Origin: a virus
Virus record (IMG/VR): IMGVR_UViG_3300036795_000241
Span: 11,684 to 75,683 of that record
Length of the DNA stretch: 64,000 nt
Reading direction: 5' to 3' (one strand)
Numbering within the stretch: position 1 is the first letter of the stretch; each line of letters starts with the position of its first letter. The position numbers and the translations under genes were made by a program. The notes under the pieces are model-generated. The model had not been told where the DNA came from and did not search any database. It saw only the letters and a program-made list of their open reading frames with translations. Shown piece by piece: positions 1-64,000 of this stretch.

Positions 1-1
1 C

Positions 2-127
2 GCGGATCGCCTTCTTCAAGTACGAAGTGTTCGGCATCGGGAACGAGCCGTCCGGCAGCGCTTGCTTCTTCTTAGCTAGCTTCCGACGGCTCGCTTGCCG
101 CTCCGGGGCAGGAGTTGCAACGGCCAC
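2..127 (-). CDS. 5' end of a head-module gene (N-terminal ALPDGSFP domain, typical of actinophage prohead protease/scaffold-region proteins); runs off the window
   Basis: Manual translation from GTG at 127: MAVATPAPERQASRRKLAKKKQALPDGSFPMPNTSYLKKAIR; lies downstream of portal/MuF. Confidence 0.6.
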   Translation of the reverse strand, partial: MAVATPAPERQASRRKLAKKKQALPDGSFPMPNTSYLKKAIR

Positions 128-239
128 TTGGCAGTCCGTTCCGTAGAGGTGGATGCATCCACTATCTGTATGCCCACTACAGATGCATCTTAACCCGGAA
201 TTTCCGCCAATTTATCTAAGGTCCTACAAAAGTGTAAAG

Positions 240-1124
240 TTAGGCCAACAGCGACTGCGCCTGAGTCCTCAAGGCGGTAGCCTTAGTCAACAACGCGGCC
301 TTCTGAGTCGTCAACGACTGGTACTGCGCCAAATTACTCTGCAGCGAGGCATTCGTCGCAGTAGCGCTTGTCGCCTTTTTCGCGGACGCACTGGAGGAGG
401 AAGCCGATTTCGCCGCCTTGGTCGTACCGGTCTTCGCTGACTTTGTCGCCGTACCGGTCTTCGACCCAGTTGACGTTCCCGATTTCGCCGCTGACGCCGT
501 TTTCGCGGTATTCGAGGTCTGCAGCGTTAGCGTTTGCTGGGTGATCAGTGCGCGAAGCGCGTTGATCTGCACTCCGAGCGCATTCGCCTGATCGGTAAGC
601 TTGTTCGCGCGGTTCATCAACGATGCAGACTTAGCCTTCGCCTGCGGTGTCGGACCGGCGGGCTTTTGCTGCGGGTTCTTCGGATTCGTTGCGCCCGAAC
701 CCTGGTTCCCGGCCGACGTAAACTGACCGCCGGACGAATGGTACGGATTCGCCGCGAACTCCCGGAGCATTAGCCGGTCCACGACATTCGTATGCTCCTG
801 CGCACTTTGTGCGTGTGCGCGAGCTTCCTTGTCCTTCAGCGACGCCAACGCCTTCAATGCCGCCGCGCGTACTTCGGGATGCACGTTTCCACCGCCACGC
901 GCCCATCGGCGAATCGAGCCCCACGTAATTGCCGAAGCCTCCGCAACCGACTTACCGTTACGAATCAGCGCATTGCGAACGTTCTGGAAGTACGGCGGGA
1001 ACTGCATCCCCTTCACGTCCCACAGTCCCGGACCGCCAGGCTTCCCGATTGGCGCCGGCGTAACCGACAACGCTCCGGTCTTCGCGCTGAGCTCGACCAT
1101 CTGCTCGGCAATGGTACCGCTCAT
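240..1124 (-). CDS. Head-associated protein with basic Ala/Lys/Thr-rich low-complexity C-terminus
   Basis: 294 aa ORF with AAGGAG RBS; NPYH..GQFTS motif common in head-morphogenesis proteins; position in head module. Confidence 0.6.
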   Translation of the reverse strand: MSGTIAEQMVELSAKTGALSVTPAPIGKPGGPGLWDVKGMQFPPYFQNVRNALIRNGKSVAEASAITWGSIRRWARGGGNVHPEVRAAALKALASLKDKEARAHAQSAQEHTNVVDRLMLREFAANPYHSSGGQFTSAGNQGSGATNPKNPQQKPAGPTPQAKAKSASLMNRANKLTDQANALGVQINALRALITQQTLTLQTSNTAKTASAAKSGTSTGSKTGTATKSAKTGTTKAAKSASSSSASAKKATSATATNASLQSNLAQYQSLTTQKAALLTKATALRTQAQSLLA

Positions 1125-1132
1125 TCGTCTCC

Positions 1133-1930
1133 TTAGTATCCTTTCGGGCCCTGGTGCGCACTCTTGTAGACACTGATGAGCTCGGCGATGGTCAGCGAAC
1201 TACGGTATCCGTTACGTCGCGCCCACGCGCGAACTTCCTCTTCGTCCGGCTCCGACTGCGGCTTACGAATCTGTAGGTTTGCGCCTTCCGTCCGAACGGG
1301 AAAGAAGCGACCGCGATAGTCGATAACGACTTCCTTTTCGGTCGTTGACGCTACCTTCGCTTTAACCCATCCCGCATCGCTTAGGTAACTCTCAACCGTA
1401 TCGCCGACTTTATATCCCGCGGAATTCGGTTCGTCAGCTTGCTGCGAAGCTTCATCCGCGACTTCGGCATTGGCTTCGCGGATGATCGCTTCGTCCTGCT
1501 CCTGCGTTACCGTTCCGCTGGTAATCCCGAAAAGGCGTTCGGCAGCATTCTGGTACGCTGACTCCCACCGTTCCGGCGACACCTTACCCGCTGCGTCAGC
1601 GTCCGGAGTACGCGTCGCGGTACCTAGCTTACGGCTTTCCCGTACCGCGCGTTCGGCTTTTAGCCGTTCGGGATGCCCCTGCGGTAGTTTAGCTCGCGCG
1701 TCACTGCGCTGCTGCAGCAAATCGGCATGCGGTGTCGTACCCGGGATTCCGACGAACTTCCACCCGTGTTCGTATCCGTGCGGACCGACAAACTCCTGCA
1801 CGTCGTATTCGCCACGGTTCTGCAGGTCGGTACCCGCCGTGTAGATGTGCGGAACGCCGTCGATCATCTCAATAACGGTGTCACCGGGTTCGATGTCTTC
1901 TTCATCGGTATCGGTCGGGTCTGAGGTCAT
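1133..1930 (-). CDS. Head-module protein with SH3/Tudor-like segment and C-terminal Lsr2-like domain
   Basis: YKVGDTVE..GWVKAKV segment; C-terminal VRAWARRNGY...ELISVYKSAH resembles the Lsr2 DNA-binding domain. Confidence 0.55.
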   Translation of the reverse strand: MTSDPTDTDEEDIEPGDTVIEMIDGVPHIYTAGTDLQNRGEYDVQEFVGPHGYEHGWKFVGIPGTTPHADLLQQRSDARAKLPQGHPERLKAERAVRESRKLGTATRTPDADAAGKVSPERWESAYQNAAERLFGITSGTVTQEQDEAIIREANAEVADEASQQADEPNSAGYKVGDTVESYLSDAGWVKAKVASTTEKEVVIDYRGRFFPVRTEGANLQIRKPQSEPDEEEVRAWARRNGYRSSLTIAELISVYKSAHQGPKGY

Positions 1931-3366
1931 TGGCGGTACCCCATCTTCTTCTGAGCCTGGCGGAGATTATCGTTCGTGTACGAATACGATCCGATCTGCT
2001 CCATTGCCGCGACGTGCTTCGAGGCGAATTGCGGGAAGGCGTACACGGTAATCGTATTCGTTTCCTGGTCGACAACCTGCACGATTAGCAGTGGCGCAAC
2101 GCCGGCCTGTCGTACGGCCGTGTACTTCCGAGCCACCTCATCCGCTTTGATTGCCGTCTTCTGGTTCTTCGCTTTCGCACTGAGCGTCTTTAGTTCGCCA
2201 CCGTACTTATGGTCGAGATGAAAGTCGAGAGGCGTATTCCGGGCACCGAGTCCCGTCTCGCCTTCGGCATGCGAGATAGCGATGTACGGTCCGCCGAATT
2301 TCTTGGCGAGCAGGTGCGCTCCGTGTGCCCGAAATAGCTCTTCGTATGTGTCGCCGATCGAGCTCTTGCTCATCGCTTCGCCGGTATCCGGGTCCACGAA
2401 GTTCGACTTCGTCTGACCGCCGCGCTTCCGTTTGTCGTCAGCTCGAGTAACGTAATTCGACTGTGAGCCAGCTAGTGGCTGCCACCCGTGCCTATAGTGG
2501 TACGCCGTACCGGGGATGTGCTCGTGATCCGGTGTCGCAGCTAGCTCAACGACTCGCCTACGCTGTCGTAGCTGACCAACGATACTAGCTAGCGCATACT
2601 CACGCACCCCCCTCCGCTGATTGGATGCTGCCAGTATAGCCGATTCTTCCGGTCCCGGCAACATGGGCGCACCCGCATGCGGCGGACCGGGTTGGCACCG
2701 GCAGTGCACGTGAACGACACCGGGATATCCGATATCCGGAGGCGCACTGGCGAGGAAGTTCTTTCCGTTCGCCTCACGACATTCCGGTGTCGTTCGATCG
2801 TCGTCATGCGAATACCATCCGAGAACGGTACCGTGCGTACTCGCCAGTGCATCGATTCGGTTTCCGGCTTCGGTACGACCGTAATCTGCTGCCACGTGCT
2901 GATTGAAGTAGCGATCCTCCGCGGACCGAATCTCCGCTATCGCCTCCTCCCGTGTCGTACCGTTCCGTGCGGCCTCGGCAAGCGCTTCGGCGGATCGCTT
3001 TGTCGCCGCATAGATATATGCCGAGCGACGGATGGTGTTTGTCGCCAGCATGCTCTTCTGCGCCGGACCGATTCCGATGTATCGTGGTTGCGGGAAGCGC
3101 TCCGCTTCGCTAAGTGCCAGCTTTAGTGCCGCTCGTCCGATCTCGTTGTTCGCCAGGCCCATCTTCGGCAAGAAGCGCTGCAGCTCAGCGAAGATAAGCA
3201 ATGGCGAAGCCGCCACGGCCAATTCCGCGGCGATACTTCCGATTAGTACGGCTGCTTCCGTACCGATTGCCGCCGCTTGGGTTTGCCGCTCTCTCCGCTT
3301 TGCCGCCTTATTCTGCGCCGGTGTCGGACGTTGCGGCTGTACCGTACTAGCCACGCTGCAGGTCAC
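1927..3366 (-). CDS. MuF/gp7-like minor head protein with C-terminal PD-(D/E)XK-like extension
   Basis: W....DDRTTPEC...PG.VH.HCRC MuF motif; follows the portal; C-terminal GD..E...PLD...ELKT. True start may be GTG 3354. Confidence 0.75.
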   Translation of the reverse strand: MTCSVASTVQPQRPTPAQNKAAKRRERQTQAAAIGTEAAVLIGSIAAELAVAASPLLIFAELQRFLPKMGLANNEIGRAALKLALSEAERFPQPRYIGIGPAQKSMLATNTIRRSAYIYAATKRSAEALAEAARNGTTREEAIAEIRSAEDRYFNQHVAADYGRTEAGNRIDALASTHGTVLGWYSHDDDRTTPECREANGKNFLASAPPDIGYPGVVHVHCRCQPGPPHAGAPMLPGPEESAILAASNQRRGVREYALASIVGQLRQRRRVVELAATPDHEHIPGTAYHYRHGWQPLAGSQSNYVTRADDKRKRGGQTKSNFVDPDTGEAMSKSSIGDTYEELFRAHGAHLLAKKFGGPYIAISHAEGETGLGARNTPLDFHLDHKYGGELKTLSAKAKNQKTAIKADEVARKYTAVRQAGVAPLLIVQVVDQETNTITVYAFPQFASKHVAAMEQIGSYSYTNDNLRQAQKKMGYRQ

Positions 3367-4942
3367 CTCGCATTGAGCCCTCTAGCTGCGATCCGCCACC
3401 TAGCGCTTCCGGGGTCACGCCCATCGCATCATTTGCTCCCGGTGGCTGACCGTTAACCTGTCCGAGGACGGTAAACGTTGCATCCAGTGCGCCAGCTAGC
3501 TCAGCCGCCGCCTGTCCCTCCGGAGTTGCGCCGGACGGGGAATCGAGCAACGCCTTCTCCGCGCGCACTTTCGCGCCATTCGTGATCATCTGCGCGACCT
3601 GGCCCATCGGCAAGTCGAATTTGGTCGCCACCTTAGTCGCCAGCATGTCGACAAACTGGTCGGGAATGCGCAGTGCCGGTGCCTGCACCATCGCCGTAAA
3701 CGTCGCAATCAACTGCGCGGCATCCGTATCACTAATCGGTTCCGCGATCAACTTCGGAATCGCCTTCGACTTACCGCGATTCAGTACGACAATCGGTGCG
3801 GATACGTCATGCGTGAATGACGTGCAAATCTCATCGATAACGCCTTGCCGGGACTGCTGGAAGAACTGCGTCTGGCTCTCGGACAACGCGTAAGAACCAC
3901 GGCCGAGCGCTGCGGCACTCGGGAGGTTCAAGAAGCCGGCGAGAACGCTACCGGTCTGGTAGTTGTCGAGGAAATTGATCGCGGCCGTGAATTGCGCCGC
4001 ACCCGATCCGGCCGCTTCGATAACGTCGAATAGCTTTCCGCCCTGCGGCGGACGAACGAAGCCACCTACGGCGGAAGATCGCATGGCTGCCAATGCGGCT
4101 GCGGCATCGTCCGCCTGATCCTGGTCGGAGCCGTACACCGCCAATTTCGGCAACGACTGGTTCTCGAGGAACTGGAACCAGAGGAACAGCAGCTTCTGCT
4201 TCTGCTTATAGCACCAGTACGCAATGTCCATATCCGAGATACCGGTAAGTGGCGCACGGTGCTGCCCGTGGATATAGACGTACGATCGTATCTTCGGGAT
4301 ATCGAGATAGCCGGTGAAGTCCTTACCGTACGCCTTTTCGAAGTTCTGCTTACCTTGTCCCGGACTCGAATAGAACCACCAGGCTCGCTGACGAAACCCG
4401 TTCATTCGTGCCGTGTGCTCGTCGCGTCGTACTTCGCACGTACTCGGAGGACGCCATGCGAGATGCTGTAGTCGTACGGTTTCGTCATCGTCAAGCCCCC
4501 ACTGCTTTTCGAAGAAGGCTTTCTTGTAAACGGAACCGCCGGATAGCTGACCGAGAATCAGCTGCATTCCCGGATCGAGACCGCCGGATTCAGCTGGCGT
4601 ATACAGCTGCTCTTCGACCAAATCGAGCTCGCCGGTATCGCCTTTCTGTCCCTCCAGTGAGAACTTCGTTCCGCGTATCGGAAGCGTGAGCACTTGTTCG
4701 ACCTGGCGTGCGGTACCGTCCCGCGACAGCATAGTGTCGATATCGCGAGCGCGCCATTCCCCGATCTCGAAGACGTCACCGCCGCTAAACGCGGAGAATA
4801 GCCGCGTATACATATCGAACGCAGTACCGATCTCACCGCCGAGAAGCTGCTTCCGATCCTTCTTCGACAGTTCCGGGAGGCTAACGCCACCGTGCTGGTC
4901 CAGCCGCACTACGTTCGATCGGCTTACCATTCGCTTTCCCAA
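3347..4942 (-). CDS. Portal protein (DUF935/Mu gp29-like)
   Basis: About 530 aa directly after TerL; GSYALSESQ motif typical of DUF935 portals. Likely start ATG 4930. Confidence 0.85.
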   Translation of the reverse strand: MGKRMVSRSNVVRLDQHGGVSLPELSKKDRKQLLGGEIGTAFDMYTRLFSAFSGGDVFEIGEWRARDIDTMLSRDGTARQVEQVLTLPIRGTKFSLEGQKGDTGELDLVEEQLYTPAESGGLDPGMQLILGQLSGGSVYKKAFFEKQWGLDDDETVRLQHLAWRPPSTCEVRRDEHTARMNGFRQRAWWFYSSPGQGKQNFEKAYGKDFTGYLDIPKIRSYVYIHGQHRAPLTGISDMDIAYWCYKQKQKLLFLWFQFLENQSLPKLAVYGSDQDQADDAAAALAAMRSSAVGGFVRPPQGGKLFDVIEAAGSGAAQFTAAINFLDNYQTGSVLAGFLNLPSAAALGRGSYALSESQTQFFQQSRQGVIDEICTSFTHDVSAPIVVLNRGKSKAIPKLIAEPISDTDAAQLIATFTAMVQAPALRIPDQFVDMLATKVATKFDLPMGQVAQMITNGAKVRAEKALLDSPSGATPEGQAAAELAGALDATFTVLGQVNGQPPGANDAMGVTPEALGGGSQLEGSMRGDLQRG

Positions 4943-6732
4943 CCTCCACTATCGGCGTACTGATGTACGTTCGTCAGTGTCGATCCCCTTGCGCTCAACG
5001 CTAGCTGCTCCATTTGCGCACGGCGACGTTGCACTGGCGGAGGAGCCCCCTCCTGATACGGCGGGGTGTCGTCCCACTCGTCATTTCCGTCCATCGCATT
5101 CGCATATTCGTGCACCGTGGCTTTTGCGGTTAGCGAGGACTCGGGCCAGAACGACATCACCGCTGCGTCACCGCAGTCAGGTGACCGGCGCAACCGGGTT
5201 ACGACCTTTTCCTTCGGCTCGACGGCGATTTTCGCACCCGTCTTTACGCTCCAGGTCGGTACCGTGAGGTCCGTCTTGAGGTCCTCATCCGGCGGGAGCA
5301 TTAGGTCGTCCGGACCGTTTATCGGATCGAGCAATTCGCGGAGATTCCAGTACGCTGCAGAACGCTTATTCGCAAACGTAAACTCGGACGTGATATCGCG
5401 CATTCCCTCGGCACTGGACGCCCCGATGTACGCGCGCACCTTTAGCCGCAATCCCCGTAGCCGATTGACCACGCCAGCTCCGATACCGGCACCGTCCACG
5501 ATCGCAATCGAACCAGCGTTTTTCTGCAGCCGACCGGCAAGTCGCATCGAAGTGGTTTCGGTATCCTGCTGTGCGTCACGAATCATGTCGACAAGGCAAT
5601 GCCCGACTCGCTTAGTGAGTACGGTTTCGTCCTTGCCGGAGTCCGCAACGTCGCAGCTGTAGATCTGCCGTCCTTCGACCTTGGGTCGCCCTTGCGCGTC
5701 CCATTCCTCCCAGCGCTGCATCGCACGCTCGACCCACGAAAGCGGGATGACACCTTCCGACCCTTCTTCTGGCGACCTTCCCCGTACTTTGCTCCACCAC
5801 AAGGCAGGTTCGCGCCACCGGACCTTCCCGTCTTCATCGGTGAACCGGGTGACGCCCCATCGCTGCATTCGCTCAGCGACCCATTCTGGCGACAGCAGCA
5901 AATCTCGCCATTCCGCGCGGACGCTCTTCGGGATATCCGCAAGCGACTGATCCGCAAACGGAATACCGTTGTCGCGCATGTACCGGCCCAGCTCGGGATA
6001 CGGGGCTACTCCAGCGCGAGTGAAGTTCGGGGTGAATAGACCGTCAATCCGCACAACGTTCCAACCGGAACCGGGGCGGATGACACGAGCGAAATGGCTA
6101 TCTGCTGAGTCCGGGTTTCCGATGGCGAGAACTCGTGCATGACCACTGGAAGCGAGGGTATCGGCGGCAATCCAAAGCTGCTCATCGATACCGTCCGCTT
6201 CGTCAAGTACGATGAGAATGAATCGGGCGTGTATCCCCTGAAATGAGGCGATCTCAGTAGGTCGGCGGCCGAACGCAATTAGCTCATCTCCAATGCGCCA
6301 CTGGGGGTAGCCGCTTCGGGTGAGCCTTCCCCGCAAGCCGGCCAATGCGTGTACCCGGTGTAGCTCGCGCCATAGCACGGACTCGATCTGCGCGCTGGTC
6401 GGCGCCGTGGTAACTACGAACGCGGAGCCAACCGTATGCGAATCGATAAAATGCCCCGTCTTCAACGCCGAGAAGAACGACTTTCCGGCGGAGTGACAGG
6501 ACGGGACCGCGGTGTACCGGTTGCGAATGATCGAGTCGTTGATCATCTTCTGCGCGGGATTCAACCAGGCGCCGACACGATCTCGCGCCCACGTCTCGAA
6601 CGAGTCGGTCGATCGCGGCTTGAACATATCGGCAGCTAGCATTATCGGATCGACATCGCCACGAAACGCAGCGTTCTTAGCCGGGTCTAGCGGAATCTTC
6701 CGCCCGGCTACACTTACGTTCGCCTTCGGCAC
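4924..6732 (-). CDS. terL: Terminase large subunit
   Basis: Walker A-like SCHSAGKS, Walker B IVLDEA, IGNP coupling motif, nuclease acidic residues (CDVA..GKD, VDGAGIG, SPDCGDA). Confidence 0.93.
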   Translation of the reverse strand: MPKANVSVAGRKIPLDPAKNAAFRGDVDPIMLAADMFKPRSTDSFETWARDRVGAWLNPAQKMINDSIIRNRYTAVPSCHSAGKSFFSALKTGHFIDSHTVGSAFVVTTAPTSAQIESVLWRELHRVHALAGLRGRLTRSGYPQWRIGDELIAFGRRPTEIASFQGIHARFILIVLDEADGIDEQLWIAADTLASSGHARVLAIGNPDSADSHFARVIRPGSGWNVVRIDGLFTPNFTRAGVAPYPELGRYMRDNGIPFADQSLADIPKSVRAEWRDLLLSPEWVAERMQRWGVTRFTDEDGKVRWREPALWWSKVRGRSPEEGSEGVIPLSWVERAMQRWEEWDAQGRPKVEGRQIYSCDVADSGKDETVLTKRVGHCLVDMIRDAQQDTETTSMRLAGRLQKNAGSIAIVDGAGIGAGVVNRLRGLRLKVRAYIGASSAEGMRDITSEFTFANKRSAAYWNLRELLDPINGPDDLMLPPDEDLKTDLTVPTWSVKTGAKIAVEPKEKVVTRLRRSPDCGDAAVMSFWPESSLTAKATVHEYANAMDGNDEWDDTPPYQEGAPPPVQRRRAQMEQLALSARGSTLTNVHQYADSGGWESEW

Positions 6733-6844
6733 CGTTCTCCTCGCGAAAGGAATGCACTCCCTTCTGGTTATGCCCAGTGCGACGTACGCTCAATCCGTAA
6801 ATTGCGGATTTCTTTCCCTATGTCTTACATGCATGAAATGCGAC

Positions 6845-6873
6845 TTGACAGCTACCGAAAACTCTGCTACACT
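6845..6873 (+). promoter_or_regulatory. Primary-sigma promoter
   Basis: TTGACA-N17-TACACT with extended TG. Confidence 0.8.
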
Positions 6874-6897
6874 GGTGCTGTGAGAGGAGGTCATCGT

Positions 6898-7101
6898 ATG
6901 GATGACGTTAAGTACCCGAAGGTAACCGTCCGGCTGACCGGGACGGACGGTAGCGCGATGGCGGTCATCGGTAAGGTACGCGTTGCGCTGCGGAAGGCCA
7001 AGGTTCCGACGCGCGAGATCAACGAGTTCACGAAGGAAGCCACGGGCGGCAACTACGACAACGTGCTAACGACCGCGATGAAGTGGGTCAACGTCGAATG
7101 A
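6898..7101 (+). CDS. Small phage hypothetical protein
   Basis: Promoter 6845 and GAGGAGG RBS before ATG 6898; 67 aa. Confidence 0.7.
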   Translation: MDDVKYPKVTVRLTGTDGSAMAVIGKVRVALRKAKVPTREINEFTKEATGGNYDNVLTTAMKWVNVE

Positions 7102-7108
7102 GCGAGGT

Positions 7109-7606
7109 ATGGTACCGATGACCCGAGCACTACATGTCGGCGTAACGGCAACCCGAGACGGCATCACGAATGCGCAGATGCGTAAGCTACTGGCCCAGCT
7201 AGGAGATATCTGCGATTCGAACCGAGTCTCCGCTCGCTACTTCCATCACGGTGACTGCATTGGCGGTGACGTCCAGTCAGCTGGCGCCGCGCGCCTTCTC
7301 GGCTACCGAATCGCCGGTCATCCGCCGGACGATCCGACGTACCGAGCGTTCTTCGAGAACGACGTAACGTACCCCGAGCGCCCGTACCTCGCTCGCGACC
7401 TGGACATCGTTACTATCGCTGCCGTGATGTTCGGCTTGCCGCGCGGGGAAAGTGAACTGCAGCGTTCGGGAACGTGGGCAACGTTGCGGTACGCTCGCGC
7501 CAAGGCACGAGAGGTCGAGGCATTCCGCGGAACGGCGATCTACCCGGACGGGAAAACGAAGGACATCCGCGACCCGTCAGTCTTCAACCTCCAGCGGCAA
7601 AGTTGA
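7109..7606 (+). CDS. SLOG/DprA-like nucleotide-binding protein
   Basis: VGVTATR, HHGDCIGGD, YLARD and SGTWATLRYA motifs of SLOG-family phage proteins. Confidence 0.7.
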   Translation: MVPMTRALHVGVTATRDGITNAQMRKLLAQLGDICDSNRVSARYFHHGDCIGGDVQSAGAARLLGYRIAGHPPDDPTYRAFFENDVTYPERPYLARDLDIVTIAAVMFGLPRGESELQRSGTWATLRYARAKAREVEAFRGTAIYPDGKTKDIRDPSVFNLQRQS

Positions 7607-8164
7607 CCTCCGTTGCGTTTCCTGCATCGCAACCCCGGACGCTTGGGTCAGCCACTTCCACACGACCTCGCGCACCTTGTCGTCCTCGGGGTCGATATCG
7701 AGGTCGTAAAGCATTCCGCGAATCGCCTCACCGATGCGTTCGGCTTGGCGCTCGGCCAGGCGGATCCGCCGCTCTTCGATTCCCGCCGCCAGTGCAGTAC
7801 GACAGATCGTGGCGAGGTGTCGCCGTTCCGACTGGTACAGCTCGAGCCACATCGCCCCGGCCTGCGAGAAGTCGCCCATGTCGATCTCGGTGTCTTTGAT
7901 GTAGCCGGATTGCCGCTTCGTAAGCCACAACGAGCGCACGAAGGCTTCGGGATCGCTCTTCTGCAGATTCCCGCGCAGCCACTCGATATGTCCCGCCGTT
8001 CGTCGAATCTCCTGCAGCAGCACTTCCGCCGGATCGGTATCCTGCGTGGGTGTACCGTAAAGCAGTTGTGCCTCCGGTGCGCGCCTTCGCTTCGTACGTT
8101 TCACGGCCCGATCCGTACGATTACGACTAGTCGCTTTGTGCGCGCCACCGCCAAATTCCGTCAT
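7577..8164 (-). CDS. Probable terminase small subunit
   Basis: Helical protein (DP.EVLL.EI.RTAG.I.WL; WL.LY..ER; AGIEERRIRLAE) upstream of and co-oriented with terL; AAAGGA RBS before ATG 8164. Confidence 0.6.
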   Translation of the reverse strand: MTEFGGGAHKATSRNRTDRAVKRTKRRRAPEAQLLYGTPTQDTDPAEVLLQEIRRTAGHIEWLRGNLQKSDPEAFVRSLWLTKRQSGYIKDTEIDMGDFSQAGAMWLELYQSERRHLATICRTALAAGIEERRIRLAERQAERIGEAIRGMLYDLDIDPEDDKVREVVWKWLTQASGVAMQETQRRSTLPLEVED

Positions 8165-8217
8165 ACGATATCCTTTCCCGCTTTTCGATCCTTCCAAACC
8201 GCAGCTTTTCGACCGAC

Positions 8218-8246
8218 TTGACAGACAATTGCATCTCTGCTAGACT
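8218..8246 (+). promoter_or_regulatory. Primary-sigma promoter
   Basis: TTGACA-N17-TAGACT. Confidence 0.8.
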
Positions 8247-8247
8247 G

Positions 8248-9137
8248 ATGCCTGTACCGCGACCCACTGGACGGAGATACCCGATGCCTAGCCTCCCGTA
8301 CGACGGCCAATCCAGCCTCGTAATGGCTACCGATGAGGAGATCAGCCGCGCGCCACTTGAGCAGCTGTCCGCGATGAACCGAATGGACGAAACGCTCGGC
8401 ACGCCGCAATGGCACGATGCGATGCACGAGTTCATCGACTGGACGGTGGTCAAGTCGTTCGGTCGCCACGCGCTTCCGCACTCCGAGACGTGCCCGGAGG
8501 ACGCCACGTGATGCTGATTCTCGCAATTCCGGATCACGTCGCGCTTGGCGTGCTGGAGGCGATTCAGGAGCGTGGGATCATCGCGGTCCCGAGTGACGCG
8601 GGAAAGTTCCGCAAGGTGAAGGTCGACTTCGTATACGAGACGCCACGAGATGGGAGGCGCAATGACTCCGGCTGAGCGAGCGCTGGCTAGGCGACTTCGC
8701 GACCGGATCTATCGGCGCAAGAAGAAGGACCTCCGGCTCGCACTGGAGAACCAGCCGAATACGGTCTATCCGTCCGCGCATCCGGAGGGCGAGCTGATCT
8801 CGCTGAGCGGGATGATCGAAGAGCGCGTGATGGAGATGAACCAGGTCGAGTGCATCGACGACCTGAAGGGTCGCGGAAAGCCGCAGATGTATTCGACCAT
8901 CGTCAACTACAACTAGGAGCCGAAGTGGCCGTTCGAGCCGGCTCATATTCCGAAAGCGTCTGGCACGGAATCCTCCGGGACGACCGGTACCCGATTGCGG
9001 TCTGCTTTCACTCGCATAAGGAGCGAGTTCAGGCGCAAGAATGCGCGCGGGATGCGAAGGTGTACCTGAACGCAAACGATAACAAGCTACCAGAAGGCTG
9101 GGCGCCATACACCCCGAGCGCGGTACACCGCGCCTGA
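8248..9137 (+). CDS. Four short hypothetical genes (ending 8511, 8675, 8916, 9137)
   Basis: Abutting ORFs downstream of promoter 8218; exact starts uncertain. Confidence 0.5.
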
Positions 9138-9153
9138 GCTGGGGCTTTGCCGC

Positions 9154-9182
9154 TTGACAGCCGCGGCAGTTGCTGCTAGACT
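9154..9182 (+). promoter_or_regulatory. Primary-sigma promoter
   Basis: TTGACA-N17-TAGACT. Confidence 0.8.
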
Positions 9183-9216
9183 GGTTGCTGTAGGGCAAGA
9201 TGTGAGAGGAGATGCA

Positions 9217-9858
9217 GTGACCACCATGACAGCGCCGGAAGCACCCATCACCGAGCGACAGGCACCGTTCATTCGCCAGCTCGCCAACGAGAGGGTACTG
9301 CCTGAGGACGTTCGTCAGCGACTGCTGAACGGATACGAGGGCTTCTCGAAGGCAAAGGCCAGCGAGACGATCAAGTGGCTGCTCCGGCAGCCCGTGAAGC
9401 CGGGTCAGGTGCCCAACCGGATCGCCGCGATGCCGCAGGCGGCAACTTCACGATCCCGTACCGTAGCAGCCGAACGGGTCAACGCGGAACTGTCCCGCCA
9501 GCGGACCACTGGGGAGCGGCCGGCACGAAGTGCGCCGGCGGAGGAGGGTGCGTACCAGAAGGACGGTGTCGTTTACATCGTCATCAGCAACAAGCAGGGC
9601 ACCCGCCGTTACGCGAAGAAGATCGTGGAGAGCCCGCCACGGATGACCGAGTCCGGCGAGGTCGTGGACTTCGAGTTCGAGCGGTCGCCCGGAATGGTTT
9701 TCGTGCTGACCGCAGCGGACCGGCTGGAGAAGGTCGAGATCGAAAGGCTGATGACGAAGTACAAGCGCTGCATCCGCTGCCACGTTCAGCTGAAGGCGGC
9801 CAAGTCGGTAGCGCGTGCCGCCGGTAAGCGTTGCGCGACCAAGCTGGGACTGATCTGA
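9217..9858 (+). CDS. Hypothetical protein with C-terminal CxxC...C zinc finger
   Basis: CIRCHVQL....S.....GKRCA; GAGGAG RBS; promoter 9154. Confidence 0.65.
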   Translation: MTTMTAPEAPITERQAPFIRQLANERVLPEDVRQRLLNGYEGFSKAKASETIKWLLRQPVKPGQVPNRIAAMPQAATSRSRTVAAERVNAELSRQRTTGERPARSAPAEEGAYQKDGVVYIVISNKQGTRRYAKKIVESPPRMTESGEVVDFEFERSPGMVFVLTAADRLEKVEIERLMTKYKRCIRCHVQLKAAKSVARAAGKRCATKLGLI

Positions 9859-9859
9859 G

Positions 9860-10138
9860 GTGGCCGCCAAGTTCTTCGACATTTCGCGTCCCGGTGTCGA
9901 CCCGATGCTCACCGCAACCGTTAGCGAGCAGGGCTTCGTGTACCTGCACAGCCGTTACGAGGACGGACACGAACGCTCGGTAACCGTGATCGCGTCGTAC
10001 GAGATCGACGCTCTCGCCGCAGTCGTATCCGAAGCCAAACGCCAACGAAGGAGGACCGCCCGCAAAGAGGCTCGGCGGGAGCAGCGGAAGCACCTGCGGG
10101 ACATCTCCGCGGATACCTGCGGACAGAACAGCGTGTGA
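9860..10138 (+). CDS. Hypothetical protein
   Basis: ORF abutting the upstream gene. Confidence 0.55.
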   Translation: MAAKFFDISRPGVDPMLTATVSEQGFVYLHSRYEDGHERSVTVIASYEIDALAAVVSEAKRQRRRTARKEARREQRKHLRDISADTCGQNSV

Positions 10139-10168
10139 TCCAACTCACATTCAGATGCCCATTTCGGG

Positions 10169-10197
10169 TTGACAGGACCCGGAAGTCATGCTAGACT
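10169..10197 (+). promoter_or_regulatory. Primary-sigma promoter
   Basis: TTGACA-N17-TAGACT. Confidence 0.8.
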
Positions 10198-10245
10198 GGC
10201 ATGTGCCAGCAACACCAGCGGAACCTTTCAGAAGGGGAAATCACA

Positions 10246-11172
10246 ATGGCTGATACCGTCAGCGGCCAGCTCAAGCGCCGTCAGGCCACTCGTCGGGCCA
10301 AGCCCGCCGCAGCGAAGGCCGAGCCCGACATCACCGAAGCCGCAGACACCGTGAAGGCGGAGCCCGAGGCCGCCACTCCGAAGCCCGCCGCGCCCAAGGG
10401 TCCCCGGCGCCGGAAGCCCGCCGCGGTCAAGGCGGCACCCGAGCCGGAGCCCGAGGTCGACGAGGAGGAGGACGAGGAGCCCGAAGAGGACGATGACGAG
10501 GGCACCGAGACCGAAGCGAAGGAGAAGGGCAAGCCCGGTCGCAAGCCGGTCGAGCGGACCCCCGAGGAGGAGGCCGAGCGCGCCCGCGTCAAGGAGGAGA
10601 AGAAGCAGGCCGCCTTCGCGAAGCTGCGTGAGCGGAACGTGGCCAAGCGCGCCGCCGCGGACAAGGCCCGCAAGGAGCTCGTGACCAAGCTTTCCGGCGA
10701 GCTGACCACCGGCCAGGAGAAGTACCTGATCCGCGCCAGCTACTACGGCGTCAAGTGCATCGTGCAGAAGGTCGAGGAGGTGCGGGGTCGCGTTCTCGTC
10801 ACCGTGCTCTGCGTGACCACGAAGACCGGTCAGCCACTGGAGGAGAGCGCGTTCTACACCCGCCGCGTTTCGCCGAAGTTCCTCCTGGACGAGAAGCCCA
10901 CCGAGGCGTACGAGCCCCGGCGCGGCGGAAAGCCGAAGCGGAAGGCGAAGAACCGCCGGGAGCGCGCCGCCAAGCGCACCGAGGCCGAGGCCGCCTCCGA
11001 TGTCGAACTCGACGAAGAGGCCGAGATCGACGAGGAGGACCTGGAGGACGAGGAGCTCGAGACCGAAGAGGCGACGGACGAGCTCGAGGACGACGCCGAC
11101 ACCGATGAGGACGAAGAGGAGGAGGACGAGGAAAGCGACGAGGAGGACGAGGAGGGCGACTCCTGGGGCTGA
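10246..11172 (+). CDS. Highly charged protein: Lys/Ala/Pro-rich N-terminus, central globular domain, long acidic tail ending DSWG
   Basis: Own promoter (10169), RBS, very GC3-rich codons and a downstream hairpin. Confidence 0.8.
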   Translation: MADTVSGQLKRRQATRRAKPAAAKAEPDITEAADTVKAEPEAATPKPAAPKGPRRRKPAAVKAAPEPEPEVDEEEDEEPEEDDDEGTETEAKEKGKPGRKPVERTPEEEAERARVKEEKKQAAFAKLRERNVAKRAAADKARKELVTKLSGELTTGQEKYLIRASYYGVKCIVQKVEEVRGRVLVTVLCVTTKTGQPLEESAFYTRRVSPKFLLDEKPTEAYEPRRGGKPKRKAKNRRERAAKRTEAEAASDVELDEEAEIDEEDLEDEELETEEATDELEDDADTDEDEEEEDEESDEEDEEGDSWG

Positions 11173-11215
11173 GCGTCCCGTTCCACTTCCGTCAACCGGA
11201 GTTACCGATGAGTAA

Positions 11216-11256
11216 GCCGCAGAGGCGGGCATCCATTCGGGTGTCCGCCTCGCGGC
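11216..11256 (+). terminator. Stable hairpin, likely terminator
   Basis: GCCGC(A)GAGGCGGGCATCC-ATTC-GGGTGTCCGCCTCGCGGC; G-U pairs favour the + strand. Confidence 0.65.
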
Positions 11257-11274
11257 ATCTTTAGGGAGATCGCG

Positions 11275-11751
11275 TTGCAGCTAAACCCGAATCATGCTCC
11301 TGTCGAAACGAAGGTAGTGGCGCAATCCGGGACGTCCATCGCCAGTGGGATTCTCGTGTGGTGCCTCGTAACGTTCGTCCCCGCATTCCACGCCGGCATT
11401 CCATCCGACCTGCAGCCGTTTGTCCCCGTTATCGCGGCATGGCTCGTCGGTACCGCATCCGGCTATTTCGCGTCGCATACGCCACGGCTTGACGAAGCGC
11501 TGCGTCAGGCGATGCAGGCACTGGGGACGGTGTCGACAAAGCTTTCCCCCGCAATCGTTGGCGAACTCCGGTCGTTTACGCCGGCGCCCGTTACCGTTAA
11601 CGTGCACACAAGTGGCGGGGATCCGGGTGTGGCCGTTACGCAAGCTGAGCAGCCGGCGCCAAAGTCCGAGGCACCGACCGTTACGCAGTCGTCAGGCGTA
11701 AAGGTGATCACGGACCCGTCAGCCGGAACGGGCTCGTGGTCATCCGGATGA
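11275..11751 (+). CDS. Two-TM membrane protein resembling actinophage holins
   Basis: VETKV..., two hydrophobic helices, GY.A.HTPR motif. Confidence 0.55.
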   Translation: MQLNPNHAPVETKVVAQSGTSIASGILVWCLVTFVPAFHAGIPSDLQPFVPVIAAWLVGTASGYFASHTPRLDEALRQAMQALGTVSTKLSPAIVGELRSFTPAPVTVNVHTSGGDPGVAVTQAEQPAPKSEAPTVTQSSGVKVITDPSAGTGSWSSG

Positions 11752-13079
11752 AGCTAAGCAACTATCAGGTCGAGGCCGTACAGAAGTTCCTCGCGAACCC
11801 GACCTTTGCGGATTTCGACGTGCCCGGAGCGGGAAAGACCGCCGTAGCCGCAAATGCGATCTCCGAGTACGACCGGTATCCCGCCGTGATCACCATGCCC
11901 GCGCACTTGATTCCGCAATGGGTCGATGAGCTAGTGCGGTGGGGCGTCCCGGAGGACGAAATCGCCGCGTGTCCCCGGGGTACGAAGCCGGCGGAACGGA
12001 TCGACGCGTTGACGAGTAATGCGGCGATAAAGCTGGTCAGCTACAATGCGTGGACCAGTGCGGAGTATCGTCCCTATCTCCTCGATCGCCGAATGCAGTG
12101 TTACGTATTCGACGAGAGTCACCGCTTGCGCAAAGGGAAGCAAGGGAAGACGGGAGCGTGGCAAGCCGTATCATGGCTGCGAACGAAGACCCGATCGAAG
12201 CACATGAAGACCCCGGTGTGGTGGCTGAGCGGAACGCCGATCGTAAAGGACGCGACGGACGTATTCCCGCTGCTACACATGGCGAATCCGTATCGATGGC
12301 GATCACGTCGCGACTTCGCTATCGACACGTGCCTGACCACGCAAACCCCGTATTCGCTTTCTATCGGGCGAGTACGGGACCAGGAGAAGTTCCGCAACTT
12401 GCTGGGTCGCTATTCTATCAGGCGCACCTGGGCCGAAATACCGGAGCTGCGGGGACTGAAACGCCGCGACATTCCGTTGCCGCTGACGATGGACCGGGAG
12501 CTGCGACAGCGCCATCGGACGATCAAGAAGGACTATCGGGACCCGGTCACCGGTGAACCGATTGACTCGGCGTCGGCTATGATCCATGTCCTCCGTGGGC
12601 TAACCCTGCCCCTGAAAGCCGAAGCAGCCGCAGAGCTCGTTGAAGACCATCCTGGCCGGCTCCTGCTCTTCGTTTGGTACAAGGACAGTGGTCGGTACCT
12701 GCAGACCTACCTGGAACGCCACCTCAAACGGGAAATCGGGCACATTGACGGGTCGACTAGCGAGAAGCAGCGAGAGGCGGCGATCCGTCACTATCGTAGT
12801 GACCCGAATGCGGTACTGGTCGCGACCATCGGATCACTGGCGGAAGGCGGGAATTTCCAGCAAGGCTACCAGGTAGCTTTCGTTGAGCAGCATTATTTGT
12901 CCACGAGCAACGAACAGGCACTGATGCGCGTCTTCCGCCGTGGACAGAAGCAACCGGTTCTCGTTTTCTGGCTGCACGTGAAAGGCTCCTTCGATATGCG
13001 GGTCAAGCGAGTGGCGGACAAGCGCGGATCGGACATCGAGTACGCGCTGGACGATTTCCTCGCGGAGGAAGAATGGTAA
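11748..13079 (+). CDS. SNF2-family (SF2) helicase
   Basis: YQ motif, PGAGKT, DESH, LSGTP, IDGST, EGGNFQ, QA..RV.RRGQ. Confidence 0.9.
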   Translation: MKLSNYQVEAVQKFLANPTFADFDVPGAGKTAVAANAISEYDRYPAVITMPAHLIPQWVDELVRWGVPEDEIAACPRGTKPAERIDALTSNAAIKLVSYNAWTSAEYRPYLLDRRMQCYVFDESHRLRKGKQGKTGAWQAVSWLRTKTRSKHMKTPVWWLSGTPIVKDATDVFPLLHMANPYRWRSRRDFAIDTCLTTQTPYSLSIGRVRDQEKFRNLLGRYSIRRTWAEIPELRGLKRRDIPLPLTMDRELRQRHRTIKKDYRDPVTGEPIDSASAMIHVLRGLTLPLKAEAAAELVEDHPGRLLLFVWYKDSGRYLQTYLERHLKREIGHIDGSTSEKQREAAIRHYRSDPNAVLVATIGSLAEGGNFQQGYQVAFVEQHYLSTSNEQALMRVFRRGQKQPVLVFWLHVKGSFDMRVKRVADKRGSDIEYALDDFLAEEEW

Positions 13080-13548
13080 CAACAGTACTGGGCAGTATCG
13101 GTATTGCATTCTCGCTGTGGGTGCTTTTCCTCGTACTGCGATCAGCTAATACGCGTTGCGCGTGGTGCTTTGCGCCACTTTACCGTATTCGCCGATATCA
13201 AGGCTACTGCCACGAATGCGGCGAACGGATTTGCGGTGAAGGCGGGCTTTACCTGCAGAACGGTAGCTCGCCGTATAAGTTCCACGCTCGTAGCAGCAAC
13301 ACTGAACGAGTGCGGTGATGTGTCTTCGCCAGTGGGCACTTCTCGAAAGCCGGTTGCACGAGCTGCACTGTCAGGAGTGCGAACCGCATATCAAGCATTA
13401 CGATCCGACGTTCAATGCCGAATGGTACGCAATTCATCCCGAAAAGCCGGTAGTGCTTTACCGTTCCGATTTCCAGCGCTTCTTTCATCAATCGCCATAC
13501 GATTTTCCCCTTCTCGCCACTGTTGACAGTGCGGGTAATCTGGATTAG
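13073..13548 (+). CDS. Two small Cys-containing hypothetical genes (13073-13318, 13315-13548)
   Basis: Overlapping stop/start codons; CxxC motifs. Confidence 0.5.
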
Positions 13549-13551
13549 ACT
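13523..13551 (+). promoter_or_regulatory. Promoter for leaderless exonuclease mRNA
   Basis: TTGACA-N17-TAGACT, ATG 6 nt later. Confidence 0.8.
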
Positions 13552-13557
13552 GGAGCC

Positions 13558-14787
13558 ATGACCGAACAGCTCACGTTCCCTCCCCGCTGGCAGCAGAGGC
13601 CGCCCGCCGGGACCGGATCGCCACTTACCGCACCGTTTGAGGTGTCGGTAACCGAACTGAACACGTTTCAGCGATGCCGTCGCAACTGGGACGAGACATC
13701 GCCATCACGGAAATCGCTGCACCTCAAGGGCGTCCCATCCGTCGCATTGAATGTCGGCTCGGCGATGCACTACGCCGTAGCCGCGCAAACGCTCGGGCAG
13801 GATCCGGAGCAAGCGATCCGCGAGTTCTATTCCGCCTCACGAGCCAAGATCGAGTTCGACTATCGCAATCAAGTCGGTACCGGACTTTCCGACGAAGAGC
13901 TCGACTCACTCGATGCGCAGCGAATGATGTGTCTGCAGCTCATCCGCGCGTACTACGCACGCTACGGACTGAAGAACCCCGTGCGACCGTATCGGTCCAT
14001 CGCCTGCGAGGTCACGTTCCGCATTCCGCTCGATGAGTGGCTCGGCATCTATCTCATCGGGACGATCGACCAAGTGGTCGTTGACGAATCCGACTGCCCG
14101 ATCCCGGTCGAAACGAAGACCTACAGCCGGAAGCCGAACAAGACGGACTGGCGTTTCGCACACCAGCCGTACGGATATGCGGCCGCGCTGCAGTACCTCA
14201 CTGGGCAACGGGTCCCGTATTTCTTGTATAACGGAATCCGCAAGACCGGTCCCACGCAACCGAAAATCCTCAAGCGCGGCGGCGTATCGCAGCGCTGGAT
14301 CGATACGACCTACGAGGTCTATCGCGATGCCGTACGCCTCGAGCACGGCGGGAAGATTCCGAACAGCTATCTCGATATTCTGAACCGCTTCAAGGCGCGC
14401 GACAATTCGCCGGAGAATGCGTTCACGACACGCTTCCGGATGCCGGTGTCGCAGCACGCGATTGAGCTGTGGCTAGACCAAGCCGCCGCGATCGCCCGCG
14501 AAATGGCGTTCTCGCCGATCATCTACCCGAACTTCCCGTGGAACGGATGTCGCTTCTGTCGCACGCAGGATCTGTGTCACGCGCTGCAAGCCGGTGACGA
14601 CGCCCAGTACCAGTACCTCGTTAACGAGAACTACCGGATCGACACCACGCACACGCGGAAAGCGAAGCACATCGCGACCCGTAAGAACGTACGCAACGTG
14701 GAAGACCTCGCGGCATTTGCCCGCAACCAGGAACTGCTCCCGCCCGTTATCGAAGACTCGAACGCCGAAACACTGGAGGAGGACTAG
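13558..14787 (+). CDS. Cas4/RecB-like PD-(D/E)XK exonuclease
   Basis: N-terminal C, G...H, E..F, GTID, ETKT, Q..GY, C-terminal CxxC-x5-C (Fe-S type); apparently leaderless from promoter 13523. Confidence 0.85.
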   Translation: MTEQLTFPPRWQQRPPAGTGSPLTAPFEVSVTELNTFQRCRRNWDETSPSRKSLHLKGVPSVALNVGSAMHYAVAAQTLGQDPEQAIREFYSASRAKIEFDYRNQVGTGLSDEELDSLDAQRMMCLQLIRAYYARYGLKNPVRPYRSIACEVTFRIPLDEWLGIYLIGTIDQVVVDESDCPIPVETKTYSRKPNKTDWRFAHQPYGYAAALQYLTGQRVPYFLYNGIRKTGPTQPKILKRGGVSQRWIDTTYEVYRDAVRLEHGGKIPNSYLDILNRFKARDNSPENAFTTRFRMPVSQHAIELWLDQAAAIAREMAFSPIIYPNFPWNGCRFCRTQDLCHALQAGDDAQYQYLVNENYRIDTTHTRKAKHIATRKNVRNVEDLAAFARNQELLPPVIEDSNAETLEED

Positions 14788-14788
14788 C

Positions 14789-15380
14789 ATGCGTCGCCTC
14801 GGACACCTACTCCGCAAATGGGCCGACCGCATCGATCGGGACCACGCCTTTCTCGCCACGCACTGGCACCTGACGTTCGAAACCGGTAAGGGTGCCGATA
14901 TCCACGAGCAGTCGTACGGCTGTCGGCTGTGGTACTACGCTCCGGACTACGGAAAGGCGCACAGCGAAGCGAAAGCTCGCGATCCGGAACTCGATGAAGA
15001 AACAATGCGCCTCATCAGCGAGCAGGAGCAGAATCGCCGCCTAGCCGAAGCCAACGCACGGGACGCCTACTGGAAGCGGACGAATCCTCCTAGCGAAGGG
15101 AGGTAACGTGCCGCGGCTCACACCACGACGTAATGACGGTAAAGCGGTACTCGATCATCCCGGCGAAGTTAGCTGGTTCTCCGGTTACGGCCCGCTACCG
15201 ATTATAGGTGATTGCGATCACACCGACTGTCTTCATCGCGGTACCGCTGATATCGCTTACGGTCCGGACTTCGATCACTACGAACTGGTCGAATGCTCAG
15301 ACTGCGGGTGTCGCGCGTGGATACCGGATTCTGCACAAGTGAAAGATTTCGAGAATGCGCACTGGAGGAAGGTCCGATGA
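14789..15380 (+). CDS. Two hypothetical genes (14789-15106, 15108-15380)
   Basis: GGAGG RBSs before each start. Confidence 0.55.
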
Positions 15381-15937
15381 CTAACATCTATTACGACACC
15401 GAGTTCCTCGAGGACGGGCGTACGATCGAGCTGATCTCGATCGGGATGATTCGCGAGGACGGTACCGAGTACTACGCGGTCAACGCGGATATGCCGGTAA
15501 CACGGATCTGGCGGCACCCGTGGCTGCGCGAGAACGTCCTACCGTCGCTTCCCGTTATCGATACGCATTCGATCCATCTCGTGCGCCTGGACTACAATAG
15601 CATCGACGTGAAGCCGCGACAGGTTATCGCCAACGAGGTTCGCGAGTTCGTGCTGGGTGTACCGGATCCGCGACTTTGGGCGTGGTACGGAGCTTACGAT
15701 CACGTCGCACTATGTCAGCTCTACGGACCGATGATCGTCCTTCCGCCAGGTTTCCCGATGCATACGAACGACCTGAAGCAAACGGTTGACGACCTCGGCG
15801 GTATCGCACTCCCTTCGATGCCGGGGATAACGGAGCACAATGCGTTGGACGATGCGCGTGAGCTTCGGTACCGGGCCCGGTGGCTCCGGGAACGCGAACT
15901 ACGTATCCGCGCGGGTACCTACGAATTCAAGCCGTAG
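15377..15937 (+). CDS. DEDDh 3'-5' exoribonuclease (Rv2179c-like)
   Basis: YDTEF...LISIG, WAWYGAYD, HNALDDAR. Confidence 0.88.
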   Translation: MTNIYYDTEFLEDGRTIELISIGMIREDGTEYYAVNADMPVTRIWRHPWLRENVLPSLPVIDTHSIHLVRLDYNSIDVKPRQVIANEVREFVLGVPDPRLWAWYGAYDHVALCQLYGPMIVLPPGFPMHTNDLKQTVDDLGGIALPSMPGITEHNALDDARELRYRARWLRERELRIRAGTYEFKP

Positions 15938-15945
15938 CGACCAGC

Positions 15946-15974
15946 TTGACAGACTTGTCAGTTTCTGCTAGACT
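15946..15974 (+). promoter_or_regulatory. Primary-sigma promoter
   Basis: TTGACA-N17-TAGACT; TGACA-N4-TGTCA inverted repeat over the -35. Confidence 0.8.
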
Positions 15975-16005
15975 GGGTGCTGTGGGAGAGCACCAGGAGG
16001 CAGCA

Positions 16006-17769
16006 GTGGAGCGTCAGGTAACGATGCAGCTAAAAGTCCGGCGCGCGATTGACGACGAGGGGCTGGGCTTTGACGGTGACGGACCCAAGCCGGAGCCGAT
16101 CAACGAGATCACCGATTGGCTGATCGCGAAAGGTTACACCGTCGAGCAGTTCCAGCACGACAGCGGAGTTGCGAACCGGTCCGTACTATTTCACCTGTAC
16201 GACCTGCTGTGCCGAGTGCTGTAGAAGGGGAACGAAATGTACACGTGGGGCACGATGACGATAAGCGGAATTTACGGATCACCCGTGGTCGCGGATACCC
16301 TCGAAGAGGCGATCAAGAAGGCGGAAGCTATCGGCGAAGTGGTCCTGGACGCCACCGATGTGAACGGCGAGCACACCCTGATCGTGGCCGAGTAGGAGGC
16401 AGCTAATGTCGCAGCGTTTTGTGATATTCAAGAACGGCGTAGAGGTCATCGAGGACGGTGCTCCGGTTGCACTCGATCGTTACGAGTCCGCTCAGATGTA
16501 CGCCGGAATGGTCGATGGCGAAGTTGCGCAGCTCGTGTGGTCCCGCGAGGACGAGTCCTGATGCCGACGCCGACCGGACTGCCGAAAGTTGGCGAAGTGT
16601 GGGAGCGTACGTGGAGTCAACCTCCGGCATGGCATCCCGACACCGTTCGATTCGTCGTGCTGGAACGCGGAAGTGGCTCCTACTGGTCGCTACGCGTATA
16701 CGTAGCCAACGCCAACCCGGGTAACGAACGACAGCTATGGGTCGACTCGTCCTACTGGTTCTCGCGTGGTCAGCTCAAATACCTCGAACCCGCCGGTCCG
16801 GAGACGAAGAAGAAGCTAGGACTCGCGTAGGCGAACCGCCACACCCGGAGGCGATAGCGTATCGAATTCCGAGTTGACAAGTGTCGATGCGGGATGCTAT
16901 ACTACAGGCATGGAGCCAGCAGAGGTATTGCGTCAGCACGGTCTGGAAAGCCACCACAACGCGAAGGGAGAGCTAGTCCTAGCAAAGCAGGAAGCCAGTG
17001 ACCTAGCGGAGTACCTAGAGCTAATGTACCACGAGCTCTTTAAGCTAGGGCTGTGTCCGAACGGTTCACCGCTATTCCGCGAGGAGATCCGCCACACCCG
17101 GGGGCGTTAGCGTTTCGCGAGCTTGACAGTCACGGAGTTTTCTGCTATACTGGTGCTGTACGCCAGCGAAAAGTTACGACACAGCTAGGAGACCGCAATG
17201 CCGCGACAGGACGCCGAAGTGAAGTACTATCTCGAAAGCGATAGCGGACTATCCGACCAGGACAAGCTCGCAATCCCGTTCACCGTTCAGCGGCTGCAGG
17301 CGATCGAGCAGGCCCTCCGGGAGCAGGTCGTTACCGAGCGGTCGCAGGGCGACGAAGAAACCGCCTGGGCACTCGAGCGTGACGCCGACCTGATCGCGGA
17401 GAATCTCGAACGACACGGCTGGCTCTAGGTAATCCGCCACACCGCTGCGCCGGCCGCTACTCACCCGCTTGACAGGCTGGGCAGTCTCTGCTAGACTGGT
17501 GCTGTGGGCACAGGTGGAGCGACCAGGAGGGTCAGCAGCATGCAGGAGATCGTCGAATGCCCGTTCTGCGGAACGGAGTGCGTGATCGTTCAGGGTTACT
17601 GCAGCGAGTGCGACCACGAGATCACCGAGGAGGACGCAAAGTGAAGATGGCATACGTTTACGATGACGCCGACAACCTGCAGGAAGCGTTCCTCGTTACC
17701 CCGCAGCAGTTCGCCGACCTGGAGGCGGACCTGCCCGAGGGCTGGAGCGTTTCGGAGAAGGGTAAGTAG
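16006..17769 (+). CDS. Array of about eight very short early genes (ending 16224, 16395, 16561, 16830, 17110, 17428, 17644, 17769)
   Basis: RBS-led or leaderless ORFs of roughly 35-90 aa interleaved with four consensus promoters. Confidence 0.6.
16874..16903 (+). promoter_or_regulatory. Promoter (leaderless ATG 16910)
   Basis: TTGACA-N18-TATACT. Confidence 0.8.
17123..17151 (+). promoter_or_regulatory. Primary-sigma promoter
   Basis: TTGACA-N17-TATACT. Confidence 0.8.
17469..17497 (+). promoter_or_regulatory. Primary-sigma promoter
   Basis: TTGACA-N17-TAGACT. Confidence 0.8.
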
Positions 17770-17815
17770 CGATGAAGCAGGCAGCCACACCCGGAGGCGC
17801 AGCTACTCCGCGGAC

Positions 17816-17844
17816 TTGACAGTCGCGGGGATCTCTGCTAGACT
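17816..17844 (+). promoter_or_regulatory. Primary-sigma promoter
   Basis: TTGACA-N17-TAGACT. Confidence 0.8.
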
Positions 17845-17878
17845 GGGTGCTGTGGATGAAGCAGCGACCAGGAGGACC

Positions 17879-18133
17879 ATGACTGAGACCAATTACGCCG
17901 TTGCTCCGGGCGAGTACCTGGAGGAGTGGATCGATGACCGCGACCTCTCTCGGCAGCACGTCGCCGACCTCCTGGGCTTCAGCCGCAAGCAGGTCAACGA
18001 GATCGTAAACGGGCGTGCGCCGATAACCGGCCACATCGCAATCCGGCTGAAGCGGGTTGTCGGCATTCCCGCCGACACCTGGTTGCGGTACGAAGCGTCC
18101 TACCGAGCCGACCTGGCCCGTATCGCCGAGTAG
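17879..18133 (+). CDS. HigA-like XRE HTH protein
   Basis: PGEYLEEW...LA..LG.SRKQVNEIVNGRAPIT..IA.RL....G.PA..WL, the HigA/VapI pattern; own promoter and AGGAGG. Confidence 0.85.
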   Translation: MTETNYAVAPGEYLEEWIDDRDLSRQHVADLLGFSRKQVNEIVNGRAPITGHIAIRLKRVVGIPADTWLRYEASYRADLARIAE

Positions 18134-18145
18134 GAGGAGCAACTA

Positions 18146-18749
18146 ATGCCGCAGCAGAACGAAGAGCACGTTCCCGACAGTGCAGTTCTCGCCGAAATCC
18201 TCGAGGACATGCAGGCGCACGAGGAGGAGGAGGAGGACGATGTCGAAATCTCCTTCGCCGATGCACTGCGTTCGTACCTCGGCAACCTGAGTGACGATGC
18301 GCATGACGCCGGAACGGATGTCGAGTACATTCTCGGACTCGCCGGTCGCGTCAACGCGATCAAGCGTATCCACACGCAGCTAGGGATGCCGACCGAAGAC
18401 CCGCTCTACTTCCCGACCTTCGATGAGCTAATGGAGATGTGAGATGCCGATATTCACCTGGTCGCATCGGCCAGCCGCCGTTCCGGGCAGCGCACTGGAG
18501 GCGACGCTGTACATCGCCCGCGCGCAGTTCGCCGTTGAGCGCTTTATCGCCGGCGACCCGCACTTCACGTGGATCGCGGACTACGCCACCCGTATCTGCG
18601 ACGATTGCAGTGAGATTCAGACCGCCGCCGACGGGAATCACGTGGTCTACCGCGATCTGCTGATCGTCGGGTGCGAAGGCTACCGCCACCTTCCGCCGCA
18701 GTTCCTCGGGCTGGACGGTAGCAACTGGGAGGACTGGACGAAGTCGTAG
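18146..18749 (+). CDS. Two hypothetical genes (18146-18442 acidic; 18444-18749)
   Basis: RBS-led ORFs. Confidence 0.6.
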
Positions 18750-18816
18750 GTGACACCGAGGACGAAACGCCGAAAGGCGTCCACGGCTTAGGTGGCCGTG
18801 CCGACGAGTCCGTCAC
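18750..18816 (+). ncRNA. Type II hammerhead ribozyme (CCGACGA core variant)
   Basis: GGAC-GAAA-CGCC(GAAA)GGCG-UC-CACGGC(loop)GCCGUG-CCGACGA-GUCC; all three stems pair. Confidence 0.75.
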
Positions 18817-18840
18817 TTTCCGCGACAGGAGCAACACGCA

Positions 18841-19407
18841 ATGAGTACTACGCCCACACCGAAGAGGCACCACCGCATCCGCAACACCGTGATTGGCGGT
18901 ATCGTTATCGGCGGCTTCGCCATCGCGATGGCGAACACTGGCGGAAGCAGCCAGTCGCCGACCGCCAAGTCCTCCGTCGCGCCCGTTTCCGTGTGCAAGA
19001 CGCCGAGTCCCGTGAGCCCGGGAACGGCGTGTGCGCAGCCGAAGAAGGCGTCCGCCACACCCGCGGCGGTTACCGTTCCGACCACTCCGCCTCCGGCCCC
19101 GGCGCCGAAGTCCGACACCGTAACGTACCAGGTGACCGGCACCGCTCCGGCCGATGTCACGTACGGACCGTCCGGCTCGAACTCGACCGGTTCCGTCCCG
19201 ATGAGCACGACGGTGAACATCCCGGACAAGGCGCCGGCGTACTACGCGATCAGTGCGCAGCTGCAGGGCGACGGCGCCGTGAGCTGCGTGATCCGGGTCA
19301 ACGGAAAGGCGGTCTCGGTCGGGCAGGCGTCCGGCGGCTACAACATCGCCACCTGCGAGATCACCCAGGGCCTGTTCGGCGGCTGGGAGGACGCGAACGC
19401 TGGCTGA
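18841..19407 (+). CDS. MmpS-like membrane-anchored protein
   Basis: N-terminal TM helix, Pro/Thr linker, VTYQVTG...VSCVIRVNG...ATC. Confidence 0.7.
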   Translation: MSTTPTPKRHHRIRNTVIGGIVIGGFAIAMANTGGSSQSPTAKSSVAPVSVCKTPSPVSPGTACAQPKKASATPAAVTVPTTPPPAPAPKSDTVTYQVTGTAPADVTYGPSGSNSTGSVPMSTTVNIPDKAPAYYAISAQLQGDGAVSCVIRVNGKAVSVGQASGGYNIATCEITQGLFGGWEDANAG

Positions 19408-19441
19408 CTGCGCCCCGGCTCCGTAACTTAGACCAAGCAGC

Positions 19442-19470
19442 TTGACATCCGCGAAGAACTCTGCTAGACT
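19442..19470 (+). promoter_or_regulatory. Primary-sigma promoter
   Basis: TTGACA-N17-TAGACT. Confidence 0.8.
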
Positions 19471-19500
19471 GTAGCTGGATGGGGAGAGAGGAGGTACCCG

Positions 19501-19948
19501 ATGTTTAGTCCATTCCCGCTGAGAACGTGGCCCTTGTGTCTCGTCCTGGTTATCGTGCTCGGATGGCCGTATTTCGTGTGGTCGGGAGGGGAAGCTGCAC
19601 GAGCGACGGTCCTGTGGTGCCTCTTCCTCTCCCTGTCCGTTATCGCCATTCGCATTCTCGTAGTCAGGAGCAAGCGTCATGTCCGCCGTTAACCAGAAGG
19701 GAGTCGCACCGAGGTCCGTTATCGGGGCAGTCTTCCTGTCCATCGTCATACCGGGTGCCGGCGCAATGTACGGTGGCAGGTCCGGCGACGGGATCTTCCA
19801 GATGATCCTCTTCGTCCTCGGATTCGTCATCGCAGTCGCGATCACCCCGTATGTCGTACTGCTGTTCCCGATTCTGTACCTGTTCGCCTTGCTCTCGGCG
19901 GCGTCATCCGTCAAGCAGTGGAACGCTGCACACGGGATCGTGTCGTAA
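19501..19948 (+). CDS. Two small membrane proteins (second is TM2-like)
   Basis: Hydrophobic helices; LSIVIPGAGAMYGG. Confidence 0.6.
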
Positions 19949-22900
19949 GTGGGTCTCCGTAACCTATTCCGTACCCGCTGGATCGGCGACAATCCGATCA
20001 GCTGGGAAGAATGCTGGCGCTGCAATGGGGCGGGGTACCTCACGCTGCGCCCCGGAGTAGGTTACGTCCCCGCCTTCCGAATCGACGGTAATACGACCGA
20101 GTGCAACATCTGCGGAGCGTACAAGTTCGTACCGGTTTCTCGCCGGGCCGAAGGAGAAGTGGAGATGCGTAATGGCTGACGATGACGGCGTTCGGACCCT
20201 GGTTGCTATCGGAATCTTCCGCAATCGGAAGCCGGAGGCACCGGAGCCGAGCGCCGCAAAGGTGTTCGATGTCGATCTTGAGCTGAGCATGATCGCGCCG
20301 GAATCCCGCGCAAAGGTTAAACGGCTGATCGCGCTCGATCCGGCACTGGCGGAAGGTCTCATCGAGGTTGTCCGCAGCGCGTACGACGAAGGCTCGGACG
20401 ACGCCATCGACACCATCGCTACAGGTACTACACACGAAAGGTAGGGGGCGCAATGTCTCGTATCGTAATGGTCGAATTCGCGGACAAGAAGGAAGCCGAC
20501 TCGTTCGTTCGGGGGATGCAGCCGAATGCCGAGACCGAGCTGAGTCTCGACACCGCAAAGGTCGTCGCCACCGTTGCGCGACCCGAGAAGTGGTGCACCT
20601 GCGCCTACGTCGAGACGGGGACCCGCCGTGGTCGCCGTTCGAAGAGTCGTTCGCGCGGTGACTTCGGCTGGACGCGCGGGGCGCACTACGGGTGGATGCT
20701 CTGCACGAAGTGTCACAAGCCGAGCAAGGCGATGGTCGAGCACTTCGTGACGACACTACTCGCTGGGGCGAACGACCTCACGCCGGAAATCCTCGGCGAA
20801 GGTGTCCCGATCTCGCCACACCAGCGGTGGCTACTGGAAGGCGGTACCGAGATCGGGTACGGCGAAGGCTTCCCGGTCGAGGACGGCAAGCGCACGATGG
20901 TCGGTTAGGAGGAGACCTTTGTCGACTCAATCGGTCGTTCGCGACGTACACTTCGTGGTCGCAAATCACGCTACCGCCTGCGGGGAAGCAGGCGGTGCAC
21001 TGCGACAGACCTTCGAGGTCACGTGCTGGAACTGTCGATCGACCGACGCATTCCTCGACGAGCGGATGCGCCAGAACCTAAGGGAGGCGAGTGATCGTGG
21101 CGGTGACCGGTCCGCCGAAGCTAGATACGTGTAGCGTTTGCGCTTCAACGCAGCTCGAACCGCACTGTGCCTCACCGAAGTGCGATTGGCGTAAGTGCAC
21201 CGCGTGTCGCAATCTACTCGGAATGTGGCACCTCTACCGTTCGAGGCTTAACAACGGATCGTTCCGCTACCACGTTCACGTCTCCGGAAAGGACGAACAC
21301 TTTACGTAGAAGTGAGAGGACCGGCCGCCGCCAACGAACCGGTCCCCTCTACCGCCGAACCTCCGAACGGGAAACTCACTCTTTCCAGCGCCTCGTTCCA
21401 CCTTCCAGGTTACCAGAGGTCAATAGTTTCGGCAAGTATCACACGAATGAGAGGAAAGGCGTGCCGACCGTTATTGAAGACGAGGCGTGGGAAGCCGTGT
21501 CGGATACCGAACGGAGTATCGAACGCAATACGACACCGAGTAACGGCGCACAGTTGTGCACTGCGAAAGGCCTCGTAGCAGTAGCGAAGGCGCTGCTTGC
21601 GATTAACGAAACGCTGAGGGGATAACGTGGACGACACTTCCGCGACGGCCAACGGGAAAGACCGCGAATCCATCGCGAGACGTCATGTCGCGAATCCGCC
21701 GAACAAGTACACGGAATTCGAACACTGCATCTACGACGGTGACGAGTGGCCCTGCGATGCCGCAATGCTCCTCCTCGCACTGGAGGAGAAGAAGCATCCG
21801 CCGGCGTACATAATCCAGGGCGTTAACGGTCACCTCGTACTGACCTCGGAAAGCGATTCCGCGCTCTCGTTCACGCTTGCGCTGGTCGATGAGAATTACC
21901 GTGCCTCCGTTCGCTTCATGGTTGTCGATGAGCAGCTCATTCGCGATAACATCGCCACCGTGGCCAGCGAAGTGCGTAGCGGGAATCCCGGGTTGACAAC
22001 CCGGTAGTTGTCTGCTATACTGTCGGTATGACCGTAACCGCGACTACGGAGGTATAGACGCATGGCACAGGAACCCCGCGATCTCAGCCTCGAGGTTAAG
22101 CTAAAGGGTCTCGATGAGAAGATCGCCGAACTTCGCGAGGTGATCCGCGAGGCGAACGGAATGCTGAAGGATCTCGATCGCGAGAAGCGGAACGCGGCGA
22201 ACCTGATCACCTCGCGACTGAGCGCGGACGCTCTCGAAAAGGCCATCGGCGAACTCATCGATGAAGGGCTCAAGAAGTACGATGACTCGCTAGCGAAAGC
22301 AATCGATATGTCCGAGAAGCGGATCTGGAATCGCTTCGACCTCATCGTGGCAATCGCTCTCGGCGAAGATGCGCAGTCCGTTCGCCAAGGGAAGCCGTCT
22401 ATTGACGATCTGATCCGCCAGCACATCGCCTTCCACGGACCGCTACCGGTGAGACCCCCGCTACCGGACAAGTTCGATGAACGCGTTGCACACCGTTTGC
22501 TCGATCAGTTCGGACTGGAGATCCGCTCGGACGGAAAGGTCCCGGAAGGTACGATGCTGGTCATCGGGACTGGCCGAAACCCGGCCACCGGTATCGAAGA
22601 AGAAGTCGTAAACGTCGTCAAGCAAACCGACAGGAAGTAGCTAATGCGTACACTCATTCTGCGTCTCGAAGACGAGGACTACGAGACGATAACGCTGCTG
22701 CGGGAAGCGTTGAAGCGTGACGGGTCGCTAAGCGACCACAATCGCGAGGAACTGCTCGCCGCAATCGCAACCGCGGACATCGCGAATGCGCAACGGGATT
22801 ATGTACTCGCGAAGTCACTGATTGTCGTGCAGGAACGTGCCGGTGCGGCCAAGCTGTTCATCGATGGCGAGCCGTTCCCGTACGCGACACTGGACGGGTT

Positions 22901-23632
22901 CTCGGTGCATCCGAAGCGAGGTAACGCACCCGGCGTTTCGTGTACGCTTTACGCGGATCGGGTCGAACTCATCTCGACGATGGACGAGGTCACGAAGGAC
23001 GAAAAGGAGCGGCTGTTCGGTGGATAGCGTACTGGCGGTAATCCTCTACGCAACGTATCTCGCTACCGCACTCGTAATCATCACTGCTTTCGTTGTCGTA
23101 GGGCTGCCCAAACTGCGTAGACCGTCCGCGCAGCCTACCGAATTGCGGTACAGCATCTCGCGGACCCGTGCGCTCGAGTTCGACCTCTACGAGAAGTACT
23201 TCACCCGCCTGGACGGTACGATCGATTACCGCGGCTTCCTCGAACCCGGTTCGATAGCGCAAGTAGAAGCGTGCGAAAACGCGGTTAGCTATGTCGTAAA
23301 GAACCTAGGTCCGATGACGTCATTCGACGAGTTCATCCGTACGGCGGAGCGAATGATCACCGCGGCTTACGCCGTACCCAGTGTCGAGATTTTCGTACCG
23401 GAGGAACGCGAACCGATTCGCCGAATCGCACTGGACGGAAGCTACTTCTTCGGAGGGGACGATGATAACTGACGGAGCAGCAATCGCGGAGGAGGAGCGC
23501 AAACCGGTACTCTGCTCTCGGTGCACGAAACACGCCGGTAAACGGCTGCACTGGTGCATTAAGCTAGCTTTCCCGCCCGGACAATTGCCGGTGCGGTGCC
23601 AGTGCCCCTGCGAACAGTGGAGGAAGAAGTGA
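19949..23632 (+). CDS. Run of short hypothetical genes (e.g. 20172-20444, 20453-20908, 21627-22007, 22062-22640, 22644-23027)
   Basis: Contiguous RBS-led + strand ORFs, several with CxxC pairs; no recognisable family. Confidence 0.5.
21993..22021 (+). promoter_or_regulatory. Primary-sigma promoter
   Basis: TTGACA-N17-TATACT. Confidence 0.8.
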
Positions 23633-24030
23633 CCGAATCGGCATACCTGCATCAGCACGATGACGACATTCTTAGCGAGCAAGCGAAGGCGCAGATCGGT
23701 GTCGTGGACGATTGGCTGGACCGGGATGTCGGTCCATCGTACAAGGTCGCTCCGTTGGCGCAGGACTGGGCGCGCGTTGCGAAAGTCTGCGAAGAGGCCG
23801 GCGAAGCGATCAAGAACCTCATCGGCGCAACGGGTCAGAACCCGCGGAAAGGGATCAGCTGCGAGATCGAGGACGTGTTCTCCGAACTCGCGGATGCGTG
23901 GTGTAGCGCAATGTTCGGGATTCAGCACTTCACGAAGGACACTGACGAGACGGAACGCATCCTCCGGGGTGCACTGGAGAAGGCCTACCGTCGCGCGGTT
24001 GGTGCCCCGGTACAGCGTCCGCGACCGTGA
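23629..24030 (+). CDS. MazG-like NTP pyrophosphohydrolase
   Basis: KVCEEAGE...GQNPRKG...ELAD all-alpha NTP-PPase motif. Confidence 0.8.
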   Translation: MTESAYLHQHDDDILSEQAKAQIGVVDDWLDRDVGPSYKVAPLAQDWARVAKVCEEAGEAIKNLIGATGQNPRKGISCEIEDVFSELADAWCSAMFGIQHFTKDTDETERILRGALEKAYRRAVGAPVQRPRP

Positions 24031-24172
24031 AACGGGAAGACGGAAGTAGCTACTGGTTCGGCTGGATGAGTCCGATCGGAATCATCTGGCTGTGGCACGC
24101 GTTGTTCGACGGTACGCAACTATGTCGCTGCCAGCACAGTGCGGAATATCGACAAGCTCGGCGATCGGTGAC

Positions 24173-24202
24173 TTGACAGTTTACCGCAACCGGGTATATG
24201 CT
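24173..24202 (+). promoter_or_regulatory. Primase promoter
   Basis: TTGACA-N18-TATGCT. Confidence 0.65.
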
Positions 24203-24219
24203 GGAGGCTTATTAGAAGT

Positions 24220-24253
24220 GGAAAGGCCCGGGCCGCGACTCCCGAGCCTTTCC
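24220..24253 (-). terminator. Hairpin, candidate terminator of an antisense RNA
   Basis: GGAAAGG...CCTTTCC stem; a C-A mismatch on + becomes G-U on -. Confidence 0.5.
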
Positions 24254-24347
24254 CAAGCCAGCACATATCGGACGGAGGTGCTGAGCAATCAGTCCATCCG
24301 GTCGCAGGAAAGGACCAACAAACCTACGTCATCGAAAGGACCAACTA

Positions 24348-24410
24348 ATGTCCAGAATACCCGATCCACCCAATCCCTGTCAAGTCCGCACTTCTATTGC
24401 CCTGCGGTAG
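24348..24410 (+). CDS. Candidate 20 aa leader peptide, in frame with the primase
   Basis: GAAAGGA RBS; MSRIPDPPNPCQVRTSIALR-TAG, then GGC AAC GTG (24417). Confidence 0.45.
   Translation: MSRIPDPPNPCQVRTSIALR
24354..24383 (-). promoter_or_regulatory. Leftward (antisense) promoter
   Basis: Reverse strand TTGACA-N18-TATTCT. Confidence 0.6.
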
Positions 24411-24416
24411 GGCAAC

Positions 24417-26594
24417 GTGGTAGCCGCGACAGCATCCTCGCTACAAGAATGCATCGATAAGCTCGAGGACGTTACACAGGAGGGGTCGGAGTACCGAGCA
24501 CTTTGTCCGAATCACGGCGGACACGCACTACTTGTCTTCATCGACAAACGGAACAAGAATAGTGGTCGCGTCGTATTCCAGTGCAAGGCAGGATGCGAAT
24601 ATAGCGAGCTTGTCGTAAAGCTTCGCGAGCTCGGGATTCAACCCTTCGGCGACAATCTCGAATTCGTATACACCGACGCTAACGGAAAGCCGCTGTTCAT
24701 CAAGGTAAAGTACCGTCGCAAGTCCGACGGGCACAAGGCGCACTTCTACAAGTGCTTCGGGCGTAACGGCGTACCGATGAATCACAACAGCAAAACGAAG
24801 AATACGCGCGGACCGGACGGTAAGTGCAAGCGATGCGGAGAGAAGGATGTTCCGCCGACACTATACCGACTACCTGAGCTTATCGAAGGTATCCGCAACG
24901 GTGCGGAAGTGTGGTTCTGCGAAGGCGAGAAAGATGCCGATGCCGTATTCGAACGTCGCGGAAAGCGGAACATTGTCGTTACGTCAACGATGAACGGTGC
25001 GGATGACTGGAATGCGGAATACCGAGATCAGCTTGCCGGTGCCGCGTCAATCGTCATCGTTGCACATAACGACACGAAACTAGCTACCGGTACGAATCCA
25101 GGTTATCGTGGTGCGTGGAAGCGCTACGTATCGCTAAGCGAGTTCTCGAGCGTATCCGTAAAGCGAGCCGCCGAAGGTAACGATGCATTCGATCACTTCG
25201 CAAACGACCACGAACTCGATGACTTCGTATCCGTTTCGCCAGAGGAACTAGCGCAATACGCGAATCCCGATACACCTACCGCATCGCTAGCTGGCGAATT
25301 CGAATACACGCAACCGGAATACGCGGATCGCTTTGTCGCATTGTACGGTGATCGCTTTCGGTATATCACCGCGGAAGAGTGCTGGCTGTACTACGATGAA
25401 GGTCGATGGCGCGAAGATCAGTACGACACCGCATTCCACTTCGCCGAGACGCTATGTCGCGAGATCCTCAACGAAACGCCACGAATCGGCGATGACGGTA
25501 AGCGGAACCCGAACTATCAAGCTGCGAAAGATCGAACTAGTGTCGGCAATATCGGTGCGATCTGTCGGATTGCCCGCAATCGCCGCCCAGTTGTCACGAC
25601 ACGTGAGAAGTTCGATAGCGACCCGTTCCTGCTGAACCTCGCAAACGGAACGTACGACCTGCGTGCCCGTGAGCTTCGCGGATACGATCAGTCCGATATG
25701 ATCACGAAGCTAATCCCGTATCGCTATGACCCGGAAGCGAACGGTCCGGACTTCGATGAGTACTTCGCGGAAGTGCAACCGGACGAGCACTGGCGGGAGC
25801 AGATACTTCGCGATCTCGGATATTCGATAACCGGGAAGTACGGTGAGTTCGTATTCGTGCATGTCGGTAGTGGCGGTAACGGAAAGACCACGCTACTGAA
25901 GCTCGTTTCGCGGATCTTCCACGATTACGCAACCGCCGCTTCGTGGAAGATCCTCTCGAACAAAGCGGAAGACACGCACGAGACGATTCTAGCCGAGCTC
26001 GAAGGTAAGCGATTCGGGATTGTTCAGATGGGCGGACGCGCCCTCTCGTCCGAGCAGCTACGAACGATTGTCGCGGAGCCCGATTTCAAGGCACGTCGAA
26101 TGCGCAGCGACTCCCGCACGATTGAAGCTACGCACACGTTGCACGTGGCGCAGAACGATCCGCCTCCGATGAAGCAGCTTGACGCGAGTACACGTCGCCG
26201 AATCGTGGTCATCGAGTGGACCACCGTAATCGAAGATCAGGACGATACACTTCCCGATAAGCTTATCGCGTGCGGCGATTACGTATTGACGCGGATCATC
26301 GAGGCGTACTATCGCTTCAACCGGCACGAAATCGATAAGACCGCAACGGAAGCATACTTCGAGAAGAATCGCGTATACGCGTGGATCGCTGAGGCACTGG
26401 AGCCGGACGCTAATTCGTGGATCTCCACCGACGTGCTGTACGAAGCGTACAAGGAGTGGAGCGAAAGCTTCGGCGAGAAGGCGGAATCTTCTACGTCACT
26501 CGGTCGTACGCTAACGGCTCTCGGTTCGCTTCGTGACCGCAAATCGGAAGGCGGAAGGAAGCTGGTTATGCGCTCGGGTTTCCGATTCCGCTAG
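24417..26594 (+). CDS. DNA primase-helicase (Zn finger, TOPRIM, D5/P4-type SF3 helicase)
   Basis: CPNH...C..GC, CEGEKDAD, HND, D5_N LLNLANG..DL, GSGGNGKT. Confidence 0.92.
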   Translation: MVAATASSLQECIDKLEDVTQEGSEYRALCPNHGGHALLVFIDKRNKNSGRVVFQCKAGCEYSELVVKLRELGIQPFGDNLEFVYTDANGKPLFIKVKYRRKSDGHKAHFYKCFGRNGVPMNHNSKTKNTRGPDGKCKRCGEKDVPPTLYRLPELIEGIRNGAEVWFCEGEKDADAVFERRGKRNIVVTSTMNGADDWNAEYRDQLAGAASIVIVAHNDTKLATGTNPGYRGAWKRYVSLSEFSSVSVKRAAEGNDAFDHFANDHELDDFVSVSPEELAQYANPDTPTASLAGEFEYTQPEYADRFVALYGDRFRYITAEECWLYYDEGRWREDQYDTAFHFAETLCREILNETPRIGDDGKRNPNYQAAKDRTSVGNIGAICRIARNRRPVVTTREKFDSDPFLLNLANGTYDLRARELRGYDQSDMITKLIPYRYDPEANGPDFDEYFAEVQPDEHWREQILRDLGYSITGKYGEFVFVHVGSGGNGKTTLLKLVSRIFHDYATAASWKILSNKAEDTHETILAELEGKRFGIVQMGGRALSSEQLRTIVAEPDFKARRMRSDSRTIEATHTLHVAQNDPPPMKQLDASTRRRIVVIEWTTVIEDQDDTLPDKLIACGDYVLTRIIEAYYRFNRHEIDKTATEAYFEKNRVYAWIAEALEPDANSWISTDVLYEAYKEWSESFGEKAESSTSLGRTLTALGSLRDRKSEGGRKLVMRSGFRFR

Positions 26595-26607
26595 GATGAT
26601 AGACCCT

Positions 26608-26861
26608 GGACACGGTTTTGGACACGGTTACTACATGCGTCCTTGCTGGGAGGACACGGTTTGACATGGTTTTCAGTCTTTCACCCTCAGGGGAAAAAGG
26701 CGAACTATATGTCTATTGAGCCTACAATATCGTACGTCGATATTGTTTTTCTCCCATACAGGACTATAGTCTAAAAAACCGTGCCAACCGTGTCCCGCGC
26801 CAGTATACGAGATGTAGAACCGTGTCCAAAACCGTGTCCTAACCATGTCCGAACCGTGTCC
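26608..26861. repeat. Putative replication origin: inverted iteron arrays around an AT-rich core
   Basis: GGACACGGTT-type x4 (26608, 26620, 26652, 26662) and inverted AACCGTGTCC-type x6 (26777, 26786, 26818, 26830, 26841, 26852), directly after the primase gene. Confidence 0.8.
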
Positions 26862-26863
26862 AG

Positions 26864-26892
26864 TTGACACTCCGGTAAGAAGGGTATATACT
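26864..26892 (+). promoter_or_regulatory. Promoter abutting the origin iterons
   Basis: TTGACA-N17-TATACT, ATG 26899. Confidence 0.8.
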
Positions 26893-26898
26893 GTCGCT

Positions 26899-27616
26899 AT
26901 GGAGAGCAAAAGTATCGCGGATGGCGAAAAGCTAATCGACCTGATGTTCGGTGAGTTCGATGAGGTAGCGATCGCTATCGTATCGCACGGAAGTGCGAAT
27001 CCAAGCTGCAACGGCTTCGTGGTGCACGCACAGAGTGCTAGCGAAGCTAAGCATATCCTACGAAATGCGAATCGCTATCGTTACTGTCCACGATGCGGGC
27101 AGGACAATCACTTCCACGGAACCGTTAGCTTGCAGTGGAACTTCGAAGTACGCACCTCGAAATGACAATGGCGAACGGTGGTGCAAGGTGCCCGAATCGA
27201 CCGCACAGTTCGTCAAGCTAGCCATTAACCGCCACACCCCCGTTGCTAGACCGAAGCAACGACGTTTTCGTAGCTTACCCGACCACCGAAAGCGTAATCG
27301 CGACCAGCTTGACAAACCGGAGCATCTCTGCTATACTACTGGATGAGAGGAGGTTGACGAGATGGCCCCAGTAAAACCGATTCAGATCAAAGATATCGAC
27401 GAAACGTCCAAGCGGGTGCGCGCGGAACTGCGTACCTGCATCGATGCGCATATCCGGGGCGATAACGTGTCGGCTTACGCAGCTGCGGAACGCGCTCAGC
27501 ACATTTGCTTCGAGCTCAAAGAGCTCTTCATGCAGCCGCTGAGTATCCGAGGAAGGAAACCGAGTCCGAGTGACGATGAAATGGCGCAAAGCCAGCTACA
27601 GCAACCCGAGCGGTAA
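26899..27616 (+). CDS. Two hypothetical genes (26899-27165 leaderless; 27362-27616)
   Basis: Each follows a consensus promoter. Confidence 0.55.
27309..27337 (+). promoter_or_regulatory. Primary-sigma promoter
   Basis: TTGACA-N17-TATACT. Confidence 0.8.
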
Positions 27617-27815
27617 CTGCGCGGAGGTCTCGCAACCGGAACGGTTGGCAGAATGGCGCAAGCCATCACGCAGTAACAGCCAGGGTGCGTGCTTCGAGGT
27701 CGCGGAAGCGGACGGCATAATCGCACTCCGCGACAGCAAGGACCCGCACGGTCCGCAGTTCCACTTCTCCGCCAGTGCGTGGCGGGCCTACACCGAGAGG
27801 ATAAAGGCGAGCTAA
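27576..27815 (+). CDS. DUF397 protein (tandem motif)
   Basis: WRKASYS...NCAEV and WRKPSRS...CFEVA......RDSKDP.GP...F...AW. Confidence 0.9.
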   Translation: MKWRKASYSNPSGNCAEVSQPERLAEWRKPSRSNSQGACFEVAEADGIIALRDSKDPHGPQFHFSASAWRAYTERIKAS

Positions 27816-28500
27816 ATGGCGTTCATCGTAACGTACCGCAAGCCAGCGACCGAGTCCGGCGTTCCCGGACCGATCATCGAGCAGATCGCCATTCCGGACG
27901 AGCCTCAGCTGACCCAGATCGTGGTGGTCGAGGAAGAGCTCACGTTCATCTTCGCGGACGGCGCGGAGAAGACCATCTACGACATACCCGATGAGTGGGT
28001 CACGGTGACGCAGAGCGGTGCGACAAGGGAGGCAACGAATGGACACTGAGCAGGCGGACTACTTCGAGATACCGCCGGAGGGCGATCTCGTTCCGCCAGT
28101 GGGCTCCCGGGTCTTCGCCAAGCGAGAAGGCGAACCCGATCGTGTCGGTCTCGTGGTCGCGTGGGGTCGCGACAAAGCGGCGCACGAGCGTTTCGTCCAG
28201 CTCAAGAAAACGGCCGGCGAGAGCGCGTACGAGGCCCTGGTCGACAGCGAAGGACCGATTGTCGAGTTCGATGACGGCAACGGCGGACTGACCACCGAGT
28301 TCTACCCCGGGCAGAGCGTTACCGCGCTCAACCCGTATCAGATCCGCGAGAACATCCCGACCCGCACCGCCGGTATCGATGAGGCGGAAGCGAATCGTCT
28401 CGTAGATGCGTTCCGCGAGGGGTTCCCGGACGTTCACCCGGAAAGCAAGATTCGCGGTACCGTTACCGGTCGCCTGAACCCGCGGGACCCGGATTCCTGA
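27816..28500 (+). CDS. Two hypothetical genes (27816-28049, 28039-28500)
   Basis: Contiguous ORFs. Confidence 0.55.
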
Positions 28501-28507
28501 GGACCCA

Positions 28508-28631
28508 GGGTGAAATGGGCAGGCCAGGGTCCCAGTACTACATCGTATAAAGGTCCTGGCCTGCCCGACCTGCCCCGAAGGTATGCGACCATGTCAAATG
28601 ACATGCCCCCACCATGATCACTTCCTCAGGA
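28508..28631 (+). other. Conserved hairpin element, copy 1
   Basis: 15 bp stem 28517-31/28552-66, 20 nt loop with TACTACAT, downstream box CACCATGATCACTTCCTCAGGA. Confidence 0.75.
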
Positions 28632-28801
28632 GACTTTCGGTATGGGACAAGCTAGAAAGGATAAGCCGAAAATTTCATCCCGCGAAAGTATCCTGATTGA
28701 GCAGCAGGAGGAGCTAGCCAGGCGAAATGCGTGGCGAGAGCCAGTACGTGGAACCGTTGTTCGGTGACAAAGAAGCAAATATAACCACTTCCTAACAGGA
28801 C

Positions 28802-28830
28802 TTGACAGTGTGCCAGGTGGCGGGTAAACT
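28802..28830 (+). promoter_or_regulatory. Promoter upstream of the repeat triplet
   Basis: TTGACA-N17-TAAACT. Confidence 0.7.
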
Positions 28831-28951
28831 TGCTCCTGTGGACGGCAACCAGAAGCGTCGGAAGCGCTTTGACATCGGGGCAACTGGCGCTCGCACTTCC
28901 CCCCCAGGCGAGTGGCCGCCTTCGGGTCCGGTTTCCGTTCATGCACTATCG

Positions 28952-29119
28952 GCTCGGGGAGCTACTACCTAGTACGCGATCGTCCGGCGGAACCTTCTTC
29001 GCCCCCGTGAGAGGGAACCCTGGACATCGTGAAAGGGTAGCTCCCCGAGCTGACTTTATGCCTGCCGCTAAGCACGAGGGACGGACCGCGACGTGGGACA
29101 AGACAGCTCGGGGAGCTAC
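28952..29119 (+). repeat. Direct/inverted/direct 14-16 bp repeat triplet
   Basis: GCTCGGGGAGCTAC at 28952 and 29106; complement GTAGCTCCCCGAGCTG at 29037. Confidence 0.85.
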
Positions 29120-30019
29120 TATCTCGGCAACGTACACCTGCAGACTGCACTCGGTGGCGCCGGCGGTAGCTACGCCGGTTCGAATATCGAACACGTGTAC
29201 CACAAAACGGGCAACGAGGTTCGCGTAACGGATCCGCAGCTCGGTAAGTTCGCCATCTCCGCCGCCGCATATCAAGCGGTGCGCAACGCCGTCCTCCGTG
29301 AGCTAAGCGATAAGCTACCGGCGCCTTTCGTTGGGCTGCTTAATGTAATGTCCGGCGAACAAGATCTCAACTTGACAGGCCGGGTAACTTCGGCTACACT
29401 GGAGGAAGATAAGCCAGTTGGCCGCGACGAGACGGAGGACGAGATGACACTGCGCAAACAGCCGATTACCCGCGAGGGAGCGGAGGCGCTGGCGCGGCGA
29501 GCCGCCGAGGAGCTGGCGTTCCTCGACCGGCTGGAGGACAAGTACGGCGCCGAGCCGCAGGACGGAGCGGTGATCCGGTTCACGAAGCAGTTCGCCTCAC
29601 CGTCCTACGGTTACTCGGCACCGACATCACAGGTGGTCCGGTACACGTATGCCGGGATCCGCGCGAACGGGAAGTGGTACCTGACCGGCGCCAAAGGATC
29701 GCAGTCGTGGTCGTGGTTCGAGCTACTGAACTGGCTGGACGAGGGCGTTCCGGCGGAGCACTTTGTCGTCCTCTCCAGTGGCTTCGATCCGGATCCGGTC
29801 GACGTTACCGAGCGCATTCTCGAGCACCGCGTCGTTTACGATGAGCCGGGTAGCGTTCCCGGAGGCGACATCGATGCGGCCACGACCGAATTCCACGATG
29901 CGGAATACGACATCATCTCCCGTGCGCACCCGCGCTTCACGCCGAATCAGATCGAGGCGTTTATCGCGGACGAGCACAACTGCGCTAAGTGCATTAGCAT
30001 GCGGGAGGACGTCAAGTGA
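29093..30019 (+). CDS. Hypothetical protein with internal promoter and second start at 29444
   Basis: 308 aa ORF; promoter 29372 and GGAGG-ATG 29444 in frame; YTYAGIRANGKWYLTG motif. Confidence 0.6.
   Translation: MGQDSSGSYYLGNVHLQTALGGAGGSYAGSNIEHVYHKTGNEVRVTDPQLGKFAISAAAYQAVRNAVLRELSDKLPAPFVGLLNVMSGEQDLNLTGRVTSATLEEDKPVGRDETEDEMTLRKQPITREGAEALARRAAEELAFLDRLEDKYGAEPQDGAVIRFTKQFASPSYGYSAPTSQVVRYTYAGIRANGKWYLTGAKGSQSWSWFELLNWLDEGVPAEHFVVLSSGFDPDPVDVTERILEHRVVYDEPGSVPGGDIDAATTEFHDAEYDIISRAHPRFTPNQIEAFIADEHNCAKCISMREDVK
29372..29400 (+). promoter_or_regulatory. Promoter (CGGC subclass)
   Basis: TTGACA-N17-TACACT. Confidence 0.75.
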
Positions 30020-31230
30020 CATTCACGCCAACGAAGGAGCAGGACGAAGCCCTCGACACGATCTTCCAGTGGTACAACGAAGGCGGAATGACGCTGACGA
30101 TGGGCGGGTACGCGGGAACCGGTAAGACAACGATTCTCGGCGTCCTCCCGGAGCACTTGTCCGGTATCCGAATGGTCTACGTGTCGTACACCGGTAAGGC
30201 GGTAAGCGTACTCCGCGGTAAGCTGCCGCGCGGAAGCGAATGCAGTACGATTCACCGGCTGCTCTATCATCCGCGTAAGGAACTGCTCTGCATCGAATCG
30301 GGTGAGCCGGTACCGTTTATCGGCGGTTACTGCTCCGAACACCACGACAATCCGCGAATTGAGCCGGACACGGAGTTGCCGGTTCCATGCGAAACCAAGT
30401 CGCACCTGAACTGGTCGCTGGTCCAGAATCCACTGGACGGGATCGACCTGGTCGTGGTCGATGAAGCGTCGATGGTAAGCGAGAAGCTATGGCAGGATCT
30501 GACGCGCTGGGACGTTCCAGTGCTGGCGGTCGGTGACCACGGACAGCTTCCGCCGATTCGGTCCGAGTTCAACCTGATGGCAAACCCGCACATCAAGCTC
30601 GAGAAGATTCTGCGGCAAGCCGCCGATTCGCCAATCATCCAGATGGCGACACAAGCGCGAACGGAAGGACGGATCAAGCCCGGCGATTACGGTCAAGGGT
30701 GCATGAAGATTCCGCAGCACCAGCTGTACCGCGTTCCGCTCAATCCGAACAACGGCGACCTCGCAATTGTCGGGTTCAACCGCACCCGCAACGAGCTCAA
30801 CGAGTTCTACCGCCGAAAGAACGGGCGCAAGGGCGACCCCACGGTCGGTGACGTGGTCATCTGCCTGCGCAACAACTACGAGGCCGGCGTGTTCAACGGG
30901 ATGCGCGGTACCGTGGTTGACTACGAGACGATGCCGTACGGCGACCGCGCTTTCGCGGAGATCGCACTGATGGATGAGGAGTTCGAATACACCGGCGAGA
31001 TCTCCAGTGAGCAGTTCGGTAAGCCGAAGACGCTTTCCGATACCCCCCGGCGTTTCGGACTGTTCGATTTCGGCTATGCGATGACGTGCCACAAGGCGCA
31101 AGGCAGCCAGGCGAATCGGGTGCTGGTAGTCGAAGAGCGGATGCCCCGTGCCGACAATGAAATGCACGCGCGGTGGTTGTACACGGCAGCGACAAGAGCG
31201 GCGAAGGAGTTGGTCATCGTTGGCCGTTAG
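30016..31230 (+). CDS. RecD/Dda-like SF1B helicase
   Basis: GYAGTGKT, STIH, VDEASM, GDHGQLPPI, RQ, NG..G, YAMTCHKAQGS, YTAATRA. Confidence 0.93.
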   Translation: MTFTPTKEQDEALDTIFQWYNEGGMTLTMGGYAGTGKTTILGVLPEHLSGIRMVYVSYTGKAVSVLRGKLPRGSECSTIHRLLYHPRKELLCIESGEPVPFIGGYCSEHHDNPRIEPDTELPVPCETKSHLNWSLVQNPLDGIDLVVVDEASMVSEKLWQDLTRWDVPVLAVGDHGQLPPIRSEFNLMANPHIKLEKILRQAADSPIIQMATQARTEGRIKPGDYGQGCMKIPQHQLYRVPLNPNNGDLAIVGFNRTRNELNEFYRRKNGRKGDPTVGDVVICLRNNYEAGVFNGMRGTVVDYETMPYGDRAFAEIALMDEEFEYTGEISSEQFGKPKTLSDTPRRFGLFDFGYAMTCHKAQGSQANRVLVVEERMPRADNEMHARWLYTAATRAAKELVIVGR

Positions 31231-32059
31231 CCAGAAAGCGCTGGTCGAAGTGCTATCCGGCGATAAGCTAGGACCGATAATCGGCCAGTGCCGAGGACTA
31301 AGTTACGAGGAGATCGCCCGGTACATTCTCAACGGTCTCGAAGAGAAAGGCGTTGCGGAGGTCGTAGAAGCTGTACACGAAGCGATTTCGTATTGTCGTC
31401 AACGCGAACCGGAGCCGTACGATCCGCCTCGCGACGAATTCACGGAGGGGCTAAAGCTACTCGTACACCCGATAGCCGAGTACGCACTCATTCGTAACCC
31501 GAAGCTCGTTAGCAGCTACGTGCTAGCGGAAGTCGCGCCCGGACGAAAAGAGCTTTACGGGATTCCGGTCGAGCGGCTGCTCCCGTCACTTCCAGGAACG
31601 TGGAAGCTAGTGAACAAGTACGGAGCGACGCTAAAGCATGGCGCCGTTATCGAAATCATCGCCTGAAAGGAGTAGCGGATGGTCCGCCACCGTACGCTAC
31701 GTGCAGTAACCGAAGAAGATCGGCTGTTCTTCGAATGGCTAGACACCGTGCCGATCGAGTGGCTCGAGTGTCGGCTGAAGAACCAGCACCGCTTGCCGGA
31801 CCTGATCAGCGAAGACACCGCAGTGTCGAAGCCCAAGTATCTTAAGGGGCGGGTGCTGATCGAATCCGACTGTGAGCGTTGCGGTACCCATGTCTCGCAG
31901 ATTTCCAACCGGGAAGGTTATCTCGAGAGTGCCGGTCGACCGAACTACATTTACCCCGAAGAATACGCGCTTCCGCCGGGCGCCGGACACATCACTCGCG
32001 ATCGCCGGGCCATTATCCGTCTCTACATCCTCGATCGAAAGGCAGCCGCAGCTAGATGA
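31220..32059 (+). CDS. Two hypothetical genes (ending 31666; 31679-32059 with CxxC)
   Basis: Contiguous ORFs; first start approximate. Confidence 0.55.
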
Positions 32060-32718
32060 CCGAGGAAAACGAGATCCGCATCTATCCGGTCTACATTGAC
32101 GGGCCGCTGAAAGGAAAGGAGCATGCGATACGGGACCCGCGAATCTCGCTAGTACTACCTCTGCCTACTAACACGGTTAACGGTGATACCGCAAGCGATG
32201 ATCCCCTAAGCATCGACACAGAACGCGTAGTTTATCACTTCTACCCGTGTAGGCTGTTCCGCCGTGTCATTATTCTCGGATCGCTGCATTCCAGTGACGC
32301 TGAACTCGATCTCGATAACGTATTCGATCAGGTGATCTCTGCGTATGCCAAGCGTTCCGTGATATTATACCCGCTAATGAGGGACGGAATGCCACGAATC
32401 GAAGACATCATTGGTGCGACATATCGCCAATTGGATCACTGGTGCCGGACCGGCTACCTGAAGCCAGTTGGCGGAACGAATGGCGTACAGCGCCGGTTCC
32501 CGCCCGAGGAGCTGAAAGTCGCGAAAACGATGGCGCGCTTGGTCGATCTCGGATTCAATCCGGGGGCGGCTGCTAGTTACGCACGCCGGATGGTTCGTGA
32601 CGGTGATGTCGGGAAGGTCGAATTCACCGAGGAGGGTCGGCTAAAACTCGCCGGCATTTTCTCGGAACGCTACAAGGAACGTGCGCAAAGCCGAATAGCA
32701 AGCTTGACAGATAGGTAA
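32056..32718 (+). CDS. Protein with C-terminal MerR-type HTH
   Basis: GATYRQLDHWCRTGYLKP....G.QRRF...EL......RLVDLG. Confidence 0.75.
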   Translation: MTEENEIRIYPVYIDGPLKGKEHAIRDPRISLVLPLPTNTVNGDTASDDPLSIDTERVVYHFYPCRLFRRVIILGSLHSSDAELDLDNVFDQVISAYAKRSVILYPLMRDGMPRIEDIIGATYRQLDHWCRTGYLKPVGGTNGVQRRFPPEELKVAKTMARLVDLGFNPGAAASYARRMVRDGDVGKVEFTEEGRLKLAGIFSERYKERAQSRIASLTDR

Positions 32719-32732
32719 GTTTCGGCTATACT
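32704..32732 (+). promoter_or_regulatory. Promoter (CGGC subclass)
   Basis: TTGACA-N17-TATACT. Confidence 0.8.
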
Positions 32733-32777
32733 GGAAGCACCAGCCCGGACCCCGCTGGAGAGCAGGAGCGTAGTGCG

Positions 32778-34417
32778 TTGGAGCCCGTGTCACTCGACAG
32801 CCAGCGTAAGGTACAACGGATTCTAGCCGAGGAGGGACAGACACTCCGCGACCTGCACGAGCGGATTAACGGTGAGCTCGGAATCGGTAAGAAGGATGCG
32901 GATCCCGAGCTTATCGCACTACTTGACGAGTTCGACCCGCCAACCGAAGGGGAAGCAGTTGGCACTTGAGGTGTATGATATCGAGGTATTTCCGACCAAG
33001 GACGGGCGGGACAGCGAGCGGGGCATTTTCGACATCGAGATACGACACAACGAGCAGCAAGGCACCACGTTTCGGCTTACCCCGTCAGCGATGCGTCTCG
33101 CCATTCAGCGGATGCAGGTGGCACTGGCGGAGCACGAGGACTACGCAAAGCGCGAAATCGACACTGAGGAGCAACCCTTCTAATGGACCTGGAGCAAGTA
33201 AAGCGGATTCGCACAATGGCGACCTGGTTGCGCCGGTCATCCCGGACCGCGGAGCAATACCCGAAGCGCGACCAGCTCTCCGGAACCGAGATCTTCGATG
33301 CGAAGCAGTTCGCTTCCGGGGTGTACCCGTGGCCTTCGAGATGGACGATTCGGCTCACCCGCCTCGCAAAGGAGGGATAGCCCGTGTCGGCGCAAATCGT
33401 CAGCGCACTTTACGACCGCGCGCGGATCCTGGATGCCGAGGCGAAGGACCTCGCGGACCAGGGGCTTACCGAGGACCTCCACGTACCCGGGCGTACAGTC
33501 GACAACCTCCGCTTTCTCGCCGAGGAGTTCCGCAAACTGGGTCGCAACGCAGAGGCGCCCTGATGCCGGAGGACATTCGCAACTCGGCATTCCCGAGCAC
33601 GATGTACGGACGCGCGATCGTGCTGCTCACTCGTGACGGCTATAAGCCGGAGCAGATTTCCGCGTTTCTGCGGATCGCTCTCGATGACGTGAAGGTCATC
33701 CTCGCGGTGAACAAGATCGAGCGATCGCGGGTGGATAGCTACGAGCCGAGAGCGGTCCGTCCAGTGGTCGGCACGATCTGGGTCTGGGAGCACGAGTCGG
33801 CGCCTGAGCTGATCAAAGTCACCGCCGTCCGCTGGAACGGCGAAGAGTGGTTTGTCGGAACGAAGAAGCTCGGTGGCGTCGCAATTCCGTCGTGGCGTCC
33901 TTGGCTGGCCGATACTACCGAAAGCTGGAACGACTTGTCGCGCTTCTGGGAGGCGTGCCACTACGTAGCAAAGACCGCCGGACCGCCTAGCACCAAAGGC
34001 ATCCTGCGCACCGGACCGCCACTACCCGGGGAGCTCGCAAATGGCTGACATGGAGCCGCAGATCCGGCGCACTAAGGACGGGTTCGAGTTCATCGTTCCT
34101 CCGCCAGTGTCGGTACCGGACGATATTACGCCGGAGCAGGTGCAGGCGTACATTCGCAACCGTTACGGACGCCTCGATACGATGATCGCCGAGGAGGGCT
34201 TCCGCGCGGCGTACCACCGCGATGACGTATGGCGCATCTGCCTCGAGGCTGAGCTAGCCGAGATGTTCCGCGAGTTCCGATGAGTGATCTCGAGAGGGCG
34301 ATCGAGCTGCTAAAGGCGGGCGTAATCGCCTACTCGTCACACGACACGGACCAGATGCACGACTGGTCGATGAAGGCACAGGAATTCGTCCGGGAGACGC
34401 AAGGTCGTCCCGCTTGA
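32778..34417 (+). CDS. Run of short hypothetical genes (including 33183-33380, 33563-34048, 34041-34283)
   Basis: Overlapping stop/start ORFs after promoter 32704. Confidence 0.5.
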
Positions 34418-34442
34418 CCTCCAGGTAGTTATCGGCTATACT
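34414..34442 (+). promoter_or_regulatory. Promoter (CGGC subclass)
   Basis: TTGACC-N17-TATACT. Confidence 0.75.
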
Positions 34443-34525
34443 GGAATGAATGTCACCGGGTCCCCGAAAGCCGGATGCAGTGAAGTTAGTACGGGACCCG
34501 GTGGCTTGCTAAGGAGAAGCAACGA

Positions 34526-34744
34526 ATGGGCTGGCGAAGTGATGTACCGGGAGCAAGCGAGGCTCGGCGGATCACCCGCGAGAAGAAAGCCGTAAGCGAA
34601 AACCGAAGACGAAGCACGCATTCCGACAATTCGTTCCCGCATTTCAGTACCCGCAGCGGACAGTGCATGTGCCTCTCGACATGCTGTCACGGGGTTAGCG
34701 GATGTCACTGCAAGAGCTGTCCGTGTCTAGGGAAGGGACACTAA
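34526..34744 (+). CDS. Small protein with Cys-rich C-terminus
   Basis: AAGGAG RBS; CMCLSTCCHGVSGCHCKSCPC. Confidence 0.55.
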   Translation: MGWRSDVPGASEARRITREKKAVSENRRRSTHSDNSFPHFSTRSGQCMCLSTCCHGVSGCHCKSCPCLGKGH

Positions 34745-34745
34745 A

Positions 34746-35603
34746 ATGCCGCCAGTAGCTCCTCGAAGGGTGCGCCCAGCGCGCCGTGAAGCCGACCCGC
34801 CGCCAACGAATGGCGATGGCGAAACACCGACTCCGCCAGTGCGGGAAGACCCGTGGTCGCCCGCCAGTTCGATGCGCGATATGCAGGGGCTGCTCCTCCT
34901 GCTATTCGGCTTTCCGGGCTGCGGTAAGACGACACTGGGCACGACCGTTACCCGTTCCGAACTCGGATCGCCACTTCTCGTCGTAAACTTCGATGAGGAA
35001 GTGCGGTCGATCGCGGATCGCGACGACATCATGGTCTGGCCCGGCGTAAAGCAGGGCGGGAAAGTCGGTAGCTGGGATAAGGCGAACGCGTTTCTCACCC
35101 GGCTGCAGGGTCGCGAGCATCCGTTCAAGAGCATTATGTTCGACACGCTGAACCGCGCGGCGGAGCTCGCACTGCGTAAAGTTCGCGAAAGCGGTAACCC
35201 GAATCGTGACGGTCGGCAGATCTTCGGTGAAGCCAACGACATGGTGCTTCAGCTGGTCGAAACGTGGGCGACACTATCCCGTGAGCGCGGGATCAACGTC
35301 ATCTTCACGTGTCACGCGAGGGAGGTGCAGGAAGGCGAGAACGGACCGGTATACATCCGGCCCGATGTCACTCCCGGAATCGTTCGCGGGCTGTACCAGA
35401 AGGTGTCGACTATCGGCTACCTGGAGGACGCGAGGACCAATCGTCCGCGCAAGCTGATTACGCACAATACGGCGCGCGTGGTGGCGAAGAACCATCAGCC
35501 ACGAAGCGGACCGCAGGTGCCGACCGATATCAGCGACCCCGATCTCGGCAAGATTATCGATCACGTACGCCACGTTAAGCGGTATGCGGCGGCGGACGCA
35601 TGA
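34746..35603 (+). CDS. AAA_24/Sak4-like ATPase (recombinase)
   Basis: FGFPGCGKTT, IMFDTL, VIFTCH; near SSB and exonuclease genes. Confidence 0.82.
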   Translation: MPPVAPRRVRPARREADPPPTNGDGETPTPPVREDPWSPASSMRDMQGLLLLLFGFPGCGKTTLGTTVTRSELGSPLLVVNFDEEVRSIADRDDIMVWPGVKQGGKVGSWDKANAFLTRLQGREHPFKSIMFDTLNRAAELALRKVRESGNPNRDGRQIFGEANDMVLQLVETWATLSRERGINVIFTCHAREVQEGENGPVYIRPDVTPGIVRGLYQKVSTIGYLEDARTNRPRKLITHNTARVVAKNHQPRSGPQVPTDISDPDLGKIIDHVRHVKRYAAADA

Positions 35604-36165
35604 CCGAGCCGGCTAAAGGGCGTCGTTGGTACCGACATCCGCGTCAGCAAGCAGCGGTAAAGCCGCCGGTTATCTTTCCGGACGTGATGTTCTACGGCCC
35701 GTATCTCGACTGCCACGATACGTGGATCGGCATGTACTGGAAGCACGACGTGCAGGGCTGGGATGGTGGCTGGTGGGAGGGCTGGCGATTCTACCTAGTG
35801 CTCCTTCCCACGACGGTATTGCGGATGGACGTGGATCGGTCCGGACGGGATACGCTAGCCTTCCGCCGGTGGAAACGGGAGACCGGACAGAATCCGCGTC
35901 CTAACTATCGGCGATGGAAGGCGTACGCATGATCATCCTCGATTGGCGCAAGAACGAAAAGCCGTGCGCCCATCCGTTCGAATCGCAGCGGCTTATCGCG
36001 ATTCATCACTGGTTCCCGGAGGACGAAGACCTCGATCGTATTCCGAAGACATTCGTCCTCCGCCAGTGTGACAAGTGTCTCGAGCCGAACGTGCTCACGC
36101 TATTCGGTACGTGGGATCTGGCGCAGCTGGATTCGCTGTCCCGTAAGGTATCTACCCGACTATAA
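35600..36165 (+). CDS. Two hypothetical genes
   Basis: Overlapping ORFs. Confidence 0.5.
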
Positions 36166-36174
36166 GGAGAATCG

Positions 36175-36732
36175 ATGCCTGTTTCGACTTCCGCTCCCGA
36201 AGCTAAGCTCGGCTGGCTAAAGCCGGCGGACGTGATCGTATGTCGCACTGGCGGAATCGAAGCCGAGTTCATTCGCTTCGGTGCCGAACTCATCGACAAG
36301 CCGAACCTCGACAATCACGTCGTGGTGGTCGATCACATCGATGCGGCCGGTACCGTGTGGGGTATCGAAGGTCGCCCCGGCGGCGTCGGATGGGTCGACT
36401 GTGCGAAGTACTTCGGTAACGGATACGCGCTCACGAATCGGCGCCAACCGAAGTCCGATGAACAGCGAGCTCACGTTACCGGAACGATGAAGAAGCTAGT
36501 CGGTACCGGTTACGACTGGCGCGCAATTATCGAGGATTGCGGTGACGACCTGCACATTCCCGATCCGTGGCGGGAGAAGTGGAACGGACTCGTACCGGGT
36601 CACGTGGTGTGCAGCTCCGGAGCCATCATCGGTTACTACGGTTCCGGCTTGCTTTATCCGACTGATATCGACATGGCGCATATCCAGCCCGCCGACTGGA
36701 CCGCGTTCATTCTGCAGCACAGCTACGAATAG
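36175..36732 (+). CDS. Permuted papain-like NlpC/P60 (YiiX/YaeF-type) enzyme
   Basis: KPADVI, NHVVV (His), IEG, G.GYD, C-terminal VCSS (Cys). Confidence 0.75.
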   Translation: MPVSTSAPEAKLGWLKPADVIVCRTGGIEAEFIRFGAELIDKPNLDNHVVVVDHIDAAGTVWGIEGRPGGVGWVDCAKYFGNGYALTNRRQPKSDEQRAHVTGTMKKLVGTGYDWRAIIEDCGDDLHIPDPWREKWNGLVPGHVVCSSGAIIGYYGSGLLYPTDIDMAHIQPADWTAFILQHSYE

Positions 36733-36741
36733 GAAGTAACG

Positions 36742-37887
36742 ATGGAAACCGCTCTCGCCGCCATATCCGCACTCTTCGTCCTGCTTACCGCGCTCTGCCT
36801 GTGGCTCATCCGCCAAGTGTGGCTACTGCGGTACCGTACGCCCGGTAAGCACGCTGTCGCTGTCGAGGTTAAGCCGGCACCGACCAACGATGAGCCGGAC
36901 GTCAAGGACGCGCTGATCGCTAAGCTCGAAGCGGACCTTCGTGACGCACGTAACGAAAGCCTCGCAATGGTTGGCGATCTAAGGCGACAGCTGGCCGAAG
37001 CGGACGCCAATGCGACGTTGCGGATTCAGCGTTCCGAAGCACTGGCGGAACGCCAGGCGGGTGAGCGGATTGCCGCGATTAGACAAGAATACACGGAGAG
37101 GCGACGAGCGGAGAATAAAGCGTCTAACGCTCGCTCACGTACCGCACTGGTTGCGAAAATCGGCGAGCACCTTGCACCGCTTTTCGAAGGCTTCAAGTAT
37201 AACTTGAAAGATGTAAGACACGTAGGCGAGATATTCGATTTCCTTGTCTTTGATGGACTCGAGGAAGGCGAAATTCGTCAGGTGGTCTTTCTCGAGGTAA
37301 AGACAAAGCGAAGTGGCGCACGAGTTACGAACCCGCGTGAGAAGATGCTACGGGATGCCGTTGAAAATGGTCGTGTGTCCTACGATATCTACGTACCGCC
37401 GGTTAATGGAAGCTTAGTTATGCGAACATGTAGCGTAGTACTTCCGGGCGGAGCGGACTGCCCCAAAAAGCATTACGCGCTAGGTTTCTGTCGTCCGCAC
37501 TACTACCGAAAAAGGCGGTACGGAGATCCGGGCTTTATTCCGGATATCACGCAGGACGGTAATCCGAACTGGAGCGAAGTACCGGGATACCGCGCAAAGC
37601 ACGGACGTGTGCGCAGAGCTTACGGAAAGGCTAGCGAATACGAATGCGAAAACTGCGAAAAGCAAGCTAGCGACTGGGCGATGCTGCATGATACGAACGG
37701 AGAAGATATCGATGACTTTATCCCGCTGTGTCGAAGCTGTCACTGCCTCTACGACGATATCGGAAGACACTGGCGCGTAAAGTCGCCACCGCATTGCTCA
37801 ACGTGTACTTGCAGCATAAACGGAGGAACTAATGGCCGACCCCGCCGGCGAAGCGTTCGCCCGGACGGTGACTCCACCGCAGATTGA
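36742..37887 (+). CDS. TM/coiled-coil Holliday-junction-resolvase-like endonuclease fused to an HNH-like domain
   Basis: GEHLAP, DFLVFDG, FLEVKT; from 37420 CSV..C...G.C..HY and C..C...PLCRSCH. Confidence 0.7.
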   Translation: METALAAISALFVLLTALCLWLIRQVWLLRYRTPGKHAVAVEVKPAPTNDEPDVKDALIAKLEADLRDARNESLAMVGDLRRQLAEADANATLRIQRSEALAERQAGERIAAIRQEYTERRRAENKASNARSRTALVAKIGEHLAPLFEGFKYNLKDVRHVGEIFDFLVFDGLEEGEIRQVVFLEVKTKRSGARVTNPREKMLRDAVENGRVSYDIYVPPVNGSLVMRTCSVVLPGGADCPKKHYALGFCRPHYYRKRRYGDPGFIPDITQDGNPNWSEVPGYRAKHGRVRRAYGKASEYECENCEKQASDWAMLHDTNGEDIDDFIPLCRSCHCLYDDIGRHWRVKSPPHCSTCTCSINGGTNGRPRRRSVRPDGDSTAD

Positions 37888-38088
37888 CATTCCCAGTGTC
37901 CGGCCAGACGAAAACCTATCGCCGCGGGAGCTTCTCGAAAGGGCGGTCTTCGAATCGCTCGGTCGCGCCTCGGTGTGCTGGGAGGACTTCCCGTCCGGGG
38001 TGTTCCTCGCGGAGCAGGCGAAGGCGGTTGGCGAAAACTTGCTCGAATGCATTGACGCGTTCGTGCAGCACAAACTTCAGGGTAGCGG

Positions 38089-38118
38089 TTGACAGTTTGC
38101 GACTGGCTATGCTATACT
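38089..38118 (+). promoter_or_regulatory. ssb promoter
   Basis: TTGACA-N18-TATACT. Confidence 0.75.
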
Positions 38119-38176
38119 GGAGGTTCAATTAGAGGCCGATCGCGCCTCAAAGCGATCACGTAGAAAGGACAGGCAG

Positions 38177-38581
38177 ATGCCCGTTCAGGTAGACCTCACC
38201 GGCGTTTCCGTTGAAGGCCCCACTCCGCTGGAGCCGGACACGTATGACGCAGTTATCACGAAGGCGGACATTCATCCGTCCAAGTCCTCGCAGAACGACA
38301 CGCTGTACCTCGAGATAGCGGTCGGTGAGGAAGGGCGCAATCTCCGCTGGAACTGCTCCGTGGCGGGGGACTCGCTGTGGCGCTTCAAGAAGCTGCTGGT
38401 GCGACTCGGATTCGAAATCCCGGAAGGGCCCTTCGAGTTCGACGAGAAGGAACTGATCGGCGCCGAATGCCAGGTCAAGGTCAGCCTCGAGCCGCACTAC
38501 CAGGACCCGTCCCGCAAGACGAACAAGATCACCGCCGTTCTCGGCCCGGACGGCGAAGAAGGTGAGGGTTCCTGGGGCTAG
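38177..38581 (+). CDS. Phage ssDNA-binding protein (DUF669-like)
   Basis: P.EPDTYDAVI..A...SKS, ELIG.EC.V.V, acidic tail; own promoter, GC3-rich codons. Confidence 0.75.
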   Translation: MPVQVDLTGVSVEGPTPLEPDTYDAVITKADIHPSKSSQNDTLYLEIAVGEEGRNLRWNCSVAGDSLWRFKKLLVRLGFEIPEGPFEFDEKELIGAECQVKVSLEPHYQDPSRKTNKITAVLGPDGEEGEGSWG

Positions 38582-38584
38582 CTT

Positions 38585-38660
38585 AGCTTCCCGCCGAAAG
38601 GCGGGGAGGCTGGGGGCGGGCCGGCACCTCCTCTCACAAGTTGCGAGTCGGTCCGCCTCC
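38585..38660 (+). ncRNA. Two hairpins after ssb; the second has an anti-RBS loop (candidate sRNA or terminator)
   Basis: GAAA-tetraloop hairpin 38585-38611; 14 bp stem 38612-25/38647-60 with loop ACCTCCTCTCACAAGTTGCGA. Confidence 0.55.
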
Positions 38661-38685
38661 TTCCTAATGGCGTAAAGGAGTACCG

Positions 38686-39231
38686 TTGCTGTATGTCGGA
38701 ATAGACCCGGGGTCGATTTACACTGGGATCGCCGTATACAACGGTACCGAATTCACGCTATGGTGCGAGACAAGTGATCCAACGGCTATCTTCGATTTTA
38801 TCGATGATCTCCGCGCAGTTGAACCGATACACGTAGTGCTCGAAATAATGACGGGTGGCGGCGTCCGCGACAAGCACATTGTCCGCACCATCGAAGTCGT
38901 TGGCTACGTGTATCACGGGTGCCGGGAACGCGATGTCCCGATAACCCGAGTCCCGCAGCAGTTGCGGCTATCCGCGGTGTCGCAATTGCCGGACGCGATA
39001 AAGGGAAAGGACGAACGGTCAGCAGCGGCACACGCAATGGCGTTTGCCGAACGGACGGAGAGAAAGAATGCTCGAGCAAGCCAGCATCGAGGTGCGCCAC
39101 CACTTCGAGGCCGCACACCGGCTGTTCCTGACGTCGGGAAAGTGCGAAAATATCCACGGACACAGCTGGAAAGTCGCACTAGAGTTGACCGGTCTGGTCG
39201 ACTCCGCCAACGGAATGGTCGGCGCACTTGA
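38686..39231 (+). CDS. RuvC-like Holliday junction resolvase
   Basis: VGIDPG..TG, VVLE, D...A.AH; 3' end overlaps queD. Confidence 0.75.
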   Translation: MLYVGIDPGSIYTGIAVYNGTEFTLWCETSDPTAIFDFIDDLRAVEPIHVVLEIMTGGGVRDKHIVRTIEVVGYVYHGCRERDVPITRVPQQLRLSAVSQLPDAIKGKDERSAAAHAMAFAERTERKNARASQHRGAPPLRGRTPAVPDVGKVRKYPRTQLESRTRVDRSGRLRQRNGRRT

Positions 39232-39568
39232 CTTCAGCGACGTAAAGGGTTCGTTCCGTACGTATCTCGATAACGAGTTCGACCACCGATTGCTACTGCA
39301 CCGCGAAGACCCATTCGCCGGTCCACTGATCCACAGCTTCGAACACGATCTGGTCTCCGCAAAGCCGGACACGGGAAAGCTCGATTCACTCCCCGGTGTC
39401 TCGTGCTTCGATTACGACCCGACCACCGAGAACGTCGCACGGACGATCGGCGTCTGGGCCAGTGACGAGTTCGGGATGAATGCCGCACTTAGCGCGGTCC
39501 GCGTAACGGTTCACGAGACGGACGTAAATTCCGCGACGTGGATGACGGCACTTACAGGAGAAATGTAG
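39068..39568 (+). CDS. queD: 6-carboxytetrahydropterin synthase
   Basis: FEAAHRL, C.NIHGHSW, DF..VK, FDH, PTTEN, VHET. Confidence 0.92.
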   Translation: MLEQASIEVRHHFEAAHRLFLTSGKCENIHGHSWKVALELTGLVDSANGMVGALDFSDVKGSFRTYLDNEFDHRLLLHREDPFAGPLIHSFEHDLVSAKPDTGKLDSLPGVSCFDYDPTTENVARTIGVWASDEFGMNAALSAVRVTVHETDVNSATWMTALTGEM

Positions 39569-40342
39569 ATGACAACTGAGGCTCCGGCCCGAGATTGGCT
39601 GCTGGTATCCGAGCAGTTCCTCTCGCACCAGGGCGAAGGGCCGTCAACCGGGCGGCTCGCGAAATTCCTTCGCCTCGGCGGATGCAACCAAGCGTGCCAC
39701 TGGTGCGATACGCCATACTCGTGGGTCTATGACGATCGACACGTCGCACTTCACGATAGCGGGAAGAAGTACAATCCCGCGGAGGAGCTCAAGCGGCATC
39801 AGATCGGCGAGATCACGGAATGGCTAGCCACGCCGCCATTCGCACCGCTATGCGTGATCACTGGCGGTGAGCCGATGCTCCAGCGCGATCAGCTCGAACG
39901 AATGATCAGCGCCGCGAACGAGGAGCTCAACTACCGCTTCGAAATCGAAACCGCGGGAACGATTCATCCCGGTCCGTTGCTGCTGTTCCAGAACGTTGAC
40001 TACAACGTGTCCCCGAAGCTGGCGTCCAGTGGCAATCCGTATAAGCTACGGTATCAGCCCGAGGTGCTCCGCGCGTTCGCCGAATCGTGGGCCACGTTCA
40101 AGTTCGTGGTCGATACCCGCAAAGGGATGACCGCGGAAGTGCGTGACGATATCTCGGAGATCCGGCGAATCATCCGCGACTGCGAAATCCCGCCGCGTAA
40201 CGTCTGGCTAATGCCGTGCGGAACGATATCGCGGGAAGTGGTCGACGGGATGCGCGTCCTTGCCCCAGTGGCTGCCGAGTCCGGGTGGAACGTGAGCACG
40301 CGACTGCACATTCTTGCCTACGAGAACCAGCGGGGGATCTGA
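39569..40342 (+). CDS. queE: 7-carboxy-7-deazaguanine synthase (radical SAM)
   Basis: S.QGEG...G....FLRL.GCNQACHWCDT, ITGGEP, IETAG, VSPK. Confidence 0.93.
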   Translation: MTTEAPARDWLLVSEQFLSHQGEGPSTGRLAKFLRLGGCNQACHWCDTPYSWVYDDRHVALHDSGKKYNPAEELKRHQIGEITEWLATPPFAPLCVITGGEPMLQRDQLERMISAANEELNYRFEIETAGTIHPGPLLLFQNVDYNVSPKLASSGNPYKLRYQPEVLRAFAESWATFKFVVDTRKGMTAEVRDDISEIRRIIRDCEIPPRNVWLMPCGTISREVVDGMRVLAPVAAESGWNVSTRLHILAYENQRGI

Positions 40343-40920
40343 TGCTCGATAAGAACGTCGCCGAAATGGAATCGGCTGTCGGCTGGCTTCTCGATCAGCT
40401 CGGTTACGACCGAACGACCCAGCACTTCACCCGCACGCCGCAACGCGTAGCGAGAATGCTTTCCGAGTACGCGAAGAACGGTAGCGCGGATCGGGTGCGT
40501 GAGCTGCTCGGCGTTACGTTCATCGAACCCGGTGCGGTCTCGTCACTGGTCCTCGAAGGTCCGGTGGACTACGTCTCGATGTGCGCGCACCACATGCTCC
40601 CCGTAACCGGTACCGCCTGGATCGGTTATCTCCCCGCAAAGGCGGTATGCGGACTCTCGAAACTGGCGCGCGTGGTCGATCACTATGCGCATCAGCTAGG
40701 CGTACAGGAAGTGATCACGCAGCAGATAGCGGATGCACTGGTGGAACACCTCGAACCGATGGGCGCAATGGTCGTGGTCCGGGCACAGCACGGCTGCATG
40801 TCCACCCGTGGCGTAAGGCAGCCGCAAGCGTTTACGACCACTTCGGCGGTCCGCGGCGCGTTTAAGGAAAGTGCGGCCGCCCGCAACGAGTTCCTCCAGC
40901 TGATGCAAACGAAGGGCTAA
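40342..40920 (+). CDS. folE: GTP cyclohydrolase I
   Basis: TPQRVARM, SMCAHHMLP, GLSKLAR, QE..T.QIA, HGCM..RG. Confidence 0.95.
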   Translation: MLDKNVAEMESAVGWLLDQLGYDRTTQHFTRTPQRVARMLSEYAKNGSADRVRELLGVTFIEPGAVSSLVLEGPVDYVSMCAHHMLPVTGTAWIGYLPAKAVCGLSKLARVVDHYAHQLGVQEVITQQIADALVEHLEPMGAMVVVRAQHGCMSTRGVRQPQAFTTTSAVRGAFKESAAARNEFLQLMQTKG

Positions 40921-40926
40921 GGTAGC

Positions 40927-41745
40927 GTGAAGCTTGCGCACATCGTGCCAATCACGATGCTTACTGCGGTCCCGCGAACCGCGTCGGCGCACCTAACGAT
41001 TACGAATCTCGTGCTTAGCTGTCCGCGCTATCAGCGATTCTATCGTAAGCGAGCGCACGCGGGTGACCTAGTCATTCTCGACAATCCCGTCCACGAGAAT
41101 CAGCCAATCGATATCGGTAGCTGGCTCGAGGCAATCTCGATGCTCGAACCGACGGTGGCGATTGTCCCGGACGTAATTGACGATATCCCGATGACGGTAA
41201 ACCTCGCGCGGCACGCGGCGGGAATCGTATCCTCGCGGAAAGCAATCCTCCCGCAACCGGAGCTAATGGCGGTTCCGCATGGTCACACGCATGAAGAGTT
41301 CTACCAGTGCGCCGCTGAGCTGATCAAGATTCCCGGGATAACGTGGCTCGGGATTACCCTGGAACGGCGATTGAACGATGATCAACTCGCGCTAAAGCGT
41401 AGGCGTGAACGGCTGCGGATGCTCTCGTACGACCCGCTATTCTCGGGTACGAAGATCCACCTTCTCGGCGTTTCCGAGACCGCGGAGGAGCTCGGTGACG
41501 ATTCCGTATGGGAACGCGCGGTCAGCTGCGACACTTCGAAGTTCGCCGTATGGGCGCTTACCCGCAATCCGGTTGCGCCACCGGTTCCGCTTAGCACACC
41601 GTATCCCGGTCGCGAGATATTCGGCGGGAGCTACAATTACTACTGGGCGCACGGTTTGTCGTGGCCGGACCGGCGAAAGTTCACGCAGAATCTCGCCGAA
41701 TGGTCGCGCTATGCCCAGCGATACGACAGGAGCACGAACGAGTAA
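40927..41745 (+). CDS. TGT-fold transglycosylase, probable DpdA-type 7-deazaguanine insertion enzyme
   Basis: ILDN, PDV, AVPHG, HLLG and SCDTS motifs spaced like TGT barrels; sits between folE and queC. Confidence 0.65.
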   Translation: MKLAHIVPITMLTAVPRTASAHLTITNLVLSCPRYQRFYRKRAHAGDLVILDNPVHENQPIDIGSWLEAISMLEPTVAIVPDVIDDIPMTVNLARHAAGIVSSRKAILPQPELMAVPHGHTHEEFYQCAAELIKIPGITWLGITLERRLNDDQLALKRRRERLRMLSYDPLFSGTKIHLLGVSETAEELGDDSVWERAVSCDTSKFAVWALTRNPVAPPVPLSTPYPGREIFGGSYNYYWAHGLSWPDRRKFTQNLAEWSRYAQRYDRSTNE

Positions 41746-43097
41746 TGTCTGGAATCTTTGCGGCGATGGTGCATAGCCAGAGCGTGCCCTCGGCGCCACT
41801 TGAGCGGCTGGTCAAGGGTTCGCAGAAGCGCGGTAACGATGGCGTTAGTGTCGTAACGCTTAATCGGTCGTTTAGCCGCGTTTCGCGGAATCGCACATGG
41901 TACGACGTTAACGCGAAAACGGGCCGCGGAGTATTCCCGCCGGGCGTGTATGGCGTTCTCGGGTGTGCGTATTCCCGTCCCGCCGCGGGTGACCACGTTG
42001 CGCCGCCGTTCATCAATCGCGCTAGCTCGTGGTGCGTAACGGTCGATGGGGCAATTACGAACTGGTACGGACAGCAGCTTGCCGAACGGCTCCTCGTTGA
42101 CGAGTACGAGGACTGGACCGAATTCGTCGAGGACCTCGAAGGTCAGTTCGCGATTGTCGCGATGCATCGTGACGACCCACGTACGCTGTATTACGGCTGC
42201 AAGGCTAAGCCGCTCTACATGCTTTACGACCCGATCATGCACGCCGTTTACATCGCACAGCAGCCGGAGTACTTCTACGGGATGTACGATGAGTCGCGGA
42301 CTCCCCGTCCAGTGCGGCTGGGCCCGTATTCCTGCGGCGAAATCGCAGCCGATGGAAAGGTCCGTCCGGCGCATCCGTTGCGACACCGTTACGGCTCCGG
42401 TTCGCTGATGCTTTGCGGTGGCGGTCTCGACAGCACCGTAGCCGCGTGGGATAATGCGCAAACGTATGCCGATGACACGCTGCTAATGTACGTCGATTAC
42501 GGAGCGCGGGCGCGCGTGAAGGAGTGGCACGCGACGCAGTCACTGGCGGCCGCAATGGCCAGCCCGCACAGCGGATTGGTCGGCTCCACTGAAGCGGTAA
42601 AGGTGCCCTTCGATTTCTTTCGTAAGCATGTCGCCTCGCCACTGTTTCCGGGTGGCAAACCGGTATCTGAGCACCCTCAGCCCGGACAGGCTACGGAGTG
42701 GGTACCGGCACGGAATACCGTACTAATGGCACTGGCGGTGTCGTTTGCTGAATCTAACGGTCTGGCGCGGATCGTGACCGGGATCAATATGGAAGCGGCT
42801 GCCGCGTATCCGGATAACGAAGAAGAATGGCACCGTCGCTGGGAGCAGCTGCTACCGTATGCGGTAGGCGATGGCGCACAGATCGACCTGGAATCACCGC
42901 TTCGCGGTATGTCGAAAGCGGACATCGTAAGGCTCGGTGAGACGCTAAAGGTACCGTGGGGCACGGTCGATAGCTGGTCCTGCTATAACGGCGGGAAGAA
43001 TCACTGTGGCCAGTGCTCCAGCTGCCGAGCTCGTCGTGGCGCATTCGTCCGCGCGCAGATTCCGGACGTTACGCGATACACCAGGGAGCCGAAATGA
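41745..43097 (+). CDS. queC: GAT-QueC fusion (7-cyano-7-deazaguanine synthase with Ntn-amidotransferase-like domain)
   Basis: GGGLDS, VPARN, YPD, SK.DIV, SWSCY....HCGQCSSC..R; N-terminal MSGIF/RG.D. Confidence 0.88.
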   Translation: MSGIFAAMVHSQSVPSAPLERLVKGSQKRGNDGVSVVTLNRSFSRVSRNRTWYDVNAKTGRGVFPPGVYGVLGCAYSRPAAGDHVAPPFINRASSWCVTVDGAITNWYGQQLAERLLVDEYEDWTEFVEDLEGQFAIVAMHRDDPRTLYYGCKAKPLYMLYDPIMHAVYIAQQPEYFYGMYDESRTPRPVRLGPYSCGEIAADGKVRPAHPLRHRYGSGSLMLCGGGLDSTVAAWDNAQTYADDTLLMYVDYGARARVKEWHATQSLAAAMASPHSGLVGSTEAVKVPFDFFRKHVASPLFPGGKPVSEHPQPGQATEWVPARNTVLMALAVSFAESNGLARIVTGINMEAAAAYPDNEEEWHRRWEQLLPYAVGDGAQIDLESPLRGMSKADIVRLGETLKVPWGTVDSWSCYNGGKNHCGQCSSCRARRGAFVRAQIPDVTRYTREPK

Positions 43098-43718
43098 CCG
43101 AACCGCCGCCGATGAGCCAAGAGTCCGCTCAGCGAGTACAGGAGGTAATGAAAGAGGTCATTCAAACGAACGACGCAATGCCCGGGAAGTACGTTATCTT
43201 CGTTACCGCGGATGTCGTACCGGACGACCCGCAGGCGATTGTCGAATGGGAATGGTACTGGCGTCCGATAAATCGACATGCAGGCGGCGGTTAATGCAAG
43301 CGGAACTGGTCCCGGTAATCGTACGCGTTCAATTCACGTGCGGGAATCACCTGACGCCACTCAAGCCGAATCTTATGCGACTTGAGTACCGATGTCCAAT
43401 GCGCGGTTGCGACACACTGCTACGAAAGGAAGAACTGCACCGCTGGAACTTGCACTTTACGAACGCCTTTCCCGAGGTAATCGTCACTGGACGGAAGGAG
43501 ACGTTATGCCGCTCGGAATCTGCCAGCCGTGTCAGGACGGAGCGACCGAGATGCTACTGGGCAATACCGAATTCGCTACCCGCCTGCACGAGCAGTGCCC
43601 CGGCGGTACGTGGTGTCTATGCCACCATAGCGTAAGTGGCTCCGCGATGTCGGAGCAGGATCAGCTACGACGCAACTTGACAATCCGGGATACCCCGGCT
43701 ATACTTGAGGAACCATGA
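43094..43718 (+). CDS. Three short hypothetical genes
   Basis: Contiguous ORFs, some Cys-containing. Confidence 0.45.
43677..43705 (+). promoter_or_regulatory. Promoter for the NDT-like/polymerase genes (CGGC subclass)
   Basis: TTGACA-N17-TATACT. Confidence 0.75.
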
Positions 43719-44080
43719 CCACGGAGCGCATTTACATCTCGCACCACACGGAGAAGCTGCTCATTCCGTTCAAGCAGCAGCTCGAAGCACTCGGCTACGA
43801 AGTGACCAGCAACTTCGACAGCGAAGATCTGGTCGAGCACGTTAGCGACATTCGCGAAAGCGATGTCTTCGTGCTGTTCTTGGTCGGGCACGGTGCCCAG
43901 CTCAATCGTACCGTCGAATTCGGTATCGCAATCGGTCTCGAGAAGGTGCTCGTGTGCATCGGTGACGCCTACGAGAAGGACTACCCCGGACGGTCGTTCG
44001 TGAATCACTACCGCACCACCGAGCAGTTCCTCGCGGCATGGCGTACCGGTGAGCCGGAGTCGGGACTGGTCAGTGCGTAA
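43715..44080 (+). CDS. Nucleoside 2-deoxyribosyltransferase / dNMP N-glycosidase-like protein
   Basis: IYIS, L...GYEV, DI..SDV.V, VEFG.A..L.K pattern. Confidence 0.65.
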   Translation: MTTERIYISHHTEKLLIPFKQQLEALGYEVTSNFDSEDLVEHVSDIRESDVFVLFLVGHGAQLNRTVEFGIAIGLEKVLVCIGDAYEKDYPGRSFVNHYRTTEQFLAAWRTGEPESGLVSA

Positions 44081-46607
44081 ACGCGCTACCGCAGCATCCT
44101 GCGCGGACTGCCCCGAGGAGGGACCTGTCTGCGTTGGCGGATTCGGACCGGAGAAAGCGCGGCTGGTCATTGTCGGTGAGGCACCGGGTCACGACGAGTG
44201 CCTCACCGGCCGTCCGTTCATCGGGAAAAGCGGTCAGCTGCTTAACGCCACGCTGCAGAGCTACGGGATTAAGCGAACCGAGTGCTTCGCCACTAACTCC
44301 GTAATGTGCGCCGTTAAGCCGGGAACGCGGCACCATAACGCCTGCTGGTCGCGGTTGAAGTCCGAGATCCTTTCGCGCGAGCCCGAGATCGTGTTGACAC
44401 TGGGCAAGGCCGCCTTTTCGGCGGTATGTCGCACTCGCACGCCACTATCGAAGACCGATGGAACGTTGTGGTGGCAACCGGATTTCGGCGTGTACGTAAT
44501 GCCGACGTGGCATCCCGCTGCCGTACTTCGCGGTGGCGCCGATGACAAGTTCTTCCCGATGATCTCGAATGCGATATGGCGCATTTCCCGGCTACTGGAC
44601 GGACGGGATAAGTTCCCCGATCCGAATGGTCAGCCGGGATACAAGTGGACGTTCTTCCGCACCGCCGAAGGAACGATTCGGTGTGCGAAGTACTACCTGC
44701 GGAAAGCCGATTCCTCGCCAGTGCCATACGTGATCTCGGTCGACACCGAATCGCGGTCCCCGGGTAAGCGTCCGCATCCGGAGCAGGACCTATGGCTCAT
44801 GCTGCAGTTCTACGATGGCGATCGTGCCGCGGCAATCGACATGATCACGAATCAGACGCCAGAATCGTTGCGCTGGCTAATGAAGCTAATCCGGCATCCG
44901 AATGTCGAATGGGTCGGACATAACATTGCGACATACGACACCCGGGTGTTCCGGCATAACCTCGGGAAAGGCGTGCGGGATAGTAGTATCCGCGACACGC
45001 TGATCTACGGACTCGGATTGAGTGAGCGCGCCAACGCGGTTGGCTTGGAGCCACTGGCCCGAACGTGGCTAGGTGCCCCCGCGTACAAGCGCGGTCTCGC
45101 TGAATCGGGCTATCGGCACGCGAAGGGTCCGCAGAACGAGCTGCAGTGGAAGCAGCTGGCGAAGTATGGCGTGGACGATGTCTATAACACGTACGAGCTC
45201 AACCGTATTCTGCCTACGCTGGTCCGCGATGAGGGTACCGAAGATCTCGTCAACAATATCATCTTGCCGCTAGCACTTACGTGCGGTAAGCTAAGCGGAC
45301 GCGGGTTCCCGATTGACCTCGAGCAAGGAAAGCGACTCGAGGAGCTTTGGGGCGGACGCGTTGACGATACGGTTCATCGGCTACAGGAGCTAGCGATAAG
45401 CTCCGGGTGGCCAAAGGATCCGAATAACGCTAAGGCGAAAGACGGTCGACTCAACCCGCGAAGCCATTTGCAACTGGCGCATTTCGCTCTCGACTGCCTC
45501 GGTCTTGCGCCGACCGATGGCGCGACAAACCGTAAATATAGCGGAACCGCGAAGAATCTGCACGGTCGCTCGCGGTCAATTGACGCCGACTTTCTCGTCG
45601 GACATCAGGACACCGAATTCGGACAGCTGATGACGCTGCTGCGGGTATACGATAAGCAAGTGCGCACGTATGTCCGCGGTATTCTGAAAGAGCTCGACCC
45701 CGATGGCTTGATTCACCCGTCATTCGATATTGCGGGTACCGCGACCGGGCGCCTCGTGATTAAGCCGCTGCTGCAGGTGCTCCCGCACTATGGTGCGCAT
45801 GCGCAACTCGAGGAAGAGGACATCGCAAAGGAAGTGCGGAGGCTATTCCCCGCGCGCAAGGGCTATGTCATCGTTACGGCGGACTACAAGCAGCTGGAGT
45901 TCCGGGTCGCGTGGATGCTGTCCGGGGACCAGAAACTGGGCCATGCCCTTACCTCCGGTGATATGCACGCGAAAACGGCTGCGTACATGTTTAAGCGTGA
46001 CGAAAGCATCGTGACCAAGGCCGACCGGCATGCGGCCAAGCGGGTGTCCTTCGGTACCGCATACTGGCGCTCCGCGTACACACTGGCGAAGGGTCCCCTG
46101 CTCGAGGTGCTCGGTGGGATTACGATACCCGAAGGCGTGCGAATCGCCCGAGCGCAGCGGTTCATCGACGACTTCCGGGCGCTGTATTCCGATTACTATG
46201 CGTGGCAGCTGGAATCGGCGGATAGTGCCGTGCGTAACGGTGAACTGTCCACGGTATTCGGTCGCAAACGTCGCTGGCCACTGATCACGCACGACAACCG
46301 CGAAGAGATCCGCCGGCAAGGCGTGAACTATCCGATCCAGTCCACCGCCAGTGATATGTGCTCCAGTGCCCTCGTTCGACTAGCCGATGTGCTGCCGAAA
46401 CGCAAGCTCGGATTCCCGCTATACACCGTGCATGACGAGGTCGTTAGCGAGATCCGCGAAGACCGCCTTGACGAAGGAATTGCCGCGATCGCGGAGGTGA
46501 TGTCGAACCCAGCTATCGACACTAACGGGGCCGTGTTTCCCGTGGACGCTTCGTACGGTCCGAATCTCGGCGATCTTACGGGATACCAAATAAAGGTAGC
46601 AGCGTGA
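44073..46607 (+). CDS. Family A DNA polymerase with N-terminal family-4 UDG-like domain and 3'-5' exonuclease
   Basis: CxxC, GEAPG..E...G.PF.G.SG, TWHPA; DTE/HN...D/Y...D exo motifs; DYKQLE, K...FG..Y, VHDE. Confidence 0.93.
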   Translation: MRKRATAASCADCPEEGPVCVGGFGPEKARLVIVGEAPGHDECLTGRPFIGKSGQLLNATLQSYGIKRTECFATNSVMCAVKPGTRHHNACWSRLKSEILSREPEIVLTLGKAAFSAVCRTRTPLSKTDGTLWWQPDFGVYVMPTWHPAAVLRGGADDKFFPMISNAIWRISRLLDGRDKFPDPNGQPGYKWTFFRTAEGTIRCAKYYLRKADSSPVPYVISVDTESRSPGKRPHPEQDLWLMLQFYDGDRAAAIDMITNQTPESLRWLMKLIRHPNVEWVGHNIATYDTRVFRHNLGKGVRDSSIRDTLIYGLGLSERANAVGLEPLARTWLGAPAYKRGLAESGYRHAKGPQNELQWKQLAKYGVDDVYNTYELNRILPTLVRDEGTEDLVNNIILPLALTCGKLSGRGFPIDLEQGKRLEELWGGRVDDTVHRLQELAISSGWPKDPNNAKAKDGRLNPRSHLQLAHFALDCLGLAPTDGATNRKYSGTAKNLHGRSRSIDADFLVGHQDTEFGQLMTLLRVYDKQVRTYVRGILKELDPDGLIHPSFDIAGTATGRLVIKPLLQVLPHYGAHAQLEEEDIAKEVRRLFPARKGYVIVTADYKQLEFRVAWMLSGDQKLGHALTSGDMHAKTAAYMFKRDESIVTKADRHAAKRVSFGTAYWRSAYTLAKGPLLEVLGGITIPEGVRIARAQRFIDDFRALYSDYYAWQLESADSAVRNGELSTVFGRKRRWPLITHDNREEIRRQGVNYPIQSTASDMCSSALVRLADVLPKRKLGFPLYTVHDEVVSEIREDRLDEGIAAIAEVMSNPAIDTNGAVFPVDASYGPNLGDLTGYQIKVAA

Positions 46608-47212
46608 TTATCTCGCCACTGAAGCTCGTAATCAGTGCGCTGGCGGCCATTACCGCCGCAATTGTCGGAAGCTTTTTCGGGGATCAAGGAACACTAATCG
46701 GTGTCGCCACCGGCAGCGTTGTCTCGGGTGCCGCCGCGGGAGTATATGAGCATGTCGCCTCGAAAACGAAAGGAGTGATCAAGTTTGCCCCGCAGTACCG
46801 AAAGCTGCCACTGGCTGAACGACAGAAGTTGCTAAAGCGAATCGCAATTGCGTCCGGGGCCAGTGTCCTCGCTATCGGAACCGTTTCCGCCGCCGTAGTC
46901 GTCATCCCCGAGTTGGCCAGTGGGCGGACGCTACATAGCCTGACCACGGGAAAGGTGGACTACGGATCATCGTTCGGGAGCAGTTCGACGGTATCTCCGG
47001 CCCCAGTGCCAACGATCCGGTACACCCCGAGCGCAACGCCAAGCGTTACCGGAGGTACGCAATCAGCAGTACCGACAAGCCCAGTGACGCCTTCGCCGAG
47101 CTTCTCCGCGACATCCCCTTCGTCCGTGTCGCCGACCTCGGCCCCGCCGATTATACCTTCGTCCCTCTCGTCGCCACAAGCGACACCACTGGAAGGAACG
47201 CCGACCCCATGA
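46604..47212 (+). CDS. Membrane protein with Ser/Pro/Thr-rich tail
   Basis: Three hydrophobic segments. Confidence 0.65.
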   Translation: MIISPLKLVISALAAITAAIVGSFFGDQGTLIGVATGSVVSGAAAGVYEHVASKTKGVIKFAPQYRKLPLAERQKLLKRIAIASGASVLAIGTVSAAVVVIPELASGRTLHSLTTGKVDYGSSFGSSSTVSPAPVPTIRYTPSATPSVTGGTQSAVPTSPVTPSPSFSATSPSSVSPTSAPPIIPSSLSSPQATPLEGTPTP

Positions 47213-47796
47213 TCGACACAGTTGAACTCGAGATCCCGGTTCATCTGGCCCCGGCAATAGCGATTCTCGTTAAGACCGCCGTGCAGAAAGGAAGCGACTA
47301 CGCACGTGACGAGTGGAGCAGCAACTTCTCCGATACCGCCGACCACTTCGGCATCCCGCGTTACGAATCGTGCGACTTCAACGAGATTCAGAAGCTCGCA
47401 CGGCTGAAGAGCCTTCGTACCGGCCGAAAGGTGCTCAACGAGTCCGTCGAAGACACGTACCGGGACAAGGCGCTTTACGCCATTCTCGCATACGTGCTGT
47501 ATCTCGAAGAAGTGGCAGCTAGGCGCGGGGCCGAGAACGAAGAGAAGATGAGTGGCTTCCTCTATACCGAGGCGCCAAGCGAGTCCGTACTGGACGGGGA
47601 GCTCCCGTCCCGCGCGCAGGTGTCCACGCATATGCCGATCGAAGGTGACGGGGTCGACGCCTGGCTTCAGCGGATTCGTGGCGACTTCGATACCGATTCA
47701 CCGCAGTACGCGCTGCTTACCGAGATGATGGCGAAGTATCAGCGGCGTGCGGAGGAGGGTAAGTCCCTTTCGGAACCGGTTATATATCCGACTTGA
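47209..47796 (+). CDS. Nucleotide-modification-associated domain 1 (DUF1599-like) protein
   Basis: K..DY....NF, K..RL, NESV.DT..D.A.YAIL. Confidence 0.7.
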   Translation: MIDTVELEIPVHLAPAIAILVKTAVQKGSDYARDEWSSNFSDTADHFGIPRYESCDFNEIQKLARLKSLRTGRKVLNESVEDTYRDKALYAILAYVLYLEEVAARRGAENEEKMSGFLYTEAPSESVLDGELPSRAQVSTHMPIEGDGVDAWLQRIRGDFDTDSPQYALLTEMMAKYQRRAEEGKSLSEPVIYPT

Positions 47797-47822
47797 CAGG
47801 ACCCGCGCCGGTGTGCTAGACT
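47793..47822 (+). promoter_or_regulatory. Primary-sigma promoter
   Basis: TTGACA-N18-TAGACT. Confidence 0.8.
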
Positions 47823-47839
47823 GGATGCTGTGAGAGGAG

Positions 47840-48568
47840 GTGGTCAAGGTGGCCGCAGATAACGCACTTGACCGCATTCAGAAGCTCCTGGCGAAGGCAG
47901 AGAGCCCCGCAGTTACGGAGCAAGAGGCCGAGTCCTTTCGGGACAAGGCCTTTGAGCTGGCTGCGAAGTACCGGATTGACCACGCTGAGCTTAAGGCGAA
48001 GGGCCAGGCGCCCTCGGAGAAGATCGTGAACCGGCGAATGCACGTGTCCCGCCCGTTTACGCAGATGATGCGCCTGGCCCTTATCGTGTTCGAGTCGAAC
48101 GATTGTTCGCTCATCCGCATCAGCGGGACCAAGGACACGATACACGCATTCGGATACGAGAACGACATGGCGAAGGCCGAATTGCTGTTCACCTCGTTGC
48201 TGGTGCAGGGTGCCCGGTGGTGCGCACAGGACTACCGCGAGTACCGGTACGAAAGCGAGGAGCGGCGTTCGACATTCCGGCGAGGGTGGTGGACCGGATA
48301 TGCGAACAAAGTGTACAAGCGACTGCAGGCAATTCAGCAGCGTGCGGAGAGCGAATCCGCCACACCCGGGACGGCAATCGTTCTGCGGGACCGCAAGCAG
48401 GACACGAATACCGCGATGGTCAACCACTACTCCGGAGCGATCAGCCGCGGTCGGCGGACTAAGGGCGTGTCCAGTCACGGTGGATACCGAAGGGGATCGG
48501 AAGCCGGTGACCGGGCCGACCTGGGTGGGACGCGGATGGGGCCCTCCGCCCGCGGTGAGCTGGGCTGA
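47840..48568 (+). CDS. DUF2786 domain protein
   Basis: LDRIQKLLAKAE......EAE....KA.EL..KY.ID; own promoter. Confidence 0.85.
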   Translation: MVKVAADNALDRIQKLLAKAESPAVTEQEAESFRDKAFELAAKYRIDHAELKAKGQAPSEKIVNRRMHVSRPFTQMMRLALIVFESNDCSLIRISGTKDTIHAFGYENDMAKAELLFTSLLVQGARWCAQDYREYRYESEERRSTFRRGWWTGYANKVYKRLQAIQQRAESESATPGTAIVLRDRKQDTNTAMVNHYSGAISRGRRTKGVSSHGGYRRGSEAGDRADLGGTRMGPSARGELG

Positions 48569-48576
48569 TACCCCGC

Positions 48577-48605
48577 TTGACAGTCGCGGGAGGATCTGCT
48601 ATACT
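48577..48605 (+). promoter_or_regulatory. Primary-sigma promoter
   Basis: TTGACA-N17-TATACT. Confidence 0.8.
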
Positions 48606-48657
48606 GGGTCCTGTGAGAGGAGCAGGGTCAGCCAGGGTGGCAGGACCCAACCGCGAC

Positions 48658-50170
48658 ATGGCAACAGTTCTCGGGACCAGGAACGCCGATGGAAGCGTCC
48701 AGATCGAGCGCGTGCTCACCCCGACCGAGGTCAAGAGCCGGCGGGGAAGTGTGAGCGAGAAGCGCGTTACCAGGTACCAGCAGGGCCGTGGCCGTCGGAC
48801 CCGGAGCGTGTACCAGGCAAGGGCACTGGGTTCCGGTCAGGGAGTGCTAGCCGCTCAGGACGCCGTGTTCACCGACAGCCCGCAGATCGACGAGTACCGG
48901 AGCGGGTTCCGGACCGCATGAGCGAATACCACGAGGTGCCCGGCACATTCCGATGTGCCGGGTGCGGGCGGGAGCACGCCAGCCACACCCCGCCGGTACA
49001 GATTGACTTCGAGCTTTACGCACCCGAGTGCGTTCCTGACAACTCCACCGCGACGGAGGGATAGCAATGGCACGAAGGACGGTTGTGCGCCGAAAGGCCA
49101 CCGGAAGCGTTACCGCACGGACCGCGGCCAGGCGCGCGGCGCGGAGACAGACCGAAACGATCCAGGTCCGCGCGGCCCGGCGGGTTGGCGGTGATGAGCC
49201 GGAAAGCGTTACGCAGGCCCGCACGTGGGACCGCAAGTACCGCCGGTATCTCGTGGCCGGGCTGTGCCACCCGTGCGCCGCAAAGGCATCGTGGGGCCAT
49301 TCGCTCGGATTCCAGAAGATCGATGACCCGTGCGCCAAGTGCCAGCCGATCGTGAACCAGTTCGCGACCCCCGGCCCCGAGGGTTCGAAGTGGCGTAAGG
49401 TCCTCGACAAGCTCGAGCGAAGCGTTACCCGTGAAGAGATGGAGGCGCTGCTTTGAAGCTCGCAGAACCGGCGGGTAAGCGCGGTGACCGAGTGCGTAAC
49501 GTGCATAGCAATCGCACGGCAACCGTGGAGCGCGTATCCGCGAACACGACATTCGTTATCTACGATGACGAACCCGGCGTAGAATACGGCGGAACGCATA
49601 GTGCGTTTGAACCGCTTTCGCCGAAGTAGGAGGAGCCGCACCGCGCCCCGGTCCGCCGGGGCTTCCGGTGTCTCCGAAGGTAACGGGCTACACCCCGCCG
49701 CGCTACCTACGCGAAACACGTCGCCCGATCCGTGTCCGAAGTGCGGTGCACTGGCGAACGAGCCATGCACGTACACGCAGGACCGCACGCAGATTCACCG
49801 CGATCCCGCCACGTGGGATTACGTGTGGAACGAGGGCGGTAAGCCGATGCAAATCATGCACCACGAACGACGGAGGAAAGCTATGACCGGATGCCCCGAC
49901 CCGACGCCACGCCCGGAGGACGGACAGACGTACACCGATTATGTCCTTCGCACGACCGGGAAGCCGGCGGACGCGGATCTCGTTACGCCGCCGAACGACT
50001 CGGAAACGACAACGCGACAGAAGGACAGCATCGCACACCAGCTAGTCGAACTCAGTTTCGACCCGCCGGCGTGGTTCGTAGCTAGCGCGTACCTGTCCGA
50101 CCTAAAGGCGCTGCTCCGTTACGTCCAGCGGGCTCACCTGCGCAAGGAGGCAGCGGAGAATGCTCGATAG
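48658..50170 (+). CDS. Run of short hypothetical genes (48658-48921, 49067-49456, 49601-50170 and others)
   Basis: ORFs after promoter 48577; CxxC motifs. Confidence 0.5.
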
Positions 50171-50651
50171 CCGCGATCCCGCCTGGATCTTCGACATCGA
50201 TGGCACGCTAGCGCATAACCGCAGCGGACGTAACATCGTCGACTATACACGCGTTAGCGAGGACGAGCCCGACGAAGCGGTGTTCCGGATCTGCCAAGCC
50301 CTCGTCGACAAAGGCGACACCGCGCTGTTCGTTACCGGTCGTGAGGACACGGAGCAGTGTCGACGCGATACCGAGCAGTTCCTGTACCTGAACCTCGACG
50401 TATTCGCGCTCGATCTCAGTCCGTATCTCTATATGCGCCCGGCAACCGAAAAGGATCGCTTCCGTAAAGGCGCCGAGCTCAAGCTCGAGATCTACCGCAC
50501 GCAGATCGAACCGAAGTACCGCGTTTTCGGCGTATTCGAAGATCTACCTACCGTGGTACACATGTGGCGCGAAGAGGCCGGGCTGTCCGTCTTCCAGTGC
50601 GCCTCAGTTCCTGAGCTCACTCCGGAGGAGGCGGCTAAGCGTGGACGATAG
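50160..50651 (+). CDS. HAD phosphatase (T4 PNK phosphatase-like)
   Basis: FDIDGTLA, VTGR, LYMR, K, FED...V.MWR..GL..FQ. Confidence 0.88.
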   Translation: MLDSRDPAWIFDIDGTLAHNRSGRNIVDYTRVSEDEPDEAVFRICQALVDKGDTALFVTGREDTEQCRRDTEQFLYLNLDVFALDLSPYLYMRPATEKDRFRKGAELKLEIYRTQIEPKYRVFGVFEDLPTVVHMWREEAGLSVFQCASVPELTPEEAAKRGR

Positions 50652-50901
50652 CACATTCGGCGAATACGTACCGGGAAAAGGCGGCGGCTCGATTTCGTAC
50701 AACGTGCAAGGGCTCCCCGACGGTCTCCCAGCCGGTACCTATGCGACCCGGGTGCTCAACGCACGATGGGTCGTGCGACGCGACGGCGTTCTCGACTGGG
50801 TTGTCGAGATGGAATTTGTCGGACCGGCAAAAGATGACGAGCCGTGTCTGTTTCCCTTGATCAAGACCGACGTGTCCGGAGGGAGTGATCATGGTGAGTG
50901 A
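50641..50901 (+). CDS. Hypothetical protein, last rightward gene
   Basis: GGAGG RBS. Confidence 0.5.
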   Translation: MDDSTFGEYVPGKGGGSISYNVQGLPDGLPAGTYATRVLNARWVVRRDGVLDWVVEMEFVGPAKDDEPCLFPLIKTDVSGGSDHGE

Positions 50902-50997
50902 TGGCCATTCCACCAGGTTCTCATTTTAACCCGGCCTAGGGCATCCCAGGACCGGATGGCTATGTAGTATGCTGGCCCTGGGATGCCCATTTGACCC
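50875..50997 (-). other. Conserved hairpin element, copy 2 (inverted)
   Basis: 15 bp stem 50939-53/50974-88; 20 nt loop with TACTACAT on - strand; box at 50875-50896 matches copy 1 at 20/22. Confidence 0.75.
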
Positions 50998-50999
50998 GG

Positions 51000-51484
51000 T
51001 TAGCCCTGGCCGGCCCACTTCGTTAGCGGACCGCCGTTACCTGGTTCGCCTTCGCGCCAGCCGTGCCACCGGTCGCGCTCCACCGTTACGCCATTGAACG
51101 CATCGAGGCACGCGGTGAGAAAGCTAGCGAGGACGAAGTCGGGCGTATCGGATACGTTCTCGACGCTGTGCTTGTTGATGAGCTCCTCGAGCTCCTGCTT
51201 AAACGTCGCCATCAGTACGACAACGTTCCGTAGGTGACGACACTGCTCGCCGTATTAGCGGTCGAGATTCGAATACCGGATCCCGCCATGATCACGAGAG
51301 CGGTAATCGCGAGCAGGCTAAACGCGCCCTGCAGTAGCCCATTGAACCGATTCGGGCGCGCGTAAATCGGCGTGCGGTGCAGCGGGCGGTATCGCTTGGA
51401 CTTCGTCTCGTCGCGAGTTCCGTAAAGGAAGATCGCACTTCCGATAGCGATGACGATTCCGCAGAGGGTCCAATATAGTGGCAT
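51000..51484 (-). CDS. Two small genes (51000-51212; 51212-51484 membrane)
   Basis: Coupled ORFs; SVENVSDTPDFVLA motif. Confidence 0.6.
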
Positions 51485-51495
51485 CGAACCCTCCC

Positions 51496-52134
51496 TTAGC
51501 AGCCGTCATACGGGGACCAGTTGAACTGTCCGCCGCGCGCCATCGCGTTGGCGAACACCTGGTTCTGCTCCGCCGCGCTGGCGTGTCCGAAGTCGGCACC
51601 GTTACCGCCGTAAACGACCCACGTGGAGTAGCTGAACTGGTATAGCCCGTAGTGACCGGTGGAGTTCATCACCTGCGTATTCCCGCCGGATTCCCGTGCG
51701 ATAACGCAGGCCTGGAAGCCGCTGTAGTTACTCGGGTTCACGGTAGCCGCCGGAGCCTGAATCGCTTTCGCAACGGGCGCCGGTACGGGAGCGGGAGCCT
51801 TCGGCATCGAGGTAACCGTTCCGGTAAGGGACAGTGCCGTACCGGGATAGATCAGATTCGGGTTCGCGATCTTCGCCTGGTTGAGCGCCCACAGGTACTG
51901 CCACTTCGCCGAGCTGCCGAGCTGGTTCTGTGCAATTCTGCTCAGCGTGTCACCGCTTCGGATGACGTAGTTTGTCGCACTGGCTAGCTGCGTTGCGAAG
52001 TGTCGTATCGGGTGAGTCGGAGTCGTGTAATTCGCGGGAATCGCTTGGACGGTCGTGCTCCCAGTGAGTGCGAACGGAAGGAGCACGTTAGCCAGCGTGA
52101 TTGCGGCTACGGCCATTAGGTAGAGCTTACGCAC
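51496..52134 (-). CDS. Secreted LysM + Rpf-like transglycosylase
   Basis: Signal peptide, YVIRSGDTLS.IA...NPNLIYPG, C...RESGG...GLYQF..STW...AS..EQ. Confidence 0.88.
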   Translation of the reverse strand: MRKLYLMAVAAITLANVLLPFALTGSTTVQAIPANYTTPTHPIRHFATQLASATNYVIRSGDTLSRIAQNQLGSSAKWQYLWALNQAKIANPNLIYPGTALSLTGTVTSMPKAPAPVPAPVAKAIQAPAATVNPSNYSGFQACVIARESGGNTQVMNSTGHYGLYQFSYSTWVVYGGNGADFGHASAAEQNQVFANAMARGGQFNWSPYDGC

Positions 52135-52235
52135 GATGCTAACCTTCTGTGTGTGATGTCGCCCTAACGAAAGGGTAGCTTATGCTTCGGGGTCACGGAA
52201 GCTAAGCGTACCCGAGGGCACTGGACGAGGAGATG

Positions 52236-53216
52236 CTACGGGTTGAGGTGATAACCGATCGGGGCTGCGCCAGTGTCGGTACGGTGCAGCACCACGCTGT
52301 TAACGTCCTGCTTCGATCCGAACGTGTACGTGAACGAGAAGCCCTTGGTCCCGTCCGGTAGCTTGATTTCGGTTACGAACGGCTCCGAAGCGGGGTGATT
52401 CACCGTTATCTCGACGGCCGGTGCGGCGCTCTGCAGCTTGTTCCAGTTCGGGGCCACGAAGACGATTTCGCTGAAGGTCCCGGCGAGCCACGACGGAACT
52501 GCGAACTGTCCGCCGCTAAGCGTTCCCTGTATCACGTTATCCTCATCTACGGTAGTAGGTTTCGGAGCCGGTACGGACCTGGTGGTAAGCATGCGCAGTT
52601 GTGCCGTAGTCATTCGAACTGCGGAGCAATCGACGGGACCGGCAAGACCGGGAACGATTGCCGCCGACGTGAACTGGAGCATCGTGACGCTTTTACCGCC
52701 GTACGAGTTCCAGTAGCTTGCGGGGACGTGCGAGTAAAGCGAGGACGGGCTACCCTGGTTCATCGTCGGGTACTTGCTCGCCCATAGCTCATCGAAGAAC
52801 GACAGATCGGTGTTGCCCCAGTACCACTGCGGCGGGTAGCCCCAGATCAGCGCGTTCGGGTAGAGAGTGCGCAGCCGACCAACGGCCTGGACCATGTCGA
52901 GCCGTACCGGATTCGACGTCTGCGTCGGTTCCGCATCCACGCCAACCAGAAAGCCGTCAAGGTTACCGGCTTTCGAGGCGAAGTAATCGGCCTGCGCTGC
53001 GCCGTTGTTGTGCTCGAGGAACATGTACGCACCCGGGACAAAGCCACTGGCTTTCGCGCGGGCGAGCATTGCGTTCTTCTGCCTCGGCCAGTACGGGTTT
53101 TCGTACCCCGTACCCTGCGTCACCTTCTCCCAGCCGAATTCGCAGATGGAATCGACACTAGTCCAGTCCACGTTGCCCTGGAAACTGGCGGCATCAATCC
53201 CGAAGATCTCCGTCAT
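52236..53216 (-). CDS. Endolysin, GH25 muramidase
   Basis: GIDAASFQG.VDW, KVTQGT, GAY.F, DAE, LWAS.Y, LQFTS, VD. Confidence 0.88.
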   Translation of the reverse strand: MTEIFGIDAASFQGNVDWTSVDSICEFGWEKVTQGTGYENPYWPRQKNAMLARAKASGFVPGAYMFLEHNNGAAQADYFASKAGNLDGFLVGVDAEPTQTSNPVRLDMVQAVGRLRTLYPNALIWGYPPQWYWGNTDLSFFDELWASKYPTMNQGSPSSLYSHVPASYWNSYGGKSVTMLQFTSAAIVPGLAGPVDCSAVRMTTAQLRMLTTRSVPAPKPTTVDEDNVIQGTLSGGQFAVPSWLAGTFSEIVFVAPNWNKLQSAAPAVEITVNHPASEPFVTEIKLPDGTKGFSFTYTFGSKQDVNSVVLHRTDTGAAPIGYHLNP

Positions 53217-53386
53217 ACCGCGATCACTTCATACGGGTGCAGTGCGATAAGGACGTCCGATAGCCACATGCTACCGAACTCCTTCTCGGCGATTCGAGAA
53301 CGGACGACCGAAACGGCAGCCCATGTGGCGGTCGCGAGGACCAGCAGTGCAGCGGATATCGCCAACGCTACTAGTGCTGTGATCAT
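53213..53386 (-). CDS. Small membrane protein
   Basis: GGGAGG RBS; TM helix. Confidence 0.5.
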   Translation of the reverse strand: MITALVALAISAALLVLATATWAAVSVVRSRIAEKEFGSMWLSDVLIALHPYEVIAV

Positions 53387-53472
53387 GGATGCCTCCCTTC
53401 GGATTACAGCATAACATAGGGATAACCATTCTGCTACATTTTCCAATAGATTGCTACAAGAAATTCTTTTGC

Positions 53473-53844
53473 TTAGCCGACGCCATTGTCTAGCTCGTGA
53501 CGCAGCTTATCGGCTTCCGCTTTGCTATGCGCCCGCTTAACCGCTAGCCACTGGGTGCGAAAGATCTGTATCGCACGCCATACCGTAGCAATCGGGATGA
53601 ATGCAACGGAAAGCAAGATGATCCACTGGTACGCCAACGTAGAAGTGGTAAACCCGAATACGATGTGCAGTGTCGCCGGGAGCAGTGCGAACGCAACCAG
53701 GTAATCGAAGTACACGAGATTGCGCCCGAGCCAGTTCTCCCACCACGGGAAGTATAGTCCGACAAGCGGGAATAGCATGCTGGCGCAGAACGCAACCACT
53801 ACGACGGGATTCCTTACGTCAGCAAGGAATTGCTGCTGCGTCAC
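53473..53844 (-). CDS. Putative holin (3 TM)
   Basis: PWW...GR motif, three hydrophobic helices, upstream of the lysin. Confidence 0.6.
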   Translation of the reverse strand: MTQQQFLADVRNPVVVVAFCASMLFPLVGLYFPWWENWLGRNLVYFDYLVAFALLPATLHIVFGFTTSTLAYQWIILLSVAFIPIATVWRAIQIFRTQWLAVKRAHSKAEADKLRHELDNGVG

Positions 53845-54307
53845 CCGTGGCTCCCTCGTTCTTGTACCTTACGCTCGATTAGCTCATCGATAATCGCAGA
53901 TACGGTATCGTGCTGTCGCATTTCATGCAGTGGGCGGATCACATCTCGCTTGGCTTCGGCTAGTCGCTGCTCGGACTTCTCGCGCTCTGCACGAGCCTTC
54001 GCAACGTCCGCATCCATCACGTCTTCATGCCGCTTTCTCCTCCAGCGGAACATTACGTCAGCTCCTTACGGAGACCCGCCATAACGTCGCGGACGACACT
54101 ACCGGCTAGTACCGCCGCATCGGAACGTTCTCGTTCAAGTTCGAGAGCCCGCTTAAGCTCCGTAATCTCGGTATCTTTGCGATTGAGCTCGGCCTCCATT
54201 CGCTTAACCGACGAGCGGGGATAAATCAGCTCGAGCAGAAACGCGGTCACCCAGACACCAGCGATTCCGGCGCCTTCGATTATCGAGACTACGAAACTGA
54301 CAGACAC
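53841..54307 (-). CDS. Two lysis-cassette small proteins (53841-54053; 54053-54307 TM plus coiled coil)
   Basis: Coupled ORFs typical of actinophage lysis cassettes. Confidence 0.6.
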
Positions 54308-54323
54308 GCATCACCTCCCAGTG

Positions 54324-54716
54324 CTAGCTACTCGGCGTAAACGGCATCGTATCCTGCATAGTAAAGAACGCACTCCCGCCGCCGAATACTTCGGACATAT
54401 TTGCTTCGTTAGCCCAGCCCCACTGGCGATTGACCACTACCGTAGCTTCAATGGCGGATGCTTCTACGCCGAGAAAGACTGCGAACAGCTGACAATATGC
54501 CGTAATCGCAGCCGTAATTGCCGCCTCCTTTTCCTGCTGATCAAAGTCACCGTAATTAATCGTCCAAGCGCCATCGACTTGACTGATGAAGTTGTAGTAC
54601 CAGCCGATACCGTTAATTCCGGACTCGTTATTCGGTACGGCGTAGTTTATAAAGCACTGGTAGTTAAGTGTCGCCACCTGCAGATTACTCGGTGCCGCGG
54701 GGAAGTTATTCGTCAT
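54324..54716 (-). CDS. Hypothetical protein after tail fibre (possible chaperone)
   Basis: AGGAG RBS; position. Confidence 0.55.
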   Translation of the reverse strand: MTNNFPAAPSNLQVATLNYQCFINYAVPNNESGINGIGWYYNFISQVDGAWTINYGDFDQQEKEAAITAAITAYCQLFAVFLGVEASAIEATVVVNRQWGWANEANMSEVFGGGSAFFTMQDTMPFTPSS

Positions 54717-54725
54717 TCGCTACTC

Positions 54726-57317
54726 CTAGACATCTAGCGGTATCTTTACTTCGATACCGATCGAGTTCGGACTATACGTCGATACTCCGAAGATCATAAT
54801 ATAGCCGTCTGACGTAATCGTTGCCCTAGCACCCCAGTTATTCGGTGAGGCTTCCACGGCAAAGACGGTACAGGATACCGGGAACCAGTGCCCGCCGCGC
54901 GTCCCGCTAGTAATGCTCGACGATGAAGCTCCCGTACTGGCTGGAACGATATACGGTATCGCGGTTGCGTTTAGCTTAGCTGGATTCGCCCCGAGAGTCC
55001 CGTTCACCCCCACGGCTATCGACAACTGAATTTCGTTTTCCGGCGTTTTCCGGTACTTCGCAAATCCGCCCGTGACGCCAATAAAGTTCGGGCCGAGGCT
55101 GCCCGAGAAGTCGGTCCACCCCTCCGGTCCAGTGCCGGCCGCATTTACGGCATAGCTACGACCCATGTATCCCGCGGGATACGCATTACCGTATTTATCG
55201 GTACCGGCGGCGCCAGCGATTGACGCAGCCAGTGGAGCGGATACTGGCGTATACGTAATGCGGATCAAGCCTCTTGCACCGTCGCCGCCTCGCCAACCTC
55301 CTGCAGTCGTTTGTGCCCCGCCACCTCCGCCACCGCCACCGGGTGACGTACCGTTCGATCCGGGCGAAGCGTTAAAGTTCGTACCGGGATTCGAACCCCA
55401 GCCTCCCCAACCGCCCCAGCCTCCGCCGCCGATACCGGCACCCGGACTTCCGGGACTGCGTACGTTACCGTTTTGCCCGATTCCGCCGAGTACTAGTCCG
55501 GTCGCAACTGGCCCGCCAGCTCCAGCCCCGCCGCCTCCGCCAGCTTCACCGGTACCCGCATTCGTGGCTCCGTTACCGCCATGCGAACCGGCGAGAGCTA
55601 TCGTATTCGCACTGGCCGCCGCAGCTCCGCCAGCGGAAGGTACTGCCGTTCCGCGTCCGCCACCGTTACACGTAAGTGTAACCGCATCCGCGATAAATGT
55701 CGTTATACCGCCGTCAGTCGAAAGGCGCCCGCCACCGATTCCGCCTAGCCCGCCTTGTCCGATAGCATACGTATACGCATGATTCGCCGTAAACGCTGCC
55801 GCTGGCTCGGCTGAATACCCGCCGGAACCGCCTCCGCCACCGCCGTTAGCACCGCCTCCGCCTCCCGGGCCCCACCCTTCGACTTTCGCTGTTAGCGGCA
55901 TATTCGGTGGCGATGTCCATGACGTACCCGAGGATAGCGTTACGATAACCTGACTCGGATTCGCCGCATAATAGAACGACGCCGGAAGCGTCATCCGCCC
56001 TTTATTGTCAATCGTACCGTCTACCTGGTACGATACCGATGATCCGTCAGTACTATACGTACCGAAGCTAAGTGACGCTGCTGATGTCGTATCATCGCTG
56101 TCCCCGGAGAGCAGTAGTGCGTAGCCGATTCCGTCGGTACCACTGGGTGACGTGAACACTGACGCCGGCTGCTGATTCGCCAGTCCGGGGTTGAACAGTA
56201 GCGAACCGACCAGCGCGGACATTAGCTCACCGACATCCGGTGTCGAATATGCCGTGACCGCTTCCAGTGAGCCCGTGTTGAACGGGATGTTCACGCCTGG
56301 AACAACGGTAACTTGCGACCCGTTACCGCCGGTCATCTGGAATCCAGCGGGATAGCCGTTACCGAATTCGTCTGTACCTGCGACAATCGACAGCGAGGCA
56401 ACCAGATTTCCCGCTTGTGGCTCGCCGCCGTAGCCGAGAAACTCGCCGGTTTGTGTCGACATTACGATAGTGCCGGCAAATGTCGCCTCGCCTGAGGTAG
56501 CGAGAATCTGAAACGTCGTATTACCGTTCGTATCGATACCGTATAGTCCCGAGCTATCCAGCTGAACTCCGGGTCCGCCTTCGGTACCGGCTACGATCGT
56601 ACTAGCGAGGACAATCAGCGCAGCAAGCTTTGTCGCATCGATTGATCCAGCTTCAATCGCATTTGCGGTTACTGCGTCCGCCGCGATGTTCCCCGCTTCA
56701 ACCGCATTCGCTGCAAGCTTAGGCGTAGTGATTGATCCATCTTCGATGTCGGTTTCCGTAATCGTACCCGGCGGGATAACCAGTGCAAGTGGTACGCCAC
56801 TAGTCTCAGTGGATGGCGTACTAGCTATTCCGCCCTGGTTTATCGCAACGAGACATGCGTAATACGTCGTACCCGGATCCAACGGAGCTACGGGATATGC
56901 CCCGGCGGTATGCAGTACGCCGGCTAGCGTCGTTTCGTCAGGCGTAAAGCCAGCTACGGCGGAAACGTGTACTTGGATATATGCGAAGTCGAATGGCCAG
57001 TCCGCCGTTCCATCCGCCGTATTCCCGTCCCACGTTATCGCCAATCCGCTAGCTACCGGTATCGCGGTCGGAGTTGACGGCTCCACTGGCGGAGGAGGTG
57101 AGTTCGTATGCTGGAACGTAAACGTACCGTCCGGTTGTAGTCCGATAACCCCGCGAATCGTACCGGAGCCATCGGTAATATACACTGCACCGTTATCGAT
57201 TGACGAACCGGTGAGTTGCGCCTGCCGAGACCCGCGCTCAAGCTGCGTAATGCGTGCCTGCAGTCGCTGAAGCTGACTCGACATCTGCATTGTTAGCTGG
57301 GTCAGTAGCGGGTCCAC
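54726..57317 (-). CDS. Minor tail/fibre protein with FN3-like and Gly-rich domains
   Basis: N-terminal coiled coil, FN3-like segment, I.A..I repeats, GGGGG repeats. Confidence 0.8.
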   Translation of the reverse strand: MDPLLTQLTMQMSSQLQRLQARITQLERGSRQAQLTGSSIDNGAVYITDGSGTIRGVIGLQPDGTFTFQHTNSPPPPVEPSTPTAIPVASGLAITWDGNTADGTADWPFDFAYIQVHVSAVAGFTPDETTLAGVLHTAGAYPVAPLDPGTTYYACLVAINQGGIASTPSTETSGVPLALVIPPGTITETDIEDGSITTPKLAANAVEAGNIAADAVTANAIEAGSIDATKLAALIVLASTIVAGTEGGPGVQLDSSGLYGIDTNGNTTFQILATSGEATFAGTIVMSTQTGEFLGYGGEPQAGNLVASLSIVAGTDEFGNGYPAGFQMTGGNGSQVTVVPGVNIPFNTGSLEAVTAYSTPDVGELMSALVGSLLFNPGLANQQPASVFTSPSGTDGIGYALLLSGDSDDTTSAASLSFGTYSTDGSSVSYQVDGTIDNKGRMTLPASFYYAANPSQVIVTLSSGTSWTSPPNMPLTAKVEGWGPGGGGGANGGGGGGSGGYSAEPAAAFTANHAYTYAIGQGGLGGIGGGRLSTDGGITTFIADAVTLTCNGGGRGTAVPSAGGAAAASANTIALAGSHGGNGATNAGTGEAGGGGGAGAGGPVATGLVLGGIGQNGNVRSPGSPGAGIGGGGWGGWGGWGSNPGTNFNASPGSNGTSPGGGGGGGGAQTTAGGWRGGDGARGLIRITYTPVSAPLAASIAGAAGTDKYGNAYPAGYMGRSYAVNAAGTGPEGWTDFSGSLGPNFIGVTGGFAKYRKTPENEIQLSIAVGVNGTLGANPAKLNATAIPYIVPASTGASSSSITSGTRGGHWFPVSCTVFAVEASPNNWGARATITSDGYIMIFGVSTYSPNSIGIEVKIPLDV

Positions 57318-57326
57318 TAAGCCTCC

Positions 57327-60300
57327 TTACGCAGTTGTCAGGTCGCCCTGAGCATACGAGAACGAATCGGAACGTGCTAGCGTTAGCACTAGCTGATTAG
57401 TTAGGGTCGAATAGTTGTACGACGTTATCCGGTGCCAGATCGCCTGACCGCGCATCCAGCCGCTCGTAAGCTGTACTAGAATGTCGTCTCCAGCGGCAAA
57501 GCTACCGAATGGTGCATGCGGGTGATCGGTTACCTGAATGCTCTGTACGACTGACATTCCGATGCGTGCCATCAGGTCCGCGCGGGCCAGTGGCGCAAGC
57601 TTCTCGGCTGACGATTCCGCCGCATTGGTATATGCGTACGAACGGTACAGGCGGGAAGTGTCGACTAGTCCGCTGTTCCAGTGCGTTTGCGTACTTCCGC
57701 TTCCGGCGCCGTATCCGATTACCGCATTCTGGTACTGCGTACCGTCCTGATTTAGCGTCGGTAGAACGGTGATATTCTCGCCCTCGACGAACCGCAATCC
57801 GGACTGTCGTGTACCTAGTCGTGGATAGCCGAGGTTTAGCTGGTGTACGACATCCGTCATATCGCTGTTCCAGCTATGCGTTTCCGACATATCGAATGGC
57901 GTGACGGTGGACAAGTTCGTCAGTTCCTGTCCGATATCCGTACCGTTCCACCAGTCCAGCTGATACGGAATCGGCTCTTGCGCCGTCCACGTCCAGTTCG
58001 GCTGATTCGAGTACGAAACCGTTATCGTATTATTCGGCTGCAGCGTAAACGCACCCGTACGGCGTCCGGTATCGACTCCGTTAATCAGCACCTTAGTAAC
58101 CGTACCGCCGGTAATGCTAATAGCTACCGCGAACGTCGTCGTATTCTTTACCGCTTTACCCGAAGCGGGGAAGTTTGCCGGCGTTACATCCGTTGCCTGC
58201 AGTACGCTACCGATGCGCACCGGTGACGACGTATTGGCTAGCTGCAAGCCGAGATCCGCATTCGGCTGACTCTGCAGGTAGGCCCAGAGAAAACGGATCA
58301 CGGCTAGCGGATCAATGTCGATCTGCGAATAGCTCGCACCGTTGTAGACCTGTCCGCTTGGATAGCCGCGGAATCCGGTAGCCTGCAGATTCCACTGGGG
58401 ACCCGAGAAGTCGGACGAGGTAACGATCCCGCCCCACTGAATTGCGCCGTCAAGCTCAGCGTAAATGAACGTCGACCACGGATCGATAACCGGTAGCCCG
58501 TCTGGACCAACGAGACCGAAATACTGCGGATTAATCGTCCCCTGCAACGAATTCGTCTTCAGATCCCACGTCAGCGTATCCGAGGTTAGCGGAATCCCGG
58601 TGCGATCTAGCCATTGTTTCGTTAGCGCCCGCTGCGCAATATACTTCCACCGGCCAGTGACCCGCGACCTTACTGCGAGAGCAAGTCTAGGTAGCGGGTG
58701 GAACTTTGTCGCGGTCGCACCGAATGACGGTACGGTGGCGGATAGCGTTGCGGCAACGCTCCAGTTAGTGGACGCTATCCCGGATACGGATAGTGATGGC
58801 GTAATACCGCTAAGGCTAGCCGCGACAAACCGATTAACCGTCGAAGTGGCAGCCAGTGAGGCCGCGGGTGCCGAAAGTGTAGCTACCGCACCTTTCGTAG
58901 TATCGGAAGCGGTGGCGGATAGTGAAGCTGTCGATGCAGTGAGCGTTGCCGCTACGTTTTCGGTATCATGTGCGGTAGCCGTAAACGACGGCGTCGGTGC
59001 AGTTAGTGTCGCCGCGGAAGGATCGGTTACCGCTCCACTAGCCGTTTCAATTGCGAAGCTGGTAATGTTCCAGTATGCGGTCGCGGAGGACGACGTAAAG
59101 GTAGCTCCGGCTCGGCTACCGTTAGCCCAGCTGGCACCCTGGAACTTCGGGCTACCCGACGGCTTGAAGTTGTCGATTGTCGTCCACGGTGGCGAAACGG
59201 GATTCGTAACCGTATACGTCGTTGATCCGCTGTCATCGCCCATCTGCGCGATAACCATCGTTAGGTCGGTCGGCTGGGTACCCGATAGCGCGGTCGACGT
59301 AAAGCCTGCCCCGGTAGCGGAAGCTTTATCGTGTCTAGCACCCGTGCGAATCGGCGTACTAGTGTTCGCCTGCGTAATCCGCTTTATCGAACAGCAATAG
59401 TCACTGCTAGTTGTCCACGTAAACGTGTAGCTAGATGGCTCGCTCCCCCCGGCGACCTTGTACCAGGTACAGCCGGCGGTATCGTTACTATCGGTCCACG
59501 GAGCAATGACCTGCGCCCATCCCGAGGGAGGCGTGAATCCCGTGGAACCCGAACCCGTATTCAATGCCGCAATCAGTAGGTCGCCGGACACGGTACCGGT
59601 CGGGAGTGCGCAGGCAGCCGATGTACCAGAACCAGTTACCGTCGACTCGTTCGCATATGACGCAACCGCGGCGGCATGTAGTGCGACAACTACAGCTGAC
59701 GTTCGGCATCCCGAACCCGCAGTACCGCTGTACGTGAATACACTGGCGGAGGTCGCCACCTGATAGCCAACTGCGAAACGCTGGTAGTATCCGGTGGACG
59801 TTTGCTGCCCGTCCGTTTCTTCGATCCACGGAGCACCCGGGGTTCCTTGCGCAAACGAGGTAGTCGTTCCGCCCAGGTTCCAGCTACCGGCACACGCCGA
59901 AATTAGGTCACCGACAGCTGCGGCTGCACTTGTCGACACCGACCAGGAGGCCGAGTTGGCGGATTGTCGCAACGGGGTACAGGTTACGCCAACCAATGCC
60001 GCGAACGTTGTCGCCAGTCCGGACCATTCTTCGACGACACCGATTATCGTCTGAACGCCGGTGGAGCCGGTACCGGCGATCTTTACCGTAGTCTGACCCG
60101 CAGTGGCATTCGGGTCGACCCACTTACCGACGTCCGAGTTTGCGGTACCCAGTGACTCGATCGCGTTCGCCCAGTTATCCGCTGTCTGGCTACTGGACGA
60201 TCCGGACGTAAGCGCAACGGCTGTCGGCGAGGCCGTATCGCCGAGCATGTGAAAGCTGGCGATCAGACAGTTACCCGTACCGGTCGGCGCCGGAAGTGTG

Positions 60301-60371
60301 AGCGTTAGCGTTTGTGCGCCAGAACCGGTGATCGCAACCGGACCCGTCGTCTGAACAAGCGCTGCGGTCAC
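57327..60371 (-). CDS. Large minor tail protein (beta-rich N-terminal modules fused to a hub/Tal-like C-terminal half)
   Basis: 1014 aa; PSGW/EPSSYTFT modules; C-terminal WGGI, LGYPRLG, G.G.G, GDDI motifs. Confidence 0.75.
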   Translation of the reverse strand: MTAALVQTTGPVAITGSGAQTLTLTLPAPTGTGNCLIASFHMLGDTASPTAVALTSGSSSSQTADNWANAIESLGTANSDVGKWVDPNATAGQTTVKIAGTGSTGVQTIIGVVEEWSGLATTFAALVGVTCTPLRQSANSASWSVSTSAAAAVGDLISACAGSWNLGGTTTSFAQGTPGAPWIEETDGQQTSTGYYQRFAVGYQVATSASVFTYSGTAGSGCRTSAVVVALHAAAVASYANESTVTGSGTSAACALPTGTVSGDLLIAALNTGSGSTGFTPPSGWAQVIAPWTDSNDTAGCTWYKVAGGSEPSSYTFTWTTSSDYCCSIKRITQANTSTPIRTGARHDKASATGAGFTSTALSGTQPTDLTMVIAQMGDDSGSTTYTVTNPVSPPWTTIDNFKPSGSPKFQGASWANGSRAGATFTSSSATAYWNITSFAIETASGAVTDPSAATLTAPTPSFTATAHDTENVAATLTASTASLSATASDTTKGAVATLSAPAASLAATSTVNRFVAASLSGITPSLSVSGIASTNWSVAATLSATVPSFGATATKFHPLPRLALAVRSRVTGRWKYIAQRALTKQWLDRTGIPLTSDTLTWDLKTNSLQGTINPQYFGLVGPDGLPVIDPWSTFIYAELDGAIQWGGIVTSSDFSGPQWNLQATGFRGYPSGQVYNGASYSQIDIDPLAVIRFLWAYLQSQPNADLGLQLANTSSPVRIGSVLQATDVTPANFPASGKAVKNTTTFAVAISITGGTVTKVLINGVDTGRRTGAFTLQPNNTITVSYSNQPNWTWTAQEPIPYQLDWWNGTDIGQELTNLSTVTPFDMSETHSWNSDMTDVVHQLNLGYPRLGTRQSGLRFVEGENITVLPTLNQDGTQYQNAVIGYGAGSGSTQTHWNSGLVDTSRLYRSYAYTNAAESSAEKLAPLARADLMARIGMSVVQSIQVTDHPHAPFGSFAAGDDILVQLTSGWMRGQAIWHRITSYNYSTLTNQLVLTLARSDSFSYAQGDLTTA

Positions 60372-60380
60372 TAATCCGCC

Positions 60381-61006
60381 TTACAGGACGACGTTAAGCG
60401 ATCCGGAGGCGATGGATACGGTATCGCCGAGGTTCGTAATTACGCTGGCGGCCAGTGGGCCCCACCACTTTCGTTTCGGCGTTCCCGCACTATCCCAGAG
60501 CTCGATGCCCTGTACGCCGGGCGAGGCTACGGCCGGCATACCCGCAAACGTCAACGCCGCGTTCGATACCGCCGTAAACGACGTGTTCGTGGCCGCAAAC
60601 GTGGCGGTCTGCGAAGCGTAGGTCGAACCCCCGGAATTCGCCACCTCGGTACCGTTCGTACTTCCGCTTCCGTTAGCCGACATCAACCGAGCCTTGAGTG
60701 GCGTTGTCGTAGCCACGAATGCCGCGGTACCCAGGCTAGCATCGGTTAGGTTTTCGCCGTGAGTATTGTCGAGACCGCCACTCACTTGTCCTCCTTATTC
60801 TGCTGCGTAAGAAAGCGAATTAGGTCGGGTCCGCGAGCTCCCGCAGCTTTCTGCAGGATAACCCCGCAGCTATTGTCGGTACAGCCGACACTGGAGCAGC
60901 AGTCCATATGCCGCACTGCCCAGGTACCGTTCTCGAAAACGCGATGCTTCGGGTGGTCGTCCACCTGCCCGCACGTGCCGCACTCCTCGGAAACTCGTTC
61001 GATCAT
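60381..61006 (-). CDS. Two small tail-module genes (60381-60785; 60782-61006 Cys/His-rich)
   Basis: GTEV...Y..Q...F...SN...LTF motif; C..CGQVDDHPKH...H.DC. Confidence 0.65.
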
Positions 61007-62034
61007 ATTGCTGCTCCAGTGAATTCGTATTGTACGATCATCGAGGAGGAATCGTCCATATGATTCTCGCCGACGTCGTTTGCATTATGCGGTGCGCTAA
61101 TTCCCTGCGGAACCACGTTTACGGCTGTACCCGCAATCGGTGCTACGTTTATCGTATCCGCGCAGATGTACGTCCTTCGTGACGTCTGACCGGGCGCCAT
61201 GTCCGTATTGTTCGAAAACGTCTCCTGCGTAGCTATCGTACCGACCAGTAGTCGAATACCGTTAATCGGACCGAAGGTTCCCGTTCCGCCAGTGGCATGC
61301 GCAAACGCTTGGCCCCACATCCCGACTATCTTCATCTGCGTAGCCCACGGTGGAACGTCAACGGAAGCAGCGAACCAGTTCGGCCACGCAGTCCAGTTAG
61401 TCGTTATCTGACCGTCGATCTCCGTATCCGCTCCGGACGGACCGTTCTGCGCAATTATCTGAGTATCGTTTAGCGGATTTGCGACCTGGCGCAAATCGGT
61501 AATCATCGCCTGCGTAATAGCTGACGTACCGGCTGGAATATCGACCCGCGCTATAGCGATAGCACTGGAGCCGACCGGTGCCTTCTTCGTAGCACTAGAT
61601 ACCCCCGGGACTACCCGCGAATAGATAAGCTGATCGGAGAACGGGTTATGCGACCACGAACTCCCCGCAAACGTTGGATCTTCGACCCGCGCAATGATCA
61701 AATCGGAGCGGGCCGTACCGCCTGTCGGTGCAATCGTAACGGGATCAAGTCCGACGTTAAACCCGTAATACGAACCCTGCCACGCCGCTTCCTGTCCGAG
61801 GATTACGCACGCGCCGCCGGACACATTAACGATTCCGCTTGCGGGTCCCGAGGCTATCGCCTTGAGGTCGCCGGTACCGATTACGCCTTGCGCCGCGCGG
61901 GTCGCGGATTGCAGCTGAAGGCGCCATAGCGAGGCCGGCTCCTGGTTCCCGTCGACCGCATAAACGCCTTGGGACCAGCTCATATTGTCGTTCCACCTAT
62001 CGTTCCTGTTGCGGAGCGCCACAGCAGCTGACAC
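61003..62034 (-). CDS. Minor tail/baseplate protein
   Basis: RSDLIIARVEDP...IARVDIPA....IT..MITDLR; likely start ATG 61983. Confidence 0.75.
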   Translation of the reverse strand: MSAAVALRNRNDRWNDNMSWSQGVYAVDGNQEPASLWRLQLQSATRAAQGVIGTGDLKAIASGPASGIVNVSGGACVILGQEAAWQGSYYGFNVGLDPVTIAPTGGTARSDLIIARVEDPTFAGSSWSHNPFSDQLIYSRVVPGVSSATKKAPVGSSAIAIARVDIPAGTSAITQAMITDLRQVANPLNDTQIIAQNGPSGADTEIDGQITTNWTAWPNWFAASVDVPPWATQMKIVGMWGQAFAHATGGTGTFGPINGIRLLVGTIATQETFSNNTDMAPGQTSRRTYICADTINVAPIAGTAVNVVPQGISAPHNANDVGENHMDDSSSMIVQYEFTGAAI

Positions 62035-63350
62035 GAGGACTGATTCGTTGGGTCTTGCCCTGTGAATTGTACCCGCGAAAAGCCCGGCGGCAAACCTAGA
62101 TCGGCCAACGAATTTCCAACTGCATCACCGGCGTATGAATTACCGAATTGGTCGAGTATCGTACACGCCCACGGCTGCGTATCGATCGAAACGGAAACGC
62201 CACTAGCTACATTCGCCTGCAGCATTATCGATACTCCGAGATCCGGGAGCGTAAGCTTCGGGTTCGTAATCGGACCGTTGAATACGATAATCGGCCACGT
62301 CCAGAGCGGACCCGCGTTGTTTACGCCTTGCTCCACCGAGCTAAGCGCAGCTAGCAATACTGGCGGCGTAAACGGAGGTGCGGCACCGCCATTCGGGAGG
62401 ACCAGCGAGAAGTCGTCGCCCCAGAAAATATCGGTGGCCAGTGGCGTACCGGAAAGCGTTGGTACGACACGAGCACCGACCGCACTCGAATCCGTAGCCG
62501 TGAACGGGAACGATACTGGATACCACTGTCCGGCCACTGGCGCGAACGTCGGACTGGTTATCGTCTCGAGGTATGTCCCGCTAACGTCGTACGTGTTGAT
62601 ATTCAGCGCTATCGGTCGACTCAGTGCGGCTGGCGCATAGATCCACCCGGTAGCGATATAGCCGACATTCGGCTTGATTGCCGTAACGGTGGACTGATAG
62701 TAACCCGCTGTACCGCCGGTCGGTACGAACTTCGCCGCCTGGAGTCCGGAGTGAACGTGCGTATTATCCAGCGTAAGTACGCCGCCAGTTCCGACCCACC
62801 CGGTCAGTCCGCTTTCGAATCCGGGATTCGCTAGCAGATTTACTGGTGTACCTAGATCAGTCGGAGACAGCTTTAGATTTACCGAATACTGCATATCGCT
62901 GTACACATTCGGATCGGCGGAAACGAATGCTGCGACAAACGGAATCGCACCCCGAGCTACCGAACCCAGCGTCGGTGCAATGCTCCGTCCACGCCCGTAT
63001 ACTCGGCGGGACACCTGCGAATTCGGGTAGTTGAAGCGAAGTACGGAAACTGCACCGGGTACTAGACGCACTTCCCGATTATTCCACGCTGCTTCGAGCT
63101 GCGCGTATACGTCCTGCGCACCAATCGAATCGTTAGGTCCGACCCAGACGTTTCCGGTGAACGTAATCGTTTTGCCGCTCGTCATATAGTCCGTGCCGAA
63201 ACGAATTCCGTCGCGACCGGATAGCGGCTGATCCTGCGCAGTAATTTGCGCCGGGTCGACCTGTGTCTTCGCAACTAGCAGCTGAGTATTCTTACCGAAT
63301 ACGAGACCGTCGACACTATATTGCCCATCGGCAAGTACGGGATCAGCCAT
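61980..63350 (-). CDS. Distal tail (Dit-like) protein with inserted carbohydrate-binding module
   Basis: Follows the tape measure; DP..Y and N.G....P...F.GP..NP; internal NLLANPGFESG..GW module. Confidence 0.75.
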   Translation of the reverse strand: MADPVLADGQYSVDGLVFGKNTQLLVAKTQVDPAQITAQDQPLSGRDGIRFGTDYMTSGKTITFTGNVWVGPNDSIGAQDVYAQLEAAWNNREVRLVPGAVSVLRFNYPNSQVSRRVYGRGRSIAPTLGSVARGAIPFVAAFVSADPNVYSDMQYSVNLKLSPTDLGTPVNLLANPGFESGLTGWVGTGGVLTLDNTHVHSGLQAAKFVPTGGTAGYYQSTVTAIKPNVGYIATGWIYAPAALSRPIALNINTYDVSGTYLETITSPTFAPVAGQWYPVSFPFTATDSSAVGARVVPTLSGTPLATDIFWGDDFSLVLPNGGAAPPFTPPVLLAALSSVEQGVNNAGPLWTWPIIVFNGPITNPKLTLPDLGVSIMLQANVASGVSVSIDTQPWACTILDQFGNSYAGDAVGNSLADLGLPPGFSRVQFTGQDPTNQSSCQLLWRSATGTIGGTTI

Positions 63351-64000
63351 GCGTACTCTCCAGCTGGACTCGGCGCAGCGTAAATAGCATCTCGTTTAGG
63401 GCGTCCGCAGTGTCGCCTGAGCCGTAGTAATTCGAGTGGTACTGACCGATCAACGGTGCTCCGCCCTGCGTTAGCGATCCGCTGTTTATCGCCTTCACAA
63501 ACGCTTCCGACATCTGCGGGTCGAGCATCATCTCGTTCTTCTTCGTACTATTGTTCACCATCGTTATGCCGGGCGGTACCGTACCGCCATCGTCATACCA
63601 GTTGAACGCTACTTCATGCCCCCACGCCGCTTGCGGGCTACCGTAGCGATCTCGTACGTAATTCTCGCCCCAGATGATCTGGTTGATATAGTCGCCGAGA
63701 TCGTACGGGTGTCCCTTGCCCAGTGCCTGCGGGATGCCGTATGCTCCGGAGCTCGGGTTAACGGCGTACGGATTCCACCCGCTTTCCTGGTTCCACAACG
63801 GAATCAGGTACTGCATCTGCGACTGCGGCCAGCCGTACTGATTCAGAATCGAAGCCGCATACGCTTGTGCGACTTGTGCGGAATGCGTTGTCGCACCCGA
63901 ATTACCGAGATACGCGCTATTCGCGGCAGCTTCCTGTGCCGTTTGCACGCCGCCCTTAATCGCGTCCTCGACGCTTTGAATCATCGCTTTTACGGAAAGC
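63343..64000 (-). CDS. Tape measure protein C-terminus with lytic transglycosylase domain (partial)
   Basis: LWNQESGWN..A.NPSSGAYGIPQAL...QI.WG..Y..RYGSP..AW......WYDDGG. Confidence 0.85.
   Translation of the reverse strand, partial: LSVKAMIQSVEDAIKGGVQTAQEAAANSAYLGNSGATTHSAQVAQAYAASILNQYGWPQSQMQYLIPLWNQESGWNPYAVNPSSGAYGIPQALGKGHPYDLGDYINQIIWGENYVRDRYGSPQAAWGHEVAFNWYDDGGTVPPGITMVNNSTKKNEMMLDPQMSEAFVKAINSGSLTQGGAPLIGQYHSNYYGSGDTADALNEMLFTLRRVQLESTHG

What the first reader, a model, noticed from the sequence alone, without database searches (positions are those of the whole stretch)
18750..18816. Variant hammerhead ribozyme in front of an MmpS-like gene
Seen: stem II GUGAC-(ACCGA bulge)-GGAC/GUCC-GUCAC; GAAA; stem III CGCC-GAAA-GGCG; cleavage triplet GUC (after 18781); stem I CACGGC/GCCGUG; core CCGACGA. 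Established: the consensus core is CUGANGA, so this has U4C. The bulge (ACC) could contact loop I (GGU) as the usual tertiary interaction. It starts immediately after a stop codon and ends 24 nt before the next start. Inference: self-processing of the polycistronic mRNA, possibly at a tuned-down rate.
Basis: partly seen in the sequence, partly recalled or inferred. Interest (0 to 1): 0.7.

Follow-up and report, generated by a model that had tools for sequence, protein, structure and literature searches.

The report
Phage hammerhead ribozyme with C4 core
The 67-base spacer between two genes of a soil phage is a genuine type II hammerhead self-cleaving RNA. It carries a rare core change (U4 to C), and about 28 other phage and prophage hammerheads retrieved here have the same change, so it is a new member of a known ribozyme class, not a new kind of element.

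Summary
Window 18750-18816 (+) folds as a three-way junction in the type II hammerhead order, and every conserved core base is present except U4, which is C18802.

- **Chance:** only 9 loci in 691 shuffled windows reach one or fewer core mismatches, and none has stems as long.
- **Rfam:** its models give no hit, but the type II model also misses or under-scores canonical members of this subclass.
- **Own model:** a covariance model built from 110 U4 relatives in IMG/VR hits the window only here (54.3 bits, E 6e-14).
- **C4 elsewhere:** whole-collection pattern scans found 21 distinct well-formed C4 hammerheads in viral contigs and 7 in bacterial genomes. Changes to A4, G4, G5A, or any other base at A6 or A9 gave none with stems.

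C4 is therefore a tolerated, probably functional variant. It is already documented in a viroid, where it slows cleavage in vitro.

The likely role is splitting the operon mRNA between C18781 and C18782, just before a membrane-protein gene. Cleavage itself is untested.

The proposed ACC:GGU contact is no better than chance. The known UNmYN / R...A loop-loop motif fits instead. "MmpS-like" is only a lead.

The scan noted this same stretch once before, when it was read in another window (e1-6101482).

The parts
17816..17844 (+). Sigma-70-like promoter (TTGACA-17-TAGACT), the last one upstream of the ribozyme; likely start of the transcript that carries it
   Evidence: 10 of 12 matches; 6 such sites in the region against 1.4 expected; none between here and 19442
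18444..18749 (+). Upstream ORF (101 aa, no family); its stop codon TAG is at 18747-18749, directly before the element
18750..18754 (+). Outer extension of stem II, 5' strand GUGAC; pairs with 18812-18816
   Evidence: A helix of 5 bp or more between the flanks is seen in 9% of family members against 4.9% of controls, so support is weak
18755..18759 (+). Asymmetric bulge ACCGA. A18759 is the A found 5' of stem II in 94% of family members and is the equivalent of the 3' A of loop 2
   Evidence: PMC2632901
18760..18763 (+). Stem II strand GGAC (positions 11.4-11.1; C11.1 = 18763)
18764..18766 (+). Core G12 A13 A14
18767..18780 (+). Stem III hairpin: A15.1, CGCC, GAAA tetraloop, GGCG, U16.1
18781..18782 (+). 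Predicted scissile bond between C17 (18781) and C1.1 (18782), within the cleavage triplet GUC
   Evidence: Position follows from the hammerhead consensus; cleavage was not tested
18782..18800 (+). Stem I hairpin: CACGGC / GCCGUG closing the heptaloop UUAGGUG, which matches the UN4YN loop 1 motif
   Evidence: PMC2632901
18801..18807 (+). Core CCGACGA = C3 C4 G5 A6 C7 G8 A9. C18802 replaces the consensus U4
   Evidence: The same variant occurs in 28 other natural hammerheads
18808..18811 (+). Stem II strand GUCC (positions 10.1-10.4; G10.1 = 18808)
18812..18816 (+). Outer extension of stem II, 3' strand GUCAC. G18812 is the purine opposite A18759
18827..18831 (+). Shine-Dalgarno AGGAG, 9 nt before the ATG of the next gene
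18841..19407 (+). Downstream gene, 188 aa: N-terminal membrane helix, Pro/Ala-rich linker, C-terminal ~95-aa domain (phrog_8241). Possibly MmpS-like
19442..19470 (+). Next sigma-70-like promoter, just after the downstream gene; marks the end of the operon

Best explanation
This is a type II hammerhead ribozyme of the phage intercistronic subclass: a 4-bp GGAC/GUCC stem II open at its end, a short loop I and no pseudoknot. It carries the rare core variant C4.

Inferred mechanism:
1. It is transcribed from the promoter at about 17816 as part of the mRNA HTH gene - orf98 - orf101 - ribozyme - orf188.
2. It folds into the three-way junction and cleaves itself between C18781 and C18782.
3. The upstream three-gene RNA ends in the stem III hairpin with a 2',3'-cyclic phosphate.
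4. The downstream membrane-protein mRNA starts with a 5'-OH and the stem I hairpin, 45 nt before its ribosome-binding site.

The two halves can then have separate stabilities and translation. C4 probably lowers the cleavage rate relative to U4 without abolishing it.

Shown here: the fold, the core, family membership, the gene context, and that C4 recurs in nature with intact stems. Inferred: cleavage itself, its rate, and its effect on the mRNA.
For: - **Sequence and fold:**
- **Uniqueness and chance:** it is the only descriptor hit in the window, against 0.013 per shuffled window for far weaker stems.
- **Family:** the pattern GGACGAAAC..GTC..CYGANGAGTCC retrieves more than 119 viral stretches, often 2-5 per contig between genes.
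- **Own covariance model:** model R1 was built from 110 U4 relatives, excluding the window. It hits the window and the whole 75.7-kb genome only here, at 54.3 bits, E 6e-14.
- **Covariation:** stems covary in the family and among the C4 members.
- **C4 is specifically tolerated:**
  - Whole-collection scans give 34 C4 stretches. These contain 20 distinct well-formed hammerheads, plus one with a different stem II.
  - A4/G4, G5A, A6 to any other base and A9 to any other base give 0 well-formed hits.
  - Seven more C4 hammerheads lie in bacterial genomes.
  - Two phages carry two C4 copies each (L027, L129).
  - L122 and L202 differ by a compensatory pair in stem III.
- **Tertiary motif:** loop I UUAGGUG fits UN4YN, and there is an A 5' and a G 3' of stem II.
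- **Context matches the family:** an upstream stop codon lies within 60 nt in 164 of 187 members, and the next start is a median 22 nt downstream.
- **Transcription:** no promoter or terminator is predicted between 17844 and 19442.
- **Literature:** U4C is an active natural variant; phage hammerheads flank genes (PMC3088659); mRNA processing is the proposed role (PMC6765202).
Against: - No experimental or RNA-seq evidence of cleavage exists for this element or for any phage C4 hammerhead.
- U4 is otherwise strictly conserved, and U4C 'considerably decreases activity in vitro' (PMC3088659).
- No Rfam hammerhead model reports the element, even at E<=10.
- No orthologous locus was found, so conservation of C4 at this particular site cannot be judged.
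- R1's training set was retrieved with a pattern copied from this element, so much of the 54 bits comes by construction.
- The stem filter I used makes the 99% pairing figure circular.
- This is the phage's only hammerhead, whereas many relatives carry several.
Confidence: 0.72

Rival explanations
1. Dead relic. The element descends from a hammerhead, but the U4-to-C change has inactivated it. It persists only as a structured intercistronic spacer, for example as hairpins that protect RNA ends or pause ribosomes.
For: - U4 is a strictly conserved core base, and U4C strongly lowers in vitro activity (PMC3088659).
- Some predicted core variants tested in that paper were inactive.
- This phage has no second hammerhead that would show it depends on ribozyme processing.
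- C4-bearing loci have slightly higher GC (median 0.605 against 0.577, p 0.014), so mutation pressure could contribute.
Against: - If dead copies lingered with intact stems, other inactivating core changes should be seen too. Instead A4, G4, G5A and all changes at A6 and A9 give zero well-formed examples, against 21 for C4.
- C4 copies show compensatory stem changes, and two phages carry paired C4 copies.
- All other core bases, G10.1-C11.1, C15.2-G16.2 and the tertiary-motif positions are intact.
Confidence: 0.17
2. The three-way junction serves another purpose that does not need cleavage, such as a protein-binding site, a translational coupling or insulation element, or a transcription pause or terminator.
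For: - The extended stem II includes the last codons and the stop codon of orf101, so ribosomes and the fold must interact.
- There is a weak Rfam similarity to c4-2 RNA (12 bits, E 6.4).
Against: - There is no U-run after either hairpin and no terminator call here.
- The c4-2 score is far below its gathering threshold of 41 bits.
- All eleven other catalytic-core positions are kept, which such roles would not require.
Confidence: 0.05
3. Chance resemblance. Unrelated GC-rich hairpins happen to sit around hammerhead-like core letters.
For: - Relaxed descriptors do fire by chance: 0.013 per window at one mismatch and minimal stems.
- The scan covers very many windows.
Against: - No shuffled hit has stems this long.
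- The element shares extra, non-core features with the family: A 5' of stem II, U-first loop I, the stem I sequence CACGGC/GCCGUG seen in L008, L058, L097 and L129, and the stop-codon/SD context.
- The subclass model gives 54.3 bits.
Confidence: 0.02

Closest known systems
Type II hammerhead ribozymes of bacteria and prophages (Perreault et al. 2011, PMC3088659; Rfam RF02276)
   Same: - Circular permutation open at stem II.
- Core GAAA and C-N-GANGA, with A15.1-U16.1, GUC cleavage triplet and G10.1-C11.1.
- Located between phage genes on the coding strand.
   Different: - The Rfam archetype has a 2-bp stem II, a long loop I and a pseudoknot between loop I and the 3' tail.
- This element and its roughly 200 relatives retrieved here have a 4-bp GGAC/GUCC stem II, a loop I of mostly 3-5 nt as parsed (5-7 nt between Watson-Crick pairs), and no enriched pseudoknot.
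- Position 4 is C, not U.
Natural U4C hammerhead of a viroid (Ambros and Flores 1998, as cited in PMC3088659)
   Same: The same single core substitution in a natural hammerhead that stays biologically functional although it is slower in vitro.
   Different: - The viroid ribozyme processes a rolling-circle replication intermediate in plants; this one sits in a DNA phage operon.
- The original paper is not held in the library, so details rest on the citing paper.
A6C hammerhead of bacteriophage Bcep176 (PMC3088659; PMC7151607)
   Same: A phage intergenic hammerhead with a single departure in the CUGANGA core, weak with Mg2+ but still active.
   Different: - The position differs (A6, not U4).
- For A6C a preference for Mn2+ was shown; nothing is known about metal preference for C4.
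- In my scans, A6 variants with this stem II frame gave no well-formed example.
Loop-loop tertiary motif of natural hammerheads: UNmYN loop 1 / RNnA loop 2 (Dufour et al. 2009, PMC2632901)
   Same: - Loop I UUAGGUG is a heptaloop with a 5' U and a penultimate pyrimidine, like the CChMVd(-) heptaloop described there.
- A purine (G18812) and an A (A18759) flank the end of the 4-bp stem II.
   Different: Loop 2 is not a closed loop here. It is the open end or internal bulge of stem II (ACCGA opposite nothing), continued by a 5-bp outer helix.

Membership tests
Hammerhead ribozyme (type II) | Three helices around one junction, in the order stem II strand - GAAA - stem III hairpin - cleavage site - stem I hairpin - C-N-GANGA - stem II strand | tested here: met
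   MFE fold; own descriptor; fold kept in 161-nt context
Hammerhead ribozyme (type II) | Core G12 A13 A14, the A15.1-U16.1 pair, and H17 (not G) at the cleavage site | tested here: met
   GAA 18764-66, A18767-U18780, C18781
Hammerhead ribozyme (type II) | Core C3, G5, A6, G8, A9 | tested here: met
   C18801, G18803, A18804, G18806, A18807
Hammerhead ribozyme (type II) | U at core position 4 | tested here: not met
   C18802. This departure is documented in an accepted, active natural hammerhead (PMC3088659). It also recurs in 28 other well-formed natural hammerheads, so it does not exclude membership.
Hammerhead ribozyme (type II) | G10.1-C11.1 closing stem II and C15.2-G16.2 in stem III | tested here: met
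   G18808-C18763 and C18768-G18779; both are invariant in 110 relatives
Hammerhead ribozyme (type II) | [quoted passage not shown] | tested here: inconclusive
   The sequence fits the UN4YN and R...A motifs. No pseudoknot is enriched in the subclass, and the ACC:GGU pairing is at chance level. A 3D contact cannot be shown by sequence.
Hammerhead ribozyme (type II) | Score over the Rfam RF02276 gathering threshold (37 bits) | tested here: not met
   No hit at E<=10. In a control, canonical U4 members of the same subclass score 23-27 bits or are missed, so this test is insensitive here.
Hammerhead ribozyme (type II) | Match to a covariance model of the phage GGAC/GUCC subclass, built without this sequence and without C4 members | tested here: met
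   54.3 bits, E 6e-14; the only hit in the window and in the genome. Caveat: the training set was retrieved with a pattern taken from this element.
Hammerhead ribozyme (type II) | Site-specific self-cleavage giving 2',3'-cyclic phosphate and 5'-OH ends | not testable with these tools
   No RNA run holds this sequence
MmpS family (PF05423), for the downstream gene | Match to the Pfam model | tested here: not met
   No hit even at E<=10. Homologue P0004 (65% identity over the C-terminal half) has MmpS clusters as its nearest language-model neighbours, score 0.90. This is a lead only.

The most novel reading that the evidence does not exclude
C4 hammerheads are not just slower copies. They form a functionally distinct, repeatedly evolved subclass in phages of high-GC soil bacteria. 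On this reading, cleavage is conditional, for example dependent on pH (a protonated C4 replacing the N3-H of U4 in the uridine turn) or on Mn2+, as shown for the A6C phage variant. That would give the phage a regulated rather than constitutive split of its operon mRNA.
Probability: 0.2. Interest if true: 0.6.

Novelty: new member of a known kind. Interest (0 to 1): 0.35.

Why it matters
The element is an ordinary kind of thing, a phage intercistronic hammerhead, and the role of that kind is still unproven. Two points have some value.

1. **An Rfam blind spot.** An abundant phage subclass (4-bp GGAC/GUCC stem II, short loop I, no pseudoknot) is largely invisible to the Rfam type II model, so such ribozymes are under-annotated.

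2. **C4 stands out among core changes.**
   - Of the core changes tested here, U4-to-C is the only one that persists in nature with intact stems, at about 1 in 20 of this subclass.
   - It arose on many different stem backgrounds.
   - That makes C4 a natural, ready-made test case for how much catalytic rate a phage needs, or for conditional cleavage.

Tried and rejected
- **Rfam.** A cmscan of the window at gathering thresholds, of 1.6 kb and 101 nt at E<=10, and RF02276 over the whole genome gave no hammerhead hit. I rejected this as evidence against, because the same model misses canonical relatives.
- **Orthologous loci.**
  - megablast and tblastn against phage records found nothing.
  - The search for related loci with both flanking proteins found nothing in viral contigs.
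  - The search for related loci with orf101 in metagenome contigs gave one weak hit without a hammerhead.
  - tblastn of all window ORFs against the fetched loci found no relative of the neighbouring genes.
- **RNA evidence.** No RNA holder is listed; the only run is a soil-metagenome DNA run.
- **ACC:GGU bulge-loop pairing.** At chance level, so rejected.
- **Outer helix GUGAC/GUCAC.** Only weakly supported by the family: 9% against 4.9% in controls.
- **Terminator or promoter reading of the hairpins.** None predicted.
- **MmpS assignment.** Not supported by Pfam or by PDB sequence search. The ESM Atlas could not read the window's own protein.
- **Other negatives.** The Ambros and Flores 1998 paper is not held. 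The first shuffle run timed out. Host identification by primase similarity gave only distant hits below 30% identity, and there are no tRNAs.

Full report
**Where it is**

The window is bases 11684-75683 of a 75.7-kb IMG/VR virus record rated complete. It has about 60% GC and typical phage genes: an HTH regulator, a primase-helicase and an exonuclease. The only sequencing run that holds it is a soil metagenome. It has no close relative among deposited phages. The most numerous distant primase matches are actinophages.

**The observation**

- TAG stop at 18747-49
- GUGAC 18750-54, bulge ACCGA 18755-59, GGAC 18760-63
- GAA 18764-66
- A-CGCC-GAAA-GGCG-U 18767-80
- C 18781
- CACGGC-UUAGGUG-GCCGUG 18782-18800
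- CCGACGA 18801-07
- GUCC 18808-11, GUCAC 18812-16
- AGGAG at 18827-31 and ATG at 18841

The 67-mer's minimum-free-energy fold is this three-way junction (-27.2 kcal/mol, z -2.2). The junction is retained when 161 nt are folded; stem II then extends further into the last codons of the upstream ORF.

**Chance**

- I wrote a type II descriptor covering 12 core positions and requiring stems of at least 4 bp. It finds this as the only site in the window with up to two core mismatches.
- In 691 dinucleotide shuffles of the window, 9 loci (0.013 per window) had one or fewer mismatches. None had a stem I of 7 bp.
- Chance is therefore unlikely for this window. Across a scan of very many windows a few such coincidences could occur, so family evidence was needed.

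**Rfam**

No hammerhead model reports the element. I searched at gathering score, at E<=10 on 1.6 kb, at E<=10 on 101 nt, and with RF02276 over the whole genome.

As a control I scanned four viral loci that contain canonical perfect-core type II hammerheads of the same build. RF02276 scored two of them at 23-27 bits, below its 37-bit threshold, and missed the rest. Its consensus has a 2-bp stem II and a pseudoknotted 3' tail. Rfam's silence is therefore not evidence against.

**Family**

There are often 2-5 matches per contig, lying between genes.
- This matches the prophage arrangement described by Perreault et al. 2011 (PMC3088659).
- Scanning the fetched loci with my descriptor gave 211 distinct hammerheads. 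Of these, 41 have other stem II sequences and so were not selected by the pattern.
- I aligned 110 U4 members and built a covariance model from them, leaving out the window and all C4 copies. The model hits the window only at 18754-18817, with 54.3 bits and E 6e-14. That is also the only hit in the whole genome.
- Two caveats apply:
  - The retrieval pattern was copied from this element, so part of the score comes by construction.
  - The 99% pairing is partly circular, because I filtered for stems. The diversity of pair types is nevertheless real.

**Is C4 tolerated or a sign of decay?**

I ran whole-collection scans in the same frame and then filtered for stems:

| Core variant | Stretches hit | Well-formed hammerheads |
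|---|---|---|
| C4 | 34 | 20 distinct, plus 1 with stem II GAGC/GCUC in L027 |
| A4 or G4 | 4 | 0 |
| G5A | 0 | 0 |
| A6 to any other base | 5 | 0 |
| A9 to any other base | 9 | 0 |

- In bacterial and archaeal genomes, 99 stretches matched the C4 pattern and 7 of them are well formed. These include Saccharopolyspora and Actinophytocola.
- C4 copies occur on many different stem I backgrounds, each with a near U4 twin. For example, L143 and L042 have identical stem I.
- Two phages carry two C4 copies each, with different stems (L027, L129).
- L122 and L202 differ by a compensatory pair in stem III.
- Four copies with a GA...GAGA loop I are all C4.
- C4 loci have slightly higher GC.

Taken together, C4 is about 1 in 20 of this subclass and is the only core change tested that survives with intact stems. 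This argues that C4 ribozymes still work. The literature agrees: a natural viroid U4C hammerhead is much slower in vitro but sustains infectivity (PMC3088659). Another phage core variant, A6C, is weak with Mg2+ but active with Mn2+ (PMC7151607).

**Tertiary contact**

- The family shows no enrichment of complementarity between loop I and either flank: means are 2.71 against 2.62 (5' flank) and 2.60 against 2.57 (3' flank). Helices of 4 bp or more occur in 12-14% of permuted controls.
- Pseudoknots do appear, but only in the few members with a long loop I.
- The element instead fits the published loop-loop motif (PMC2632901). Loop I UUAGGUG is a UN4YN heptaloop. An A (18759) precedes stem II and a purine (18812) follows it.
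- In the family, A precedes stem II in 199 of 211 members, a purine follows it in 157 of 211, and 133 of the roughly 140 short loops start with U.
- The 5-bp outer helix has only weak family support: 9% against 4.9% in controls. It is shared by both copies in L058, whose C4+C7 copy also has a stem III nearly identical to this one's; its U4 copy has the stem I closest to this one's.

**Context and likely function**

- Sigma-70-like promoters lie at 17816 and 19442, with none in between, and no terminator is predicted near the element. The ribozyme therefore sits inside the transcript HTH - orf98 - orf101 - ribozyme - orf188.
- In the family, 164 of 187 members have an upstream ORF ending within 60 nt. 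In 108 of these the stop codon ends 1 nt inside to 3 nt before stem II. The next SD-led start lies a median 22 nt downstream. The corresponding gaps here are 10 and 29 nt.
- Cleavage would leave the upstream RNA ending in the stem III hairpin with a cyclic phosphate. The orf188 mRNA would begin with a 5'-OH and the stem I hairpin.
- From general knowledge, 5'-monophosphate-dependent RNases handle 5'-OH ends poorly. This would uncouple the stabilities of the two halves, which is the processing role suggested but not proven for bacterial hammerheads (PMC6765202).
- orf188 has an N-terminal membrane helix and a C-terminal domain common in Actinomycetota. It has no Pfam hit. A homologue's nearest language-model neighbours are MmpS clusters, so 'MmpS-like' is a lead, not a finding.

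**Verdict**

This is a real hammerhead of a known class, in a known kind of place, with a rare but previously documented core variant. Self-cleavage is likely (about 0.7) but untested. The added value lies in the evidence that C4 is a recurrent, selected variant, and in the fact that Rfam under-detects this phage subclass.

Noticed in passing
Loci L002-L148 (viral contigs), e.g. L002:7255-11607, L008:618-2636: In this hammerhead subclass the upstream ORF's stop codon abuts or overlaps stem II: its end lies -1 to +3 nt from GGAC in 108 of 164 cases. The 94%-conserved A before GGAC is usually the last base of UAA/UGA, or UAG supplies the first G. A terminating ribosome would therefore cover one strand of stem II, which suggests coupling between translation and ribozyme folding.
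   Followed up: partly
Family members such as L097:6099-6165, L008:1431-1498, L059:251-318, L011:2937-3003: The 3' tail right after stem II often reads AUCAG, or GUCAG when N7 is C. That is complementary to core C3-N7 (CUGAU / CUGAC). A 5-bp helix occurs in 28 of 211 members against 13.7 expected when tails are permuted. It could form an alternative hairpin that hides the catalytic core. The window element lacks it; its tail pairs with the 5' flank instead.
   Followed up: partly
L013, L058, L129 versus Rfam RF02276: Rfam's Hammerhead_II model scores canonical perfect-core members of this abundant phage subclass (4-bp GGAC/GUCC stem II, short loop I, no pseudoknot) at only 23-27 bits, or misses them entirely. 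Such ribozymes therefore go unannotated.
   Followed up: yes
L054, L066, L087, L134, L137, L142 (viral contigs): In one group of relatives the outer helix pairs a 5' CCUC(C) with the 3' GGAGG that is the Shine-Dalgarno sequence of the next gene. The ribosome-binding site would therefore be sequestered in the uncut or undissociated ribozyme and freed once the products separate.
   Followed up: no
window 15946-17844 and 19442-19470, + strand: Six near-consensus promoters (TTGACA, 17-18 nt, TAGACT/TATACT, each with an extended TG) lie within 3.5 kb, against 1.4 expected. They sit in front of very small ORFs, forming an unusually dense promoter array just upstream of the ribozyme operon.
   Followed up: partly
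L121:1740-1804, L140:4561-4611, L155:4768-4834, L191:5520-5572: A sublineage with stem I GCCGG/CCGGC (or GGCCG/CGGCC) and an 8-9-nt loop I of the type GA...GAGA is C4 in all four members found. Two are in Pseudonocardiaceae genomes (Saccharopolyspora, Actinophytocola), which suggests C4 is fixed in that lineage.
   Followed up: partly

Follow-up and report, generated by a model that had tools for sequence, protein, structure and literature searches.

What does a structured element of ~125 bases do in a phage genome that carries it twice, in inverted orientation and 22 kb apart? The DNA analyzed here (hereafter the window, 64,000 nucleotides) comprises bases 11684-75683 of a 75,683-bp IMG/VR virus record that is rated complete. 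The record is that of a tailed soil phage with portal, tail and lysis genes, which also encodes a D5-type primase-helicase (24417-26594, with D5_N and DUF5906 domains), Dda-like and SNF2 helicases, DNA polymerase A, a 7-deazaguanine operon and a polynucleotide kinase. Its host is probably an actinobacterium, given the DUF397 and Rv2179c-like domains, the primase relatives found mostly in actinophages and the soil source. In the gene map obtained with a codon model, the + arm comprises all + genes between 6.8 and 50.9 kb and forms a 44-kb early/middle arm, while the - arm runs from 6732 leftwards, across the record ends, down to 51000 and forms a ~31-kb late arm; the late structural and lysis genes lie on the - strand, down to 51000. 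The two copies of the element are found at 28508-28631 (+ strand; copy 1) and 50997-50875 (- strand; copy 2), and their parts and neighbors are:

28018-28500, + strand: orphan gene of 160 aa, with its TGA stop 8 nt before copy 1
28508-28516, + strand: copy 1 GGGTGAAAT, the 5' strand of the lower stem plus the invariant AAAT internal loop (RNA fold)
28517-28566, + strand: copy 1 main hairpin with a 15-bp stem (arms 28517-28531 and 28552-28566) and a 20-nt loop
28590-28605, + strand: copy 1 second hairpin, CATGTC-AAAT-GACATG
28610-28631, + strand: copy 1 22-mer CACCATGATCACTTCCTCAGGA, within a 28-nt C-rich, G-poor tract (28601-28628)
28642-28767, + strand: possible 41-codon ORF directly 3' of copy 1, with a weak coding signal
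50641-50901, + strand: last gene of the + arm, an orphan of 86 aa that ends inside the copy 2 22-mer
50875-50896, - strand: copy 2 22-mer CACCATGATCACTCCCTCCGGA, within a C-rich tract (50878-50905)
50899-50915, - strand: copy 2 second hairpin, TGGTGG-AATGG-CCATCA
50939-50988, - strand: copy 2 main hairpin with a 15-bp stem (arms 50988-50974 and 50953-50939) and a 20-nt loop
50989-50997, - strand: copy 2 GGGTCAAAT, a lower-stem strand plus AAAT
51000-51212, - strand: last gene of the late - arm, 70 aa, PHROG 31227, with its TAA stop 3 nt before copy 2
51004-51020, - strand: partial third copy of the 5' arm, AAGTGGGCCGGCCAGGG, 15/17 identical to the copy 1 arm

Reading and aligning both copies bore out the preliminary description of two inverted elements of ~125 bp that share GGGT.AAAT. 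Each copy starts with GGGT(G/C)AAAT, and a blastn comparison of copy 1 with the whole 75.7-kb genome returned copy 2 at 68% identity over 127 nt (E = 4e-4). The stem arms are GGGCAGGCCAGGGTC/GGTCCTGGCCTGCCC in copy 1 and GGGCATCCCAGGGCC/GGTCCTGGGATGCCC in copy 2. Of the 15 pairs, 12 are the same in the two copies, whereas two neighboring pairs differ on both sides (GC to UA and GC to CG) and a further pair differs on one side only (U-G to C-G). Both copies have G-U at pair 13; the compensatory changes and the shared wobble that had been described are thus present. Both loops are 20 nt long and contain TACTACAT at loop positions 5-12 (28536-28543 in copy 1 and 50969-50962 in copy 2), with agreement at only 2/12 of the other loop positions, just as the earlier account of a conserved motif in an otherwise diverged loop had it. 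The small second hairpin proposed there was also recovered (28590-28605 and 50915-50899); it occupies the same place in both copies with largely different letters and includes two double-changed pairs. Pairing in the hairpins is perfect in both copies (100% of cells), and about a third of the positions between the hairpins agree. The 22-mer (consensus CACCATGATCACTNCCTCNGGA) follows the stem after 43 nt in copy 1 and 42 nt in copy 2, is identical at 20/22 positions as previously stated, and has just these two matches in the window at <=3 mismatches, where 0 are expected. Its 3' end provides AGGAG ahead of ATG 28642 in copy 1, and in copy 2 it overlaps the final codons of the + ORF 50641-50901, which the codon model prefers to its antisense shadow. 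Since the letters of the stem, the 8-mer in the loop and the 22-mer hardly vary while the free positions are randomized, the sequence of the element, and not just its shape, appears to be read by something.

On the strands named above, the predicted RNA fold consists of a 4-5-bp lower stem formed via G-U pairs, an AAAU internal loop, the 15-bp upper stem, the small hairpin and then a mostly unpaired tail. In the lower stem of copy 1, GGGUG pairs with UGCCC at 28571-28575. The minimum free energies of the main hairpins are -40.4 kcal/mol (z = -3.9) for copy 1 and -37.6 kcal/mol (z = -4.0) for copy 2, and in a ranking of ~15,000 70-nt windows genome-wide by stability the hairpins come 4th and 10th. 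A covariance model, the check that had been suggested earlier, was run over every genome position and found only the two full copies; the next match had E ~0.9. The covariation itself comes from two sequences and amounts to a single dinucleotide change in the long stem and two further pairs in the second hairpin, with 30/500 shuffles reaching the observed values, and is therefore suggestive rather than decisive.

It had been argued that covariation and wobble together imply function as a single strand. The first part of this argument stands, as the single-stranded fold of the element is under selection; the wobble, on the other hand, fixes the strand for RNA only, not for DNA. RNA folding over the hairpin is ~2 kcal/mol better on the named strand than on its complement in both copies, and the lower stem forms on the named strand only, through G-U pairs. 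Over the whole 141 nt, however, RNA folding does not favor the named strand, the opposite strand being slightly better, and with DNA parameters the two strands fold equally well. Given that the strand advantage is lost both over 141 nt and with DNA parameters, the argument from the wobble is a weak one and holds for RNA alone.

The sequences flanking the stem also differ between the strands. Directly after the stem, the named strand reads GACCUGCCCC in copy 1 and UAGGCCGGGU in copy 2, without a U-tract, and the opposite strand reads just AUUU, the complement of the invariant AAAT. In the 28 nt around the 22-mer, C exceeds G by 11 in copy 1 and by 12 in copy 2, which places them in the top 0.16% and 0.06%, respectively, of all windows on both strands, although at a window size of 60-80 nt the excess of copy 2 is not exceptional.

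Each copy is co-oriented with local transcription and starts a few nucleotides after a stop codon (8 nt for copy 1 and 3 nt for copy 2). The gene at 28018-28500 is the last one in a unit driven by the promoter at 27309. Copy 2 occupies the 98-nt gap between the convergent stops 50901 and 51000, and no other strong hairpin lies between the two arms that converge there; a scan for consensus terminators found none in this gap and lists neither copy. A canonical-looking terminator does occur elsewhere in the phage (11215-11257, then ATCTTTA). The presence of such a classical-looking terminator suggests that the paired element is of a distinct kind.

The sigma-70-like promoters, 22/22 of which are on the + strand, change in class at copy 1. 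Upstream of it, TGCTA (a TG-extended -10 box) is found in 12/14 promoters and CGG(C/G)TA in 0/14, whereas CGG(C/G)TA is found in 5/8 promoters after copy 1, i.e., the next four (28802, 29372, 32704, and 34414) and the one at 43677 (Fisher P ~0.002). This switch puts copy 1 on a boundary between transcription classes, with fresh promoters following it.

The anatomy, position and orientation of the copies and the absence of another strong hairpin at either site are all observed directly. From them we infer termination or processing, any role of Rho in it, and a factor able to recognize the conserved sequence of stem and loop. Most probably, the element serves the boundaries of transcription units as a special terminator or processing module, and our tentative reading is that the two copies are paralogous, duplicated modules at transcript 3' ends that end or process RNA. 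Copy 1 would close the final early operon, which extends from promoter 27309 to gene 28018-28500, and copy 2 would close the ~31-kb late operon at the point where the - arm meets the + arm. The long bipartite hairpin would pause RNA polymerase and would leave either an exonuclease-resistant 3' end or one cut by a double-strand-specific nuclease, while the untranslated C-rich, G-poor tail may load Rho, which would complete termination. At the convergence, the palindrome of copy 2 read on the + strand and followed by AUUU may also stop the + arm. Intrinsic terminators require a U-tract for mycobacterial RNA polymerase, and this tract comprises 7-9 nt directly 3' of the stem (PMC3993855); on that basis, a U-less hairpin in an actinobacterial phage would fit Rho-assisted termination or processing better than classical intrinsic termination.

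It should be noted that several observations count against such a transcript-end role. A terminator or stabilizer requires pairing and not sequence, and the element has kept its sequence (12/15 stem pairs, 8 loop positions and 20/22 positions of the 22-mer). Its loop of 20 nt compares with 3-8 nt in ordinary terminators, and the phage does have a canonical terminator elsewhere. A rut site is untranslated, unstructured, C-rich and G-poor RNA 3' of a stop codon and is usually 60-80 nt long. The C-rich tract of only ~28 nt is short for Rho loading. Nor does a role at transcript ends account for the Shine-Dalgarno sequence and ATG in the reverse complement of the 22-mer. The folding energy over 141 nt shows no preference for the named strand, and co-orientation of two copies would arise by accident in 1 of 4 cases. 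Termination at copy 1 could not be complete if the 41-codon ORF that follows it is genuine.

Among known systems, the element resembles the bidirectional or hairpin terminators of convergent phage operons and the Rho-assisted terminators of 3' UTRs in its GC-rich hairpin, which directly follows the last stop codon in the direction of transcription, in being the sole strong hairpin between two arms that converge, and in the untranslated C-rich, G-poor tract that comes next. Unlike them, the element has a 20-nt loop with a conserved 8-mer, lacks a U-tract on the named strand, keeps its stem sequence and its 22-mer at a fixed distance, and has a homologous copy inside the + arm. Compared with a canonical intrinsic terminator, the stem is GC-rich and 15 bp long, yet the 20-nt loop and the missing U-tract set the element apart. 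The RNase III signals of T7 (R0.3, R1.1 and others) are paralogous irregular hairpins with an internal loop that lie between genes after stop codons, occur in several similar copies per phage and leave a protective 3' hairpin; a T7-type RNase III hairpin comprises about two turns of double-stranded RNA broken by an internal loop. By analogy, the element could be placed beside them as a set of paralogous hairpins with an internal loop after stop codons, but its lower stem is just 4-5 bp and there are two copies only, on opposite strands. In the PeSL cassettes of T4-type phages, a promoter and a stem-loop are repeated within the genome. The element is likewise a regulatory stem-loop cassette duplicated at gene boundaries of one phage genome, and both neighbor genes of copy 2 end in element-derived sequence; it differs from PeSL in having no internal promoter and only two copies and in showing no sign of mobility or of shuffling between genomes.

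The origin of the element appears to be local. The partial third arm at 51004-51020 encodes KWAGQG, with which the product of the 70-aa gene ends, and is followed 28 nt downstream by the own arm of copy 2, with ~0.14 such matches expected genome-wide. The 70-aa gene belongs to a very large family in which KW is ancestral and the remainder of the tail is variable. Together, the third arm and the ancestral KW suggest that the hairpin arose where the 70-aa gene ends, that a duplicate reached 28.5 kb afterwards, and that the element is an invention of this lineage and not part of an old, widespread family. Searches for homologues yielded none of the element. The window had no Rfam match at gathering thresholds, and with relaxed thresholds the best matches of both copies were microRNA models at 14-21 bits against cut-offs of 70-100; the element is thus unclassified and belongs to no known family, in agreement with the preliminary description. 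In a blastn comparison of both copies with 50,697 phage records, only the neighboring 70-aa gene matched. Two IMG/VR pattern scans gave 8 and 12 matches, all of them coding and without a hairpin, and the other two gave none, while the scan of GTDB genomes gave a single chance match in a Geobacter gene.

Relatives of the phage itself do exist: Logan and JGI assemblies contain primases with 46-68% identity to its own, encoded on contigs as long as 75.8 kb. A scan of JGI metagenomes with the primase gave <=31% identity, and among GenBank phages the polymerase and the primase reached <=27%. The proteins neighboring the copies had no IMG/VR relatives, and the 160-aa and 86-aa proteins were orphans among 5.8 billion proteins. 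On a contig with a 76%-identical copy of the 70-aa gene, only two proteins matched otherwise, each weakly and in part.

A number of other candidate identities were tried and rejected. Coding on the named strand was dismissed: the extensions of the two upstream genes share a TGA, but they run in differing frames over the 5' block and give unlike peptides. A comparison of the two upstream proteins with each other gave nothing meaningful, and BLASTP returned no decayed paralogue of ORF 50641-50901 beside copy 1. The 22-mer holds no -10 box of a sigma-70-like promoter; no sigma factor gene was found in the phage with PF04542, and a phage-polymerase promoter was rejected as well, with no match in the phage to the T7-type polymerase model PF00940, which gave none in the control genomes either and so carries no weight in this respect. 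The best complements of the 22-mer or the loop as trans targets were 10-12 nt long, no more than expected by chance, and lay outside ribosome-binding sites. No position-conserved helix was found for a loop-to-tail pseudoknot save weak 5-6-bp alternatives that use the 3' arm. The ends are not inverted repeats of each other, as they would be in a MITE-like element. A diversity-generating retroelement or retron was discarded because no reverse transcriptase (PF00078) was found in the genome and the differences between the copies are not adenine-specific.

The conserved loop motif links the element to a second locus, which had been pointed out before and was found again:

26608-26861, no strand assigned: iteron origin, GGACACGGTT units in mirror arrays

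In the genome, TACTACAT occurs 3 times, i.e., in the two loops and at 26629-26636 (+ strand) within the iteron array, beside an iteron; a mirrored CTACAT lies at 26812-26817 (- strand), beside the counterpart of that iteron in the opposite half of the origin. In one alternative, each hairpin would be a replication signal in single-stranded DNA, one per strand, and once a fork has exposed the strand the loop would present TACTACAT to the D5-type primase-helicase for priming or loading, in the manner of plasmid ssi and sso signals or the mitochondrial light-strand origin. We consider this unlikely. The confinement of the motif to the two loops and the iteron-side site, the mirrored CTACAT, the single copy per strand and the primase-helicase encoded by the phage itself all speak for it, but after correction for ~10 conserved 8-mers able to match, the match in the origin has P of only ~0.05. 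The second hairpin of copy 1 holds TTGACATGGT, a variant iteron, but such iteron-like content is missing from copy 2 and is at chance level (1.3 expected), and it was rejected as a feature of the element. Copy 1 is 1.9 kb and copy 2 is 24 kb from the iteron origin, so that melting of the origin would expose neither; at copy 2, the strand exposed by a fork moving rightward from the origin would be the wrong one; equal DNA folding leaves the strand unfixed; and a fused helicase-primase should need no special site on each strand. The earlier analogy with ssiA/ssiB of RSF1010 fails for the same reason of location, and for size. A RepB'-type primase starts its primer at a fixed base, and the sso of rolling-circle plasmids has a conserved loop motif, CS-6; neither a RepB'-type nor a rolling-circle Rep gene was found in the phage. 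The element shares with these systems one hairpin signal per strand, a conserved loop motif and the presence of that motif beside origin iterons. The ssiA and ssiB sites, however, are 40 nt long with a short hairpin at nt 7-27, lie inside oriV by the iterons, where they are exposed on melting of the origin, and are served by the RepB' primase (PMC8567376), whereas the element is ~125 nt long (a 50-nt hairpin, a second hairpin and the 22-mer) and remote from the origin. What keeps a replication role under consideration is mainly the stem sequence, which is conserved far beyond the needs of pairing; such conservation is commoner with readers of DNA hairpins than with readers of RNA helices. In a broader form, and with a similarly small chance of being right, the hairpins may be strand-specific signals for a phage protein that also acts at the iteron origin via a (T)ACTACAT box. 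Examples of such an origin-linked arrangement, just as doubtful, would be a priming or helicase-loading site on each displaced strand or a factor that couples replication to the points where the early and late transcription units end.

Less probable than a replication signal is a function of the opposite strand, on which a ribosome-binding site, an ATG, a short frame and the hairpin with AUUU as a weak terminator would make up a mini-gene or leader cassette, or give rise to a small RNA derived from a 3' UTR. The reverse complements of the 22-mers (GAGGAAGTGATCATGGTG in copy 1 and GGAGGGAGTGATCATGGTG in copy 2) indeed each consist of a Shine-Dalgarno sequence and, at a spacing of 7-8 nt, an ATG, which in copy 2 overlaps the stop codon of ORF 50641-50901 as coupled starts do; unrelated contigs that share the 18-mer by chance use it as a real gene start on the opposite strand. 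The invariant AAAT becomes an AUUU right after the stem, the opposite strand of copy 2 is certainly transcribed as the end of the + arm, and the whole region folds slightly better on that strand. At copy 1, however, the - strand has no gene and no convincing promoter, the best candidate being TTGTCA-N16-CGTACT with a -10 box without TA. The short frames are of 25 and 12 codons with an unconserved peptide, the G-U pairs turn into A-C mismatches and the lower stem is lost, and three U are a poor terminator for an actinobacterial polymerase (PMC3993855). Less probable again is a cis RNA site that recruits a phage factor to RNA polymerase, either as in lambda nut or HK022 put or as a regulated, factor-dependent terminator, and thereby controls early-to-middle read-through. 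As with lambda nutL/nutR and their tL1/tR1 terminators or HK022 putL/putR, the inverted copies number exactly two, and each points along its own transcript just 3' of a gene (lambda nutR lies after cro), and the single-stranded box GGGU.AAAU, the loop motif and the C-rich tail around the hairpin recall a boxA/boxB/rut layout. The sequence-level conservation would imply a specific reader, and copy 1 is at the promoter-class boundary. A nut or put site sits between a promoter and the terminators that it overrides, ahead of further genes; copy 1 has genes and hairpins downstream. The copies, though, converge instead of diverging from a control region, and copy 2 ends an operon, with nothing downstream but the antisense of the + arm; the middle genes have promoters of their own; and the searches gave neither an Rfam match to nut, put or other antitermination RNA nor a consensus match, an N-like factor or any other candidate factor.

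The local origin of the hairpin also raises the question of whether the element is an evolutionary leftover, i.e., a generic hairpin from the 3' end of the 70-aa gene that was copied to 28.5 kb and has no function, its conserved blocks being due to gene conversion or chance. The third partial arm in the last codons of that gene, where the encoded KW is ancestral, points to a local, lineage-specific origin, and no homologue was found in any collection scanned. Near-perfect blocks beside randomized positions are nonetheless a signature of purifying selection in both copies, the pairing in the hairpins has been kept perfect, and gene conversion over patches of 8-22 nt at 68% identity is implausible, all of which makes a leftover very unlikely. 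The proposal that the copies are inverted recombination sites that flip the 22-kb segment between them has fared worst and is extremely unlikely. The copies are mutually inverted and a hairpin could act as a folded recombination site, but no tyrosine (PF00589) or serine (PF00239) recombinase was found in the whole genome with scans whose positive controls worked, and Pfam scans of the 68 + arm proteins found no transposase, HUH, integrase, Rep or relaxase domains. The copies are just 68% identical, and a flip would set 22 kb of + genes against their promoter neighbors and break the organization in arms. A 20.7-kb contig from the DNA run that is probably the source sample spans copy 1 in the reference order and without an alternative joint, a test of low power on the assembled contigs of one run.

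If the two copies are indeed modules at transcript 3' ends, the phage would employ the same sequence-specific module twice, instead of generic terminators, to mark where its early and late blocks end. Hairpins without U-tracts are common in actinobacterial phages, where their mechanism is disputed, and the element, a case confined to one orphan genome, would give a handle on termination in these phages. Its conserved stem, loop and tail imply a dedicated reader, either protein or RNA; should this reader be the replication machinery instead, the element would represent a type of cis signal new to double-stranded DNA phages. As a module for transcript ends, it is a candidate for a compact bidirectional insulator for high-GC hosts.

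Relatives of the phage's primase-helicase (P0003-P0024), 46-68% identical to it, are present in assemblies from Logan, JGI and ENA, in part on contigs of 72-76 kb. The phage thus belongs to an unsampled family, although none was found among the phages of IMG/VR and GenBank. The cut of the record falls within or beside a - strand gene (1-3650 of L044, the sequence at the start of the record, plus 63343-64000 of the window) that codes for 1215 aa or more and is probably the tape measure gene. Given that the late operon runs on across the record ends, the sequence behaves as if it were circular or circularly permuted.

Around and between the two copies of the hairpin element, and elsewhere in the window, the following features were found:
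11215-11257, +, hairpin directly after a stop codon, with a tetraloop and an ATCTTTA tail
26608-26861, origin-like iteron array directly 3' of the primase-helicase gene
28768-29092, stretch of about 320 nt without coding signal, including the promoter at 28802
38588-38657, +, hairpin directly after a stop codon, without a U-tract
48939-48962, +, hairpin directly after a stop codon, without a U-tract
51004-51020, -, near copy of the 5' stem arm of the element, formed by the last six codons (KWAGQG) of the 70-aa gene

The product of the 70-aa gene (51000-51212, -) is one of many related small proteins, a very large family with 6803 matches at E <= 0.001. The gene is mobile between phages, judging by a 76%-identical copy at 3001-3198 of L013, a virus contig with 70% GC that has almost nothing else in common with the phage. 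The near copy of the stem arm within this gene stands in tandem with the 5' arm of copy 2 itself, to which the doubling of CCTGCCC on the 3' side of copy 1 (28560-28566 and 28569-28575) can be likened.

The pattern TTGACN-N16-18-TAnA(A/C)T identified 22 sigma-70-like promoters between 6845 and 48605, every one on the + strand, and none in the late arm. They comprised two classes, TGCTA(G/T/C)ACT with a TG-extended -10 versus CGG(C/G)TA, a split that may correspond to early versus middle promoters. The CGG(C/G)TA promoters (28802, 29372, 32704, 34414 and 43677) were confined to the interval between copies 1 and 2. The stretch at 28768-29092, for which Rfam returned zero matches, carries the repeat GCTCGGGGAGCTACTA at about 28952 and 29108 and could represent a leader or other RNA with structure ahead of the ORF at 29093-30019. 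In the origin-like array, the GGACACGGTT iterons form mirror-image sets flanking an AT-rich core, with (A)CTACAT after the second iteron on both sides.

Judged by its tetraloop and tail, the hairpin at 11215-11257 looks like a classical terminator. In one early protein of the + arm, encoded within 6802-28500, a 3'-5' exoribonuclease domain of the Rv2179c-like type was matched at E = 4e-9. If the phage makes a 3' exonuclease, 3' hairpins would have protective value on the phage's own transcripts.

Follow-up and report, generated by a model that had tools for sequence, protein, structure and literature searches.

A hairpin between the ssb-like and ruvC genes of an uncultured soil phage presents a loop complementary to a repeated promoter leader: a candidate anti-leader RNA element

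The window analysed here, a stretch of 64,000 nt, comprises bases 11684-75683 of a 75.7-kb IMG/VR phage genome that is apparently complete, has a G+C content of 59% and belongs to an uncultured phage from a soil metagenome. A megablast search of GenBank phages found no close relative, and the matches of the phage DNA polymerase all had an identity of at most 27%. Between 6.8 and 50 kb of the window all genes lie on the + strand, which also carries the 22 members of a family of strong sigma-70-type promoters, hereafter class-1 (cTTGACA-N17/18-TGCTAkACT). A consensus promoter of this class (38089-38118, +; TTGACA-18-TATACT with TG) drives a gene of 134 aa (38177-38581, +; DUF669 / PHROG 378-3724) and, via read-through, the hairpin that follows it. 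The original prediction named this gene ssb; the position of the hairpin behind it stands, but the label is weak (PHROG 378 at E 1.5e-4, PHROG 3724; DUF669 in 12 of 19 relatives), and we call the gene ssb-like. A gap of 104 nt, which contains the hairpin, separates it from a gene for a RuvC-like resolvase (38686-39231, +), downstream of which lies a queD-queE-folE-TGT-gatQueC block. The RuvC-like ORF has 181 aa, and its Arg-rich tail overlaps the start of queD (39044-39568) in another frame; RuvC of relatives has 127-132 aa, except in the G002-type, where it has 169 aa and a similar tail.

Two hairpins on the + strand occupy the gap. A small one, with 6 bp and a GAAA loop (38590-38605), lies just past the stop codon of the ssb-like gene, while the main one (38612-38660) has a 14-bp stem with three G-U pairs, formed by the 5' arm GGGGGCGGGCCGGC (38612-38625) and the 3' arm GUCGGUCCGCCUCC (38647-38660), and a loop of 21 nt, ACCUCCUCUCACAAGUUGCGA. 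Its fold reaches -33.9 kcal/mol on the + strand (z -3.6; equalled by none of 200 shuffles) and -25.7 kcal/mol (z -1.8) on the - strand, so that the + strand preference originally read from the G-U pairs holds. The stretch CACCUCCUCUCACA (38625-38638, +), complementary to the leaders discussed below, includes C38625, which closes the stem, and otherwise lies in the loop; when it is folded together with the end of the ssb-like gene (3' side), its predicted mean P(unpaired) is about 0.7. The tail after the stem, UUCCUAAUGG, lacks the U-run after a G+C-rich stem that marks Rho-independent terminators, and the terminator scan made no call. In an Rfam cmscan of positions 38000-39200, the sole match at E up to 10 was a spurious one to a lncRNA inside a coding region; there was no recognisable sRNA family and no match to the C4 covariance model.

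No class-1 promoter was found between 38089 and 43677, so that expression of ruvC and the que genes requires at least partial read-through of the hairpin; the ruvC SD (AAAGGAG, 38676-38682) follows it after 16 nt. The hairpin had been taken for a 3'-UTR-derived RNA of the preceding gene, but the need for read-through makes it an internal element and not a clean 3' end. Searches guided by protein sequence added five lineages in which ssb, hairpin and ruvC are arranged as in the window, namely the G001-type (seven identical contigs), L029, the G002/G003-type, G004 (a complete 73.7-kb genome) and G006 (72.5 kb). L029 came from a metagenome scan whose other matches were distant loci, and G006 from viral-contig scans with ssb and RuvC profiles, whose other matches were distant and came without the intergenic region; a genome-contig scan yielded no further relatives. 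About 45 further homologues were collected (P0002-P0049; P0002 is 79% identical), and the comparison of loops and leaders covers six lineages including the window. The hairpins of the five further lineages are strong (z -4 to -6.4) and end 10-25 nt before the ruvC RBS, while their stem sequences differ; the more distant relatives have no ssb/ruvC gap at all. The presence of a hairpin in all six lineages despite differing stems identifies it as a conserved structural element in its own right. That of G004 continues into a U-run (CUUUUUCG) like a canonical terminator, whereas that of the window does not.

The complement of the anti-leader stretch, TGTGAGAGGAGGTG, occurs exactly, over 14 nt, at 47829-47842, at the end of a promoter-leader region (47793-47842, +) that precedes a DUF2786/DUF7168 gene. 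Shorter contiguous matches to the loop lie in five other promoter-leader regions of the + strand: 13 nt at 6879-6891 before a 67-aa gene (phrog_1933; region 6845-6891), 11 nt at 9201-9211 before a 213-aa gene (phrog_636; 9154-9211), at 27344-27354 before an 84-aa gene (27309-27354) and at 48612-48622 before an 87-aa gene (48577-48622), and 10 nt at 19486-19495 before the gene for a 63-aa hydrophobic protein (19442-19495). All these matches had been listed in the original prediction and were recovered as described. It had also placed the exact complement at both the SD and the start of the DUF2786 gene; the site is indeed in the leader, but the start codon is more likely GTG 47849 than GTG 47840. 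The placement of the sites in class-1 leaders was likewise borne out, as all six lie just downstream of consensus promoters of the class; four of them begin 5-7 nt past the -10, which is the predicted +1, and those at 9201 and 19486 begin 19 and 15 nt past the -10, respectively. With the match beginning at the predicted +1, the four mRNAs would start with (U)GUGAGAGGAGG and carry the SD at about +5 to +10. The leader motif of the window is TGTGAGAGGAGG. By computation, then, the loop is single-stranded and has 10-14 nt complementary to about six leaders, from the predicted +1 through the SD, that belong to one promoter-leader cassette.

The class-1 promoters are not uniform in what follows them. 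At 13523-13560, 26864-26901 and 43677-43717, and also at 10681-10718 of G003, an ATG lies 6-9 nt past the -10, and these promoters would yield leaderless or nearly leaderless mRNAs, a typical habit of actinobacterial hosts; other class-1 promoters have long leaders of different sequence. Since other promoters of the class give leaderless or differently led messages, an RNA directed against the leader would discriminate within one promoter class. About eight of the 22 promoters (9154, 10169, 13523, 16874, 17816, 21993 and 48577, plus weaker ones) have their -35 hexamer flanked by the arms of an inverted repeat, 5-8 bp long and variable in sequence, which may serve as an operator or may belong to a terminator of the preceding unit that overlaps the promoter. 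A further peculiarity is found at 28802-29060, where a consensus promoter with no plausible ORF start behind it drives a strongly folded RNA of about 220 nt in two domains (-113 kcal/mol, z -5.5) with a UUCCCCCCCA loop. Within the second domain a stretch resembles the leader, GUGAGAGGGAA, and the hairpin loop could pair with it.

Of the 14 nt of the anti-leader stretch, 11 resemble the universal 16S tail, and part of the match is expected for any loop mimicking the anti-SD. The complementarity nonetheless exceeds this expectation. With up to two mismatches allowed, the complement motif has five matches against 0.28 expected, and its sole minus-strand match is the hairpin loop, which is also the one antisense copy in the whole 75.7-kb genome. 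A genome-wide duplex scan with the 21-nt loop placed class-1 promoter leaders at ranks 1, 2, 3, 5, 11 and 14. Against the 22 leaders the real loop forms seven duplexes at -20 kcal/mol or below, while 1000 shuffles of the loop gave a mean of 0.3 such duplexes and 1000 shuffles with CCUCC kept fixed a mean of 0.5; seven was reached by none in either set. Shuffled controls had been among the proposed checks. Since the leaders form a repeated family, the seven duplexes do not count separately; what counts is that a single antisense copy of the 12-14-nt family consensus falls inside a 21-nt loop, for which our own arithmetic gives an expectation of about 0.002 genome-wide; a 14-mer match from a 21-nt loop in 75.7 kb is likewise expected about 0.002 times. 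The pairing between loop and leaders is specific, above chance and above a generic anti-SD, and the claim that the match extends beyond the latter is supported by the CCUCC-keeping shuffles. An accessible stretch, contiguous matches of 10-14 nt to initiation regions and an excess over shuffles are what is looked for in the seed of a trans-acting base-pairing sRNA, and all were found here.

The G001-type phages have about 60% protein identity to the window phage (61% for ssb), and their intergenic region is alignable with that of the window only in the stem. Their homologous hairpin, with a stem of 15 bp and a loop of 36 nt that includes a small inner hairpin, presents UCCUUCCCUCAC, predicted to be mostly unpaired. 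Its exact 12-nt complement, GTGAGGGAAGGA, occurs once in the 23.4-kb contig, 6 nt past the -10, at the predicted +1, of the only consensus promoter of that contig (cTTGACT-17-TAGACT); by our own arithmetic, about 2e-5 such landings of the 12-mer on a single promoter leader are expected. A 10-nt copy of the leader, TGAGGGAAGG, precedes another start codon. Just upstream of this second copy, at 11585-11610 of G001 (L009), lies a palindrome, GCATATGATATGC, flanked by GGG/CCC, which may be an operator or a small hairpin. The three best duplexes of the G001 loop in its contig all fall at translation starts, with the promoter leader ranked first.

When the two phages are aligned on the common CUCAC/GUGAG, two differences between the loops are accompanied by two matching differences between the leaders (GAGAGGAGG vs GAGGGAAGG). 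The energies of the cognate duplexes span -20 to -26 kcal/mol (window) and -26 to -34.5 kcal/mol (G001), whereas the window loop on G001 leaders attains only -12 to -15 kcal/mol. Comparable pairs of loop and leader number only two, differing by two compensatory positions, and the two loops are homologous and hence not fully independent. The loop of L029 is G001-like (CUUCCUUCCCUC), on a contig of only 2.2 kb that is too short for a comparison of leaders. In the G002/3, G004 and G006 lineages the hairpin is kept with no leader-complementary loop, and the orthologues of the window target genes lack the promoter-leader cassette. The gaps of G004 and G006 (150-190 nt), used as background, gave scattered antisense matches of 10-12 nt, none of them at leaders, and the best duplexes of the G006 loop (ACCUUCCU...) are not at gene starts. 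Judging from the sequences, loop motif and leader are either both present (two lineages) or both absent (three). The covariation of loop and target suggested as a further check amounts to two compensatory changes in G001, and the motif is absent from three of the six lineages that keep the hairpin.

Those three lineages, which keep the hairpin without an anti-leader, imply a function of the stem that does not need the loop motif, and it could be argued that this function is the whole story, i.e., that the hairpin is only an intercistronic attenuator or mRNA stabiliser setting the ssb:ruvC ratio, with an unselected loop whose match is the by-product of a CU-rich, 16S-tail-like sequence meeting an extended SD. 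A strong hairpin stands directly before the ruvC RBS in six of six lineages whatever the loop sequence, that of G004 carries a U-run as a canonical terminator would, four of the six loops are merely CU-rich, and ruvC and the que genes, without a promoter of their own of the class, need graded read-through. Left unexplained by this argument, however, are the matches of 14/14 and 12/12 nt, which in both phages continue beyond the SD as far as the predicted +1, the matching changes of loop and leader between window and G001, and the failure of the CCUCC-keeping shuffles, together with the small expectations calculated above for the 14-mers in 75.7 kb and for the G001 12-mer at a promoter leader. 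We consider it unlikely that the loop is an unselected bystander.

The loop might otherwise be selected for an action in cis. Part of the 3' arm recurs in its CU tract, with two copies of UCCUUCCC in G001 and two of CCUCCU in the window, and during transcription this tract could be the first to pair with the purine-rich 5' arm. The long stem would then close later, which would adjust termination or the accessibility of the ruvC RBS. A stretch of 8 nt shared by loop and 3' arm in G001 is in both places complementary to GGGAAGGA of the 5' arm, and in the window GGAGG at 38606-38610 is able to pair with the loop or with the 3' arm. The loops are nevertheless complementary to the leaders over 14 nt (window) and 12 nt (G001), against 5 and 8 nt for the 5' arm, the predicted ensemble keeps the loop open, and a switch of this kind gives no reason for the GUGA/CAC extension; we hold it to be improbable.

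A third explanation would move the signal from RNA to DNA. Several promoters have the motif across their start region, and a phage or host protein that bound TGTGAGAGGAGG at the promoter +1 as an operator could use the inverted intergenic copy as an extra site, in an arrangement akin to the asymmetric stoperators of mycobacteriophage L5; the inverted repeats around the -35 in about 8 of 22 promoters suggest that this class is under protein control. A DNA site, however, needs neither the apical position in a conserved hairpin whose G-U pairs fold on one strand only nor a boundary at the transcription start, and the inverted copy is single and away from promoters. In both phages the complementarity begins at the predicted +1, as RNA pairing predicts and a DNA site does not, and we give the operator very little credence.

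We therefore return to a reading at the RNA level, in which the ssb-like/ruvC transcript carries the hairpin as an intercistronic RNA element whose apical loop is a tailor-made anti-leader. We regard the chances of this reading as about even, and are equally divided on whether the pairing of loop and leader as RNA, blocking ribosome binding, is the function that was selected; the more specific story of a processed sRNA shutting off early genes appears less likely than RNA-level pairing as such. Carried by the abundant ssb-like mRNA, or by a nuclease-resistant fragment of it, the loop would pair in trans with the leaders, mask their SD and compete against the 3' tail of 16S rRNA, with lower translation and probably lower stability of the target messages as the outcome. 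Messages of this promoter class that have no leader, or a different one, would be spared. The stem, for its part, most likely also acts as an attenuator of read-through or as a nuclease barrier stabilising the upstream mRNA, and would in this way keep ssb high and ruvC low.

The 3' tail of 16S rRNA in many Gram-positive bacteria is CACCUCCUUUCU. Both loops, as we see them, look like this tail with U-to-C changes that presumably turn G.U pairs with the cognate leader into G-C, and both carry a CAC(A) extension that we take to pair with the first bases of the mRNA, beyond the end of the 16S. On account of these changes and of the extension the loop should bind the leader more tightly than the ribosome does. 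The target being a free 5' end, more than one helical turn could form even with a closed loop. The loop of G001 has about 6 nt in common with 16S versus 12 nt with its leader, which argues that the conserved property is complementarity to the leader and not likeness to 16S.

The original prediction went further and had the early mRNAs silenced once the replication genes are on. This timing finds no support, as the promoter of the ssb-like gene is of the same class as those of the targets and a temporal shut-off could arise only via the accumulation of a stable fragment. The observation itself, a loop antisense to the leaders of several genes, is thus confirmed and its interpretation partly supported. 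Other roles of the hairpin were tried and rejected: the loop is not a remnant of a minus-strand promoter, since no -10/-35 lies upstream of the inverted copy and the 5-nt spacer of the cassettes is missing; pairing in cis with the ruvC SD would involve only 5 bp that are not conserved among relatives; and for self-regulation of ssb its own leader, at -7 to -11 kcal/mol, is not a target.

The logic of a phage reducing a set of its own messages via their SD is known from T4, whose endoribonuclease RegB, a protein nuclease cleaving GGAG, turns down the phage's own early messages at the SD (PMC3014915); the agent proposed for the window would instead be an RNA loop masking the SD. Bacteria have 3'UTR-derived and C/CU-rich-loop base-pairing sRNAs, such as CpxQ, RsaE/RoxS and 6C sRNA. 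Non-coding RNAs derived from 3' UTRs have also been described in phage PAK_P3 (PMC10914365). With these RNAs the candidate has in common a pyrimidine-rich loop that a stable stem displays where a coding region ends, and SD regions as predicted targets. The putative RNA of the window differs from them in that it has no terminator U-tail, would act on the phage's own messages and has a seed reaching the very 5' end of the mRNA.

As for repeated sites near promoters, the stoperators of mycobacteriophage L5 are asymmetric DNA sites bound by the repressor and have one orientation relative to transcription, whereas the intergenic copy of the window is oriented opposite to the promoter copies. The closest known architecture appears to be that of the Cluster K mycobacteriophages, described in a study that also mentions the L5 stoperators: a 13-nt asymmetric motif containing the SD (SAS) is repeated ahead of 13-19 non-structural genes, in many cases directly behind a SigA-like promoter (then ESAS), and the K1 phages have a single SAS copy in the opposite orientation (PMC3203893). 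The role of SAS is still described as unknown (PMC11373665, PMC12699233). In Mycobacterium phage Adephagia (JF704105) we find 16 SAS sites on the + strand and one reverse copy (record 58682-58694), which sits in the unannotated gap between gp92 and gp93. There the transcribed strand forms a hairpin of 13+6 bp (19 bp; L052:38662-38716, record 58661-58715), and the reverse copy lies in its apical loop of 10 nt, CCUCCUAUCC. The region of this hairpin is conserved in 137 Cluster K records, mostly unannotated, and six Anayavirus phages with varying stems have an identical CCUCCUAUCC loop. The parallel is imperfect within Cluster K, as Ekdilam keeps the SAS consensus with a loop changed to CCUCCUUCCCC; the loops of Keshu and SirPhilip are unrelated to CCUCCUAUCC. 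Window and K1 phages thus resemble each other in a repeated SD-containing leader motif near promoters with one reverse copy in an apical loop, and the inverted repeats around the -35 in the window are reminiscent of those that the ESAS promoters have of their own. The motifs, however, are different (GGGATAGGAGCCC in Cluster K, TGTGAGAGGAGG in the window, which is therefore not a member of the 13-bp SAS family), the phages are unrelated (DNA polymerase matches at most 27% identical), and the gap that contains the Cluster K hairpin is non-coding and close to the right end, not behind an ssb-like gene.

These resemblances raise the possibility, which we advance tentatively and with more doubt than confidence, that phages equipped with promoter-leader cassettes each encode one anti-leader hairpin. 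Its loop would mimic the 16S tail in an improved form that reaches the first mRNA bases; it would win against ribosomes on one class of messages of the phage itself and co-evolve with the leader, and the window phage, the G001-type and K1, with its orphan reverse SAS, would be independent examples. If so, an anti-leader hairpin would give the unexplained SAS motifs a partner RNA, and a one-to-many RNA acting on a common leader would be a compact means of reprogramming the translation of a gene class, of which the favouring of leaderless or differently led messages would be an example. The role of SAS has been open since 2011, and as Cluster K has M. smegmatis genetics and published RNA-seq, such a partner is testable there.

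To our knowledge, the known phage antisense RNAs (c4, sar, OOP) each control one neighbouring target. The functionally closest known system appears to be c4 of phages P1 and P7 (Rfam C4), an antisense RNA whose loops pair with the ribosome-binding region of a phage mRNA and block its translation, and in which loop and target differ in a matching way between the related phages, the basis of P1/P7 heteroimmunity (PMC12197685). The candidate of the window would similarly be a phage-encoded loop directed against ribosome-binding regions, with matched differences of loop and target in a relative. It differs from c4 in its place between replication genes, in having no sequence or structure match in Rfam, and in its reach: c4 hits one operon (icd-ant) from its own transcript, while the window element would address about six dispersed transcripts. 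The candidate would be a variant of the phage antisense riboregulators, a known kind, in which one RNA addresses many leaders.

Follow-up and report, generated by a model that had tools for sequence, protein, structure and literature searches.

The presence of 7-deazaguanines in DNA is a major counter-defence of phages. All deazaguanine phages encode a DpdA transglycosylase (PMC10516641). In the DpdA3 system an enzyme of about 260 aa with the TGT fold, devoid of the Zn module, is accompanied by FolE, QueD and QueE and paired with QueC*, DpdL, or QueF together with DpdN; the DpdA3 phages tested (3/3) had 100% of their G replaced, and no action of a DpdA3 on DNA has been demonstrated, heterologous tests having failed (PMC10516641). 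Phage 9g combines FolE, QueD, QueE, Gat-QueC (a GATase-II–QueC fusion) and DpdA1, their genes adjoining replication genes; its Gat-QueC with DpdA yields dG+ in DNA, while QueC with DpdA yields dPreQ0 (Hutinet et al. 2019, PMC6884629). In the bDpdA active site Asp95 is the general acid/base, Asp256 the nucleophile, and Asp130 and His181 recognize the base; in every test so far, enzymes of the TGT fold that possess these Asp residues have acted on polynucleotides (PMC10164549). Yet another arrangement, unannotated so far, occurs in Weizmannia phage Youna2 and the Bacillus phage BSP7 group, where QueC, QueD, QueE and FolE precede a DpdA3-like "hypothetical protein" that stands immediately before a UDG-PolA.

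The IMG/VR record IMGVR_UViG_3300036795_000241 holds the complete genome (75.7 kb) of a virus from soil, and the stretch analysed (the window) comprises 64,000 nt of it, positions 11,684 to 75,683. Next to its DNA polymerase gene lies what is, as judged by homology, a full gene set for exchanging guanine for a 7-deazaguanine base in phage DNA (Table 1). The module represents, in diverged form, an anti-restriction system that is already known. We consider it probable, the estimate being one for the whole reading of DpdA3-type base exchange, that a lytic soil phage carries here a 7-deazaguanine DNA-modification module inside its replication operon; the host is probably an actinobacterium. The region has no megablast match among 50,697 phage records, and no member of its DpdA family was found in 185,579 prokaryote species represented by one genome each, so there is no link to a prophage or a host.

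Table 1. Genes of the deazaguanine module and neighbouring features, in window positions.
Feature	Position	Strand	Basis and remarks
QueD (6-carboxytetrahydropterin synthase)	39068..39568	+	PF01242 (PTPS) E 1e-26; TIGR03367 2.7e-21; start at ATG 39068, inside ORF opening at 39044
QueE (radical-SAM 7-carboxy-7-deazaguanine synthase)	39569..40342	+	PF04055 2.8e-10
FolE (GTP cyclohydrolase I)	40342..40920	+	PF01227 6.4e-55; NF006826 4e-56, over cut-off; true start at an ATG that overlaps the stop codon of QueE
Predicted DpdA3-like guanine transglycosylase P0001, 272 aa	40927..41745	+	Fold and profile match
Gat-QueC, single fused gene	41745..43097	+	QueC PF06508 8e-41; homology to 9g Gat-QueC
Degenerate class-II amidotransferase-like domain of Gat-QueC	about 41745-42389	+	N-terminal to QueC domain
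Small ORF	43094..43294	+	ORF list; unassigned; no tblastn match in relatives
Small Cys-rich (zinc-finger-like) ORF	43392..43718	+	Probable start 43506
Predicted NDT-superfamily protein P0002, 121 aa	43715..44080	+	Directly before polymerase; fold match
UDG-PolA: N-terminal family-4-type UDG domain, 3'-5' exonuclease, DNA polymerase A	44049..46607	+	PF00476 5.8e-55; PF03167 3.4e-25; PF01612 8.4e-10; GEAPG and HPAA motifs both present
P0005, TM helices and Ser/Thr/Pro-rich tail	46604..47212	+	Translation; no tblastn match in relatives; relevance doubtful
DUF1599/Nmad1-like P0003	47209..47796	+	Two genes 3' of polymerase; conserved domain is residues 1-105
ORF g49067	49067-49456		Just upstream of HAD gene
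HAD gene	50160-50651		HAD_PNKP 9e-29; phrog_505 1e-31

The cluster of queD, queE, folE, a TGT-like gene and queC, which an earlier reading made from the sequence alone (the sequence-only reading) had described, is confirmed, with all genes on the + strand and the pathway complete; what had been listed as separate GAT and queC genes proved to be a single fused gene carrying both functions. For QueE the five best NCBIfam matches are all QueE models (1.3e-21), and its identity to the QueE of relatives is 49-51%. Family matches and gene order likewise bear out the embedding of the pathway in a replication module. Ten IMG/VR loci share the order AAA24, endonuclease, SSB, RuvC, QueD, QueE, FolE, DpdA, (Gat)QueC, Cys-rich ORF, PolA and DUF1599-like gene, and in every relative the DpdA-like gene lies between the recombination/SSB genes and the DNA polymerase gene. 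The Cys-rich ORF, without a family match in Pfam, PHROG or NCBIfam, occupies the same place just upstream of PolA in the lineages L002, L008-L011 and L026 (tblastn).

The candidate exchange enzyme, P0001, gave nothing above threshold against Pfam and PHROG. Its AF2 model (pLDDT 92.5) has the predicted fold of a TIM-barrel transglycosylase: in Foldseek DpdA 7UI4 ranks first among PDB entries (E 3.5e-7), TGTs come next, and the 180 chains matched at E<=1e-3 are mostly TGT. A phiST protein was the structure match in BFVD (1.9e-10). The fold search alone worked in this respect, since the profile of the DpdA family found nothing among PDB sequences. The DpdA3 of immuto is aligned by hhalign over the full length of P0001 (97.8%, E 1.2e-12, 250 columns), and the corresponding value for the Youna2/BSP7 protein is 98.5%; tblastn detected immuto (6e-5) and CP220 (1e-5). 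With 272 aa P0001 is close in size to the DpdA3 references (258-264 aa), to which it is only 23-30% identical. Residues D52, D82, H118 and D202 are invariant across 26 homologues and align with the same residues in DpdA3, DpdA1 and DpdA4 references; judging from motif order, D52, D202, D82 and H118 would correspond to Asp95, Asp256, Asp130 and His181 of bDpdA, respectively.

The structural Zn site CXCX2CX22H was sought in P0001, which has no CxCxxC motif and just three non-conserved Cys. This absence does not exclude membership among phage DpdAs, because the motif is also missing in the validated DpdA1 of 9g and in all phage references checked. Nothing could be learned from the pI values of the DpdAs or from their numbers of Cys. 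A phylogeny of the gene among DpdA subfamilies, the check proposed with the sequence-only reading, placed P0001 beside the DpdA3 references but in a clade of its own (support 94/92), next to and not within the immuto+CP220 / Youna2+BSP7 group, and far from 9g DpdA1, which has a very long branch, and from HVTV-1 DpdA4; the deep forks are not resolved. The catalytic Asp/His pattern is also that of DpdA4/DUF6610 (Halovirus HVTV-1 gp69, 386 aa versus 272 aa for P0001), and the Pfam model DUF6610 weakly matches 22 of the 26 family members (best 2.4e-8). A DpdA4 identity was rejected for P0001 itself, with DUF6610 giving 14.9 bits where the cut-off is 27, and an hhalign probability of 5% to HVTV1_69 (KC117377). 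The predicted transglycosylase is classed as DpdA3-like.

The same comparisons bear on whether the cluster serves tRNA instead of DNA, through queuosine- or archaeosine-type modification or through preQ0 supply to the host. The enzymes are those of the tRNA pathway and the TGT fold is common to both; however, no QueF, QueA, QueG or ArcS was present among the ORFs scanned, and P0001, which lacks the C-terminal and Zn modules of TGT, groups with the DNA-type DpdA3. Together with its constant place between recombination/SSB and polymerase genes, these features make a role in tRNA very improbable.

In comparison with the DpdA3 system, the window has a similarly small TGT-fold enzyme without the Zn module, FolE, QueD and QueE alongside, a full-length profile match and the structural match to the phiST protein, and guanine replacement at the DNA level would be expected. 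It differs in the separate clade of its enzyme, its soil source and probably actinobacterial host, its Gat-QueC-type partner gene, the position of the module directly upstream of UDG-PolA, and the lack of a neighbouring kinase or NTP hydrolase, enzymes that both occur beside DpdA3 in CP220 and immuto. Youna2 and BSP7 resemble the window in gene content and in the following UDG-PolA, but have Firmicute hosts, a plain QueC, a P-loop (GxDxxGKST) protein before DpdA and no DUF1599-like gene downstream of PolA. With phage 9g the window shares the same five functions, including the GATase-II–QueC fusion, and the proximity of replication genes; the polymerase is of family B in 9g and of family A here, DpdA1 is replaced by a DpdA3-like enzyme, and the Gat domain has lost its Cys1, Arg and Asn.

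The Gat-QueC proteins of the window and 9g align end to end with 30% identity (E 3e-43). In the Gat domain the motifs MCSIFG, GNARAEP and HNGTIAN of 9g are represented by MSGIF, GCAYSRP and VDGAITN, so that Ser stands in place of Cys1, and GNxRxEPT is without its Arg and HNG without its Asn. The same changes make the domain degenerate in L002, L011 and L026; it is canonical in L024, L028 and L029 and deleted in L003-L010. Among relatives the Gat half is 30-35% and the QueC half 51-59% identical, which indicates that the Gat domain evolves faster. The N-terminal domain of the window protein matched no solved GATase among PDB sequences, whereas the canonical domain of L029 gave a weak match to GlmS. 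In the QueC half the C-terminal Cys cluster WSCY...HCGxCxxCxxR is conserved, and the PP-loop reads GGGLDS in place of SGGxDS.

Having lost Cys1, Arg and the Asn of HNG, the Gat half would be glutaminase-dead, and this makes preQ0 (dPreQ0), or perhaps ADG, a likelier base for insertion than archaeosine (dG+). The protein might nevertheless be a working archaeosine synthase, using Ser as the nucleophile or free ammonia, with dG+ in the DNA as in 9g. Its full-length homology to the dG+-yielding Gat-QueC of 9g speaks for this, as does the fact that four lineages have kept the degenerate domain in an open reading frame, and Ser-nucleophile Ntn hydrolases exist. We regard it as unlikely, given that three catalytic positions changed together in a domain that diverges faster than its QueC half, that sister phages deleted this domain, that it resembles no solved GATase in sequence, unlike its canonical relative, and that class-II amidotransferases mutated from Cys1 to Ser lose glutaminase activity. 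The kept pseudo-Gat domain and the GGGLDS loop leave the product base uncertain and count against the preferred reading as a whole.

The sequence-only reading had further coupled the cluster to nucleotide-pool enzymes and proposed G substitution before replication. Most of this coupling did not hold. P0002 scores 13 bits against PF05014, under the cut-off of 28.8, but its AF2 model (pLDDT 79.6) matches in Foldseek the nucleoside 2'-deoxyribosyltransferase of C. thermalis (E 1.5e-6), MilB, BcmB and DNPH1, and in the ESM Atlas NDT clusters (TM 0.76-0.79); a putative catalytic Glu, E68 in RxVE[FY]GxA, is invariant in 4/4 known sequences. The position before the polymerase and the predicted NDT fold thus stand, but not the coupling to the module: none of the ten related loci that carry this module has the gene, and only three remote homologues exist among 1.8 billion representatives. 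Peculiar to this phage, P0002 is an accessory, apparently a recent and dispensable add-on. For the proposed MazG-like gene, PF03819 gave no match across the genome, and PF12643 no more than 13.3 bits (E 0.006); this stretch, 54387-54518(-), belongs to an ORF of the late region for which Pfam, NCBIfam and PHROG offer no match. The HAD phosphatase gene is real, but it encodes the phosphatase domain of a polynucleotide kinase/phosphatase, of the end-repair type and no obvious nucleotide-pool enzyme; no match was found in the relatives whose loci reach past g49067 (L010 and L026). The complete genome contains no thymidylate, dNMP or deoxynucleoside kinase and neither an HD phosphohydrolase nor a dNTPase of the MazG type; small proteins with a Walker-A motif, small P-loop kinases included, are likewise missing. 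Therefore, enzymes for the conversion of the base to a dNTP and for dGTP removal are not encoded.

Of the proposed partners, only the DUF1599-like gene regularly accompanies the module; as the sequence-only reading had it, a DUF1599/Nmad1-like gene, though a divergent one, does lie two genes after the polymerase. P0003 itself stays below the PF07659 cut-off (18-19.6 bits versus 25; E 0.0012-0.0034), while all 11 relatives match this family (best E 2.7e-7); the value for ESM Atlas features was 0.94. A search seeded with P0003 yielded 14 loci; QueD/E-FolE-DpdA3-like-PolA is present in 12 of them, even in lineages with a DpdA of no more than 26-31% identity. In L027 the gene is placed between FolE and DpdA, and in L032 it occurs without que genes, among ordinary replication and RNR genes. 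The P0003 profile showed no similarity to the immuto NTP-PPase or to two BSP7 ORFs and at most chance-level matches to PDB sequences; tblastn found no P0003 homologue in isolate phages, and a search of the literature on DUF1599 and Nmad1 returned nothing useful. The protein may be considered a conserved accessory of the module.

Pre-replicative synthesis would mean that a nucleoside or nucleotide receives the base on its deoxyribose, through the NDT-like protein or through P0001 acting on dG, dGMP or dGTP, that the DUF1599-like protein clears dGTP, and that UDG-PolA incorporates the modified dNTP. The complete replacement in DpdA3 phages with no DpdA3 demonstrated on DNA (PMC10516641) is in its favour, as are the P-loop kinases and NTP phosphohydrolases that flank DpdA3 references (CP220 gp055 and gp057; immuto; the P-loop protein of Youna2/BSP7), a hint of nucleotide-level chemistry in that subfamily. 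The constant DUF1599-like companion, with its place between FolE and DpdA in L027, and the predicted NDT fold of P0002 with its invariant Glu point in the same direction, and both a modified dGTP and a deoxyribosyltransferase were left open as options by Hutinet et al. 2019 (PMC6884629). Against it stand the presence of a DpdA-type enzyme that has kept the catalytic Asp residues and has a fold acting on polynucleotides wherever tested (PMC10164549), the missing NDT-like gene in relatives, the PNKP type of the HAD protein, the lack of kinase, HD and MazG genes in the complete genome, and a DUF1599-like profile that shows no similarity to the immuto NTP-PPase and belongs to a gene also found without que genes. 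The gene content thus lends little support to a modified nucleotide made before replication, and we judge this route quite improbable.

The best reading, which we hold to be probable, is DpdA3-type base exchange on phage DNA. As homology shows, the path from GTP to 7-carboxy-7-deazaguanine is covered by FolE, QueD and QueE, and the step from there to a 7-substituted deazaguanine base by the QueC half of Gat-QueC. P0001 would then put this base in the place of DNA guanine, through the Asp-based double displacement known from DpdA and TGT, on or just behind newly made DNA, whereby the genome would be shielded from restriction. Extensive G substitution is plausible because P0001 is DpdA3-like and all tested DpdA3 phages are completely replaced. 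Counted against base exchange are the low identity of P0001 to the DpdA3 references, its own clade, the kinases and NTP hydrolases that neighbour those references, and the fact that no DpdA3 has been demonstrated on DNA. A bolder version, speculative and rather unlikely, is that the minimal P0001 barrel, the constantly adjacent UDG-PolA and the DUF1599-like protein form a replication-coupled machine replacing most or all G, in which the DUF1599-like protein would remove dGTP/dGMP or hand the exchange enzyme to the replisome, and the Gat domain, catalytically dead but acting as scaffold or sensor, would set a base (preQ0 or ADG) unlike that of 9g.

As regards the pre-replicative question, the main value of the analysis is negative, in that the supposed tie with enzymes of the NDT, MazG and HAD types breaks down. 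How all guanine comes to be replaced in DpdA3 phages has yet to be proven, and a DpdA3-type module without a kinase partner and with a constant DUF1599/Nmad1 partner offers a clean system for distinguishing DNA-level from nucleotide-level exchange. The natural series of canonical, degenerate and deleted amidotransferase domains on QueC can be used to establish the role of the domain and the resulting base. DpdA3-like enzymes, missed by current Pfam and PHROG models, are extended to soil phages, probably actinobacterial. Should the replication-coupled machine prove true, complete G replacement would be attained without the nucleotide kinase that accompanies DpdA3 elsewhere, and DUF1599/Nmad1 would gain its first function.

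The gene cluster is real, and the sequence-only reading described it largely correctly: the que genes are present in the order that it gave, its "GAT-queC" comprises both domains, although fused in one gene rather than as two genes, the NDT-like gene lies directly ahead of PolA, and a DUF1599/Nmad1 gene follows the polymerase. The HAD phosphatase gene also exists, but as a polynucleotide kinase/phosphatase type and not a companion of the module, and no "MazG-like" gene was found: PF03819 has no match, and PF12643 scores 13 bits in a late-region ORF without a match in any library.

Features of the early region and lysis region of the window
Feature	Coordinates	Strand	Remarks
SNF2 helicase, PD-(D/E)XK nuclease, exonuclease, D5-type primase-helicase, RecD-like helicase, AAA_24 ATPase, resolvase-type endonuclease, SSB	ahead of que cluster	+	
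RuvC-like protein	38686-39231	+	ahead of que cluster
QueD	39068-39568		strong family match
QueE	39569-40342		strong family match
FolE	40342-40920		strong family match
TGT-like ORF	40927-41745		no Pfam/PHROG match at normal thresholds
Gat-QueC	41745-43097		one fused gene; ATG overlaps preceding stop by one base
Two small ORFs	between Gat-QueC and NDT-like gene; the second is the Cys-rich ORF of the next row		
Small Cys-rich ORF	43392-43718		probable start 43506; no family match
NDT-like gene	43715-44080		121 aa
PolA	44049-46607		N-terminal UDG domain (44049-44560), proofreading exonuclease
Membrane/low-complexity ORF	46604-47212		between PolA and DUF1599-like gene; not conserved
DUF1599-like protein	47209-47796		195 aa; DUF1599 match below threshold
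ORF g49067	49067-49456		just upstream of HAD gene
HAD gene	50160-50651		phosphatase domain of polynucleotide kinase/phosphatase
GH25 muramidase, then LysM + Rpf-type transglycosylase protein	51496-53216	-	lysis region

The RuvC-like ORF runs about 160 nt past the start of QueD, with a similar overlap in the related loci L003 and L009; either one of the two starts is miscalled or the resolvase carries a long extension in another frame. The family-4 motifs GEAPG and HPAA are retained in the UDG domain of PolA, together with several Cys residues; the domain may thus still work as a glycosylase, or may serve the polymerase as a uracil/base sensor. The zinc-finger-like Cys-rich ORF (C.PC...LG...H..C..C.C.H) is conserved directly 5' of UDG-PolA in L002, L008-L011 and L026. 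Predicted TM helices and a long tail rich in Ser, Thr and Pro mark the membrane/low-complexity ORF; it has no counterpart in any relative, including the ten IMG/VR loci described below, and could be newly inserted or no gene at all.

A word-index search with the TGT-like transglycosylase returned 32 metagenomic homologues, none of them named, that are 42-52% identical to it. Its AlphaFold model, built with the homologue alignment, is a confident TIM barrel (pLDDT 92.5). The solved structure that it matches best is the DNA preQ0 insertase DpdA (7UI4, E 3.5e-7), with scores of tRNA-guanine transglycosylases next in rank; its top matches in viral models include a Cellulophaga phiST protein (E 1.9e-10, TM 0.73 on the target). 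Pfam DUF6610, which Hutinet, Cui et al. equate with DpdA4 (PMC10516641), is matched weakly by 22 of 26 family members, but HVTV1_69, the type protein of DpdA4, reached only 5% probability when profiles were compared. By the same method, the probability is 97.8% (250 columns) for phage immuto's annotated DpdA3 and 98.5% for a protein of Weizmannia phage Youna2 that has no annotation. In the phylogeny of DpdA subfamilies that the sequence-only reading had proposed, the window protein and its nearest relatives form a separate clade (support 94/92) beside the immuto+CP220 and Youna2+BSP7 groups, with the DpdA1 of 9g and the DpdA4 of HVTV-1 on branches of seven to nine substitutions per site. The family shows no variation at D52, D82, H118 and D202, and every reference has the identical residue at the aligned position; motif order suggests that they are the equivalents of the residues that serve bacterial DpdA as general acid/base, in base recognition and as nucleophile (PMC10164549). 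The bacterial Zn motif is absent from the window protein and from every phage DpdA checked, including the validated 9g enzyme. The protein is therefore classified as a new DpdA3-like clade, not as DpdA4.

The DpdA alignment retrieved ten related IMG/VR loci, which have in common the gene order AAA24-endonuclease-SSB-RuvC-QueD-QueE-FolE-DpdA-(Gat)QueC-small Cys-rich ORF-UDG/PolA-DUF1599-like-DUF2786. None of the ten has a match to the NDT-like gene, and their intergenic space is too small for one; the HAD gene has no match in L010 and L026, the two relatives reaching past g49067. A second search, seeded with the DUF1599-like domain alone, yielded 14 loci, 12 of which carry QueD/E-FolE-DpdA3-like and UDG-PolA, including lineages with DpdA only 26-31% and PolA only 25-38% identical to those of the window. 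A further locus, L032, lacks que genes and has the DUF1599-like gene in the company of genes for a primase, a helicase, class-II RNR and ThyX. The DUF1599-like gene is therefore a real, though not exclusive, companion of the module. No such companionship holds for the NDT-like, HAD and "MazG" genes, and the proposed coupling to nucleotide-pool enzymes mostly dissolves. In the divergent relative L027 (3219-4369) the DUF1599-like gene does not follow PolA but separates FolE from the DpdA3-like gene.

The conserved domain of the DUF1599-like protein (residues 1-105) matches PF07659 in 11/11 relatives (best 2.7e-7), in agreement with ESM features (0.94); it showed no link to solved structures or to the NTP pyrophosphohydrolase of immuto. 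A search of 1.8 billion representatives brought up just three homologues of the NDT-like protein, all remote, and the protein falls below the threshold of Pfam NDT. Its model (pLDDT 79.6) best matches a nucleoside 2'-deoxyribosyltransferase (E 1.5e-6), and also MilB, BcmB and DNPH1, which are nucleotide N-glycosidases; TIR domains appear lower in the list. ESM Atlas agrees, and the Glu of RxVE[FY]GxA is invariant. These matches and the invariant Glu support the name "NDT-like" at the superfamily level, where the modelled fold would fit a transferase or a glycosidase alike.

The sequence-only reading had proposed pre-replicative substitution of G, a nucleotide-level route that requires the base to be placed on deoxyribose, phosphorylated to the triphosphate, and dGTP to be removed. 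No DpdA3 has yet been demonstrated to act on DNA (PMC10516641), and DpdA3 genes are flanked by kinase, NTP-hydrolase or P-loop genes in CP220, immuto, Youna2 and BSP7, which would suit such a route. However, the complete genome lacks small P-loop kinases (thymidylate kinase included), HD phosphohydrolases and MazG; among credible genes, only those of two helicases and the AAA_24 protein have a Walker-A motif, and the sole candidate for base-to-nucleoside chemistry is the NDT-like gene, missing from every relative. The lack of a kinase weakens the route in this lineage, unless host enzymes substitute. Moreover, a DpdA-family enzyme with apparently intact catalytic residues is encoded, and in the published view all deazaguanine phages modify DNA after replication (PMC10516641). 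Pre-replicative substitution is thus improbable, and exchange in DNA by the DpdA-family enzyme is the reading that we moderately favour.

The window Gat-QueC aligns end to end with that of phage 9g (30% identity, E 3e-43), which together with DpdA yields dG+ in DNA (PMC6884629). The 9g motifs MCSIFG, GNARAEP and HNGTIAN are, however, MSGIF, GCAYSRP and VDGAITN in the window; L002, L011 and L026 are altered in the same way at all three motifs, the Cys, Arg and HNG are retained in the more distant L024, L028 and L029, and L003-L010 have lost the Gat domain and encode plain QueC. Between lineages the degenerate Gat domain is 30-35% identical, versus 51-59% for the QueC half. It matches no solved amidotransferase, whereas the canonical Gat domain of L029 matches GlmS, weakly. 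From these residues we infer that the Gat domain is glutaminase-dead, so that the product base would be preQ0 (or ADG) rather than G+; the QueC PP-loop, GGGLDS instead of SGGxDS, makes the exact product less certain.

The IMG/VR virus record, of which the window is bases 11684-75683, is a single, 100% complete sequence of 75,683 bp (CheckV), probably from a soil metagenome, the one public run with the record. Early genes occupy the plus strand from about 7 kb to 51 kb. The minus-strand late genes include a Mu-type portal, a GH25 lysin and a LysM + Rpf-type transglycosylase, and the terminase is about 40% identical to Streptomyces phage terminases; this content, the lysis region included, points to a likely actinobacterial host. 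Since the DpdA-like transglycosylase has no relatives among 185,579 prokaryote species (one genome per species), the lineage looks lytic and uncultured.

Among known systems, the neighbours of DpdA3 on its two sides are an HD/AAA protein and a "thymidylate kinase" in CP220 (L019, 3862-6355), and in immuto (L015, 779-3426) a thymidylate kinase and an NTP pyrophosphohydrolase of PRA-PH type; the window genome has no such kinase. Youna2 (L001, OM293949; 8956-9726) and Bacillus phage BSP7 (L020; 4896-5684) carry the DpdA3-like gene as an unannotated "hypothetical protein" behind a P-loop protein (GxDxxGKST), 3' of QueC, QueD, QueE and FolE and immediately ahead of PolA; the DNA of these isolated, published phages is probably deazaguanine-modified, though their records are silent on it. 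The window module is a diverged variant of this DpdA3-type phage deazaguanine system. What is new is a DpdA3-like clade in soil phages, probably actinobacterial, that is invisible to current family models; also worth recording are the decaying amidotransferase domain on QueC and the constant DUF1599/Nmad1 partner where the usual kinase is absent.
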